The notes under the pieces are model-generated. The model saw only the letters and a program-made list of their open reading frames with translations. It was not told where the DNA came from and did no database searches. Below are positions 1-32,000 of a DNA stretch of 32,000 nucleotides, piece after piece (the first letter of the stretch is position 1; every line of letters begins with the position of its first letter). The DNA lies in the NCBI RefSeq assembly GCF_000011125.1, contig NC_000854.2:1230001-1262000 (forward strand), written 5' to 3'. The translations under genes were made by a program, and so were the position numbers. Source of the DNA: Aeropyrum pernix K1. GTDB taxonomy: Archaea > Thermoproteota > Thermoprotei_A > Sulfolobales > Acidilobaceae.

Positions 1-10
1 GGAGGCTGGC

Positions 11-226
11 GTGAAGGGTATAGTTAGAAAAATCAGGGTAGATAACTTGATCATAGTAACTATAAACACAGAATTCCTCGAGAGAGCATGCTTCTACGAG
101 AAGTGCAGCAGACTAAGGGACAAGCCCGAGGCGCTTAGAGAGTGCATGGCCAAGTGTATACTGAGCACTGCCAGAGAAGTCGCGTATAAGGCTGCCAGAA
201 GCATAGCAGAGCTGGCGAAGACGTAG
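11..226 (+). CDS. hypothetical small protein (5' end may lie outside window)
   Basis: 71-aa ORF from GTG 11. The frame stays open back to base 2, so it may be 5'-truncated. No recognisable family. Co-oriented with the next two small ORFs. Confidence 0.35.
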   Translation: MKGIVRKIRVDNLIIVTINTEFLERACFYEKCSRLRDKPEALRECMAKCILSTAREVAYKAARSIAELAKT

Positions 227-383
227 ACAGCCTTAAAACCAACATAATATGGGCGCGGCGGCCTGAAACAAGAAGCCTTGAGTCGTTACAGCCCCCTAAA
301 CAATCCGGAGATAACGCCCACTCACCCACATCCTATTACCCTTATATAGATTTCAGCCTAGGATGTGAGTATGGGTGTAGTTT

Positions 384-845
384 ATGTCTGAGCAGGAATA
401 CCCCTCTAGTGTGGACGTGTACGAATTCAACAACGTGAACCAGCTATTCGACTTCCTCGATAATGAGATTAAGAGGAGGAAGGCCGTGCTCGGCGACATA
501 ATACGGGATATAGAGAAGCTCAAGACGCTCAGCGAGGCCGCGGTGAAGCTGGAGCAGATATTTGCTGAGATCGCGGGAGGCCAGAGGACAGCTACAAGGC
601 AAACTACATCAGCGGCAAAGCTGAACGGCGTTGAAGTCTATATAAACCCTGAACCCCTCTCCGAGACCAGCCTACTCACCAGTATAGCCAGAGGGCTACA
701 GACCAGCATAGCTAGCTTGGAGAAGGTTAGGAAAGCACTATCACCCCTCTCCAAACTCGGCGACATAGACTTGAACATAAGGCTGATAATCGAGAATGGG
801 ACGGTAAAAGCTGTAGTAATAAAGGTGCCTTCCCCCCCAATATAG
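384..845 (+). CDS. hypothetical helical/coiled-coil protein
   Basis: 153-aa ORF with ATG start. TATA-like CTTATATAG at 341-349, about 39 nt upstream. Helical heptad-like N-half. No family recognised. Confidence 0.55.
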   Translation: MSEQEYPSSVDVYEFNNVNQLFDFLDNEIKRRKAVLGDIIRDIEKLKTLSEAAVKLEQIFAEIAGGQRTATRQTTSAAKLNGVEVYINPEPLSETSLLTSIARGLQTSIASLEKVRKALSPLSKLGDIDLNIRLIIENGTVKAVVIKVPSPPI

Positions 846-1047
846 AGGACGGAAGGCTTAGTAGCACAGGGAAACTAATACTAAACCCAGCTTCAGACCT
901 CCCCTGGGCCTCAGCACTGGGGCCTCGTCATCGCTATCGCCGCTACTAGGCGGTAATACCACTCTTCATCGGCCACATTTATATTGTTCACCCTCTGGTA
1001 GCGATATTAATACCTGCCATACCCGATAAGAGCTTGGTGGCCCCAGG

Positions 1048-1395
1048 GTGCCCCGGAAACGTATGACGCTTCCCAAGAAGAAGGAGGATATAGAGAAGAT
1101 AGTTGAGGAGGTTGAGCGTGAGCATCACCATGAGCACGAGCACCATCACCACCATCACCACCATGAGGAGTCGGATCTCGAGATAGCCGTAAAAGTGCTG
1201 GAAGACTTGGTTGACAGCCTTTCGGCGCGTGCTAGAGTGTTAGAGTCTAGGCTAGACAGTCACTCCATAGCAATAGGAACGCTCTACAGGGTAGTTGCTC
1301 ATCTTGTAGAGGCTATAGCTACCGATGATGAAGAGTCTAAGCTCAACAGCATCAAGAACGCTTTACAAGAGCTGGACAGGCTTAAAAACCTATAG
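1048..1395 (+). CDS. histidine-rich coiled-coil protein
   Basis: 115-aa ORF (GTG 1048, alternative ATG 1063). GGTGG lies 8 nt upstream of the GTG. The run EHHHEHEHHHHHHHHEE is encoded at about 1120-1170, followed by a long amphipathic helix. Confidence 0.55.
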   Translation: MPRKRMTLPKKKEDIEKIVEEVEREHHHEHEHHHHHHHHEESDLEIAVKVLEDLVDSLSARARVLESRLDSHSIAIGTLYRVVAHLVEAIATDDEESKLNSIKNALQELDRLKNL

Positions 1396-1433
1396 GCTAC
1401 CCGTAGAGGCTTCAGCCTAGAGTACCTAATCCC

Positions 1434-2069
1434 CTACTCCATGAACCCTGGCTTCAGGGCCTGGCACCTCTCGTCTATAGCCTCCTCAGCCACGTAGGGA
1501 TGCTCCCCTATGACCCTGCTTAGCCCGTCAAAGTCGCAGATAATGAGTGTGAAGGCACGCCTACCCTCTATAGCCTCCTCAAGCCACCTTATAACACTCC
1601 TACACTTCTCCAGGTCCTCAGCCTCGACAACATCCTCCTTACACGCCACTTGAGCCACCTCGTGAAATCTATGGAGTATCCCCTCCACGGTCGTTATGAA
1701 ACCCACACTGGCAACTCCGGGAACCATCTCAAGGTCCATCTCGGGTATGTATACCGCTGATAGAGGCGACTTCGCTAGGAGATACCTAAGCTGCTTCTCC
1801 CCCCTTACAGCTACCACAATCTTCTTAGGCTCTGTCGCCTCGGCTAAACGCACATCCCTATACCTATAGCCGCAGTTCCTGCACTCACCCACGCTTATAA
1901 CGATATTGTTAAAGTAGGGAACGCTGTAAAGATACTCTGAGAGTTTCATTGCACGTGCTCCGCAGGCCGGGCAAACCGCGTTATCGACCTCAGCTATCCT
2001 CAGAGGAGCCTTCCTGCTCTCAGCCAGAAGCCTGTCCAGAATGTCGCCTCCGCTAGCTTCTCCGCCCAA
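1434..2069 (-). CDS. ZPR1-type zinc-finger protein (COG1779-like)
   Basis: 211 aa. CPACG...VPYF...CRNCGYRYRDV zinc knuckles followed by IPEMDLE...GFITTVEGIL, the typical ZPR1 zinc finger plus A-domain pattern. TTG start with AT-rich TATA-like sequence about 20 nt upstream. Confidence 0.85.
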   Translation of the reverse strand: MGGEASGGDILDRLLAESRKAPLRIAEVDNAVCPACGARAMKLSEYLYSVPYFNNIVISVGECRNCGYRYRDVRLAEATEPKKIVVAVRGEKQLRYLLAKSPLSAVYIPEMDLEMVPGVASVGFITTVEGILHRFHEVAQVACKEDVVEAEDLEKCRSVIRWLEEAIEGRRAFTLIICDFDGLSRVIGEHPYVAEEAIDERCQALKPGFME

Positions 2070-2164
2070 ATACCAGCACCCTCGTTGACATAAAATTATG
2101 GAGCCCAGCTAAGAGAATATTCGAGATAACAGTCGACGAACGCTCACACACCTCAAACAATCTT

Positions 2165-2176
2165 AATAAAATAAAT
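2165..2176 (-). terminator. oligo-T tract downstream of hsp20
   Basis: The minus strand reads TTTATTTTATT about 20 nt after the hsp20 stop codon. Archaeal termination uses oligo-T. Confidence 0.3.
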
Positions 2177-2192
2177 ATTTTTATGTAGTAGG

Positions 2193-2732
2193 CTACTCAA
2201 CCTTAACTTCTGTACCTTCCTCGGCAGGCTTAATCTTCTTTAGCTTTATCTCTAGAACACCGTTCCTGTACGATGCTTTCGCACTCTTGGGATCAACTTT
2301 TGCGGGCAGCTCTACTTCCTTGTAGTATTTCTTCCCGTTCTCCGCCTTTATCACGACTTTGTCCTCTGTAGCCCTAACCTTTATCTTATCCTTATTGGCT
2401 CCGGGTATATCGGCCACGATCCATACCTCATCGTCACGCTCGATTACATCAACCAGAGGCTCCATCTCCTCCCTAATCTGGGGCCTCCCCCTAGCCATCC
2501 TTATGTTGCCGAACTCCTCGACTTTAGGAACACCGTCGGGCCCTATTGTTATCCTAACCCCATATATGTACGGGCCTTTGCCGAACTCCTCTCCCCTGCT
2601 CTGCACTCTGGAGGCCAGCTTCTCGAACTCCTCCTCCAGCTCTCTAAACTCTTCCTCAAACTCCCTGAATATATCCTCTAGTAGATCGAAGAAGCTCTTC
2701 CTTCTCCTCCTGAACCAGCTCATGTGCACCAC
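2193..2732 (-). CDS. hsp20: small heat shock protein, Hsp20/alpha-crystallin family
   Basis: 179 aa. The alpha-crystallin domain reads VDVIERDDEVWIVADIPG...KIKVRATEDKVVIKAE...YRNGVLEIKLKK. GTG at 2732, alternative ATG at 2723. Confidence 0.9.
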   Translation of the reverse strand: MVHMSWFRRRRKSFFDLLEDIFREFEEEFRELEEEFEKLASRVQSRGEEFGKGPYIYGVRITIGPDGVPKVEEFGNIRMARGRPQIREEMEPLVDVIERDDEVWIVADIPGANKDKIKVRATEDKVVIKAENGKKYYKEVELPAKVDPKSAKASYRNGVLEIKLKKIKPAEEGTEVKVE

Positions 2733-2923
2733 CGTTATGAAATTTAGTTTTAGACGAAGCTCAATAAAGTCTTGGCCTGTAACGGGCGTGCCTAACGTTT
2801 ATCTTTACCAAACCGAGGCTTACACTGCTTATCATCTAAACGTTTTATTATATGATGATATATCAAGCCAGATAAATAGTTGAGTAGGGTTAGAAATATG
2901 TTTGAGGACGTGGGTGTCCCGGC

Positions 2924-4315
2924 TTGGCTGTGGAGTATAAGTATGATGTCGTTATCGTGGGCTTAGGTCCTGCAGGCTCCTCTCTAGCATACCTCCTTAA
3001 GGATACGGGGCTTAAAGTGGCCGGATTAGACATCGCAGATTTTAACAGGGTCTGGGGTAAGCCGTGTGGAGACGCTATAGGCAAAGGCCACTTCCTAGAA
3101 ACCGGTCTGCCGCTTCCGAAGGGCGAGGCTATGATGCAGGTTGTAAACGCGGTTGACATTTATAGCCCCTCCGAGGAAGTCAAAATAAGGCTTTCCGAGC
3201 CTGAAGGAGGCTTCATGATAGATAGGAACAAGTATGGGCTACAGCTTCTAGAGGAGGCGCAGAAGTCTGGAGTCGACGTCTATCTCAAGACACACGCCCT
3301 ATCGCCCATTATCGAGAACGGCAGGCTTGTAGGCGTGTATGCAAAGAGGCATGGCGAAGATGGGGATGTAAACGTAAAATTCTACTCGAAGATAATTGTG
3401 GACGCCACTGGCAGTGGAGGAGCAATAAAGAGGAAGCTTCCGAGCAGCTGGCCTGTTGTAGAGCCACTTAAACCCACAGACAGCGCCGTGGCGTATAGAA
3501 AGATAGTGGAGCTTGATTATGATATAGAGGAGCCGGATGTTATAAGGATTTATATAAATGCTGATATAGCGCCGGGCGGCTATTGGTGGCTCTTCCCCAA
3601 GGGGAGGAGAATAGCAAATATAGGAATAGGCGTTCAGAGGGGTAGGGGATACCCGCATCCGAGGCATCTCTACGAAAAATACCTAGACAAAAGGCCTGAC
3701 ACAGGCAGAGTTGTTAGGCTTCTAAACGAGGCTGGAGCCCTCCTACCCACCCGCAGACCAGCAAACACCATAGTATGGGACAACTTCGTCAGCATAGGTG
3801 ACAACGCATATACAGTAAACCCCGTCCACGGGGGCGGTATGGGCTATGCCATGACGGCCGCCATGTACGCCGCTAGAGGTATTGAAAAGGCTTTCGAGAA
3901 GGGTGATTACTCGGTCGAGACTCTGTGGGACATAAACCTCGGGTATATGAGGAGCACTGGTGCAAAGCAGGCTGGCCTGGACATACTGAGGATATACCTC
4001 CAAACCCTGACAAACGAGGAGGTAGAGTGGGCAATGAGGAACGGGCTTGCTAACGTTGACAACCTAGTGGAGGCTAGCACCCAGGGCGAAATAAAGAGGC
4101 TGAACCTGACGCTCCTCGAGAAGGCTAAGGTCCTCGCCAGGCTGCTCGGAAGGCCTACGAAGCTCATGGAGCTGCTGACAGTAGCCGAGTATATGTCGAA
4201 GGTTAAAAAGCTATACTACGAATACCCGGAGAGGCCAGACGGTCTCCCAAGATGGGTTGACAGGGTGGAAACACTTTATAGGGAGTATAAGGCTCGTCTC
4301 GGCATCGATTGGTAG
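2924..4315 (+). CDS. FAD-dependent geranylgeranyl reductase family protein
   Basis: 463 aa. DVVIVGLGPAGSS dinucleotide-binding motif, GKPCGDAI catalytic-Cys motif, VDATGSGG, and GDNAYTVNPVHGGGMGYAM. About 60-70 aa longer at the C-terminus than typical members. Confidence 0.85.
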   Translation: MAVEYKYDVVIVGLGPAGSSLAYLLKDTGLKVAGLDIADFNRVWGKPCGDAIGKGHFLETGLPLPKGEAMMQVVNAVDIYSPSEEVKIRLSEPEGGFMIDRNKYGLQLLEEAQKSGVDVYLKTHALSPIIENGRLVGVYAKRHGEDGDVNVKFYSKIIVDATGSGGAIKRKLPSSWPVVEPLKPTDSAVAYRKIVELDYDIEEPDVIRIYINADIAPGGYWWLFPKGRRIANIGIGVQRGRGYPHPRHLYEKYLDKRPDTGRVVRLLNEAGALLPTRRPANTIVWDNFVSIGDNAYTVNPVHGGGMGYAMTAAMYAARGIEKAFEKGDYSVETLWDINLGYMRSTGAKQAGLDILRIYLQTLTNEEVEWAMRNGLANVDNLVEASTQGEIKRLNLTLLEKAKVLARLLGRPTKLMELLTVAEYMSKVKKLYYEYPERPDGLPRWVDRVETLYREYKARLGIDW

Positions 4316-4363
4316 CAGCCACAAGTACACAAAGACCTAAGACCCCAGGGTTTCCCCCATACC

Positions 4364-4942
4364 TCATAACAGCCTTTTCACCATGACAAACGCATCCTCA
4401 CCGTCCCTGTAGTACCCTTTAATTCTCCTTACCTTTCTAAAACCGAATTTTTCGTAGAGTCTGATGGCTGGCATGTTTGAAACCCTGACCTCGAGAAATA
4501 TAGCGTCGACCCTATACACATTTTTCATCACACGAACTGTAGCACTTAGCAGTTTTGACCCTATCCCGCGCCCCCGGAATCCCGGCCTAACAGCTATGGA
4601 TACTAGATGCCCCACCGGCCTCTCTTCGCTTAACTGGTTCCTTATAGCATCCAAGATCTTGTCTATAACACTCTTATCCCCCTCAAGCTCATCCTTCATC
4701 CCCAAGAGTACCGGGTCTGATGTCTGCTCCACCCTGCTCATAGCGTAGCCAACAATCTCCCCCCCAACCTCTGCGACAAGAAACGCTTCGCCCCAGTTGT
4801 CTAATATATATTTATAGAATCCGTACCAGTAGTTCTCGGGAAGGCTCTCCAGGTTTATCTCCATGACTATAGGTATATCCTGGGCTCTGGCCTTCCTAAT
4901 TCTCACTCCCTCCTGGCTGCCTTGTGCTTCGCGGTTCATCAA
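4364..4942 (-). CDS. GNAT N-acetyltransferase, RimI/Ard1 (N-alpha-acetyltransferase) type
   Basis: 192 aa. The acetyl-CoA motif reads VRPGFRGRGIGSKLL, and the overall layout matches archaeal Ard1/RimI. Confidence 0.8.
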   Translation of the reverse strand: MMNREAQGSQEGVRIRKARAQDIPIVMEINLESLPENYWYGFYKYILDNWGEAFLVAEVGGEIVGYAMSRVEQTSDPVLLGMKDELEGDKSVIDKILDAIRNQLSEERPVGHLVSIAVRPGFRGRGIGSKLLSATVRVMKNVYRVDAIFLEVRVSNMPAIRLYEKFGFRKVRRIKGYYRDGEDAFVMVKRLL

Positions 4943-5082
4943 CTCCCTCTACCCTTGACCGGCTTGTACAATCTCTATGCCTCAGGATTATCATAGGAAT
5001 ACAGGGGGTTAAACCCCTAATAAGCCTCGCCTCAAATGTTTCAGCGGATATTGTATTAGTCTCGGAGTGGGGGGTGTATGGG

Positions 5083-5430
5083 ATGGAGGTAGTCTTCTAC
5101 CCTGGATCCGCCTCCGGCGCCGAACTCGCTATCAAGGTTTTTGAGGCACTCAGGATAATTAGAACTAACTATCTCCTCGAGATCTACATGAGAATCGAGG
5201 GGGGCATGGAAACGCTATCATGCATCTTCGACTGCGGACCCCCATCGATAAAAATCCGCGGCAGGCGGATAAGCCTCGAGGACGCATTAAGAACGCACAT
5301 GACACCCGAGGACCTCGCAGAAATAATAATGGAAATTGTATCCGCTGATGATGACGATACCAACGATGACGAGTTCAGCTTTAGCACGCGAAACGATGTG
5401 CCAAGGGCTGTGGGTTTAGCAGCCTCCTAA
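5083..5430 (+). CDS. thioredoxin-fold (Thioredoxin_3-like) protein lacking CxxC, acidic tail
   Basis: The ORF is open from 4924, but that part overlaps the acetyltransferase start. ATG 5083 gives 115 aa. The pattern VVFYPGSASGAEL...PPSIKIRGRRIS...TPEDLAEII mirrors Thioredoxin_3, with ASGA where CxxC should be. The tail contains DDDDTNDDE. Confidence 0.45.
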   Translation: MEVVFYPGSASGAELAIKVFEALRIIRTNYLLEIYMRIEGGMETLSCIFDCGPPSIKIRGRRISLEDALRTHMTPEDLAEIIMEIVSADDDDTNDDEFSFSTRNDVPRAVGLAAS

Positions 5431-5436
5431 AAACTA

Positions 5437-6624
5437 TTAGCGGCAAACCTCTATATCACGCTTCTTCAATATATGCTCTATTATCTTGTCTATATCAGAC
5501 ACTGCAGGGCTCTCGCCAAGCAGCTCCTCAACCTCGGCTAGCCTCTTCTTCACCAAGCCATCGACAAGTATGGTGATCTCTATGGTTCTGCCCTTAACCT
5601 CTCTACGATATACTAGAAGTACTAGAGGATAGTATACGATCCTATGCCCCTTTACGGCGCCGAACGCCGACAGTATCTTAACTATATTATGCACGCTCAC
5701 CCGCGGCTTCATGGTGAAACCGCAGCTTGGGCTTCCAGGAGTCTTGAACTCCGCGAACTTAGACTCGAGTATCCTCTCCAGCTGAGCAGCCTCCAGAGGA
5801 GGCTCGGCTAAAGCGAATATATCCATGCCTATGGGCTCGACAAGCCTCTTCTCCACAAGAACTTCTATTATGCTTTCTACATCAACACTACCCCCAAACT
5901 CCTCCTTAAGCTCAGCTATACTAGCTTCCCCAAGCTCTGCTATCCTCTTTAGAACAGCCACGGCCTCATTACTCAGCAGTCCCAGGCCCCTCCACTCTCC
6001 CAGGATCCTTAGCCCCTCATCGTAGTGGGCTGTGCTCCCGGTTATGCCGTCGAAGCACAGCACAGCCGTGGCATGCTCAAGAACGTCCTCCACGAAATCG
6101 ACTGTGTGGAAATCAACGTCGAAGCAGTATAGTGGTATGAAGGCTGTCGAAGCGCCAACGAACTCACCCTTCTTAATGAATCTTCCCCTATGTTTTTCGG
6201 CGAGCTTTAACACATCCTCGACACTAACATTAGGCTTATAGTGAAATGTCTCGACTGTCTCCCCCTCCACCGCCCTGGCAGAAACCATAGCCTCAATCTC
6301 GTCCCTGAACACAAAGTCTATGAACCCGAATTTGCCAGCAATGCTTGCAGGCACAGACTGGTCAGAAACTATGATCACCGCCTTATCTATAACCCCATCC
6401 TTCCAAGCTGCATAAGCTCTTCCTATACAAGAATAGAAGTCGCCGTTGCAGTCTACCAGAAAACCTATCCTTATACGGGTAACGCCAATATTCGCCTCCA
6501 CTATAATATCAACGGCATGTTCGTTTTCCCTTACCGTGAACCCTTCCCTGCTATAAAACTCCTTAATAACGCTGGCAACATGCGAAGTGAGATGTCTATC
6601 AAGAGGGCCCCCAGACATCACCAT
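5437..6624 (-). CDS. hypothetical protein: restriction-endonuclease-like N-domain, winged helix, internally duplicated module
   Basis: The ORF is open to TTG 6675. ATG 6624 lies 24 nt from minus-strand TATA CTTTATATC (6645-6653), consistent with a leaderless mRNA. The N-terminus reads GFTV...AVDIIVEA...RIGFLVDC...KAVIIVSD (Mrr-cat-like layout). A wHTH-like stretch reads AVLKRIAELGEASIAELKEE. Two similar modules begin KPNVSVEDVLKL and KPRVSVHNIVKI. Confidence 0.6.
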   Translation of the reverse strand: MVMSGGPLDRHLTSHVASVIKEFYSREGFTVRENEHAVDIIVEANIGVTRIRIGFLVDCNGDFYSCIGRAYAAWKDGVIDKAVIIVSDQSVPASIAGKFGFIDFVFRDEIEAMVSARAVEGETVETFHYKPNVSVEDVLKLAEKHRGRFIKKGEFVGASTAFIPLYCFDVDFHTVDFVEDVLEHATAVLCFDGITGSTAHYDEGLRILGEWRGLGLLSNEAVAVLKRIAELGEASIAELKEEFGGSVDVESIIEVLVEKRLVEPIGMDIFALAEPPLEAAQLERILESKFAEFKTPGSPSCGFTMKPRVSVHNIVKILSAFGAVKGHRIVYYPLVLLVYRREVKGRTIEITILVDGLVKKRLAEVEELLGESPAVSDIDKIIEHILKKRDIEVCR

Positions 6625-6644
6625 CGCCTGCCTATACACTGCCA

Positions 6645-6653
6645 GATATAAAG
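6645..6653 (-). promoter_or_regulatory. TATA box for the 5437-6624 gene
   Basis: The minus strand reads CTTTATATC, centred about 24 nt upstream of ATG 6624. Confidence 0.4.
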
Positions 6654-6767
6654 CCCCAGAGGATTTACTATACAACCTAAACCTTTATACAGCTTTATAC
6701 CCACATGCGTTTCCCCAACCCTCCTTAGCTACATGGCTTTGCAAAACCGAATTGCGGCCAAACACCC

Positions 6768-6775
6768 TTATAGTA
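6768..6775 (+). promoter_or_regulatory. TATA box for the C2H2 ORF
   Basis: TTATAGTA is centred about 32 nt upstream of ATG 6804. Confidence 0.35.
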
Positions 6776-6803
6776 TTTCTCCCTAACCGTGTGAAGGCTC
6801 TCT

Positions 6804-7019
6804 ATGAGGTGCAGAGTAGTGGCGGGTTCTAAGGTGCAGAGGATAGGTGATAAAGAGGATTATAAGATGCTTGTCACCGAAGGCTCCGTGTTTCGAGTCG
6901 CAATTATAGACGGCATGCTGAAATGCCCCCTCTGCGAAGCGATATTCTCAACACCACGCGATCTTGAATACCACATAGCAGCTTACCACGTTTACACTTT
7001 GAGCAGGAAGAACAAGTAA
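6804..7019 (+). CDS. small C2H2 zinc-finger protein
   Basis: 71 aa. CPLCEAIFSTPRDLEYHIAAYH is a canonical C-x2-C-x12-H-x4-H finger. Alternative ATG at 6867. Confidence 0.55.
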   Translation: MRCRVVAGSKVQRIGDKEDYKMLVTEGSVFRVAIIDGMLKCPLCEAIFSTPRDLEYHIAAYHVYTLSRKNK

Positions 7020-7057
7020 ACCGCCCTAAACTCCCCTACAAACCTAAGTAGATATAC

Positions 7058-7072
7058 ACCCCCCGGTATACA
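7058..7072 (+). repeat. third (15-nt) copy of the ACCCCCCGGTATACA motif
   Basis: Exact 15-mer shared with 30177-30191 (same orientation) and with 31243-31257 (inverted). It is embedded in TATACAC-N7-TATACAC (7053-7073). Confidence 0.8.
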
Positions 7073-7084
7073 CAAAATATTCTG

Positions 7085-7163
7085 GACGCCCCGCCGGTCT
7101 CACGTCCGCCGAGACCCCCGATGGGGGGATGAAGATGAAGGCGGATCGGTAAGGCGGGGTACA
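7085..7163 (+). ncRNA. candidate structured sRNA (weak H/ACA-like hairpin)
   Basis: Hand fold. The lower stem pairs 7088-7095 with 7153-7160 (8 bp), followed directly by ACA at 7161-7163. The inner stem pairs 7106-7110 with 7140-7144. An apical C5/G5 stem is flanked by GA (7113-7114) on one side and GAU-GA (7128-7132) on the other, which is kink-turn-like. The non-canonical stem is poor and no oligo-T follows. Confidence 0.2.
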
Positions 7164-7704
7164 AAGTAAAGATGGGGGAGAAAGCCTTAACGACACGTAT
7201 GGCTATCGCAGCTTCCTTCTCCTCGAGGAGCGCAGGACCTCGGCCCTAGAGGAGGCTGAAGGAGTGGAGGTATCGCTGTATTATTTGCTAACAAAATATT
7301 CTATGCCTGTTTCGCTCCCCAACTCACTAGCTCTTTACGCTCGCTTCATAACAGAGCCGACCTCTCGGGATAACAACCAGACCAAGGCCAAGGTGAAAGA
7401 GTAGGGGCCAGTAGCACAGAGGACCTCAGGGTTCGCACTCTAACGCAGATAGGCCAGCGAGTCTCAGTTCAGATTGTCTAAGGCTAAAGAGGATCTCGAG
7501 CGTAAGACGCGTGAACCCATTTATCTAAGGTGCTCTACCCTGTAAGCTTTTATACCGCACTCTAATAGGAATTTTTAATGGAGCAGCGCGAACATGAGGA
7601 ATCCCTAGCCCGTGGAGAGGCCGTAGGCCCGGCTTCCCGGGCCGATGGGCTTGTCGAGCCGGATCCGACTGTTTTAACTTCAAGTCTAAACGTCGGCTGC
7701 TAGT

Positions 7705-8565
7705 TCATTTCTTCCCCGCATGCTGTTTGTAGTGCTTCTTTATTTCGCCCAAATCTGGGGAGGCGGGGGGTGACCGCTTGTGGCTGCTGGCTTCGTGGAG
7801 TAGCCGGACCCTCTCTACCTTAGCTCTCTCTAACCCCGTTGCACGGGGTATTTCTTCCCAGGGGATCTTCAGGTCGAACCTCGAGTACAGAATTACGTCT
7901 ATCTCGTTGTATGATAGGCCAAGCTCGGCTTCAGCCTCATGACCTTTCCAGAGTCTTGGGCTGCTGGGCTTGTAAGCGATGTCCCTAGGTACACCTATTA
8001 GCTCAGCCAACCTTCTAACCTGGGATTTGTAGAGGACTGTGAGCGGTGCCACATCGCAGGCAGCATCGCCGTATTTAGTAAAATAGCCTATGAGATACTC
8101 GCTCCTATCACCCGTGCCCAGGACAAGCTTGCCCAGCTTGTTAGCATAGTAGTAGAGTATGTTCGCGCGTATTCTTGCCCTGAGGTTTCCTACCGGGACT
8201 CTATCCTTCTCTTCATCCTCGAAAATTGGAAGAGCCGAAATATACACCATTACTATAGGTGAAATATCTATTACAGCATGCTCAACCCCGAAGCTCCGGA
8301 CAAGCCTTAAAGCGTCCTCCACATCCCTCTCCGGAGTAACCTCCCTATCGGGCATTATAAGGGCCGTAACCCTACCGCTTCCAACAGCGTCCACCGCAAG
8401 GGCTAGTGCAAGACTTGAGTCAACACCCCCGCTCACACCCAACACATAGCCTGAGGCGCCCGAGGCCTCAAGGTATTTCCTGAGAAACTGTGTTATTGCC
8501 TGTCTTACACCATTATAATCTATGTCAACAACATCGTCTAAACTAACCTTATAATTAACAGCCAA
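7705..8565 (-). CDS. nadE: NH3-dependent NAD+ synthetase
   Basis: 286 aa. The SGGVDSS PP-loop lies within GVSGGVDSSLALALAV, and similarity to NadE runs the full length. TTG start. Confidence 0.9.
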   Translation of the reverse strand: MAVNYKVSLDDVVDIDYNGVRQAITQFLRKYLEASGASGYVLGVSGGVDSSLALALAVDAVGSGRVTALIMPDREVTPERDVEDALRLVRSFGVEHAVIDISPIVMVYISALPIFEDEEKDRVPVGNLRARIRANILYYYANKLGKLVLGTGDRSEYLIGYFTKYGDAACDVAPLTVLYKSQVRRLAELIGVPRDIAYKPSSPRLWKGHEAEAELGLSYNEIDVILYSRFDLKIPWEEIPRATGLERAKVERVRLLHEASSHKRSPPASPDLGEIKKHYKQHAGKK

Positions 8566-8644
8566 ACCCCCACACCAATTGGAGTGTTGTAGAGCGGAGG
8601 CAGGTAAAAGAGAAGGCTGCCACGTATCCTTACTTTAGACTCCG

Positions 8645-9856
8645 CTATCTCGATAGCAGCTTTGCTATCTCATCCGCTATAACTGCGGCGACAATCTCCT
8701 TGTGGAAGGAGCCCTTTAACACAGCCTCCCCACTCTTATCAAGCATAAGAACGTCTAGAAGAGGGCTGGCGAACCCTACACCTTCGACACCCACTCTGTT
8801 AGCCACCACCAGGTCTGCATCATACTTCTCCATCTTCTCCAAAGCAGGGTCCCGCAGGCTGTCCAAATTATCCACATACTCTGCTGCAAATGCCACCAGA
8901 ACCTTCGGCCTCCTAGCTATACCCTCTAAGACCTTGGGTGTCGGCTCAAGCTCGAGAACCAGCCGCTGGCCGCTCCTTATCTTGCCCTCGAAAGCCCCGG
9001 CTGGCCTGAAGTCTACCGGGGCAGCCGCTGCAACCACAGCGTCATACTCCCTCTTGCTTGTCAGCTCCTCAACCGCAGCCGCCATATCTTCGGTAGTCTC
9101 CGTCTTCACAGTGTTAAACAGGTGAGGTATCTCAACACTTGTATACCCTGCCACCACATCGACCTCGGCGCCCCTGGCATAGAGTTCAAGAGCCGCCTCA
9201 AGACCCATGACTCCGCTACTGGGATTGGATATAAACCGGACCCTGTCAATCCACTCTCTCGTGGAGCCGAGAGTCACGAGCGCCCTAATGCCTTCGAGGT
9301 CGCGGAGGCCCTTCCTAGCCTGAGCAGCTGTTATCCTTCCCACAGCATGAGTATCAGGATACTTCGCCACTCCCCCCTCAATCTTGGGGTCAACAACTAG
9401 CACTCCCTGGCTTCTGAGCCTATCTACAACTTCCCTAGCCTGGGGGCTCTCATACATGTTGCCATGCATCGCCGGGACAGCAATAACAGGCTTACCATAC
9501 CCCATTATCGACACGGCAGCTAGAGCCACAGGATTATCAACTACCCCATGCGCGATCTTAGCCAGGGTGGAGAGTGTAGCCGGAGCCACAACCATGGCGG
9601 AGGCGGCTCTGGCTATTGATATGTGCTCGACCCCCCCGGTGAACCCGGTGTATACAGGCCCGCCAGAAGCCCAATGGAACATCTCCGGCGATACTAGCTT
9701 AGCGGCCTCCGGCGTCATAACAGTTATTACCCTAGCACCCCTTCTCAGCAGCCAGCGAGCCAGGTCTAGCGAGCGGTAGAGGGCGACGCTAGCCGTCACA
9801 CCCAGGACTATCGTCTTTCCTTCAATATAGTTGTTGACCTCCGACAGGATGTCCAT
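8645..9856 (-). CDS. coaBC: bifunctional phosphopantothenoylcysteine decarboxylase / phosphopantothenate-cysteine ligase
   Basis: Flavoprotein N-domain (KTIVLGVTASVALYRSLDLARWL) plus a DFP C-domain. The ORF is open to 9958, but ATG 9856 (MDILSE...) avoids overlap with the upstream reductase. Confidence 0.85.
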   Translation of the reverse strand: MDILSEVNNYIEGKTIVLGVTASVALYRSLDLARWLLRRGARVITVMTPEAAKLVSPEMFHWASGGPVYTGFTGGVEHISIARAASAMVVAPATLSTLAKIAHGVVDNPVALAAVSIMGYGKPVIAVPAMHGNMYESPQAREVVDRLRSQGVLVVDPKIEGGVAKYPDTHAVGRITAAQARKGLRDLEGIRALVTLGSTREWIDRVRFISNPSSGVMGLEAALELYARGAEVDVVAGYTSVEIPHLFNTVKTETTEDMAAAVEELTSKREYDAVVAAAAPVDFRPAGAFEGKIRSGQRLVLELEPTPKVLEGIARRPKVLVAFAAEYVDNLDSLRDPALEKMEKYDADLVVANRVGVEGVGFASPLLDVLMLDKSGEAVLKGSFHKEIVAAVIADEIAKLLSR

Positions 9857-9909
9857 GGAAGGATGTGTAACATAGTCGCTCAAATTCAGGCCACCTCTAC
9901 GGGCGGTGT

Positions 9910-10782
9910 TTACAGCTTCTCCTCTATAAGCTCTATATCCTCGGGCTTCAGCCTCCACCCCAATGAGCCTAGAATCTCGTCGACATGCTCCCTCCTCTCG
10001 GCCTTCGGTATCGCTATGAAGTTTGGACGCGACACTATGAAGTTAAGTGCCACCTGAACGGGCGTCTTGCCGTATTGTCTACCTATCTTAGCCAGAAGCC
10101 TAACCTCGGCTACATGACCCCTCTCCAGAGGCGAGTAAGCCTCGAGGAGTATAGACTTCTCCACGGCCAGGGGGATTAGCTCCTCGGCGCGCCTGTCGAG
10201 CACGCTGTACTTAACCTGGTTAACCACTATCTCGTGCTTTTTAGTAGCGGTAAGAGCCTCCTCAAGCTGTTCCTTAGAGAAGTTGCTCACACCAATATAG
10301 CGTGCTAGACCAGCCTCTGCTATGGCCTCTAGACTTTTAACCTGGTCTTTAATGGGCGTCTGTGGGTCTGGCCAGTGTATAAGGATTATGTCTACGTAGC
10401 TAACCCCCATCCTCTCGGCGCTGGCCCGCGCAGCCTTCACAGCCTCGTCGGGGTCTCTAAACCTGAAGGGATAGAGCTTGGTGACAACATAAACTCTATC
10501 CCTGCCAACACTCCTTAGCACCTTGCCCACGAACCTCTCGGCCTCGCCAGCCCCGTACATCTCAGCCGTGTCTATGTGGTTTATACCCCTCTCTATCGCG
10601 TAGACATAGGATTCCAGCGCCGAGGAATAATCCCTGATAGCCCAGGTGCCCAGGCCAACTGCTGAGAGCCGCTCCTTCGTCTTGCCGATTGGTTTGAAGT
10701 CGTTGTAGTCGATAGGGAAAAGCGGCATGACCGCAACCCCAAGTATAATTCGGGTCTCAGTGAACGGTTTTATCGGTAACAA
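9910..10782 (-). CDS. aldo/keto reductase
   Basis: 290 aa. GLGTW...DTAEMYG...HWPD...GVSNF are AKR signature blocks. Alternative ATG at 10728. Confidence 0.85.
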
Positions 10783-10797
10783 GAATATAGTGTTAAC

Positions 10798-12129
10798 TTG
10801 GTGGACGGCTTGAAAGAGCTTGACCTTTCAGACCCCCTATCCATGGTCCTTAAGATAGCAGAGCTGACGACGAGGCATAACGTTTGGAGGCTCAGGGAGT
10901 CTATAAATCTCATAGCCTCTGAAAACGTTATGAGTCTCACAGCTCTCAAGGCATATTTAAGCGACTTCATGTTCAGATACGCAGAAGGTAAGCCATTTAA
11001 GAGATACTACCAGGGAACCCGCTATATTGACGAGCTAGAGGTGCTCACCGGAGAGTTAATGGGTAGCATGATGGGTACTAATCTAGTGGAGCTCAGGCCT
11101 GTGAGCGGTACAATAGCAAACGCAAGCGTCTTCAGGGTACTGGCTGAGCCTGGGGACAAGGCTGTCATAGCCCCGGTGCAGGCCGGAGCCCACGTAAGCC
11201 ACACAAAGTTCGGCACACTGGGTGCTCTAGGTATAGAGCAGGTCTCGATGCCCTACGATGAGGAGAACATGAATGTCGATGTTGACAAGGCTGTGAAGCT
11301 CATAGAGGAGGTCAAGCCGAGGTTCGCTGTCCTAGGTGGCAGCGTCTACATCTTCCCACACCCCACCAGGGAGATAGCAGAGGCTATACACAGCGTCGGA
11401 GGCAAGCTAATCTACGACGCAGCCCACGTGCTGGGGCTAATAATGGGTGGGGCCTGGCCCAACCCCCTGGAAAGGGGGGCTGACGCGGTTACAGGCTCTA
11501 CACACAAAACCTTCCCAGGACCACAGGGCGGGGCAGTGTTCTTCAGGGACGAGCAACTCTACAAGAAGGTCTCGAAAACCATCTTCCCCTGGTGGGTAAG
11601 CAACCACCACCTACATAGGATACCCGCCACTGCTATAACCGCTGTGGAGATGAAGCTCTACGGGAGGGACTACGCATCCCAGGTTACAAGCAATGCCAGG
11701 AAACTGGCCGAAGCCCTAGCCGCTGAAGGGCTAAAGGTTATAGGCGAGCACCTAGGATACACCAGGAGCCACCAAGTCGTAGTGGATGTAAGGGATCTAG
11801 GGGGAGGGGCCAAGTGCGCCAGTTTACTAGAAGAGTCTAACATAATAGTGAACAAGAACCTACTCCCATGGGATCCCCCCGAGGCTGTCAAAGACCCGAG
11901 CGGAATCAGGATAGGGGTTCAAGAGGTCACAAGGCTAGGTATGAAGCATGGGGAGATGGAGGAGATAGCCAAACTTATACGCAAGGTTCTCATTGACAAA
12001 GAGGACCCGAAGAAGGTGGCAGAACAGGTGAAGGAATTCAGAAAACAGTTCATGAAAATACACTACAGCCTCGACGACAAGGATGTTAGGATAGACACTA
12101 TAGCAGACATACTTAGCCTGGCCCAGTAG
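10798..12129 (+). CDS. glyA: serine hydroxymethyltransferase
   Basis: 443 aa. LIASEN near the N-terminus and the PLP-lysine block [16 protein letters not shown] start. Confidence 0.9.
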
Positions 12130-12202
12130 CCGATGTTGAAGCCTAAGAGGGGAGCCCAGGTAGAAACGGGGAAAAGACCCCTATTCGGAATACATTATCC
12201 TC

Positions 12203-12282
12203 GGGGGCTGCGCCGGCCCGTGGGACCAGCCCGTGGCTCGGGTGGGGATGACCAACGGGTACTAGGCCCCCCACACGCTTTT
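12203..12282 (+). ncRNA. candidate H/ACA-type guide sRNA (kink-turn hairpin + ACA + oligo-T)
   Basis: Hand fold. The lower stem pairs 12203-12209 with 12265-12271. The upper stem pairs 12217-12223 with 12252-12259. Tandem sheared pairs are G12224.A12251 and A12225.G12250, with a 3-nt bulge GAU at 12247-12249. The distal stem pairs 12226-12232 with 12240-12246 and has a 7-nt loop. ACA is at 12273-12275 and TTTT at 12279-12282. Confidence 0.35.
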
Positions 12283-12436
12283 ACAACTAGTCCTTCAGGC
12301 TTTGGGAGCAACCCACATGTTTTCTATTAAGTGATAATAGTAAACCACTGCAGGCTTCTCAGTCTGCTTTCCCTATCCTCTACCTCCATAGACGGGTTAG
12401 ACGCGGTACATCTGAATATCTAAATAGAACCTAGGC

Positions 12437-13636
12437 GTGATGTTTTCTTTAGGTGGACCCCGTTTGGTTGACTTTGTTTTCCCCCGTAGGATAGTGTATA
12501 ATGAGAGCCTCCCTAGGGCTCTTGAGACGCTTCTAGGGGATAAGGGTGTTAAACATGTCCTAGTGGTTACTGACGGTAAAGTCGCAGCTATGAGCTGGTT
12601 TAAAGAAGCGGTTGAGCATGTAGCCAGTCTCGGTGTAGAAGTGTGTATCTTTGACGGTGTTACCCCTGAGCCGGAGTTTGATGTGGGAGACGCTATAGCA
12701 TCGGAGGCTAGGAGGTGCCGGGCTGAGGCTATAGTGGCTGTGGGTGGAGGCAGTGTAATAGACGCGGCTAAGGCTGGGTTTGTGAAGTTTGTCAGGCCTG
12801 ATGCCGACCTGGAGGGCCTAGCGCCCTTCAACTACCTAGGCCTTGAAGACTCTGGCATAGTACTGGTAGCTGTTCCCACGACGAGCGGTACTGGCAGCGA
12901 CGCCAGCTATGGTATAGTCCTCACAAAGCGGGTTAACGGTGGTAGAGAGAAGATTGCTGTGGGCAGCTACGAGGTAGTACCCTACGCCTCAATACTCGAC
13001 CCCTCAATAACACTTGGCATGCCGGAAAGATTGACCGTAGGTACGGCTGTTGACGCGCTGGCTCACAGTGTGGAGGCTATAGCCTCCACAAACGCCAACC
13101 CGCTCTCCGACGCTTTAGCGGCTAAGGCGGCTGAGATAGTCTTCAGGAGGCTGCCAGAGGTTGTGAATGACCCAGGCAACTATGATGCTAGGGCTGAGAT
13201 GCATATCGCAGCCACAATGGCTGGTATGGCGTTCACAAACTCCGGCCTCGGCCTAGCCCACGCGATAGCACACCCCCTCGGCGCGAGGCTTGGAACGCAC
13301 CATGGAGCCACAGTGGGTATGGTTCTCCCCCATGTGGTCAGGTTCAACGAGTCAAGGAGTGACTATGCGAGGAGGAAGTATTGGGAGCTAAAGCTACTGC
13401 TCGAGTCCCTACTTGGCCTTGAAGAAAGGGGGAGCCTAGCCGACCATATAGAAGAATTATATGCCAGGGTGGGGCAGCCCACGAGGGTTAGAGAGCTTGC
13501 GGGTATTGAGAGGGAAAGATATCTTACCTTGGCCGACGAGGTTGCAGAAGCCGCCTTCAGAGACCCGGAACTGGCCTTCAACCCTGTTATGCCAACTATG
13601 GAAGATGTAAAAACGCTACTGTACAATATGTATTAA
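12437..13636 (+). CDS. iron-containing alcohol dehydrogenase family protein
   Basis: 399 aa. The GGGSVIDAAK motif, conserved His clusters (HSVEAI, HAIAHPLG...HG) and the overall Fe-ADH layout. GTG 12437 or ATG 12440. Confidence 0.85.
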   Translation: MMFSLGGPRLVDFVFPRRIVYNESLPRALETLLGDKGVKHVLVVTDGKVAAMSWFKEAVEHVASLGVEVCIFDGVTPEPEFDVGDAIASEARRCRAEAIVAVGGGSVIDAAKAGFVKFVRPDADLEGLAPFNYLGLEDSGIVLVAVPTTSGTGSDASYGIVLTKRVNGGREKIAVGSYEVVPYASILDPSITLGMPERLTVGTAVDALAHSVEAIASTNANPLSDALAAKAAEIVFRRLPEVVNDPGNYDARAEMHIAATMAGMAFTNSGLGLAHAIAHPLGARLGTHHGATVGMVLPHVVRFNESRSDYARRKYWELKLLLESLLGLEERGSLADHIEELYARVGQPTRVRELAGIERERYLTLADEVAEAAFRDPELAFNPVMPTMEDVKTLLYNMY

Positions 13637-13661
13637 TGCCTGCTTGTAAGCCCAGCTTCGG

Positions 13662-14072
13662 GTGGACGCGATGGTTCAGCCCAGGTTTCCAAGCAAAGAG
13701 TGGGCGGAGGAGTTCTGCAAAACACTAGACTCATCGGAAAAGTATAGGAGCGCCGCCAAAGGCTGGGTGCACCCCATACTATTCAAGATAAGCGATGGAG
13801 GTCAGGGGTTTATACTTGACCTCAAGGACGGTAGGTGCCTTGGCGTCCAGTGGTTTGACGATACCAGTAGAGCTGACGCGCCAGTTATAATTTCAGGGAG
13901 GCTTAGCGACTGGCTGGACGTGATAAACGGTAAGGTTAACCCGTTAACAGCCCTCCTAACGAGAAGGCTCAGAATAGAGAAGGGAGACCTCTCCCTAATA
14001 CTCCGCTACTCAGCCGCCGCTGTAGCTATGGTGTCCGCAGCGCAGAGGGTGGGAGTGTCTGGCCAGCAATAG
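13662..14072 (+). CDS. SCP2 sterol-carrier-like domain protein
   Basis: 136 aa. The C-terminal half reads ISGRLSDWLDVINGKVNPLTALLTRRLRIEKGDLSLILRY, which matches the SCP2 pattern. It lies 25 nt downstream of the ADH gene. Confidence 0.7.
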   Translation: MDAMVQPRFPSKEWAEEFCKTLDSSEKYRSAAKGWVHPILFKISDGGQGFILDLKDGRCLGVQWFDDTSRADAPVIISGRLSDWLDVINGKVNPLTALLTRRLRIEKGDLSLILRYSAAAVAMVSAAQRVGVSGQQ

Positions 14073-14182
14073 CTTAACCCTAGAGGACAAAGGGTCGCCG
14101 GCCTAAAGCCTCATCACATATTCAGTAGAGGCCGAGACTAGCCCGCTCATCCCGAATTGTAAAATAGATGATGTGTAAAACC

Positions 14183-14557
14183 CTATATAGAGCTGTCGAG
14201 GGCCTTATTGCCGCACAGCCTCGAGACAACGCCTCTGACAGCGGCTAAGCTTCCTCTGAGCGAGCTACCAATAGCGTCGTTCTCATCCATCCCAATCATC
14301 CTCATATTGACTAGCCTCTCCACCTCGCACGCCTCATTGGAAGCCGATATGAGCCTCCCTTCCTCGAGCTTCTCGGCTATGCTCTTCAGCCCCTCCCTTA
14401 TATAGGCGAATGTGAAGATCCACTTATCAACCTGCTCCGAATACTGGCTGCCCAACCTGCGTTTGAGCCTCTCAAGCTTTATTATAACGTCCTCCACAAC
14501 ATCCATCAACGCCTCCACCTCAACAGAAGTAATCCCAGCCACCACTACAGCCAGCAC
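14183..14557 (-). CDS. hypothetical all-helical protein
   Basis: 124-aa ORF (GTG 14557, alternative ATG 14506). Helical with no diagnostic motif and no RxxxxH. Confidence 0.5.
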   Translation of the reverse strand: MLAVVVAGITSVEVEALMDVVEDVIIKLERLKRRLGSQYSEQVDKWIFTFAYIREGLKSIAEKLEEGRLISASNEACEVERLVNMRMIGMDENDAIGSSLRGSLAAVRGVVSRLCGNKALDSSI

Positions 14558-14723
14558 CTCCTCCAGCCGCGTGCACCTACAAGGGGGCAGGTGCGGCTGG
14601 CTACCCTCAAGGAGATCGATTCCACCGTTTTGTGCTAATAACGTGGAAGGGAGGGTTAGGCCTAGGTATAGGCTAAAAATCCCGGGAAACTGAAGTTGTC
14701 GACCTCCTGCTTAGGAGCCGCGG

Positions 14724-15053
14724 CTACATTAGGAGGAAGACTTGGTTAACCAGGTCCTGGAAGTCCCTCGGCAGAACCTTTCTCCGGCGCGTATATGTGT
14801 CGTAAGCGTTCTCAAGGAACTTTATGAATATCGGACAGTTCTCATACCTGCCCTCACGATCACACTTTCCAAGGCCGCCCACGACGGTGGGATATAGTAG
14901 ACACTGTCCTGTCTTCTTATCGAAGTACGGGCATAGCTTGTGATACCTCCTAGCACTCTTAATCATCTTCACGACCCACTGCTTCTTGGGGGACTCCTCC
15001 CCCTTCTCGACCCCCTCGAACTCCTCCTGGCCAGCGCCAGACCCGCTTGCCAT
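14724..15053 (-). CDS. small 4-Cys protein (paralog of 25428-25667)
   Basis: 109 aa. Cysteine pattern C-x9-C-x12-KC-x8-CPIF. ATG start with TATA-like sequence about 30 nt upstream. Confidence 0.6.
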   Translation of the reverse strand: MASGSGAGQEEFEGVEKGEESPKKQWVVKMIKSARRYHKLCPYFDKKTGQCLLYPTVVGGLGKCDREGRYENCPIFIKFLENAYDTYTRRRKVLPRDFQDLVNQVFLLM

Positions 15054-15178
15054 GCTAGCCCCACCCCCTACACCCTACTCGTCTAATACACTATCCTCCA
15101 GTCGAAATATCAATTATTTCGTTACACCCTATTACAAAATAGAGTGTTAAACCAGTCCAAGCCCGGCTGGACCGAGGT

Positions 15179-15775
15179 TTATAGGGCTAGTAGTAGTATC
15201 GAAGATGCTATCATAACCGCCCACCAAGTAGGGGTTGCCCTGAATATCTTGCTTCCGTCAAGCGGGGGCACCGGCAACAGGTTGAAGAAGGCGAACCACG
15301 CATTCACATCCACAACAGCCCTCAGGTAGGCTACCAGCGTTGCTGGTGCAAACTGCAGCGCAACGGCGGCTGCAAGGGCTAGGGCAATATTCACTGCAGG
15401 TCCTGCCGCCACAGAGTATAGAAAGCCCTTTGGATGCGCCCAGCCCGTATGGATACTTCTCACATAGCCCGGCGCCAAAACTATTATGAACGGTACTAGC
15501 CCGGAGAGGAAAGTTATCAGCAGGCCGGGCCCGTAGGCTATGAACTCCGACTTCATACCCATCCTTATAGCCACCAGCTTGTGGGCCGCCTCATGCAGCA
15601 CGAACCCAAGGAACACGGCCACAAAGTCTGGTGAGACGAAGAACCTGGGGCTCAGGACCTCCCAGCTGCCCCAAGCGAAAGCCACTGCAGCAAGCCCTAG
15701 TATCCATGAAACAGGCTCCTCTACCTCCACGTTAACTATCCTATCAAAACTTCTAAAGCCGCCACCATAGCCCAA
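15179..15775 (-). CDS. membrane zinc metalloprotease, M50 / site-2 protease family
   Basis: 198 aa with multiple TM segments. HEAAH (HExxH) and FFNLLPVPPLDGSKI (NxxPxxxLDG) motifs. Confidence 0.8.
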   Translation of the reverse strand: MGYGGGFRSFDRIVNVEVEEPVSWILGLAAVAFAWGSWEVLSPRFFVSPDFVAVFLGFVLHEAAHKLVAIRMGMKSEFIAYGPGLLITFLSGLVPFIIVLAPGYVRSIHTGWAHPKGFLYSVAAGPAVNIALALAAAVALQFAPATLVAYLRAVVDVNAWFAFFNLLPVPPLDGSKIFRATPTWWAVMIASSILLLAL

Positions 15776-15915
15776 GCCACCGTCACCCCCAAGGCATCAG
15801 GCTAAATCCAGCACCCGACACGCAAGCCAGAGGGCCAGCCGCCATGCCCGCAAACGTTCTTTATACACTGTATTGTGTATTTTACCCCTGCTCTCTATCC
15901 TTGTCTGCAGCAGGT

Positions 15916-16866
15916 TTAACCTAGCATCACTACAGTGCCAGCCTGGAGAGAGAGGACCTGGCGGGCCTCTTCAAGGCTGCCTATTACAGCAGGTTTTCCA
16001 GTACGCTCGACGAAGCTTATTGCAGCTTCAACTTTGGGCCCCATACTACCCGGCGGGAAGTGACCCTCCCTAAGGTACTTCTTCAACTCGCTCGCAGCAG
16101 CCCTTCTCAGCCACCTCTCACCTTCCCTACCATAGTTAACCGCCACCCCGGGGACGTCAGTCAGTATCACCAGAAGATCCGCGTTGAGCTGGGTTGCGAG
16201 AAGGCTTGAGGCTAAGTCCTTATCCACGACTGCCTCAACAGGCTCCAGCACGCCGCCAGGGCGCTCCACCACTGGCACGCCGCCTCCCCCCAGAGCCACA
16301 ACCGCCGGCGACTCGGCACTAGCCTCGGCTATAAGGTCTCTGTCAACTATTGACACCGGCCTGGGGCTGGGTACTACCCTCCTGAAGCCGCCGCGAGGGT
16401 CTCTCTTAAACACCCAGCCATACCTTCTTGAGAGTTCCTCCGCCTCTTCCCTGCCGTAGATCGGCCCTACGGGTTTAGACGGGTTGTTGAAGGAGGGGTC
16501 GCTAACATCGACCAGAACTCTTGATATCACGACTGGCACCAGCACATTCAAACCTCGCCTCCTCAGCTCCTCCTCGAGGGAATGTTTGAGAAGGAGGCCT
16601 ATCCAAGCCTGCGTCATGGCTGTGGCTATGTAGAGGGGCTGCCTAGGCCTTTCGGGAGGAAGAGCCTCGAAAGCCTCAGACAGATACCCGACCTGCGGTC
16701 CGTTGCCATGCGTTATAACAGACCGCCACCCGTCCGCCAGAACGTCGGCTATGATGGAGGAAGCCCTCTTAACCGCGGCCGTCTGGCTCTCCACACTCAC
16801 ATCCATACCGGGGCCGGCGATGGCGTTGCCGCCCAGCGCTATAACGGCAAGCCTACCACTATCCAC
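15916..16866 (-). CDS. arcC: carbamate kinase
   Basis: 316 aa. LAVIALGGNAI and ITHGNGPQVG signature blocks, with carbamate-kinase layout over the full length. Confidence 0.9.
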   Translation of the reverse strand: MDSGRLAVIALGGNAIAGPGMDVSVESQTAAVKRASSIIADVLADGWRSVITHGNGPQVGYLSEAFEALPPERPRQPLYIATAMTQAWIGLLLKHSLEEELRRRGLNVLVPVVISRVLVDVSDPSFNNPSKPVGPIYGREEAEELSRRYGWVFKRDPRGGFRRVVPSPRPVSIVDRDLIAEASAESPAVVALGGGGVPVVERPGGVLEPVEAVVDKDLASSLLATQLNADLLVILTDVPGVAVNYGREGERWLRRAAASELKKYLREGHFPPGSMGPKVEAAISFVERTGKPAVIGSLEEARQVLSLQAGTVVMLG

Positions 16867-16897
16867 AGGGGCCCACCTAGCCCGGCTCCCTTTTGGC

Positions 16898-18259
16898 TTA
16901 TATCAGGGGAAGCCTATCCTTTACCCTATCCAGAAACATATCTACGAGCTCCTCGAGAGTGGGCCCCTTGACTATCTTGACCTCGAACCTAGCCTTAACA
17001 ACCGGCTTGTTAAGGTTCAGCAGCCTCTCAAGATCTATCGGGGTGCCCGAGACTATCACGTCTGCAGGGACGCTGTTAAGAGTCTCCTCGAGATCCCTGA
17101 GCTGGCTGGGCGTGTAGCCCGTGCTCGGCACTACAGGGCCCATGTGGGGGTACTCCCTGTACATCTCGGCTATAACACCCTTAGCATACGGGCGGGGGTC
17201 TACTATCTCGGCTGCAGAGTACTTCTCGGCCGCCACATACCCGGCTCCATAGGGTGCACCCCCATGTGTGACAGTGGGGGAGTCCTCCACCACCACAACC
17301 CTCTTACCGCTTATCATTTCAGGGTTATCAACCTCAACATCGCTCACAGCCTCAGATATGAGAGCCTTGGGGTTAATGCTCCTGACGTTCTCCTCAATCC
17401 TCCGGACATTCTCCTCAGGAGCCCTGTCAACCTTGTTTATTATCACCGCGTCAGCCAGCCTGACATTAACCTCTCCAGGGAAGCTCCCCACCTCCTGTCC
17501 AGGCCTCAGGGCGTCGGCTACAGTTATCATGAAGTCCGGCTTAAAGAAGGGTAGGTCGTTGTTGCCTCCATCCCACAGTATTATGTCAGATTCCTTCTCA
17601 ACCTCTCTGAGGACGGCGCCGTAGTCGACGCCCGCGTAGACGGTGAAGCCCATTTTAATATAAGCCTCGTACTCCTCCCTCTCCTCCACAGTGACACCAT
17701 ACCTATCCAGGTCCTCGAGAGACTCGAACCTCTGCACAGCTATGTCGGGGGTTATAGCGACATAAACCATGGGGTGCCTCACGGGCACTACACGATAGCC
17801 CTTCCCCCTCATTATCCTGGCTATAGCCCTGGAGACCGTGCTCTTCCCCGCCCCAGTCCTCACGGCGGTTACCGCTATAACAGGCTTCGACGTGAGGAGC
17901 ATGGTCTCCCGGGGCCCGATTATCTTGAAGCTAGCCCCTGCTGAGAGCACCCTGCTCACTATCCTCCCGACATCTTCATAGCTTAGATCGCTGTAGGCTA
18001 GGACAGCCAGATCCACCGCCTGGTCCCTTATAATTTTCTCCAGGTCCTCCTCGGGTAGGATTGGTATGCCGGAGGGGTAGAGGCTGCCTGCAAGCTCCGG
18101 AGGATAGCGCCTGCCAGCCACACCTGGTATCTGGGCGGCCGTGAAGGCGACGACCCTGTAGGATGGGTTGTCCCTGAACACCACGTTAAAGTTGTGGAAG
18201 TCCCTACCCCCCGCGCCTAGAATGAGAACTCTTTTAGGCGAGCCGGGCATTGTGAACAC
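16898..18259 (-). CDS. P-loop NTPase, COG2403-type (predicted GTPase / cyclic-2,3-DPG-synthetase-related family)
   Basis: 453 aa. Walker A motif VRTGAGKST, a Rossmann-like N-terminus RVLILGAGGRDFHNF, and NKVD. It lies 31 nt upstream of arcC on the same strand. Confidence 0.75.
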   Translation of the reverse strand: MFTMPGSPKRVLILGAGGRDFHNFNVVFRDNPSYRVVAFTAAQIPGVAGRRYPPELAGSLYPSGIPILPEEDLEKIIRDQAVDLAVLAYSDLSYEDVGRIVSRVLSAGASFKIIGPRETMLLTSKPVIAVTAVRTGAGKSTVSRAIARIMRGKGYRVVPVRHPMVYVAITPDIAVQRFESLEDLDRYGVTVEEREEYEAYIKMGFTVYAGVDYGAVLREVEKESDIILWDGGNNDLPFFKPDFMITVADALRPGQEVGSFPGEVNVRLADAVIINKVDRAPEENVRRIEENVRSINPKALISEAVSDVEVDNPEMISGKRVVVVEDSPTVTHGGAPYGAGYVAAEKYSAAEIVDPRPYAKGVIAEMYREYPHMGPVVPSTGYTPSQLRDLEETLNSVPADVIVSGTPIDLERLLNLNKPVVKARFEVKIVKGPTLEELVDMFLDRVKDRLPLI

Positions 18260-18412
18260 CAGCCAGGATTTTGATACAACGGTATCCAGGCTCTTATACT
18301 ATAGATACATTTGTAACCCAAGCAGTTATACTTACGTGGGATCGCGTGTCTCGCGGTGGCAGTAGGGCCTAAGCAATTTAAGAACCCGCCTTTAACCCGA
18401 ATCCCAGATTAG

Positions 18413-20533
18413 GTGTCGAGCTTGAGCACTGCTCTGAGGGGGCTTCTCGGCCAGCTGTATCAACGTATAGCAGAGCTTATGCCCTTCACGGCCTCCATTA
18501 TCATAGGCGTCCTAGGCGGCATAGGGCTGCTGGTCAGAGTCGCCCCGTCGCTTGAAGTTGTGACGAGCCCGGGGACGGGTGACGGGTGGAGGTTTGTAGC
18601 CGCTGCACGGGGCCTAGGGGAGTTCAGCAATACCGCTCTCCCAATGCTGGCGTCCATGCTGGAGACCGCCGTTGATACAAGGCTACTCGCCTCTCTGCTA
18701 CCCCCCCTCGTCTGGTTAGCCGGCGTTATACCAGTGGCCTACGTGGGTTACGTGGCCGCTGGTAGGAGTCCTGTTGGGGCCGTCCTAGCCTCGATACTAT
18801 ACACCCTATCCCCCACGATCTACGCTGTCACCGTCGCAGGCAGGCTTTACGACGGAACCCTCGCTATGCTCGGTCTCGCTCTAGCCTTCACCGCCATCGC
18901 GCTAGCCGTACAAGGTAGAGCCACGGCCGCGGGTCTCGCCGCACTCGCCGCCGGTCTTATATGGCCTGCTAACGGTTACTCGGCAGCCACGGCCGCGGCA
19001 CTGCTCATGGCGACCGCCGCCGCCAGGGATGTAAGGATCCTCCGAGGAGTAGCGGCCGCGGCGGGAGGCATCCTGCTGGGCGGTCTCCTCGCCGGCAGCC
19101 TCTGGGAGTACGGGCTAACTTTTGATGTAACCATGCTGCTCCTGGCAGCCCTAGTAGCCGTTGCAGCAGCCATGGGCCTGGCCAGGCCGCCCCTCGGCTT
19201 CTGGGCTTCCACAGCAGCCGTTACACTATCCATATTCGCCCTGCTCGCCGGAGTCGCCGATGCGCCTCCAGAGGTTGAGGCTTCCCTCAACCTAGCTCCG
19301 CCGACGGCGGACACTATACTGAATGCAGCTGCGGGCCCGGCAAGACTTGAGAGTCTCCTCAGGGAGTCTGCCCTCTGGGCCACCCTAGCTGCTGCAGGCC
19401 TCTTATACGCAGCCTACAGATTCTACTCTTCAGCCTCCCTAGGGAGCGAGGAGCTGCTGGCGGCGTCCCTTCTGGCTGCACTGGCGGCAGCAGCCATCTA
19501 CTCACTCTTCAACGGCGAAATGGCCCCCCAGGTGCTGGTCGCCCTAGCACCCCTCTCCGCCTACGCAGTAAACGGTCTAAAACGCCTGGGCCTTACTGGC
19601 GAGGATGAAATGGGCAGGGTAATCATAATCTCACTCGCCATAGCGCTCATACTCTCCACAGCCTACCTCGGCCAGAGCATCTACGCGGCCTTCCAGGGCT
19701 ACGAGCCCACGTCACTCAGTATAGCGCCCAACACCGCCAGCCCGTGGCCCGCCGTCATAGAGTACCTCAACAGCACTGACGGCGCAACGGTGATAGCCAA
19801 CCCTGTCTACAAGCCCCTCATAGAGTCGATGGCTGGCGTGCGATTCGTCAACGACGAGTTCGACGTTGCACGTGTGCTGGCTGGAACAGAAGGCGGGGCA
19901 AACTATGTTTTGAGGGACGTCCTGTCCTTGAAGCCTGGTGACGCCTATGTCGTAGTCTTCGAGGGGTTCCTGGGTATCTACGACGTAAACAACGGTCTTC
20001 TAGCCTTGTACCCAAGGCCTGTGGCCCAGTCCTTCCAGGAGGCAGGCATATTCTTCATAGTAAACGGCGTCTACGATTTGAACAGCCTCTTCAACCTACT
20101 AAAGGCTGGCGAGATGGTCGACGAGAGTGTGGACTCGCCCTTCCAGACTCCATGGGCGTCTAGGATAGTATCACCGGGGCTGAGGGTGGAGATGTTCCCA
20201 GGCCTGACAGGCGAGCCCGCGGAGAATGTTGAAAGGGTGCAGAAGACCCTTCTAGTCAAGCTGCTGGCCGACGCCGTCTACAGTCTAGGAGGGGAGGAAA
20301 CCGTGTTCGGCGACGGCTGCGGATTCATCGCAGGCACCCCCTCGCCTCTACTGGCAGTGTTCACCCCAACGCCAACCGGTGGAGGCCAGCTCCAGCCGGT
20401 ATTCACAGCGGAAAGGCCATACTCCTTCACCCCCCTCGTCATCTCCATGGTGTGCCCCCAGATACTCTCCGAGACTGCCGAGAGGATCGAGTTCTACGCC
20501 GAAATAGCTGCCGTCTACGTGTGGACGGGGTAG
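18413..20533 (+). CDS. large polytopic membrane protein with C-terminal soluble domain
   Basis: 706 aa. The first ~430 aa are Ala/Leu-rich with many predicted TM helices, followed by a ~270-aa non-hydrophobic domain. GTG start, with TTTAAG about 35 nt upstream. The family is not recognisable by eye. Confidence 0.7.
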   Translation: MSSLSTALRGLLGQLYQRIAELMPFTASIIIGVLGGIGLLVRVAPSLEVVTSPGTGDGWRFVAAARGLGEFSNTALPMLASMLETAVDTRLLASLLPPLVWLAGVIPVAYVGYVAAGRSPVGAVLASILYTLSPTIYAVTVAGRLYDGTLAMLGLALAFTAIALAVQGRATAAGLAALAAGLIWPANGYSAATAAALLMATAAARDVRILRGVAAAAGGILLGGLLAGSLWEYGLTFDVTMLLLAALVAVAAAMGLARPPLGFWASTAAVTLSIFALLAGVADAPPEVEASLNLAPPTADTILNAAAGPARLESLLRESALWATLAAAGLLYAAYRFYSSASLGSEELLAASLLAALAAAAIYSLFNGEMAPQVLVALAPLSAYAVNGLKRLGLTGEDEMGRVIIISLAIALILSTAYLGQSIYAAFQGYEPTSLSIAPNTASPWPAVIEYLNSTDGATVIANPVYKPLIESMAGVRFVNDEFDVARVLAGTEGGANYVLRDVLSLKPGDAYVVVFEGFLGIYDVNNGLLALYPRPVAQSFQEAGIFFIVNGVYDLNSLFNLLKAGEMVDESVDSPFQTPWASRIVSPGLRVEMFPGLTGEPAENVERVQKTLLVKLLADAVYSLGGEETVFGDGCGFIAGTPSPLLAVFTPTPTGGGQLQPVFTAERPYSFTPLVISMVCPQILSETAERIEFYAEIAAVYVWTG

Positions 20534-20538
20534 GAGCG

Positions 20539-20552
20539 GGAAGGCCGGTGGA
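20539..20552 (+). repeat. 14-bp direct repeat copy 1 (GGAAGGCCGGTGGA)
   Basis: Exact 14-mer repeated at 20640-20653, 101 bp downstream. This copy lies just after the stop of the membrane-protein gene. Confidence 0.7.
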
Positions 20553-20611
20553 GAGGTATTACACGTTTTAACCTCGGCACCACAAACACCACCCCCGGGG
20601 CTACTACCGCC

Positions 20612-21112
20612 TTGCCGTTCTGGCTCGGAAGGAGGCGCAGGAAGGCCGGTGGAAGGAGAGAGATAGTGGAGGCTCTAGCCACCGTTAGACAGGCCAGGTT
20701 CAAGCTGAAAGTCTACAAGAGCAGGCTCCACATGCTCGAGAGTGAAGACGCGGAGAGGCTAGCCTCCAGGCTGGAGTATATCGACTACATTCTGGAAGCT
20801 GTAGGGTTGAGGCTGGAGACTATACTAGCCCTACAACCCTCTATAGAGGCTGTCGAGGACCTTATGAAACTCCCCTACGAGCTAGTGAAACAGGCAGCAA
20901 AGCAGGCACAAGACCTCCCCCCCGACATCACGTCCCTCCTAACAGCATTAGAGCAGAGCCTAGCCAGTGCCATCCCCGAAGACACCCTCATAGAGCTGGG
21001 CCCAGGCCCCGAGACCCTCTCACCCCAGGCTAGAGACATCTTGAGAGAAGCTGAGAAGCGCGCTGGCGAGGCCGCCTCCAAGAGGGTGAGAGAGCAACAG
21101 GGTATGCAGTGA
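20612..21112 (+). CDS. hypothetical helical protein, possibly ESCRT-III/Snf7-like (CdvB paralog?)
   Basis: 166 aa with a TTG start. Basic N-terminus (GRRRRKAGGRRE), long amphipathic helices (LEAVGLRLETILALQ...), and an acidic/helical C-terminus (SPQARDILREAEKRAGE). The ESCRT-III assignment rests only on pattern resemblance. Confidence 0.5.
   Translation: MPFWLGRRRRKAGGRREIVEALATVRQARFKLKVYKSRLHMLESEDAERLASRLEYIDYILEAVGLRLETILALQPSIEAVEDLMKLPYELVKQAAKQAQDLPPDITSLLTALEQSLASAIPEDTLIELGPGPETLSPQARDILREAEKRAGEAASKRVREQQGMQ
20640..20653 (+). repeat. 14-bp direct repeat copy 2 (GGAAGGCCGGTGGA)
   Basis: Exact copy of 20539-20552. It lies inside the first 14 codons of the 20612 ORF. Confidence 0.7.
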
Positions 21113-21300
21113 AATGGCGTCGGACTGTGGTCCACCGTTCACAAGCCCCCCCGCCAGGGAGGCCTCCCCCTGGCTAGGAATCCTCATCCACCCTCTAGAG
21201 TCTAGTAGGGGCGAAGGCTATAGAGCTACACCCGCAGGGGTCGTCCTCCGGTGTCCGGATAAGGGTTTTAATTCCTCATAGGTAGACCCACCTCTCTCGG

Positions 21301-22692
21301 GTGTACAGAGTGGCAGGATGGAGTATACTCGAGCTTCTCAGGAGCAATCCTGAGGCGCTTAAAGAGCACGTTCGCAAGAGGCTCATGGACCCGGCAATTG
21401 TTGATAGGGCCTATAGGCTAGACGTGGAGTGGAGAAGGCTACTCACGATGGTTAACGAGGTTAGGAGGAGGCACAACGAGATAACGAGGATGATAGCGAA
21501 GGCGGGCAGTAGAGAGGAGAGGGAGAGGCTGATAGCTGAGGCTAAGCGCCTGTTGAGGGAGCGGGAGGATCTAGAGGAGAAGCTTAAAAAGGTGGAGAGG
21601 GAGCGGGAGGAGGCCCTGCTAGGCCTCCCCAACATAGTGGCGCCGGACGTGCCAGTGGGCGACGAGAGCGCCACTCGGCCCATAGAGTTCTGGGGCAAAC
21701 CCAAGGTGTGGAAAGGACATGTCGATGCCTTCAGGGAGCAGACCGAGGCTTACGGGTTTAAGGTTGACCACGAGGTTATAGAGTGGAGGCCCAGGGGGCA
21801 TGCGGACATGATGGAGGAGGTGCTGAAGCTCGGTGACACCCTGAGGGCTGCACGTGTCGCTGGCTCCAGGTTCTACTACCTCTTCGAGGACCTCGTGTTC
21901 CTCGATCTGGCGCTCCTCATGTACGCCATAGACTTTATGACCAGCAAGGGCTACGTACTAGTCCTCCCCCCCTACATGCTCAGGTACAACGTTATGAGCA
22001 GGGTTATAGACCTGGAGACTTTCAAGGACGCGATATACGAGATTGCGGGTGAGGACCTCTACCTTATAGCCACTGCCGAGCACCCGCTGGCCGCCCTCTA
22101 CTACAACTCTGAGATTTACGATGAGGACCTCCCCCTCAAGCTGGTCGGCGTGAGCCCCTGCTTCAGGAAGGAGGCAGGAGCTGGTAATAGGGATCTGAAG
22201 GGCATATTCAGGGTACACCAGTTCCATAAGGTGGAGCAGTTCGTCTACAGCCTACCTGAGGAGAGCAGCAAGCTGCATGAAGAGTTGATAAGCAATGCCA
22301 AGGAGATCTTCAAGGGGCTTGAGATACCTTTCAGAGTCGTCAACATAGCCTCGGGGGACCTGGGGGCCTGCGCCGTCAAGAAGTACGACCTCGAGGCGTG
22401 GATGCCTGCCCAGGGCAAGTACAGGGAGATGGTTAGCGCAAGCAACTGCACCGACTGGCAGGCCTACAGGCTTGGTATAAGGCTTGTAAGGAGGAAGGGC
22501 ATGGAGAGGGGGTACGTTCACACCCTCAACGCGACAGCGGTGGCGAGCACCCGCACCATAACAGCCATACTGGAGAACTTCCAGGATGAGGAGGGGGTTG
22601 TGGCTATACCCAGGGCTCTAAGGCGCTATCTAGAGGTTTTCAAGAGGGCCCCTACAGACGCCATACACCCTAGGAGAAGGCCGCCCGCCTAG
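21301..22692 (+). CDS. serS: seryl-tRNA synthetase
   Basis: 463 aa. N-terminal coiled-coil arm plus a class II core ([33 protein letters not shown]). GTG 21301 or GTG 21310. Confidence 0.92.
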
Positions 22693-23012
22693 TCCAGGCC
22701 CAGCAGCCTCCTGATAAACCTTGCCAGGCTTAGGCCCTCCTCGCTCCCCGTCATCCTACCGTATGCTATCATCTGCAGCTCCGCCTCAGACATGGATGCA
22801 TACTTGACGGCCGCCTTCTCTAGGTCCTCCAGCTCCTCCCTGGTGGCATAGTCTATAGGCATCCCCCGCCTCCCCGCGGACTCCCACGCTTCAAACAGCC
22901 TCTCAAGTATGGCCGAAACCTTGGGGTCGCCGTAGAAGGCGGCTTTAAGCCAGGTGTTCTCACTGTCGTCTATAAGCCTGAGTATACGCTCCTTAGCATC
23001 ACTACCCGACAT
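22689..23012 (-). CDS. hypothetical protein
   Basis: The ORF is open to 23108, but that overlaps the upstream DUF59 gene. ATG 23012 ([11 protein letters not shown]...) gives 107 aa. Its stop overlaps the serS stop on CTAG. Confidence 0.5.
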
Positions 23013-23049
23013 CACGCCGCCCCGGTATATAAGTGTTGCCGGCGCCCGT

Positions 23050-23487
23050 TTAACCTCCATACTGCTGCTGGGCGGCCCTCTTCCACTGCTCCACCACGTC
23101 GTAGCCATATATGGTCTTCAGGAGCTCCCTGCCCTCCGGCGTGACCCTCTCCGGCGTCCAGGGCGGGTCGAACACAACCTCGACCTCCACGTCCTCAGCC
23201 TCGGGGACCGCCTCTCTTATAGCGTCTTCCACATACGCTGGCAGGGCCACGCTAACGGGGCATCCTATAGCTGTGAGGCTCATCTTCACCTTAATCCTCG
23301 GCTTCTCCCTGGGCCCCTCAACCCTCACCTCATATATGAGCCCCAGGTCGTAAACGTTGACAGGTATCTCGGGGTCGTAGACCTCCTTGAGAGCCTCAAC
23401 TATCCTGTCCAGCAGCTCCTTGGGACCCTCGAGAACAATCTTAGCGCCACCCTCCTCCTCGGACAACATAGGCACCCATTTTAACAA
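23050..23487 (-). CDS. DUF59/MIP18-family Fe-S cluster assembly protein (SufT/PaaD-like)
   Basis: 145 aa. ALKEVYDPEIPVNVYDLGLIYEV...MSLTAIGCPV is the hallmark of the family. Alternative ATG at 23469. Confidence 0.8.
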   Translation of the reverse strand: MLKWVPMLSEEEGGAKIVLEGPKELLDRIVEALKEVYDPEIPVNVYDLGLIYEVRVEGPREKPRIKVKMSLTAIGCPVSVALPAYVEDAIREAVPEAEDVEVEVVFDPPWTPERVTPEGRELLKTIYGYDVVEQWKRAAQQQYGG

Positions 23488-23504
23488 CTGTTAAAACCCG
23501 GGGG

Positions 23505-23723
23505 TTATCCCCTTTTCCCTCCCCGAACAGCCCTCCTAAACCTAGCCACCACCACCGCAAGGCTCAGGAAAGGCGCCAGCGCTATGACTACGAGCCCGAC
23601 CACCATGAGCGGCAGCGACCCCCTCGAGTCGGCGACAAGGACTATAGCAAGGCCAGCCACCACTATAGCCGCAGTTAGGAGCAGCTTCTCAGCAACTATC
23701 CTCCTCGGAGATACTGCCGCCAA
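23505..23723 (-). CDS. small two-TM membrane protein
   Basis: 72-aa ORF with a TTG start, two hydrophobic helices and a basic C-terminus. It overlaps the upstream gene by 35 nt and is co-oriented with both neighbours. Confidence 0.4.
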   Translation of the reverse strand: MAAVSPRRIVAEKLLLTAAIVVAGLAIVLVADSRGSLPLMVVGLVVIALAPFLSLAVVVARFRRAVRGGKRG

Positions 23724-24495
23724 GCTCCTCGACCCCCCTCCTAACTTTCTCCAGAGCCTTCAAAGCCTCTGCCCTAGCCTCTTCCAGCGTCGAGGCCCTA
23801 GCAAGCACCCTAACCCTCACTAGAGGCTTCCCGATCTCAGACCCCTGGGGGTGGCTCTTCACATACACCCTCGGCGACACCCTAGACGCCTCCTTAATAT
23901 AGGGGGCCAGGGACGACTCGGGAACCCCCACTACCGCTATGCCACACTCGACCACAGCCCCCGGGGGAGCTATCTCCTCGAGCAGCGGTCTGAGAGCCTT
24001 CTCGAACATCGCCTCCATCTCACTGGGCACCCCAGGGAGAGAGGCCACCAAGGAGCCCCGAGCCTCAACCACAGCGCCTGGTGCAGCACCCACAGGGTTC
24101 TCCAAGGGTTCAGCACCATCGGGCAGCATGGCCATCTTAACTCTATCCTCCGTAAGTCCCAGCCCCCTCTTGGAGTAGAATCTCCGCACCATCTCCAGAG
24201 CCCCGGGGTGGAGCTTGAGACCCCTGCCCAGAGCCATCGCCACACCCTGGAGTGTGACGTCGTCGTACGTCGGCCCTAGCCCCCCAGTGGTTATAACAAC
24301 CCTAGCCCTGCCCAGGGCGCGGCCCACCTCCTCCGCTATATCCTCCACCCTATCAGGCACAGTAACCACCCTCTCCACCTCGAACCCCAGTAGCGTTAGC
24401 CTGCTGCCCAGCCAGGCAGCGTTCGTATTTATAGTCCTCCCTATGAGCAGCTCGTTCCCCACCGAGATTATCCAGGCCCTAGGATGCTCCTCCAA
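23689..24495 (-). CDS. CinA-like / MoCF-biosynthesis (MoaB-MogA fold) domain protein
   Basis: 268 aa. IISVGNELLIGRTINTNAAWL...ITTGGLGPTYDD is the CinA N-domain pattern. TTG start. Confidence 0.8.
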   Translation of the reverse strand: MEEHPRAWIISVGNELLIGRTINTNAAWLGSRLTLLGFEVERVVTVPDRVEDIAEEVGRALGRARVVITTGGLGPTYDDVTLQGVAMALGRGLKLHPGALEMVRRFYSKRGLGLTEDRVKMAMLPDGAEPLENPVGAAPGAVVEARGSLVASLPGVPSEMEAMFEKALRPLLEEIAPPGAVVECGIAVVGVPESSLAPYIKEASRVSPRVYVKSHPQGSEIGKPLVRVRVLARASTLEEARAEALKALEKVRRGVEELGGSISEEDSC

Positions 24496-24518
24496 CCCCA
24501 GGCACCACCCAACACTAC

Positions 24519-24529
24519 TGTTTAAACAT
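24519..24529 (-). promoter_or_regulatory. TATA box for the CinA-like gene
   Basis: The minus strand reads ATGTTTAAACA, centred about 29 nt upstream of TTG 24495. Confidence 0.35.
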
Positions 24530-24706
24530 CTCCTCTACAAACTCTCAATAGCGTTATGGAGAGATAGCTGGGGGAGCGATAGAGCTATACACTCCCAGGG
24601 AGCCCTGGCCAGGGCTTCAAGCTATAGAGGCTCCACATAGGGTTATAGATGCGGTGCCTCGGAAGCGTTTAGGTGGCTTCTAGCAGCCTAGGGGCTGGGG
24701 GTGGAT

Positions 24707-24718
24707 GCTGTATACAGC
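24707..24718 (+). promoter_or_regulatory. palindromic TATA-like element GCTGTATACAGC upstream of the GNAT gene
   Basis: Perfect 12-bp palindrome centred 26-27 nt upstream of GTG 24739 / ATG 24742, which is leaderless spacing. Confidence 0.35.
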
Positions 24719-24738
24719 CGCTGAGGCGTTGGTGATAC

Positions 24739-25326
24739 GTGATGGCTGATGTTGAGGTGGTCGAGGATCCTGGCCAAGCCGCCGATATAGTGTCGAGGGT
24801 TATGGGCAGGTATCACGGGTACTATGCAAGGGCCGCTGTTGAGAGGCTCAAAGGGTCGGTGGGGCTTGTTGCAAGGCTCGCAGGCGAGGAGGCAGGGGCT
24901 ATTATCTGCTACAGAGCCGGCTCCAGGGTAGAGCTGGGTGTTATATACTATGTGGTAGTGCTGCCTAGGGCTAGAGGAAGGGGTCTGGGAAAGATGCTCG
25001 TATCCTCCTGCGAGGAGAGGCTCGGCGCCCTCCACTTCTACGTAGCCACCATAGAGCTGCGCAACACGGCGAGCGCCAGGATGTTCCAGAGCCTAGGCTA
25101 CAGGGTTATGGCTGACTACGAGCTGGCGGAGATCGTGGGGTGGGAGGCCGTGGCCGCGGTGCACCACGCCACATGCAGCTACGAGGAGGACCTCATAGCG
25201 ATTAAGGAGGGTAGGGAGGGGGTCGGCCTGGAGATCCTGTCAGAGGCTGAACCCGACGACTACAGGGACGTCTGGTGGGAGATATGCTATAAGCCCTGGA
25301 TGGAGAGGAAATACAGGCTAGCCTAG
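24739..25326 (+). CDS. GNAT family N-acetyltransferase
   Basis: 195 aa. VVVLPRARGRGLGKMLV is the acetyl-CoA binding motif (R/Q-x-x-G-x-G/A). Confidence 0.75.
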   Translation: MMADVEVVEDPGQAADIVSRVMGRYHGYYARAAVERLKGSVGLVARLAGEEAGAIICYRAGSRVELGVIYYVVVLPRARGRGLGKMLVSSCEERLGALHFYVATIELRNTASARMFQSLGYRVMADYELAEIVGWEAVAAVHHATCSYEEDLIAIKEGREGVGLEILSEAEPDDYRDVWWEICYKPWMERKYRLA

Positions 25327-25427
25327 CCCTATCTTCCTGCCCCTCCCCTCCGGGTGCTGAGGTTTTGCCTGCTATAACTCCCGGCTGCTATATATGCCAT
25401 TGGAGTCCCACGGGGGTCTAGAGAGGG

Positions 25428-25667
25428 ATGAGCGAGAGGATAGTGTATCCCCGCATATACGTTCTCAGGAGGAGGCCTAGAAGCGGGTGCGAGCACTTCG
25501 AGGTCAGGGAGCGTGAGGGGGAGTACATAGCGTTCTGCAGGGTCCTGGGCAGGCCCCTGCCATCGGTGTCTGTTGAGAAGTGTGAGAAGCACTGGGAGGA
25601 CTGTCCCTTCAGGAGGATGGCAGCTAAGATGGAGGGTAGGGACGACTGGGGACAGGGGAGCTTATGA
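25428..25667 (+). CDS. small 4-Cys protein (paralog of 14724-15053)
   Basis: 79 aa. Cysteine pattern C-x15-C-x14-KC-x6-CPF. TATA-like GCTATATATG lies about 33 nt upstream of the ATG. Confidence 0.5.
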   Translation: MSERIVYPRIYVLRRRPRSGCEHFEVREREGEYIAFCRVLGRPLPSVSVEKCEKHWEDCPFRRMAAKMEGRDDWGQGSL

Positions 25668-26066
25668 CCTGAACCTCCTTATACTGACCCCCAGCTCCCT
25701 AGCCTTCTCAAGGACCTCCGACGTCAGCTTAGGTCCGGAGCCGTAGAGCACGAGCACCGGCTTGGAGCCGCCTGAAGCCGAGGCCAGCTCCTCAACAACG
25801 GATACAGGCACCCTACCGCTCTTCATGTACACCCTGACGACCAGGCTCTCACCCCGGCGCCAGGCCTTGAAGTTTGCTGTAGCCTCTGGACTGCCGTCCA
25901 CCACCTCCACCTCATACCCCGCCATCCTATAGCCTGCAGCCACTTTACCTACTACACCATACCTTGCCGCCAGCTTCTTAGCCTCGAACGCCTCCCTAGC
26001 TGTAGCCAAGCCTTTCACCCCCTGAGGGTTATCGGCGTTGCGGGGTAAATAGTGTTTGTAGAGCAC
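25662..26066 (-). CDS. hypothetical protein with restriction-endonuclease-like (Mrr-cat-like) core
   Basis: The ORF is open to ATG 26144, but that would overlap the nadM 5' end on the opposite strand. GTG 26066 avoids this. The core reads GYEVEVVDGS...LVVRVYMKSG...KPVLVLYGSGPKLTSEV...GVSI, a PD-(D/E)xK-like layout. Confidence 0.5.
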   Translation of the reverse strand: MLYKHYLPRNADNPQGVKGLATAREAFEAKKLAARYGVVGKVAAGYRMAGYEVEVVDGSPEATANFKAWRRGESLVVRVYMKSGRVPVSVVEELASASGGSKPVLVLYGSGPKLTSEVLEKARELGVSIRRFRS

Positions 26067-26096
26067 CAGGCCTCTGGGCGTTGGAGGGTGGGGCGG

Positions 26097-26615
26097 TTGA
26101 GGGCGCTTATATTCGGAAGGTTCCAGCCCTTCCACAAGGGCCATCTGTCTATAGTGAAGTGGGCCTTCGAGAGGGGGTACAGCGAGCTCGTCTTCCTAGT
26201 GGGAATGGCTTCCGAGAACTACACGCCTAGGAACCCCTTCACCGCGGGGGAGAGGATAGAGATGATCAGGCTCTCGTTCCTCGACGCCGGCCTTCCGCTC
26301 GAGAAGGCCATAACCGCCACTATCAGGACCCTAGAGACTAGCATCGGGAGTGTATACTACGTCCTATCATACGTCCCCCGGGTCGACACAATACTGACGA
26401 GGAACCCGGTTATAGCTAAGATCTTCCTCGATGCAGGAGTCAATGTGGAGAGGCCGCCTCTGTTTAACAGGGACGAGTGGAGGGGGGAGAAGATTAGGAT
26501 GTGGATAGCCCGGGGGGACGATAGGTGGAGGAGCACCGTAACCCCGTCCACTGCCAGGTTTATAGAGGAGATAGGGGGCGTGGAGAGGATAAGGTGGTCT
26601 CTCGCCTCGGACTAG
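26097..26615 (+). CDS. nadM: nicotinamide-nucleotide adenylyltransferase, archaeal type
   Basis: RALIFGRFQPFHKGHL (the (H/T)xGH motif), NPFTAGER and the C-terminal IGGVERIR match archaeal NMNAT. The start is probably TTG 26097 or GTG 26088. The ORF is open from 26052. Confidence 0.88.
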   Translation: MRALIFGRFQPFHKGHLSIVKWAFERGYSELVFLVGMASENYTPRNPFTAGERIEMIRLSFLDAGLPLEKAITATIRTLETSIGSVYYVLSYVPRVDTILTRNPVIAKIFLDAGVNVERPPLFNRDEWRGEKIRMWIARGDDRWRSTVTPSTARFIEEIGGVERIRWSLASD

Positions 26616-27733
26616 ACTGTGGATATCCTGAACCTGAGTATGCCGGCTAGGCCGCCGAACGTCTTTAGGAACCACTCGGCCTCTGCAAGGCTCTCGGGCA
26701 CCACTATCACCTGGGCCCCAGAGCTCTTAGCCTTCTCCACCCACTCCTCCAGGTCCTCCCTAGACTCGTGTATGAGCAGGGTCTTCACAGCCCCCATCTC
26801 CAGAGCAGCCTCCACATCCTTCTCACCATAGACGATCATCCCCGTCCCCTTGGCCAGGTGGAGCTTGAACTCCTCCATAGCGTTCACCGCATCCCTGTAC
26901 ATCTGGGCCTCGACAACCTTCTCAGCCTTCATAACAGCCTCCTTAAGCCCCTGGAGCCCCTGGTAGGCCACGTCAACGAGCTCTGGCGCCAGTATCTTCT
27001 TCAGCCTGTAGTCGAGGTAGTTGCCCTCCACAAACTCCTGCTTCGCCAGACCCGGCCCCGCCACTATAACCCCCTTCAACACGCCCTTCTCAGCAAGGGG
27101 GACGAGGAGGTTGCTGGCCTCCTCGCCGACCTTCTTGAAGAACTCATCCACCATCTGCTCTATAATCCTCTCATACCTCCTCTGGCTCTGACCGCCCATC
27201 TTGTGCTTCCCCGGCACGAAGCCCTCCAGCTCTTTGAGGACCTCGAGCCTCGCACCCTTCAACAGCCCTATGGTGGCCTGGTCCCTCTCCACAATTATAA
27301 TACCGATAGCGTTGTTATCCTCGACCATATCCTCCAGGAAGTCTGTTATGAACCTCTTATCGGTCCTGTAGTAGAAGACCCGTATCGGCTCTGGAGGGCT
27401 GAACATGAAGCACTCGAACTTCCCTGTCGACATATCCTCCCCGCAGAAGAGAACCAGGCCGTTGGGAGGGGTTGAGGTGAGCATCTGCAGCCTGTCCATA
27501 GCGGCGGAGAGGGCCCTCTTAACAGCCTGCCGAGTCCTCTTCAGCTTAATGTTATCCGTTATACTATACTCCTGCCTCAGCAGGGTCATCACATCGCTGA
27601 GCGGCCTACCCGGGGGTATGTAGAGGCTAAGAAGCACCGTGGCAGGCGCGCTCCACTTCTTCAGCTCCTTCAGCAGCCGCGCCAGCTCCCTCTTAGATAT
27701 GGTGAGCCTCTCCTCCAGCCTACCCTGACTCAA
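26612..27733 (-). CDS. prf1: peptide chain release factor aRF1
   Basis: 373 aa. GGQSQRR (GGQ motif), an NIK-type loop (NIKL here) and the three-domain eRF1 layout. TTG start with TATA-like sequence about 24 nt upstream. Confidence 0.92.
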   Translation of the reverse strand: MSQGRLEERLTISKRELARLLKELKKWSAPATVLLSLYIPPGRPLSDVMTLLRQEYSITDNIKLKRTRQAVKRALSAAMDRLQMLTSTPPNGLVLFCGEDMSTGKFECFMFSPPEPIRVFYYRTDKRFITDFLEDMVEDNNAIGIIIVERDQATIGLLKGARLEVLKELEGFVPGKHKMGGQSQRRYERIIEQMVDEFFKKVGEEASNLLVPLAEKGVLKGVIVAGPGLAKQEFVEGNYLDYRLKKILAPELVDVAYQGLQGLKEAVMKAEKVVEAQMYRDAVNAMEEFKLHLAKGTGMIVYGEKDVEAALEMGAVKTLLIHESREDLEEWVEKAKSSGAQVIVVPESLAEAEWFLKTFGGLAGILRFRISTV

Positions 27734-27750
27734 CCTATCAACACACCCCT

Positions 27751-27762
27751 AAAGCTTAATCT
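27751..27762 (-). promoter_or_regulatory. TATA-like element for aRF1
   Basis: The minus strand reads ATTAAGCTTTAG, centred about 24 nt upstream of TTG 27733. Confidence 0.3.
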
Positions 27763-27897
27763 GTTGCCTCAGAGATTCTTAAACACCAGCAGACCCCAAA
27801 GGCCTCTCGAACCTGGTGTTGTGGGGTTGGACAGCCGTATTACGGCGCCACACCCTGCTTATCGGCCTGCCAGGCTATATCTCTTTGGGGTGCCGGG

Positions 27898-28233
27898 ATG
27901 GTAGAGGCTACCATCTACGTTGGCATAGACTGGCGGGGGAGGCTAGCCGAGAGGGTTGTGAGGGAGGCGGCTGCGATACTCGCCAGGGAGTATGGCGTGC
28001 CTCTGGAGGTTAGCGTTGTCGAGATACCCTCCGACAGCCGTGAGTCGGAGTCGAGGGGTCTGCCCGTGCTTATGGTTGACGGAATTGTCGTCGCCGAGGG
28101 TAGGGTGCCCAGTATAGAGGAGGTGGTGGATGGAGTGTTCAAGATGCTGGAGGCCGCCCGCGGCGTGGGGCCAGCCGGCTTCCCCGTGTTCGACGATGGA
28201 GTCTGGGACGTTGTGGAAGAGGCAATAGCCTAG
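27898..28233 (+). CDS. thioredoxin-fold (Thioredoxin_3-like) protein lacking CxxC
   Basis: 111 aa. [12 protein letters not shown]...[23 protein letters not shown] mirrors the Thioredoxin_3 pattern (xPAlviNGkvv..GrvPs.eEi), but the CxxC position reads DWRG. Confidence 0.6.
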
Positions 28234-29174
28234 GGTACCAGCAGGGAGAGCACTGCCTTGTGGGCGTGCAGCCTGTTCTCGGCCTGGTCCCACACGGCGC
28301 TCCAGGGGCCGTCTATGACCTCGTCCGTCACCTCCTGCCCCCTCTTAGCTGGGAGGCAGTGCATGAATATCGCTCTGCCCCCCGTTGCCTCCATAAGCTT
28401 GGCGTTAACCTGGTAAGGCTTCAGCAGCTGCACCTTCTCCTCGGCCATGCTCTCCTGCCCCATGCTGACCCACACGTCTGTATAGACGACGTCAGCCCCA
28501 CGGACGGCCTCGTAGGGGTCGCTAACGATTTCTACAGACCCTCCGCTCTCCTCGGCGGCCTTTAAGGCTATGGATAGTATCCTCTCGTCCGGCCTTATCT
28601 GGGGGGGTGTGGCCACAGTTATGTGGAGCCCAAGCTTGGAGCCCGCGAGGAGGAGGCTGTGCAGCACGTTGTCTGCACCGTCACCAACGAAGGCCAGCTT
28701 CACGCCCTCGAGCCTCCCTTTCTTCTCGAGTATGGTGGCCATGTCAGCTATAGCCTGCAGGGGGTGAGTGAGGTCGCTTAGGCCGTTTATAACCGGTATG
28801 GAGGCGTGCCTCGCCATCTCCTCCAGGGTTTTGTGGCTCCTTACCCTGGCCACTATGGCGTCAAGATACCTAGAGAGGACTCTGGCGGTGTCAGCCACCG
28901 TCTCACCCCTCCCAAGCTGCGTCTCACTCGGGGTCATGTAGACTGTGTGCCCCCCTAGCTGGGCGACGGCCACCTCAAGGCTTATCCTGGTCCTCGTACT
29001 AGGCTTCTCGAAGAGCAGGCCCACGCTCCTCCCCCTAAGCACAGGTATGACCCTCTCCCCGGCGTAGTAGCGGCGCTTCATCTCGAGGGTCAGCTCAACC
29101 ATATGCCTAATCTCCTCGCCAGTATAGTCGGCCAGCCAGAGGAGGTGCCTCCCCCTGAGCCGGTGGAGACTCAA
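28230..29174 (-). CDS. argF: ornithine carbamoyltransferase
   Basis: STRTR ([15 protein letters not shown]), HPLQ ([12 protein letters not shown]) and HCLP ([10 protein letters not shown]) motifs. TTG 29174 ([12 protein letters not shown]...) gives a typical 314 aa. The ORF runs on to 29438 without similarity. Confidence 0.9.
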
Positions 29175-29289
29175 CCCTTCCCACCACAACTGCAGTTGTA
29201 GCCGTCTAGAGGTTATGTTGGTGCCCCGGCAGAGAATGCTCTGGATAAGGGGGCCGAGCGCCTCCTCAACAGTACTGGGATGAGAAGGG

Positions 29290-29529
29290 TTGGGGCCGAG
29301 TGAGAGGGTTGTGAAGGAGAGGCTTGTAAAGAGGCTGGAGGAGCGGGGCGTCGAGCCTGGGGCGGTGGCGGAGTGGCTGTGGGAGGAGTTCGGGATAAGA
29401 GTCGCCCCCAGGTGGGAGAGGGTTAGGCAGGCGCTCATGAGGCGTGACGTGACCCCCCAGGACCTCGTCTCCCTTCTCGACGAGCTGGGCTTCGATCTGG
29501 AGGCTGTTGAGGATGCTTGGGAGGAGTGA
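29290..29529 (+). CDS. hypothetical small acidic protein
   Basis: 79-aa ORF (TTG 29290, alternative GTG 29311). Helical. Divergent from argF and immediately upstream of the next ORF. Confidence 0.45.
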
Positions 29530-29557
29530 ATGCATACTCCTAAAATCCGTGCTGGAG

Positions 29558-30130
29558 ATGGCCAGGCCGAGGAAGGGTGGTACCCCGACGTTCACAGCCT
29601 ACCACGCCGCCCGGGCCCTAAACCTCCTCGAGGGCGAGAGGCTGGGGAGGCAGAGGCTTGCGAGAAGCCTCGGGCTTGGGGAGGCCTCGACAAGGACCCT
29701 GCTGGAGATAATGGGTGAGCTGGGGCTCGTGGAGAAGGCCGGCCGGGGGTTCCAGCCAACCAGCAGGGGCAGGGAGCTCGCCAAAACACTCTCCAGGGTC
29801 ATAAGGGTTCACACAGGGACTGCCAACCCCATACCCGGGGGGGCAGCAATAATCCTGCCAAACATAGACCCCCCCGAGGACCTCACGTCCGTGTATAAGA
29901 TAAGAGACTACCTAGTAGAGGAGGGCTGCAAGGTAGCCGTCATAGGGGGCACCCAGCAGGGAAGGCCGGTCTTCCCAGGGGTGGAAGGCCCGCCGGTAAC
30001 ATATATCGTCGAGGCCGTCGAGGACCTCGGCATAACAGGCAGCTCAACCATAATATTCGTCCCCCGAACATGCCTGCCCCAAGCCTACAACGCTGCACTC
30101 AGGATAATTGTGGAGAGGCTGTGTAAGTAG
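29558..30130 (+). CDS. winged-helix DNA-binding protein with C-terminal alpha/beta domain (DUF4443-like?)
   Basis: The ORF is open from TTG 29507, with ATG at 29513 and 29558. wHTH-like stretch [36 protein letters not shown]. The family name is tentative. Confidence 0.6.
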
Positions 30131-30171
30131 ATTCAGCCCGGTGTTATGGGGGGTTCCTATACACTAGCCCT

Positions 30172-30191
30172 TGTTAACCCCCCGGTATACA
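30172..30191 (+). repeat. 20-bp inverted-repeat arm B (TGTTAACCCCCCGGTATACA)
   Basis: Perfect reverse complement of 31243-31262, and 24/26 matching when extended. A degenerate opposing copy at 30142-30157 (TGTTATGGGGGGTT) forms a local palindrome with it. Confidence 0.85.
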
Positions 30192-30399
30192 AGCTAGAAA
30201 CATAACATATACAACCACAACCAGCAAAGGAGTCTCGAAGAAGCGGTAGGTAGGGTTCGGGTTTTTCTTGTCTAGGTAATACGTTTATAATGATACAAAA
30301 GGTAATATCATAGAGTATTTAGTATTAGAGCTTACACCCGGCACCCCCAGGACCATAATATCGGGGGTGTATTGTAGTAGATACTAGTAGCCGGGTGGT

Positions 30400-31335
30400 C
30401 TAGGCATCTAGACCGGCGCTGCACGCCTCTAGAACATCTTTAGTCTTCTTGGACATGCCTACTCTCATGCCGAGACGGGGGTCGCGGTAGATGTATATGA
30501 AGCCCTTGGTCTGGAGGCTCCTCAGGTTCTTCACTAGCCACTGGAAGTCGGCCTGCATACCTTCCTGGAGCTGGTCTAGGTAGATGTATGTTGTCCCCCA
30601 CTTGGCGTAGTGGTCTAGAAGGAACCTCATGATCTCGGCCTCCTCCTCGTCAAGCTCCTCCGCTATAACGTCGAGGGCGCATGATGCTGTGAGACCCCTG
30701 TTTTGCTGTTTATTGCCTGGCTTACCTTTTAACCCGGCAATGAATGGCAAGGGAGGGCCAGCCTGCCTCCTCGGGCGCGCTTCTCTCTTGCTGTTTATTG
30801 CCGTCTTATCAGGTAAACTGTTGAGTATACGTTGGGCCACTGCAGCGAACTCGTTGAACCTATCCCTACTCTCCCTATCGAGGACCTCCCGGGCGTACTC
30901 CTCCCCAAGGGTGGTGAGGTACCAGAGGCCCGACTCGTACTCCACATACCCCCGGGTCTTCCAGTAGCTGAGGTAGCTGGATATGTAGCGGGTGCTGTAG
31001 CCCAGTATACCGGCGATCTCGGCAGCCCTCATAGGCTTGGCAAGCAGCATAACCAGTATGGCGTCGACAAGCCTGCTCCTAGGCCCCCTCCTACCCCGGG
31101 CCTTGGCCTTAGCCTCCTCATGCTGCTCCAGATACTCCCTAACCGCCCTCCAGAGGTCGTCAGACACGCCTAACCCCACAACAATAATATGCCGCTCTAG
31201 GGTGTGGTGTTGGAGGGGTTGGTAGTACTGGGCTGCAGAGCCTGTATACCGGGGGGTTAACAGGCCGTTCACCCAAACCGTGCCTTCATGTAACAAATTA
31301 TGGCAGGTTGTGTCGGGCACGGCTGGGTTCATCAC
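30400..31335 (-). CDS. two-winged-helix DNA-binding protein (plasmid/virus Rep- or regulator-like)
   Basis: 311-aa ORF from ATG 31335, with alternative GTG starts at 31179 and 31167. It has two wHTH-like units (LVDAILVMLLAKPMRAAEIAGILGYSTRYISSYLSYWKTRGYVE and IMRFLLDHYAKWGTTYIYLDQLQEG...LRSLQTKGFIYIY). They are joined by a basic linker. No housekeeping family recognised. Confidence 0.6.
   Translation of the reverse strand: MMNPAVPDTTCHNLLHEGTVWVNGLLTPRYTGSAAQYYQPLQHHTLERHIIVVGLGVSDDLWRAVREYLEQHEEAKAKARGRRGPRSRLVDAILVMLLAKPMRAAEIAGILGYSTRYISSYLSYWKTRGYVEYESGLWYLTTLGEEYAREVLDRESRDRFNEFAAVAQRILNSLPDKTAINSKREARPRRQAGPPLPFIAGLKGKPGNKQQNRGLTASCALDVIAEELDEEEAEIMRFLLDHYAKWGTTYIYLDQLQEGMQADFQWLVKNLRSLQTKGFIYIYRDPRLGMRVGMSKKTKDVLEACSAGLDA
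31243..31262 (-). repeat. 20-bp inverted-repeat arm C
   Basis: The plus strand reads TGTATACCGGGGGGTTAACA, the exact reverse complement of 30172-30191. It lies inside codons 25-31 of the long form of the ORF. Confidence 0.85.
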
Positions 31336-31340
31336 GGTCT

Positions 31341-31392
31341 CCCCGGGGCCGCCTACGGAAGCCCCTGGGGGCTTCCCTCGGGAACCCCGGGG
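31341..31392. promoter_or_regulatory. GC-rich nested palindromes (CCCCGGGG ... GGAAGCCCC-tg-GGGGCTTCC ... CCCCGGGG)
   Basis: CCCCGGGG occurs at 31341-31348 and 31385-31392. These flank a perfect 9+9 palindrome at 31357-31376, directly upstream of ATG 31335. Confidence 0.6.
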
Positions 31393-31434
31393 TCACCGGG
31401 GTTAGGTTTATGAACTTCAAGCCTTAAAGTTTTG

Positions 31435-31449
31435 TTGGGGATTCCCCAA
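31435..31449. promoter_or_regulatory. palindrome TTGGGGA-T-TCCCCAA
   Basis: Perfect 7+1+7 palindrome in the upstream region of the two-wHTH ORF. Confidence 0.55.
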
Positions 31450-31472
31450 TATGAGCTACCGAAGAGATATGC

Positions 31473-31503
31473 TTAGATAGGCATTCAACATCAGCCTATC
31501 TAA
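31473..31503. promoter_or_regulatory. 10-bp perfect inverted repeat TTAGATAGGC-N11-GCCTATCTAA
   Basis: 31473-31482 is the exact reverse complement of 31494-31503. Confidence 0.6.
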
Positions 31504-31516
31504 TAGCTCTACGCGG

Positions 31517-31556
31517 TATAGAAAGATACAGTCCGATACAGAAAGTTACAGCTTAG
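31517..31556. repeat. helically phased array: 4 x 10-bp units each starting TA(T/C)AG
   Basis: The units are TATAGAAAGA / TACAGTCCGA / TACAGAAAGT / TACAGCTTAG. GATACAG occurs at 31525-31531 and 31535-31541. TAYAGAAAG occurs at 31517-31525 and 31537-31545. Confidence 0.65.
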
Positions 31557-31610
31557 TGTTTCTGCCCCCGCACCACGGCCAACCAAAACCCTCAGGCGAC
31601 ACACCCCTCG

Positions 31611-32000
31611 CTAGTCCATGTAGCTTTCCAGCGTCTTCCTAGGCTTCATGAGCTGTGAGATCCTCTTCGCCAGGCCCCACTCGCCTATGAGCTTGGAGGC
31701 GAGGGCGTCCAGCTCGCCCGGCTGGGGGTTTTTGGCGAGGGGTTTTTGTGCTAGCGCGTGTTTGACCGTCTCCCTTATGTGCCAGTTGCCCACGGGGGCG
31801 TAGTACTGTGGGAGGACCTCCCTCACTATTATCACGTCAGCCCTTCGGCCGCGGGAGTATAGGTGTTCGAGGACGGGCAGCTTTGCGGCGCTGAAGCCGC
31901 CGTCCTCCATGTTCTTCCTGCCCAGGGGGTCTTCACGTACTACGGAAGCCACCGGGCCGCCGGCGCCGGGGGTCCAGACGGTGTGTGGGTGCCATATCTC
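31611..32000 (-). CDS. C-terminal part of an NreA-like (archaeal Nre family) DNA-repair protein; 5' end outside window
   Basis: The frame is open to the window edge (EIWHPHTVWTPGAGGP precedes the listed GTG). YYAPVGNWHIRETVKHAL resembles the Nre C-domain. The C-terminal RKTLESYMD resembles a PCNA-interacting (PIP) box. Confidence 0.45.
   Translation of the reverse strand, partial: EIWHPHTVWTPGAGGPVASVVREDPLGRKNMEDGGFSAAKLPVLEHLYSRGRRADVIIVREVLPQYYAPVGNWHIRETVKHALAQKPLAKNPQPGELDALASKLIGEWGLAKRISQLMKPRKTLESYMD

Follow-up and report, generated by a model that had tools for sequence, protein, structure and literature searches.

An interval of about 1.5 kb in the chromosome of Aeropyrum pernix K1, lying between a 207-aa wHTH-like gene (p207; 29507-30130, + strand) and an Nre_C gene on the - strand that ends at 31611, raises the question of whether it is a foreign island or a resident part of the chromosome, and of what its one long open reading frame, on the - strand, encodes. 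The window, by which we mean the whole 32,000-nt stretch of DNA analysed and in which all coordinates are counted, has a GC content of 0.55, as against 0.44 for 30131-30399 and 0.37 for 30196-30340. A preliminary description of this DNA had pointed to the interval between a regulator-like gene and the Nre gene, to the AT-rich stretch 3' of the reading frame and to the lack of mobility genes, and on all three points we agree with it, as Pfam searches and a gene survey detected no integrase or transposase in the window. It had also regarded the interval as an island unlike its surroundings and suggested that synteny would tell whether the 1.5 kb is an insertion. This comparison gave the opposite picture, since different orders carry the gene at this locus with the same neighbours: the gene order Nre-whiP-p207-p79-OTCase is kept in Desulfurococcales and Acidilobales, the flanking genes are syntenic housekeeping genes, and the whiP loci of Sulfolobales have Nre, OTCase and sometimes p207 nearby. 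Thus, the interval is not a recent island and is better described as a chromosomal origin module. The window contains no tRNA genes and no Rfam families at gathering threshold, and a scenario of integration at a tRNA was dropped for want of such a gene.

The reading frame is whiP, the gene for the winged-helix initiator protein. Over its C-terminal 255 aa the product matches A. pernix K1 WhiP (BAA81006.2/WP_010866728.1) exactly, and both the current K1 annotation and the homologues place the start at GTG 31167, giving a 255-aa gene at 30400-31167 (- strand); an alternative GTG at 31179 would yield 259 aa. The 311-aa product assumed in the preliminary description corresponds to a superseded annotation of 1999 and, because whiP starts at GTG 31167, the spacer upstream of the gene measures 443 bp and not the 275 bp given there. 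A TATA-like box (ATATTATTG; 31182-31190, - strand), positioned about 15-23 nt upstream of the start and conserved in K1, in another A. pernix strain (L081, GCA_004323575.1) and in A. camini (L083), is likely to be the whiP promoter, which would leave a short or absent leader. Scans for sigma-70 promoters and intrinsic terminators were set aside as irrelevant to an archaeon. Homologues of the protein numbered 142 at E<=1e-3, many of them named 'replication initiator protein WhiP', with E values of 1e-166 to 1e-61 against named WhiP proteins of Desulfurococcales, Acidilobales, Pyrodictium and Stetteria, and the same WhiP profile picked up the Sulfolobales whiP loci. The AF2 model (mean pLDDT 83.5) places winged-helix domains at residues 36-88 and 178-242, with a long helix and a basic linker, disordered at 122-156, between them, and thereby bears out the two winged-helix units and basic linker first proposed from the letters of the DNA. 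No NCBIfam model matched WhiP, a PDB-sequence profile search at E<=10 returned AF2008 only, and the matches from the one PDB-sequence and two Foldseek searches were generic winged helices.

Taken together, the interval very probably comprises whiP of A. pernix K1 and a chromosomal replication origin of the WhiP type that corresponds to Sulfolobus oriC3, which makes the locus one of two replication origins of a model hyperthermophile. From the earlier reading we retain the initiator protein and the adjacent origin with its AT-rich stretch, which holds a ucm element, and we discard the plasmid, the iterons and the mobile remnant. The initiator and origin locus is already known, having been established in 2007-2013, and the identity of gene and origin adds nothing new. 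To our knowledge, WhiP is the sole known archaeal origin-defining factor outside Orc1/Cdc6, and Robinson and Bell are said to have described Sulfolobus oriC3 with whiP, a WhiP-type origin, in 2007, followed by Samson et al. in 2013 (PMC3607249). In Sulfolobus, whiP is required for oriC3 firing (the genetics being from S. islandicus only), ChIP and footprinting show WhiP bound at the locus, and oriC3 initiation has been mapped to the spacer that directly follows whiP (PMC3607249). For A. pernix itself, PMC10769869 describes two origins confirmed by marker-frequency analysis and corresponding to Orc1-1/oriC1 and WhiP/oriC3; the exact mapped position of the origin relative to whiP is taken here from citing papers. 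The tandem winged helices of WhiP have been likened to plasmid Rep proteins, and an extrachromosomal element, acquired in the distant past, has been proposed as the source of both whiP and its origin (PMC3607249, PMC4010727).

The AT-rich stretch at 30196-30340 is the candidate core and duplex-unwinding region of this WhiP-type origin, and by analogy with Sulfolobus we infer that initiation in A. pernix starts within it. The stretch contains the origin 'uncharacterized motif' (ucm), CCTTTTGTATCAT, at 30290-30302 on the - strand, which matches both the published ucm oligonucleotide AATTCTTTTGTATAATGGTT (PMC12141716 supplement) and the published ucm TTATACAAAC. Two AGGTAATA repeats (30274-30281 and 30300-30307) flank the motif, and over the 44 nt of 30265-30308 identity to another Aeropyrum species reaches 91%, compared with about 78% for the coding region. 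An element with the consensus TATTACyGTTTGTATAATG-N6-7-GTATTAC occurs 56-138 nt past the stop codon in 36 of 70 whiP loci; these whiP-linked copies of ucm are embedded between two GTATTAC repeats about 26-27 nt apart, a feature of which we have met no description. The motif is conserved in both A. pernix origins, bound by UBP, an abundant ucm-binding protein, and needed for origin activity, ucm and UBP both being required for oriC1 function in Sulfolobus (PMC12141716).

Further elements border this spacer. Just past the whiP stop, CCATAATATCGGGGGT at 30353-30368 is a weak, degenerate inverted copy of the repeat that we call motif A, any role of which is putative; together with the full copy at 30172-30195 it brackets ucm. 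The block CCCCGATATTATGG is kept in all five of the aligned Aeropyrum lineages. In the literature, the WhiP-type oriC pattern is IR/ucm/IR, with a 12-bp TACTACTACTAC inverted repeat on each side in the arrangement IR(+)/ucm/IR(-). Repeats of this kind are present in Acidilobus-type and Sulfolobaceae loci (L025, L041 and L069); K1 has no TACTACTACTAC copy with two or fewer mismatches, its only counterpart being the degenerate CTACTAGTATCTACTAC after the stop codon. No ORB or miniORB, including the ORB dyad TCCANNGGAAA, was detected at the locus, and oriC3 is reported to be without ORB or miniORB as well.

The coding sequence itself harbors a repeat that the preliminary description overlooked. 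A 15-nt perfect direct repeat, GGCAATAAACAGCAA on the sense strand, lies in the linker-coding part of whiP at 30703-30717 and 30788-30802 (- strand), its copies 85 nt apart and translated in two reading frames (AINSK and GNKQQ), and an inverted copy matching at 12 of 15 positions is found at 30736-30750. Retention of the repeat in two reading frames indicates that it is conserved as DNA. A repeat of at least 12/14 at exactly 85-nt spacing is present in 36 of the 70 whiP genes, the next best spacing being found in 9, and the Sulfolobaceae locus L069 has an intragenic repeat at this same spacing. In S. islandicus, a perfect direct repeat within the whiP ORF is footprinted by WhiP itself (PMC3607249), and by analogy we propose that WhiP binds the K1 intragenic 15-mers.

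These elements can be assembled into a provisional mechanism. WhiP, with its two winged helices and its reported distant kinship to Cdt1, would be expressed from the promoter just upstream of GTG 31167 and would bind repeats in and around its own gene, namely the pair of intragenic 15-mers spaced by 85 bp and sites at the borders of the spacer downstream. With UBP bound to ucm (30290-30302) in the middle of that AT-rich spacer, the MCM helicase would be recruited, and bidirectional replication would start there.

The strongest repeat in the interval, likewise missed at first, is a 24-nt inverted repeat that brackets whiP and the AT-rich spacer. Its left arm, the origin-distal copy of motif A (TGTTAACCCCCCGGTATACAAGCT; 30172-30195, + strand), lies about 205 nt past the whiP stop, and its right arm, the promoter-proximal copy (31239-31262, - strand), precedes the whiP start by 72-95 nt; the arms are complementary at 23 of 24 positions, with 0.00 matches expected from shuffles. 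An 18-20-nt core, GTTAACCCCCCGGTTAAC, of the form (T)GTTAAC[C/T]CCCC[G/A]GTT[A/T]AC(A), flanks whiP across Desulfurococcales and Acidilobales. This core has 124 matches in 600 kb where about 2 are expected, and 96 of them fall within 700 nt of the ends of whiP. Across loci, 43 downstream sites lie 148-440 nt (median 199) past the gene, mostly in the K1 orientation. For the 53 upstream sites in other loci, the median distance to the start is 113 nt and the mode 70-115 nt. Sulfolobales have the motif inside genes, about 0.3 kb upstream and 0.9-1.5 kb downstream of whiP. A literature search on the motif-A sequence returned unrelated papers only.

The orientation of the module varies. Measured against the fixed flanks, 12 loci carry the whiP cassette as in K1 and 10 carry it reversed, with both states occurring within Aeropyrum, and the inversion breakpoints lie no more than about 40 nt from motif A copies. 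The cassette has flipped several times between its inverted repeats, and recombination between the motif A arms would explain why both orientations are seen between the same neighbours. Motif A is probably a further origin-associated element, with WhiP, Orc1-1, p207 or none of these as its binder. We consider it doubtful, if worth stating, that motif A is an undescribed and deeply conserved component of WhiP-type origins that, as an inverted pair around whiP, the intragenic repeats and the ucm spacer in Desulfurococcales and Acidilobales, sets the boundaries of the module, perhaps as the vestigial ends of a captured extrachromosomal replicon, and mediates its flipping. If this is true, each flip would turn whiP transcription the other way with respect to both replication forks, and the 297-bp cassette acquired by K1, which resembles a small RNA gene, would sit right at one such boundary.

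The same observations lend themselves to a different explanation, in which the motif-A pair either marks the ends of the extrachromosomal replicon captured in the distant past or serves a dedicated inversion system as its target, such that the module is an invertible cassette and motif A is not an initiator-binding element. The commonest arrangement, with motif A in inverted orientation around whiP and the origin, fits this account, as do the two cassette states and the position of the breakpoints. However, no recombinase gene is linked to the module, the K1 assemblies give no sign of the inverted form, and additional motif A copies inside the Nre gene and kilobases off, with three to four copies in mixed orientation at some loci, look more like a clustered protein-binding site. 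Near origins, inversions via homologous recombination between short inverted repeats are common and call for no dedicated system, and we judge this explanation improbable.

The identification of the protein as an initiator must also be weighed against its being an ordinary MarR/TrmB-type winged-helix transcription regulator, in which case the repeats would be autoregulatory operators and the protein would have no replication role in Aeropyrum. Winged-helix proteins were recovered by Foldseek, the best matches being MarR and MepR family repressors; Pfam gave weak wHTH matches only (TrmB, MarR_2 and HTH_45); some homologues are named MarR, ArsR or DtxR regulators by JGI; and motif A, just upstream of the promoter, is a possible operator site. 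However, those family matches are all under the Pfam cut-offs. Moreover, initiator function of the Sulfolobus orthologue is supported by genetics, ChIP and footprints, ucm occupies a conserved position in the adjacent spacer, and the literature ties one A. pernix origin to WhiP/oriC3. Autoregulation and origin function are in any case compatible, and a regulator without a replication role is very unlikely.

The plasmid-like aspect of the locus arose from the DNA upstream of the gene, where four elements had been taken as an operator and iteron control region. Each of the four exists: an imperfect GC palindrome (31335-31365/31368-31398, 77% complementary), TTGGGGATTCCCCAA at 31435-31449, a perfect 10-bp inverted repeat (31473-31482/31494-31503) and TAYAG at 31517, 31527, 31537 and 31547 in exact 10-nt phase (31517-31551), the last not called by TRF, which found no tandem array. 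All of them lie within a K1-specific insertion of about 297 bp (31264/7-31560/3) between motif A and the Nre stop codon, with 'GCC' at both junctions. The insertion is absent from the other A. pernix strain, with 97% identity in the flanks, and also from A. camini, where the flanks are otherwise collinear, while the other cis elements are conserved; these four elements are therefore not a conserved control region.

Neither the window nor the whiP loci retrieved for comparison contain a second copy of the insertion, phage and plasmid sequences had no blastn match to it, exact-pattern scans of viral contigs gave chance 18-21-nt matches only, and two metagenome scans revealed nothing homologous. 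Of the marks of a MITE or other small mobile element, terminal inverted repeats are not seen by eye, and as a possible target-site duplication the junctions share just the 3-nt 'GCC'. Sixteen K1 Logan contigs contain whiP, and the two of these 16 that were examined break off at the same place, precisely 30 nt into the insert from its left end, a length equal to k-1 at the Logan k of 31, which hints at a repeat elsewhere in the K1 genome. A search with a fragment of the K1 Nre protein, aimed at the other side of this break, returned four distant proteins only. The insertion may also carry a small RNA gene, as a GC-rich hairpin at 31339-31408 (- strand) resembles the Sulfolobus sRNA family Sso133: the candidate matches the full-length Rfam model RF02814 at 36.9 bits, below the gathering score of 44, with an E value of 7.9e-4 for the whole window. 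Folding of the insertion gave z = -4.1 and -4.5, and a BRE/TATA-like sequence, AAAACTTTAAGG, at 31422-31429 (- strand) ends about 14 nt upstream of the hairpin. Sso133 was not found near whiP in seven Sulfolobales loci, indicating that whiP is not regularly accompanied by this hairpin. We conclude that the 297-bp insertion is a late, K1-only addition that is dispensable for the module, and that any origin dissection in K1 should not take this DNA by the whiP promoter as conserved control DNA.

The comparison of WhiP with Rep families that had been suggested at the outset yielded neither a sequence nor a fold match to Rep_3, RepE or pi: no Rep family appeared among the Pfam matches at E<=1, RepE, pi and RepA were absent from the 50 best Foldseek PDB matches, and no PDB sequence match to them was found either. 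A plasmid-type Rep/iteron mini-replicon or recently integrated mobile remnant, with a WH1-WH2 Rep protein binding upstream phased iterons and an operator, can invoke the two winged helices likened in the literature to Rep proteins, the adjoining AT-rich tract, the phased array and inverted repeats upstream, the inverted repeats bracketing the whole module and a match of PHROG family phrog_30448 to WhiP at E 1e-64, the single hint of a mobile context, but it is largely refuted by the synteny across orders and by the strain-specific 'control region', and with no homologue found in PLSDB plasmids, GenBank phages or IMG/VR, no Rep match and no integrase or transposase in the window we deem it extremely unlikely.

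For the archaeal replication field, three features of the WhiP-type origin may be useful: a conserved inverted motif that brackets the whole initiator-origin module, a DNA element within the coding linker that keeps its exact 85-bp spacing from Aeropyrum to Sulfolobaceae, and a module flipped repeatedly between unchanged neighbours.

The literature draws a likeness between WhiP and eukaryotic Cdt1 in distant sequence similarity, a tandem winged-helix plan and a part in MCM loading at origins. In contrast to Cdt1, WhiP is origin-defining without Orc1/Cdc6 at oriC3 (PMC3607249), and the similarity went undetected in our PDB-sequence profile search (E<=10) and among the top Foldseek matches. With iteron plasmids (RepE of F, pi of R6K, RepA of pPS10; Rep_3), the locus shares a tandem winged-helix initiator beside its origin, repeated putative binding sites and an AT-rich tract, and binding near its own gene suggests autoregulation. 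However, no sequence or fold relationship with Rep_3 proteins was detected, two 15-mers 85 bp apart and inverted 18-20-mers stand in place of an array of 3-7 phased 17-22-bp iterons, and the whiP module is chromosomal, syntenic and ancient.

Orc1-1/ORB origins (oriC1; ORB-DUE(ucm)-ORB) share with the locus an AT-rich unwinding region, a central ucm, bracketing inverted repeats, which in oriC1 bind protein, and an initiator gene that adjoins its origin. They differ in that WhiP is not an AAA+ Orc1/Cdc6 protein, in that no ORB dyad lies near the K1 locus, and in that the K1 inverted repeats, separated by about 1.07 kb, have the initiator gene itself between them. The ucm/UBP system (Dhanaraju et al. 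2025, PMC12141716), the function of which was tested at S. islandicus oriC1 only, is matched by a K1 element, CTTTTGTATCAT, that resembles the oriC1 ucm oligonucleotide CTTTTGTATAAT and is likewise central in an AT-rich origin spacer. Sulfolobus oriC3 and the K1 locus differ as follows: the TACTACTACTAC inverted repeats are degenerate in K1, where copies of the GTTAACCCCCCGGTTAAC-type motif stand on either side of ucm instead; this motif brackets the whole gene in Desulfurococcales and Acidilobales, whereas in Sulfolobales it lies farther out, inside genes; and K1 has the extra 297-bp insertion upstream. The two have in common an orthologous initiator gene, an origin in the AT-rich spacer directly 3' of whiP that contains ucm, a direct repeat inside the whiP ORF at the spacing shared with L069, no ORB or miniORB, and Nre, OTCase and sometimes p207 nearby.

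The 1.5-kb interval at 30131-31610, taken in the preliminary description for a plasmid-like Rep/iteron island, is an already described locus, whiP together with the WhiP-type origin of A. pernix K1. The interval is flanked, as described, by a regulator-like gene encoding a 207-aa protein (p207; 29507-30130, + strand) with weak CggR_N/PH0730-like wHTH matches and by the 3' end of the repair gene Nre (stop codon at 31611, - strand; Nre_C match, E 1e-25), while the 'DUF4443-like' label attached to the neighbour gene was not reproduced by Pfam. A search with the sole long ORF of the interval (30400-31335, - strand; listed length 311 aa) retrieved 142 homologues (E<=1e-3), many of them annotated as 'replication initiator protein WhiP'. 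Over its last 255 residues the ORF shows full identity to A. pernix K1 BAA81006.2/WP_010866728.1, which identifies it as whiP. Its length of 311 aa, which is that of an old database entry, had to be revised, since the homologues measure 240-260 aa, align to no more than the C-terminal ~80% of the query, and place the true start by alignment at GTG 31179 or 31167. An initiator gene with an origin was thus the right kind of object, but the preliminary description misjudged how long the ORF is, which cis elements are conserved, and what the locus represents in evolutionary terms.

The AlphaFold2 model of WhiP (72 homologues; mean pLDDT 83.5) bears out the proposed plan of two winged-helix units and a basic linker, with winged helix 1 (residues 36-88) followed by a long helix (90-121), a disordered basic linker (122-156), and winged helix 2 (178-242). 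The further assignment to the iteron-type plasmid initiators found no support, as HMM and fold searches revealed no relation to Rep_3/RepE/pi. The matches of Foldseek against PDB and BFVD were all generic winged-helix proteins, among them MarR/MepR, the multi-winged-helix RPC62, and SarS; Pfam yielded wHTH matches only, all sub-threshold; NCBIfam gave no match; and a profile search of PDB sequences gave nothing meaningful, leaving no kinship to Rep_3/RepE/pi or Cdt1 detectable by these four routes. WhiP homologues were likewise absent from PLSDB plasmids and GenBank phages (tblastn) and from IMG/VR. A full-length match to WhiP (E 1e-64) did come from phrog_30448, a PHROG family of unknown function; its source may be a provirus called in error or a genuine archaeal virus with a whiP gene.

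An inserted island is also at odds with synteny, as the neighbour genes are shared across orders. Nre, whiP, p207, p79 (encoding 79 aa), and OTCase are found next to one another in Aeropyrum as well as in numerous MAGs of Desulfurococcales and Acidilobales; Sulfolobales share this neighbourhood, with additional genes. Housekeeping genes make up the remainder of the window (geranylgeranyl reductase, Dfp, SHMT, Fe-ADH, SerRS, MoCF biosynthesis, and eRF1), which contains no tRNA gene and, as noted at the outset, no integrase or transposase. Elsewhere in the window, 909-973 (- strand) gives a weak Rfam match to the archaeal C/D-box sRNA sR1 (23.2 bits versus a gathering score of 45; E 0.047).

The AT-rich stretch near whiP is real: GC content is 0.44 in the spacer (30131-30399) and 0.37 in its core (30196-30340), compared with 0.55 for the window. 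When the 350 nt past the stop codon were compared across 64 whiP loci fetched from genomes, the outstanding element had the consensus TATTACyGTTTGTATAATG-N6-7-GTATTAC. Core 8-mers occurred in 27-29 of the 64 spacers as opposed to no more than 2-4 of the background sets, which were drawn from DNA >1.2 kb away from whiP, and a TTTGTAT-type core was found in 36/70 loci, 56-138 nt past the whiP stop codon. Judged by sequence, this core is the published 'uncharacterized motif' (ucm), a short motif that lies in the AT-rich middle of every Sulfolobus origin and of both A. pernix origins; the abundant protein UBP binds it, and oriC1 depends on it for activity (PMC12141716). In S. islandicus the ucm oligo reads AATTCTTTTGTATAATGGTT (PMC12141716 supplement). 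The K1 ucm (CCTTTTGTATCAT; 30290-30302, - strand) has AGGTAATA repeats on either side (30274-30281 and 30300-30307), and a 44-nt block surrounding it shares 91% identity with another Aeropyrum species, compared with ~78% for the coding region. Because it holds this element, the AT-rich stretch would be the centre of the origin. Separately, a TATA-like sequence before the whiP start (31174-31190; ATATTATTGTTGTGGGG) recurs past the stop codon (30345-30361; ATATTATGGTCCTGGGG; 82% over 17 nt); this second copy is kept in 5/5 Aeropyrum lineages and may be a second promoter, directed into the origin spacer.

Enclosing both whiP and the AT-rich spacer is a 24-nt inverted repeat (30172-30195 and 31239-31262; 23/24 complementary), for which shuffles predict 0.00 matches and which the preliminary description overlooked. 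Its 18-20-nt core, motif A, is found around whiP in the majority of loci from Desulfurococcales and Acidilobales; the core pattern gave 124 matches in 600 kb versus an estimated ~2 by chance, and 96 of the 124 are no more than 700 nt from whiP gene ends. The logo from 132 sites, (T)GTTAAC[C/T]CCCC[G/A]GTT[A/T]AC(A), places an asymmetric C-run between two GTTAAC-type palindromic hexamers. Most upstream sites precede the start codon by 70-115 nt and most downstream ones follow the stop codon by 170-240 nt, the inverted arrangement seen in K1 being the commonest, and a degenerate inverted copy just past the whiP stop codon (30353-30368) means that ucm itself is also bracketed by motif A. Sulfolobales copies are farther from whiP and within genes, and the intragenic sites ~0.3 kb upstream of whiP are positionally conserved. 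Inside Nre, a third copy (GTTAACCCCCCGGTTAA) is present in A. pernix GCA_004323575.1 (L081 2231-2248) and A. camini (L083 2194-2211), ~0.6 kb upstream of the Nre stop and equivalent to about 32235-32252, past the window end. Several Acidilobaceae-type loci (L013 1291, L015 1301, L020 1427, L022 1403, L034 1428, L035 1309) have a further copy ~2.6 kb upstream of whiP, beyond Nre, within ACCC-TTTAACCCCCCAGTTTACA-GGGG. Copies of motif A apparently form a cluster that spans several kb about the origin. In the majority of Desulfurococcales and Acidilobales loci, whichever way whiP points, the p79 and p207 genes (29290-30130, + strand) are found with it, and p207, with its N-terminal wHTH, is a candidate reader of flanking motif A. 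Far from the origin, TATACACCCCCCGGTATACA at 7053-7072 shares the 14-nt right half of the motif; it stands at the start of a ~0.7-kb stretch (7020-7700) with no ORF >52 aa, GC-rich palindromic stretches after it, and no Rfam match, bounded by a small C2H2-type zinc-finger ORF (6804-7019, + strand) and a gene ending at 7705.

The bracketed module has also changed orientation. Among loci with both neighbours no more than 900 nt away, 12 are K1-like (Nre> whiP> <p207), 10 have the whiP cassette alone inverted, and 8 show a third arrangement, with both K1-like and inverted states present within Aeropyrum. In two other Aeropyrum loci (L001 and L082), the flanks are collinear with K1 whereas whiP and the ucm block between them run the opposite way, and the breakpoints fall at motif-A copies within the resolution permitted by divergence. 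Recombination between inverted motif-A copies is the simplest explanation for cassette flipping.

The four upstream elements read as a 'plasmid-like control region' are real, but they lie outside the conserved module, all within ~297 bp that K1 has in excess of L081 (31264/7-31560/3; flanks ~97% identical). The L081 junction reads ...GGGGGGTTAACAGGCC|CCCGCACC, and 'GCC' stands at both ends of the extra K1 segment. Because L081 and A. camini both lack it, the supposed control region is a strain-specific insertion; in the more distant L001 and L082, which have a complete whiP locus, upstream motif A is just as close to the whiP start. On each strand the segment folds better than its shuffled versions (z = -4.1 and -4.5), and its GC palindrome at 31339-31408 (- strand) gives a full-model but sub-threshold Rfam match to Sso133 (Sulfolobus sRNA133; 36.9 bits where gathering requires 44; window-wide E 7.9e-4), with the BRE/TATA-like AAAACTTTAAGG just upstream on the same strand; a small RNA gene is plausible here, but strictly as a guess. 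No second copy was found in phages, plasmids, the window, fetched loci, viral contigs, or two metagenome scans. Sixteen K1 short-read Logan contigs carry whiP, and both of those retrieved (L085/L086) end at 31293, 30 nt (k-1) into the segment. De Bruijn assembly breaks k-1 nt in when entering a repeat, so the segment, or its end, may be multi-copy in the K1 genome.

Within the linker-coding part of whiP lies a direct repeat, GGCAATAAACAGCAA, that had gone unremarked (30703-30717 and 30788-30802, sense strand; two copies, 85 nt apart). At least 12/14 matches at exactly 85-nt spacing occur at the same place in 36/70 whiP genes, while the next most frequent spacing, in 9 of 70, reflects a protein-level repeat. 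The K1 copies are read in different frames (AINSK and GNKQQ), which shows that the repeat is under selection at the DNA level. Between them lies an inverted 12/15 copy (30736-30750, + strand; GGCAATGAATGGCAA) that encodes 'FIA', family-invariant in an otherwise variable linker; this invariance may come from DNA-level rather than protein-level constraint.

A literature search on the motif-A sequence found no paper printing it; Robinson & Bell 2007 may do so. The bracketing motif, the exact 85-bp repeat spacing, and the repeated module inversion are therefore modest additions of uncertain novelty relative to that 2007 paper, as is the K1-only insertion. The literature describes two A. pernix origins, confirmed by marker-frequency analysis, as counterparts of Orc1-1/oriC1 and WhiP/oriC3 (PMC10769869), and the whiP-origin pair has been proposed to be an ancient capture from an extrachromosomal element, before the Desulfurococcales/Sulfolobales split. 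A 2026 preprint gives the WhiP-type origin as IR(+)/ucm/IR(-), with IR TACTACTACTAC and ucm TTATACAAAC. No ORB or miniORB is present at the K1 locus, and oriC3, which Sulfolobus whiP adjoins (PMC3607249), is likewise reported without them. In S. islandicus, oriC3 alone stops firing once stop codons are placed in whiP, initiation maps to the intergenic region downstream of the gene, and WhiP ChIP peaks lie within its own ORF and over in-vitro sites bordering that region (PMC3607249). The S. islandicus whiP ORF also contains a perfect direct repeat footprinted by WhiP (PMC3607249), and it is this repeat that the intragenic direct repeat of K1 matches.

Follow-up and report, generated by a model that had tools for sequence, protein, structure and literature searches.

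The whiP locus of Aeropyrum pernix

The DNA analysed here, which we refer to as the window, is a stretch of 32,000 nucleotides from the genome of Aeropyrum pernix K1. Close to one end of it lies an open reading frame with two winged helices, enclosed together with an AT-rich intergenic region by the two arms of an inverted repeat. The features on which the following sections draw are these:

7053 to 7072, plus strand: solitary third box-like site, TATACACCCCCCGGTATACA, in which the 14-mer CCCCCCGGTATACA is exact
30172 to 30191, plus strand: left arm of the inverted repeat (left box), TGTTAACCCCCCGGTATACA, with the repeat continuing to 30195; 41 bp past the stop of a convergent wHTH/DUF4443-like gene (29507 to 30130), on the outer margin of the AT-rich region that follows whiP
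30196 to 30399, no strand: AT-rich intergenic region downstream of whiP, candidate oriC2 core
30287 to 30308, plus strand: most conserved intergenic block, ATAATGATACAAAAGGTAATAT
30374 to 30390, plus strand: TACTAC-type triplet element adjoining the whiP stop, GTAGTAGATACTAGTAG, corresponding to the TACTACTACTAC repeats in oriC3 of Sulfolobus
30400 to 31179, minus strand: whiP, winged-helix initiator protein, a Cdt1-like replication initiator, on the basis of homologues and a match to phrog_30448 (E 2e-64)
30698 to 30802, no strand: AT-rich repeats within the whiP ORF, TTGCTGTTTATTGCC at 30703 to 30717 and at 30788 to 30802, spaced by 85 bp; an inverted copy, GGCAATGAATGGCAA, lies at roughly 30726 to 30740
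31243 to 31262, minus strand: right box (right arm), identical to the left box once reverse-complemented, with the repeat running from 31239; between the end of the Nre gene and the whiP promoter region, 64 to 76 bp upstream of the whiP start

The product of the enclosed ORF is 98% identical to A. pernix WhiP. There are 142 homologues at E <= 1e-3, most of those named at source being called 'replication initiator protein WhiP', and an alignment of homologues has 44 invariant columns. Judged by homology, the ORF between the arms is whiP, the initiator gene of a WhiP-type origin, known as oriC2 in A. pernix and corresponding to oriC3 of Sulfolobus. A. pernix has two active origins, one of which corresponds to the WhiP-dependent oriC3 (PMC10769869).

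Where the gene starts matters for what follows. The longest possible ORF begins at a GTG at 31335, and two further GTG codons, at 31179 and 31167, would give proteins of 259 and 255 amino acids respectively. WhiP homologues are 240-260 amino acids long and begin at the MSDDLW position, and in one Aeropyrum lineage known from metagenome-assembled genomes (MAGs), L002, the reading frame is closed by a TAG two codons before the start, which excludes a longer ORF there. On both grounds we place the start at 31167 or 31179, and not at 31335, and the right arm therefore lies upstream of whiP, outside its codons. An earlier note on this DNA had put the right arm in codons 25-31; this is correct for the longest possible ORF only, and does not hold for the start that the homologues support.

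The GC content of the region from the left arm to the whiP stop is 42%, against about 58-62% in the surroundings, and the region can be aligned across lineages as far as 43% WhiP identity. Its placement matches that of Sulfolobus oriC3, which maps to intergenic DNA directly downstream of whiP (PMC3607249). Within the most conserved block, the 11-mer ATGATACAAAA at 30290-30300 matches the Sulfolobus ucm, ATTATACAAAC (PMC12141716), at nine of 11 positions, and the Saccharolobus locus L094 carries an exact ucm at the equivalent relative position. In that locus the IR(+)/ucm/IR(-) pattern of TACTACTACTAC, whose repeats belong to Sulfolobus oriC3 (bioRxiv 10.64898/2026.08.15.744077), is also clear. 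In the A. pernix intergenic region the 12-mer TACTACTACTAC has no match at up to two mismatches; there is one TACTAC-type element, and its inverted partner, at about 30201-30225 near the left box, is degenerate only. WhiP binds conserved AT-rich repeats within its own gene (Samson 2013), and the intragenic repeats of A. pernix are conserved, from Sulfolobaceae to Pyrolobus, in seven of a further nine whiP loci that were scanned. By its sequence, the A. pernix locus appears to be a WhiP-type origin in three respects: an adjacent whiP, an AT-rich downstream region bearing a ucm-like motif, and intragenic repeats.

Across the window, scans for tRNAs and Rfam families found no tRNA and no family at the gathering threshold, and a scan for bacterial-type promoters and terminators gave nothing informative. 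A sub-threshold Rfam match to Sso133 lies outside the arms.

The arms are copies of a conserved box

The exact 20-bp inverted repeat reported in the earlier note was recovered, as was its placement around nearly the entire two-winged-helix ORF. A repeat finder extends the pair to 24 nucleotides at 96% identity (30172-30195 and 31239-31262), and adding two bases to this repeat gives the 24 matches in 26 positions claimed previously. An inverted 20-mer pair is expected by chance about 5e-4 times in 32 kb (analytical estimate), and none of 100 dinucleotide-preserving shuffles contained any match at up to three mismatches.

Comparison with relatives shows what the repeat consists of. A second A. 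pernix strain and two Aeropyrum MAG lineages keep both arms, and these are two copies of a conserved near-palindromic box of about 18-20 bp with the consensus kTTAACyCCCCrGTwwAm, in which two half-sites of the GTWWAC type flank an asymmetric C-run. Searching relatives for the arm sequence, as the earlier note proposed, showed the box kept beside whiP in Aeropyrum, Acidilobus, Caldisphaera and Sulfolobaceae (Saccharolobus and S. acidocaldarius among them), where boxes stand on both sides of whiP and the AT-rich origin downstream of it. The whiP loci of Pyrolobus, Pyrodictium and Stetteria contained neither boxes nor alternative flanking inverted repeats.

Across 398 kb of whiP loci, the 13-mer core of the box (up to two mismatches) occurs 132 times, where about nine occurrences are expected. 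Its density is highest close to the gene, at 1.19 per kb over the first 500 bp upstream of whiP and 0.71 per kb over the first 500 bp downstream, falling to 0.07-0.14 per kb beyond 1.5 kb and to 0.03 per kb within whiP itself, with a chance level of about 0.003 per kb. When the nearest upstream and downstream boxes are considered in 34 non-redundant loci, 23 loci have an inverted pair, six a direct pair and five a single box. Clades differ in how the pair is oriented to whiP, with +- in Aeropyrum and -+ in most Sulfolobaceae.

Sulfolobaceae boxes are found within neighbouring genes, 330-470 bp upstream and 1.0-1.7 kb downstream of whiP; in S. islandicus REY15A the distances are about 330 bp and about 1.36 kb. 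The upstream copy falls inside the NAD kinase gene and is near-invariant over 18 nucleotides in 14 loci; the adjoining codons vary at third positions and the box itself does not. These alignments show the box to be under purifying selection at the level of DNA. A repeat that arose by chance, or one that is purely structural and functionless, might be entertained since this genome has many short GC-rich palindromes, but the shuffles, the conservation across families and the invariance at synonymous sites in Sulfolobaceae stand against it. RNA folds of three box regions are likewise no more stable than those of shuffled sequence (z = -1.25, 0.09 and -0.46). The conservation data already refute chance as an explanation, and we give it practically no credence. 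Hairpin terminators at the boxes, considered separately, were ruled out on the same folding result.

The box is not exclusive to the origin, as single copies show. One is the site at 7053, which lies 33 bp beyond a small C2H2 zinc-finger ORF (6804-7019). A scan of contigs for the 20-mer family returned nine matches, all in MAGs of Acidilobaceae or Desulfurococcales; one of the nine adjoins whiP, and several are in coding regions of unrelated genes.

Inversion of the module

On its flanks the window is colinear with the Aeropyrum MAG lineages L002 and L006, while the segment 30268-31181 aligns with them in reverse. In a second pair of sister lineages (L016 and L017) the orientation of whiP is again opposite, and between L018 and L023/L034 a larger inversion involves a segment comprising whiP and the wHTH gene, bracketed in L018 by inverted boxes. 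These alignments show that in related lineages the DNA between inverted boxes has reversed its orientation to the same flanking genes at least twice, and probably a third time, with breakpoints that resolve to intervals of about 200-600 bp containing boxes rather than to the base pair. The flanking genes converge on the module in both orientations.

One possible cause is programmed site-specific inversion, in which the box is the core recombination site and a recombinase encoded elsewhere flips the module of origin and initiator. The shape of the box resembles a minimal tyrosine-recombinase site, with 7-bp inverted arms (TGTTAAC/GTTAACA) and a 6-bp asymmetric spacer. Two to three independent inversions with endpoints in box-holding intervals were found in a small sample of lineages, and in Aeropyrum the arms of any one lineage carry an identical, lineage-specific inner half-site (GTATAC, GTTAAC or GTTTAC). 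Inverted repeats at both ends of the segment are also what a site-specific invertible switch requires, and invertible switches of the fim and hin/gin type, which underlie phase variation, share with this locus short inverted repeats round a segment of about 1 kb and the occurrence of both orientations in related genomes.

The resemblance does not go much further. Pfam scans of 28 of the longer ORFs in the 32-kb window detected no integrase, resolvase or transposase, nor were any found among the called genes of the related whiP loci examined. The box is also common in direct pairs and on its own. All ten L002-lineage assemblies, which come from different samples, are colinear, and the two A. 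pernix strains share one orientation of the module; both orientations, in contrast to the fim and hin/gin systems, are not seen within one lineage, with the proviso that assemblies reveal the majority state only. Finally, the whole whiP gene and its upstream region travel within the segment, and inversion is predicted to leave the coding sequence unchanged and to alter no promoter, so nothing obvious is switched. We consider programmed inversion improbable. The ON/OFF coding switch put forward in the earlier note fails on several of these counts, namely the position of the right arm outside the real whiP coding sequence, the lack of a recombinase in the window and the single orientation of ten independent sister-lineage assemblies. 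Its broader proposal, that the segment between the arms can invert, stands on an evolutionary scale, as seen in the Aeropyrum MAG lineages and the second sister pair.

A different account of the arms is that they are relics of the terminal inverted repeats of a plasmid or virus that brought whiP and its origin into the chromosome. Capture of the WhiP-type origin from an extrachromosomal element is a hypothesis cited in the literature for this origin type, and was reportedly advanced by Robinson and Bell. It would suit the fact that the arms bracket exactly an initiator gene and an origin, that is, a minimal replicon, as well as the strong match of WhiP to phrog_30448. The arms, however, are flanked by agccct before the TGTTAAC on the left and by ggccgt after the GTTAACA on the right, and the earlier remark that there is no clear target-site duplication holds. 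Moreover, the synteny of Nre, wHTH, OTCase and aRF1 is kept from Aeropyrum to Sulfolobaceae, the Sulfolobaceae boxes sit inside neighbouring genes where they are selected as DNA, and additional boxes occur outside the module. Searches of INPHARED phages, PLSDB plasmids and IMG/VR found no relatives of WhiP and no related mobile DNA, and the window holds no second copy of the module. On this evidence the relic is still less probable than a programmed switch, and the terminal repeats of a non-autonomous element, which the earlier note had offered as an alternative, can be set aside on the same points: absent target-site duplication, locus synteny across orders, boxes within neighbouring genes, and no WhiP relative in viral or plasmid collections.

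Candidate proteins binding the box

We predict that the box is bound by a sequence-specific protein as a dimer. Among the suggestions of the earlier note, that of paired operator sites comes closest to the evidence, in that the arms are copies of a conserved box to which a protein probably binds. WhiP is one protein to consider, the boxes being in that case its own operators, through which it would repress its own promoter and loop promoter and origin DNA. Iteron plasmids offer a parallel: their Rep initiators, such as RepA of pPS10 and RepE of F, are tandem winged-helix proteins encoded next to the origin, have a dyad site upstream of their own gene, as at whiP, and bind an inverted-repeat operator as dimers. 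The tandem winged-helix fold of WhiP has itself been likened to plasmid Rep proteins (PMC3607249). In the box-bearing loci compared, one box always stands 65-470 bp upstream of whiP, and a GTWWAC-N6-GTWWAC dyad lacking the C-run is present inside whiP at 30813-30830, one of three such dyads in the window against 0.01 expected.

In contrast to the plasmid operators, though, the sites reported for WhiP (the intragenic CAATAAACGACAA and the TACTAC repeats) are unlike the box, and the box is absent from Pyrolobus, Pyrodictium and Stetteria, which keep both WhiP and the repeats. Published WhiP ChIP-seq peaks fall within whiP and the downstream intergenic region, and not 350 bp upstream or 1.3 kb downstream (PMC3607249). 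Because the conserved intragenic sites differ from the box and persist in lineages without it, the binder is probably not WhiP itself, and we regard operators of WhiP as an unlikely reading, if a somewhat better one than programmed inversion. The neighbouring wHTH/DUF4443 gene encodes an obvious candidate, yet the gene is present in Stetteria, where there are no boxes; its co-occurrence with the box is suggestive but imperfect, and we do not name its product as the binder.

The reading that we prefer, and think rather probable, is that the WhiP-type origin module (whiP plus the AT-rich origin downstream) has a box at each end, that these boxes are bound by protein and delimit the module, and that the inversions are rare by-products. 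Bound boxes would delimit or insulate origin and initiator from the two convergent flanking genes, a role that we purely infer. The flips would then arise from occasional recombination between short inverted copies of the box, not from a programmed switch, and would leave the WhiP protein unaltered.

Comparison with known origins and motifs

WhiP-type origins as described for Sulfolobus oriC3 and A. pernix oriC2 (Robinson & Bell 2007; Samson et al. 2013) share with the present locus the adjacent whiP, the AT-rich downstream region, a ucm-like motif, TACTAC-type and intragenic repeats, and the syntenic neighbours Nre, wHTH/DUF4443 and OTCase. They differ in that the oriC3 elements named in the literature searched are the TACTACTACTAC inverted repeat, ucm and the intragenic repeats, and a box of the form GTWWAC-C-run-GTWWAC is not among them. 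The A. pernix boxes, furthermore, enclose the entire initiator gene and the origin, not just the unwinding region, and a module of the A. pernix type is found in both orientations among relatives. The box was also compared with known Sulfolobus motifs, and matched neither the SegB site TCTAGASTCTAGA nor ucm, the TACTAC inverted repeat or the intragenic WhiP repeats. Full-text searches with box strings returned unrelated primers only, and we found no description of the box in the searchable literature; it may already have been noticed in Sulfolobus, in a logo labelled 'nORB' for S. islandicus LAL14/1 that appears in a figure only.

A further comparison is with origin recognition boxes (ORBs), the sites of Orc1/Cdc6 at archaeal oriC1. 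The ORB consensus has the form TCCA-N-TGGAAAC ... GGGG, to which the sequence of the box is unrelated. The likeness is architectural only: ORBs too are repeated boxes, commonly inverted about the origin, and combine a dyad with an asymmetric G/C-run (bioRxiv 10.64898/2026.08.15.744077). In the present box, by contrast, the G-run is central in the dyad, and the arms are at least 1 kb apart with a gene between them. No Orc1 has been detected at oriC3 in vivo (PMC3607249).

Implications for WhiP-dependent origins

WhiP-dependent origins are the least understood of archaeal origins, and ucm, the TACTAC repeats and the intragenic repeats are the cis-elements named in the literature searched. To these the present analysis would add an element of 18 nucleotides that flanks the module of origin and initiator from Aeropyrum to Sulfolobus and is invariant at synonymous sites in a housekeeping gene. 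A bolder formulation, which we advance only tentatively, is that WhiP-type origins of the Sulfolobales and Acidilobales have in these boxes a hitherto undescribed cis-element of deep conservation, putatively bound by a factor that sets the boundaries of the module, and, in its strongest version, that the boxes also serve as recombination sites at which the cell can flip origin and initiator together. The box is a testable candidate for a new component of these origins, and may serve as DNA bait for purification of its binder, as was the case with ucm and UBP. The repeated flips of the module between the boxes show that the orientation of the origin relative to neighbouring genes is not constrained, and they may be a case in nature of an origin rearranged locally through short inverted repeats.

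Identity of the gene between the arms

TGTTAACCCCCCGGTATACA at 30172-30191 is exactly reverse-complemented at 31243-31262, and the pair can be lengthened to 24 nt at the cost of one mismatch; extended further, it matches at 24 of 26 positions. Since these coordinates and the extension hold, and shuffles of the window gave zero matches to the 20-mer even allowing 3 mismatches, the 20-bp inverted repeat described in the earlier note is borne out, and it is far beyond chance.

The minus-strand ORF at 30400-31335 encodes WhiP, the Cdt1-like winged-helix protein that initiates replication in Crenarchaeota. Its product shares 98% identity with Aeropyrum pernix WhiP, and among the 142 homologues recovered at E <= 1e-3 those named by their source are mostly 'replication initiator protein WhiP'. 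All homologues are 240-260 aa long with their first residue at the MSDDLW position, the whiP gene call of another A. pernix strain matches a start at 31179, and one relative has an in-frame stop two codons 5' of that start; the coding sequence is therefore 30400-31167 or 30400-31179. The right arm, which had been placed within the codons of the ORF, thus lies 64-76 bp upstream of the true coding sequence, and an ON/OFF switch acting by truncation cannot work as the earlier note described. The neighbours are housekeeping genes:

26612-27733, aRF1
28230-29174, ornithine carbamoyltransferase (OTCase)
29290-30130, a 79-aa ORF and a wHTH/DUF4443-like gene
from 31611, Nre

Pfam scans of 28 of the window's longer ORFs detected no recombinase or transposase. 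We reject both the coding-switch reading and the suggestion that the arms are the terminal inverted repeats of a transposon.

A WhiP-type replication origin

In Sulfolobus, the WhiP-dependent origin oriC3 lies in the intergenic region directly downstream of whiP, and WhiP also binds AT-rich repeats within its own ORF (PMC3607249). Two origins have been reported in A. pernix, counterparts of oriC1 and of the WhiP-dependent oriC3 (PMC10769869). Downstream of whiP in the window, 30196-30399 is AT-rich (GC 42%) and can be aligned between lineages whose WhiP identity is as low as 43%, with the following conserved blocks:

30374-30390, TACTAC-type element adjoining the whiP stop
CGATATTATGG
30287-30308, ucm-like block ATAATGATACAAAAGGTAATAT
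a degenerate GTAGTAG-like element
the repeat's left arm, at the region's outer edge

The ucm sequence is ATTATACAAAC (PMC12141716), and the published IR(+)/ucm/IR(-) pattern is present in a Saccharolobus genome as TACTACTACTAT, ATTATACAAAC and GTAGTAGTAGTA. Intragenic whiP repeats resembling GGCAATAAACAGCAA, 85 bp apart, occur in the window and in seven of nine other whiP loci scanned. The segment between the arms is a replication-origin module, and the locus belongs to the established class of WhiP-type origins.

Each arm is a copy of a conserved box

Both arms are kept in the other A. pernix strain (L001), where one reads GGTAAACA, and in two Aeropyrum MAG lineages, L002 (TGTTAACyCCCCGGTTAAC) and L006 (TkTAAACCCCCCGGTTTAC, in a repeat of 35 nt). 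Scanning metagenome contigs with a WhiP profile yielded 72 loci. Across 398 kb of whiP loci the 13-mer core occurs 132 times with at most 2 mismatches, against about 9 expected, and its density depends on position relative to whiP.

Density of boxes by position (44 non-redundant loci)
0-500 bp upstream of whiP: 1.19/kb
0-500 bp downstream of whiP: 0.71/kb
more than 1.5 kb from whiP: 0.07-0.14/kb
inside whiP: 0.03/kb
by chance: about 0.003/kb

The consensus is kTTAACyCCCCrGTwwAm, with AC at 6-7, CCC at 9-11 and GT at 14-15 (20-nt register) invariant. In 34 non-redundant loci, the upstream and downstream boxes closest to whiP form an inverted pair in 23 and a direct pair in 6, and 5 have a single box. 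The box is present in the named genomes Acidilobus, Caldisphaera, Saccharolobus and S. acidocaldarius, and an AT-rich metagenomic clade proved to be Sulfolobaceae (81% identity to Sulfurisphaera WhiP). In Pyrolobus, Pyrodictium and Stetteria, whiP and the ucm are present, but neither the box nor a substitute repeat is.

The upstream box of Sulfolobaceae is embedded in the NAD kinase gene (4652-4669 in Saccharolobus L094; 4515-4532 in S. acidocaldarius L095), and in these two genomes the downstream box falls within an uncharacterised ORF 1.06-1.36 kb past whiP. Over 14 loci the NAD kinase box, TTTAACTCCCCGGTTAAA, is near-invariant for 18 consecutive nt amid flanking codons that vary with three-base periodicity; selection here acts on DNA, not protein. 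The box is conserved and under selection as DNA, and it clusters at both ends of the WhiP origin module.

Box-like sequences also occur elsewhere. A solitary site, TATACACCCCCCGGTATACA (7053-7072), sits 33 bp past a 71-aa C2H2 zinc-finger ORF (6804-7019), in a stretch of about 1 kb (6676-7704) with no long ORFs. In the other A. pernix strain, Nre has a third box, GTTAACCCCCCGGTTAAA, within its coding sequence (L001 2235-2252); the equivalent of this box is expected about 250 bp past the window's right end, inside Nre, and locus L016 has boxes inside Nre at a non-homologous position. A search of 596 Gb of genomes for exact members of the 20-mer family gave nine, all in Acidilobaceae or Desulfurococcales MAGs, A. 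pernix not being among the genomes returned. Only one of the nine adjoins whiP; others are associated with a PfkB-like gene (L007, L008, L014) or a lipoate ligase gene (L010), lie 13 bp past the PolB stop (L015) or just 5' of a 158-160-aa ORF (L011/L012), and three share one coding position, encoding VYRGVN.

Immediately outside the left arm, GTGTTATGGGGGGTTCCTATACA (30144-30166) carries a G-run complementary to the box C-run, creating a local palindrome (GGGGGGTT/AACCCCCC) common to the window and L001; as RNA its stability is not significant (fold z -1.25). Beginning 4 bp outside the right box is an insertion of about 293 bp (31267-31559) relative to L001, missing also from the Aeropyrum MAG loci. 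Its junctions are ambiguous by only a 3-bp GCC, it lacks a terminal inverted repeat, and the window holds no further copy of it. Within it lie a long GC-rich hairpin (31335-31398; fold z about -4.7 for each strand) and a sub-threshold, full-length Rfam match to the Sulfolobus sRNA Sso133 at 31339-31408 (-) (36.9 bits, where the gathering score is 44; E 4e-5).

Inversion of the module

With whiP set as plus, gene order in A. pernix is Nre(+) whiP(+) wHTH(-) 79-aa ORF(-) OTCase(+) aRF1(+), and in the Aeropyrum MAG lineages L002-L006 it is aRF1(-) OTCase(-) 79-aa ORF(+) wHTH(+) whiP(+) Nre(-), a flip limited to whiP and its origin. In blastn alignments the flanks run colinear and 30268-31181 matches in the opposite direction, with breakpoints within 30033-30268 and 31181-31765, the intervals containing the arms. 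Two further loci, L016 and L017, are sisters on a neighbour-joining WhiP tree and have opposite arrangements, and between L018 and L023/L034 whiP is inverted together with the wHTH gene, a segment bracketed by inverted boxes in L018. This makes two clear inversions of independent origin and a probable third, each with its ends where boxes lie; inverted box copies coincide with inversion endpoints. More broadly, these six genes show at least five arrangements among lineages (loci L016-L087 and window 26600-32000), making the origin neighbourhood a local rearrangement hot spot.

All ten L002-lineage assemblies, from different samples, are colinear, and the two A. pernix strains share one orientation, so nothing here points to frequent switching. 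The gene is carried along with its upstream region, so inversion leaves the protein and, presumably, its promoter unchanged. The inversions are best explained by rare recombination events between the short, inverted box copies. In Aeropyrum both arms carry the same lineage-specific variants and the repeat reaches beyond the box, which fits occasional gene conversion between arms.

Possible function of the box

The box contains two GTWWAC half-sites in dyad arrangement, their centres 12 bp apart, which would suit a dimeric DNA-binding protein, and its asymmetric C-run probably confers polarity. GTWWAC-N6-GTWWAC dyads number three in the window (0.01 expected), namely both arms and 30813-30830. 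The last, GTAAACTGTTGAGTATAC, has no C-run and lies in the whiP linker region near the intragenic repeats.

WhiP is itself an unlikely binder, because its conserved sites differ from the box and persist where the box is absent. The motifs of SegB and UBP do not match the box. One candidate is the syntenic wHTH/DUF4443 protein, although Stetteria carries the gene without boxes. Of the three readings in the earlier note, paired sites comes closest to the evidence: the arms are copies of a conserved, probably protein-binding box.

In the literature examined, the elements listed for WhiP-type origins do not include the box, a text search for its sequence found nothing relevant, and neither its persistence as far as Aeropyrum, nor its invariance within a coding gene, nor module flipping is mentioned. 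The S. islandicus LAL14/1 paper describes three 'nORB' sites around the oriC3 ucm, with no sequence in its text, so the box may already have been noticed in Sulfolobus.

The two genes at its sides point towards the module in both orientations, and each box lies 24-45 bp past a flanking gene's stop. Our preferred guess is that the boxes may serve as a boundary or insulator against read-through into the origin.
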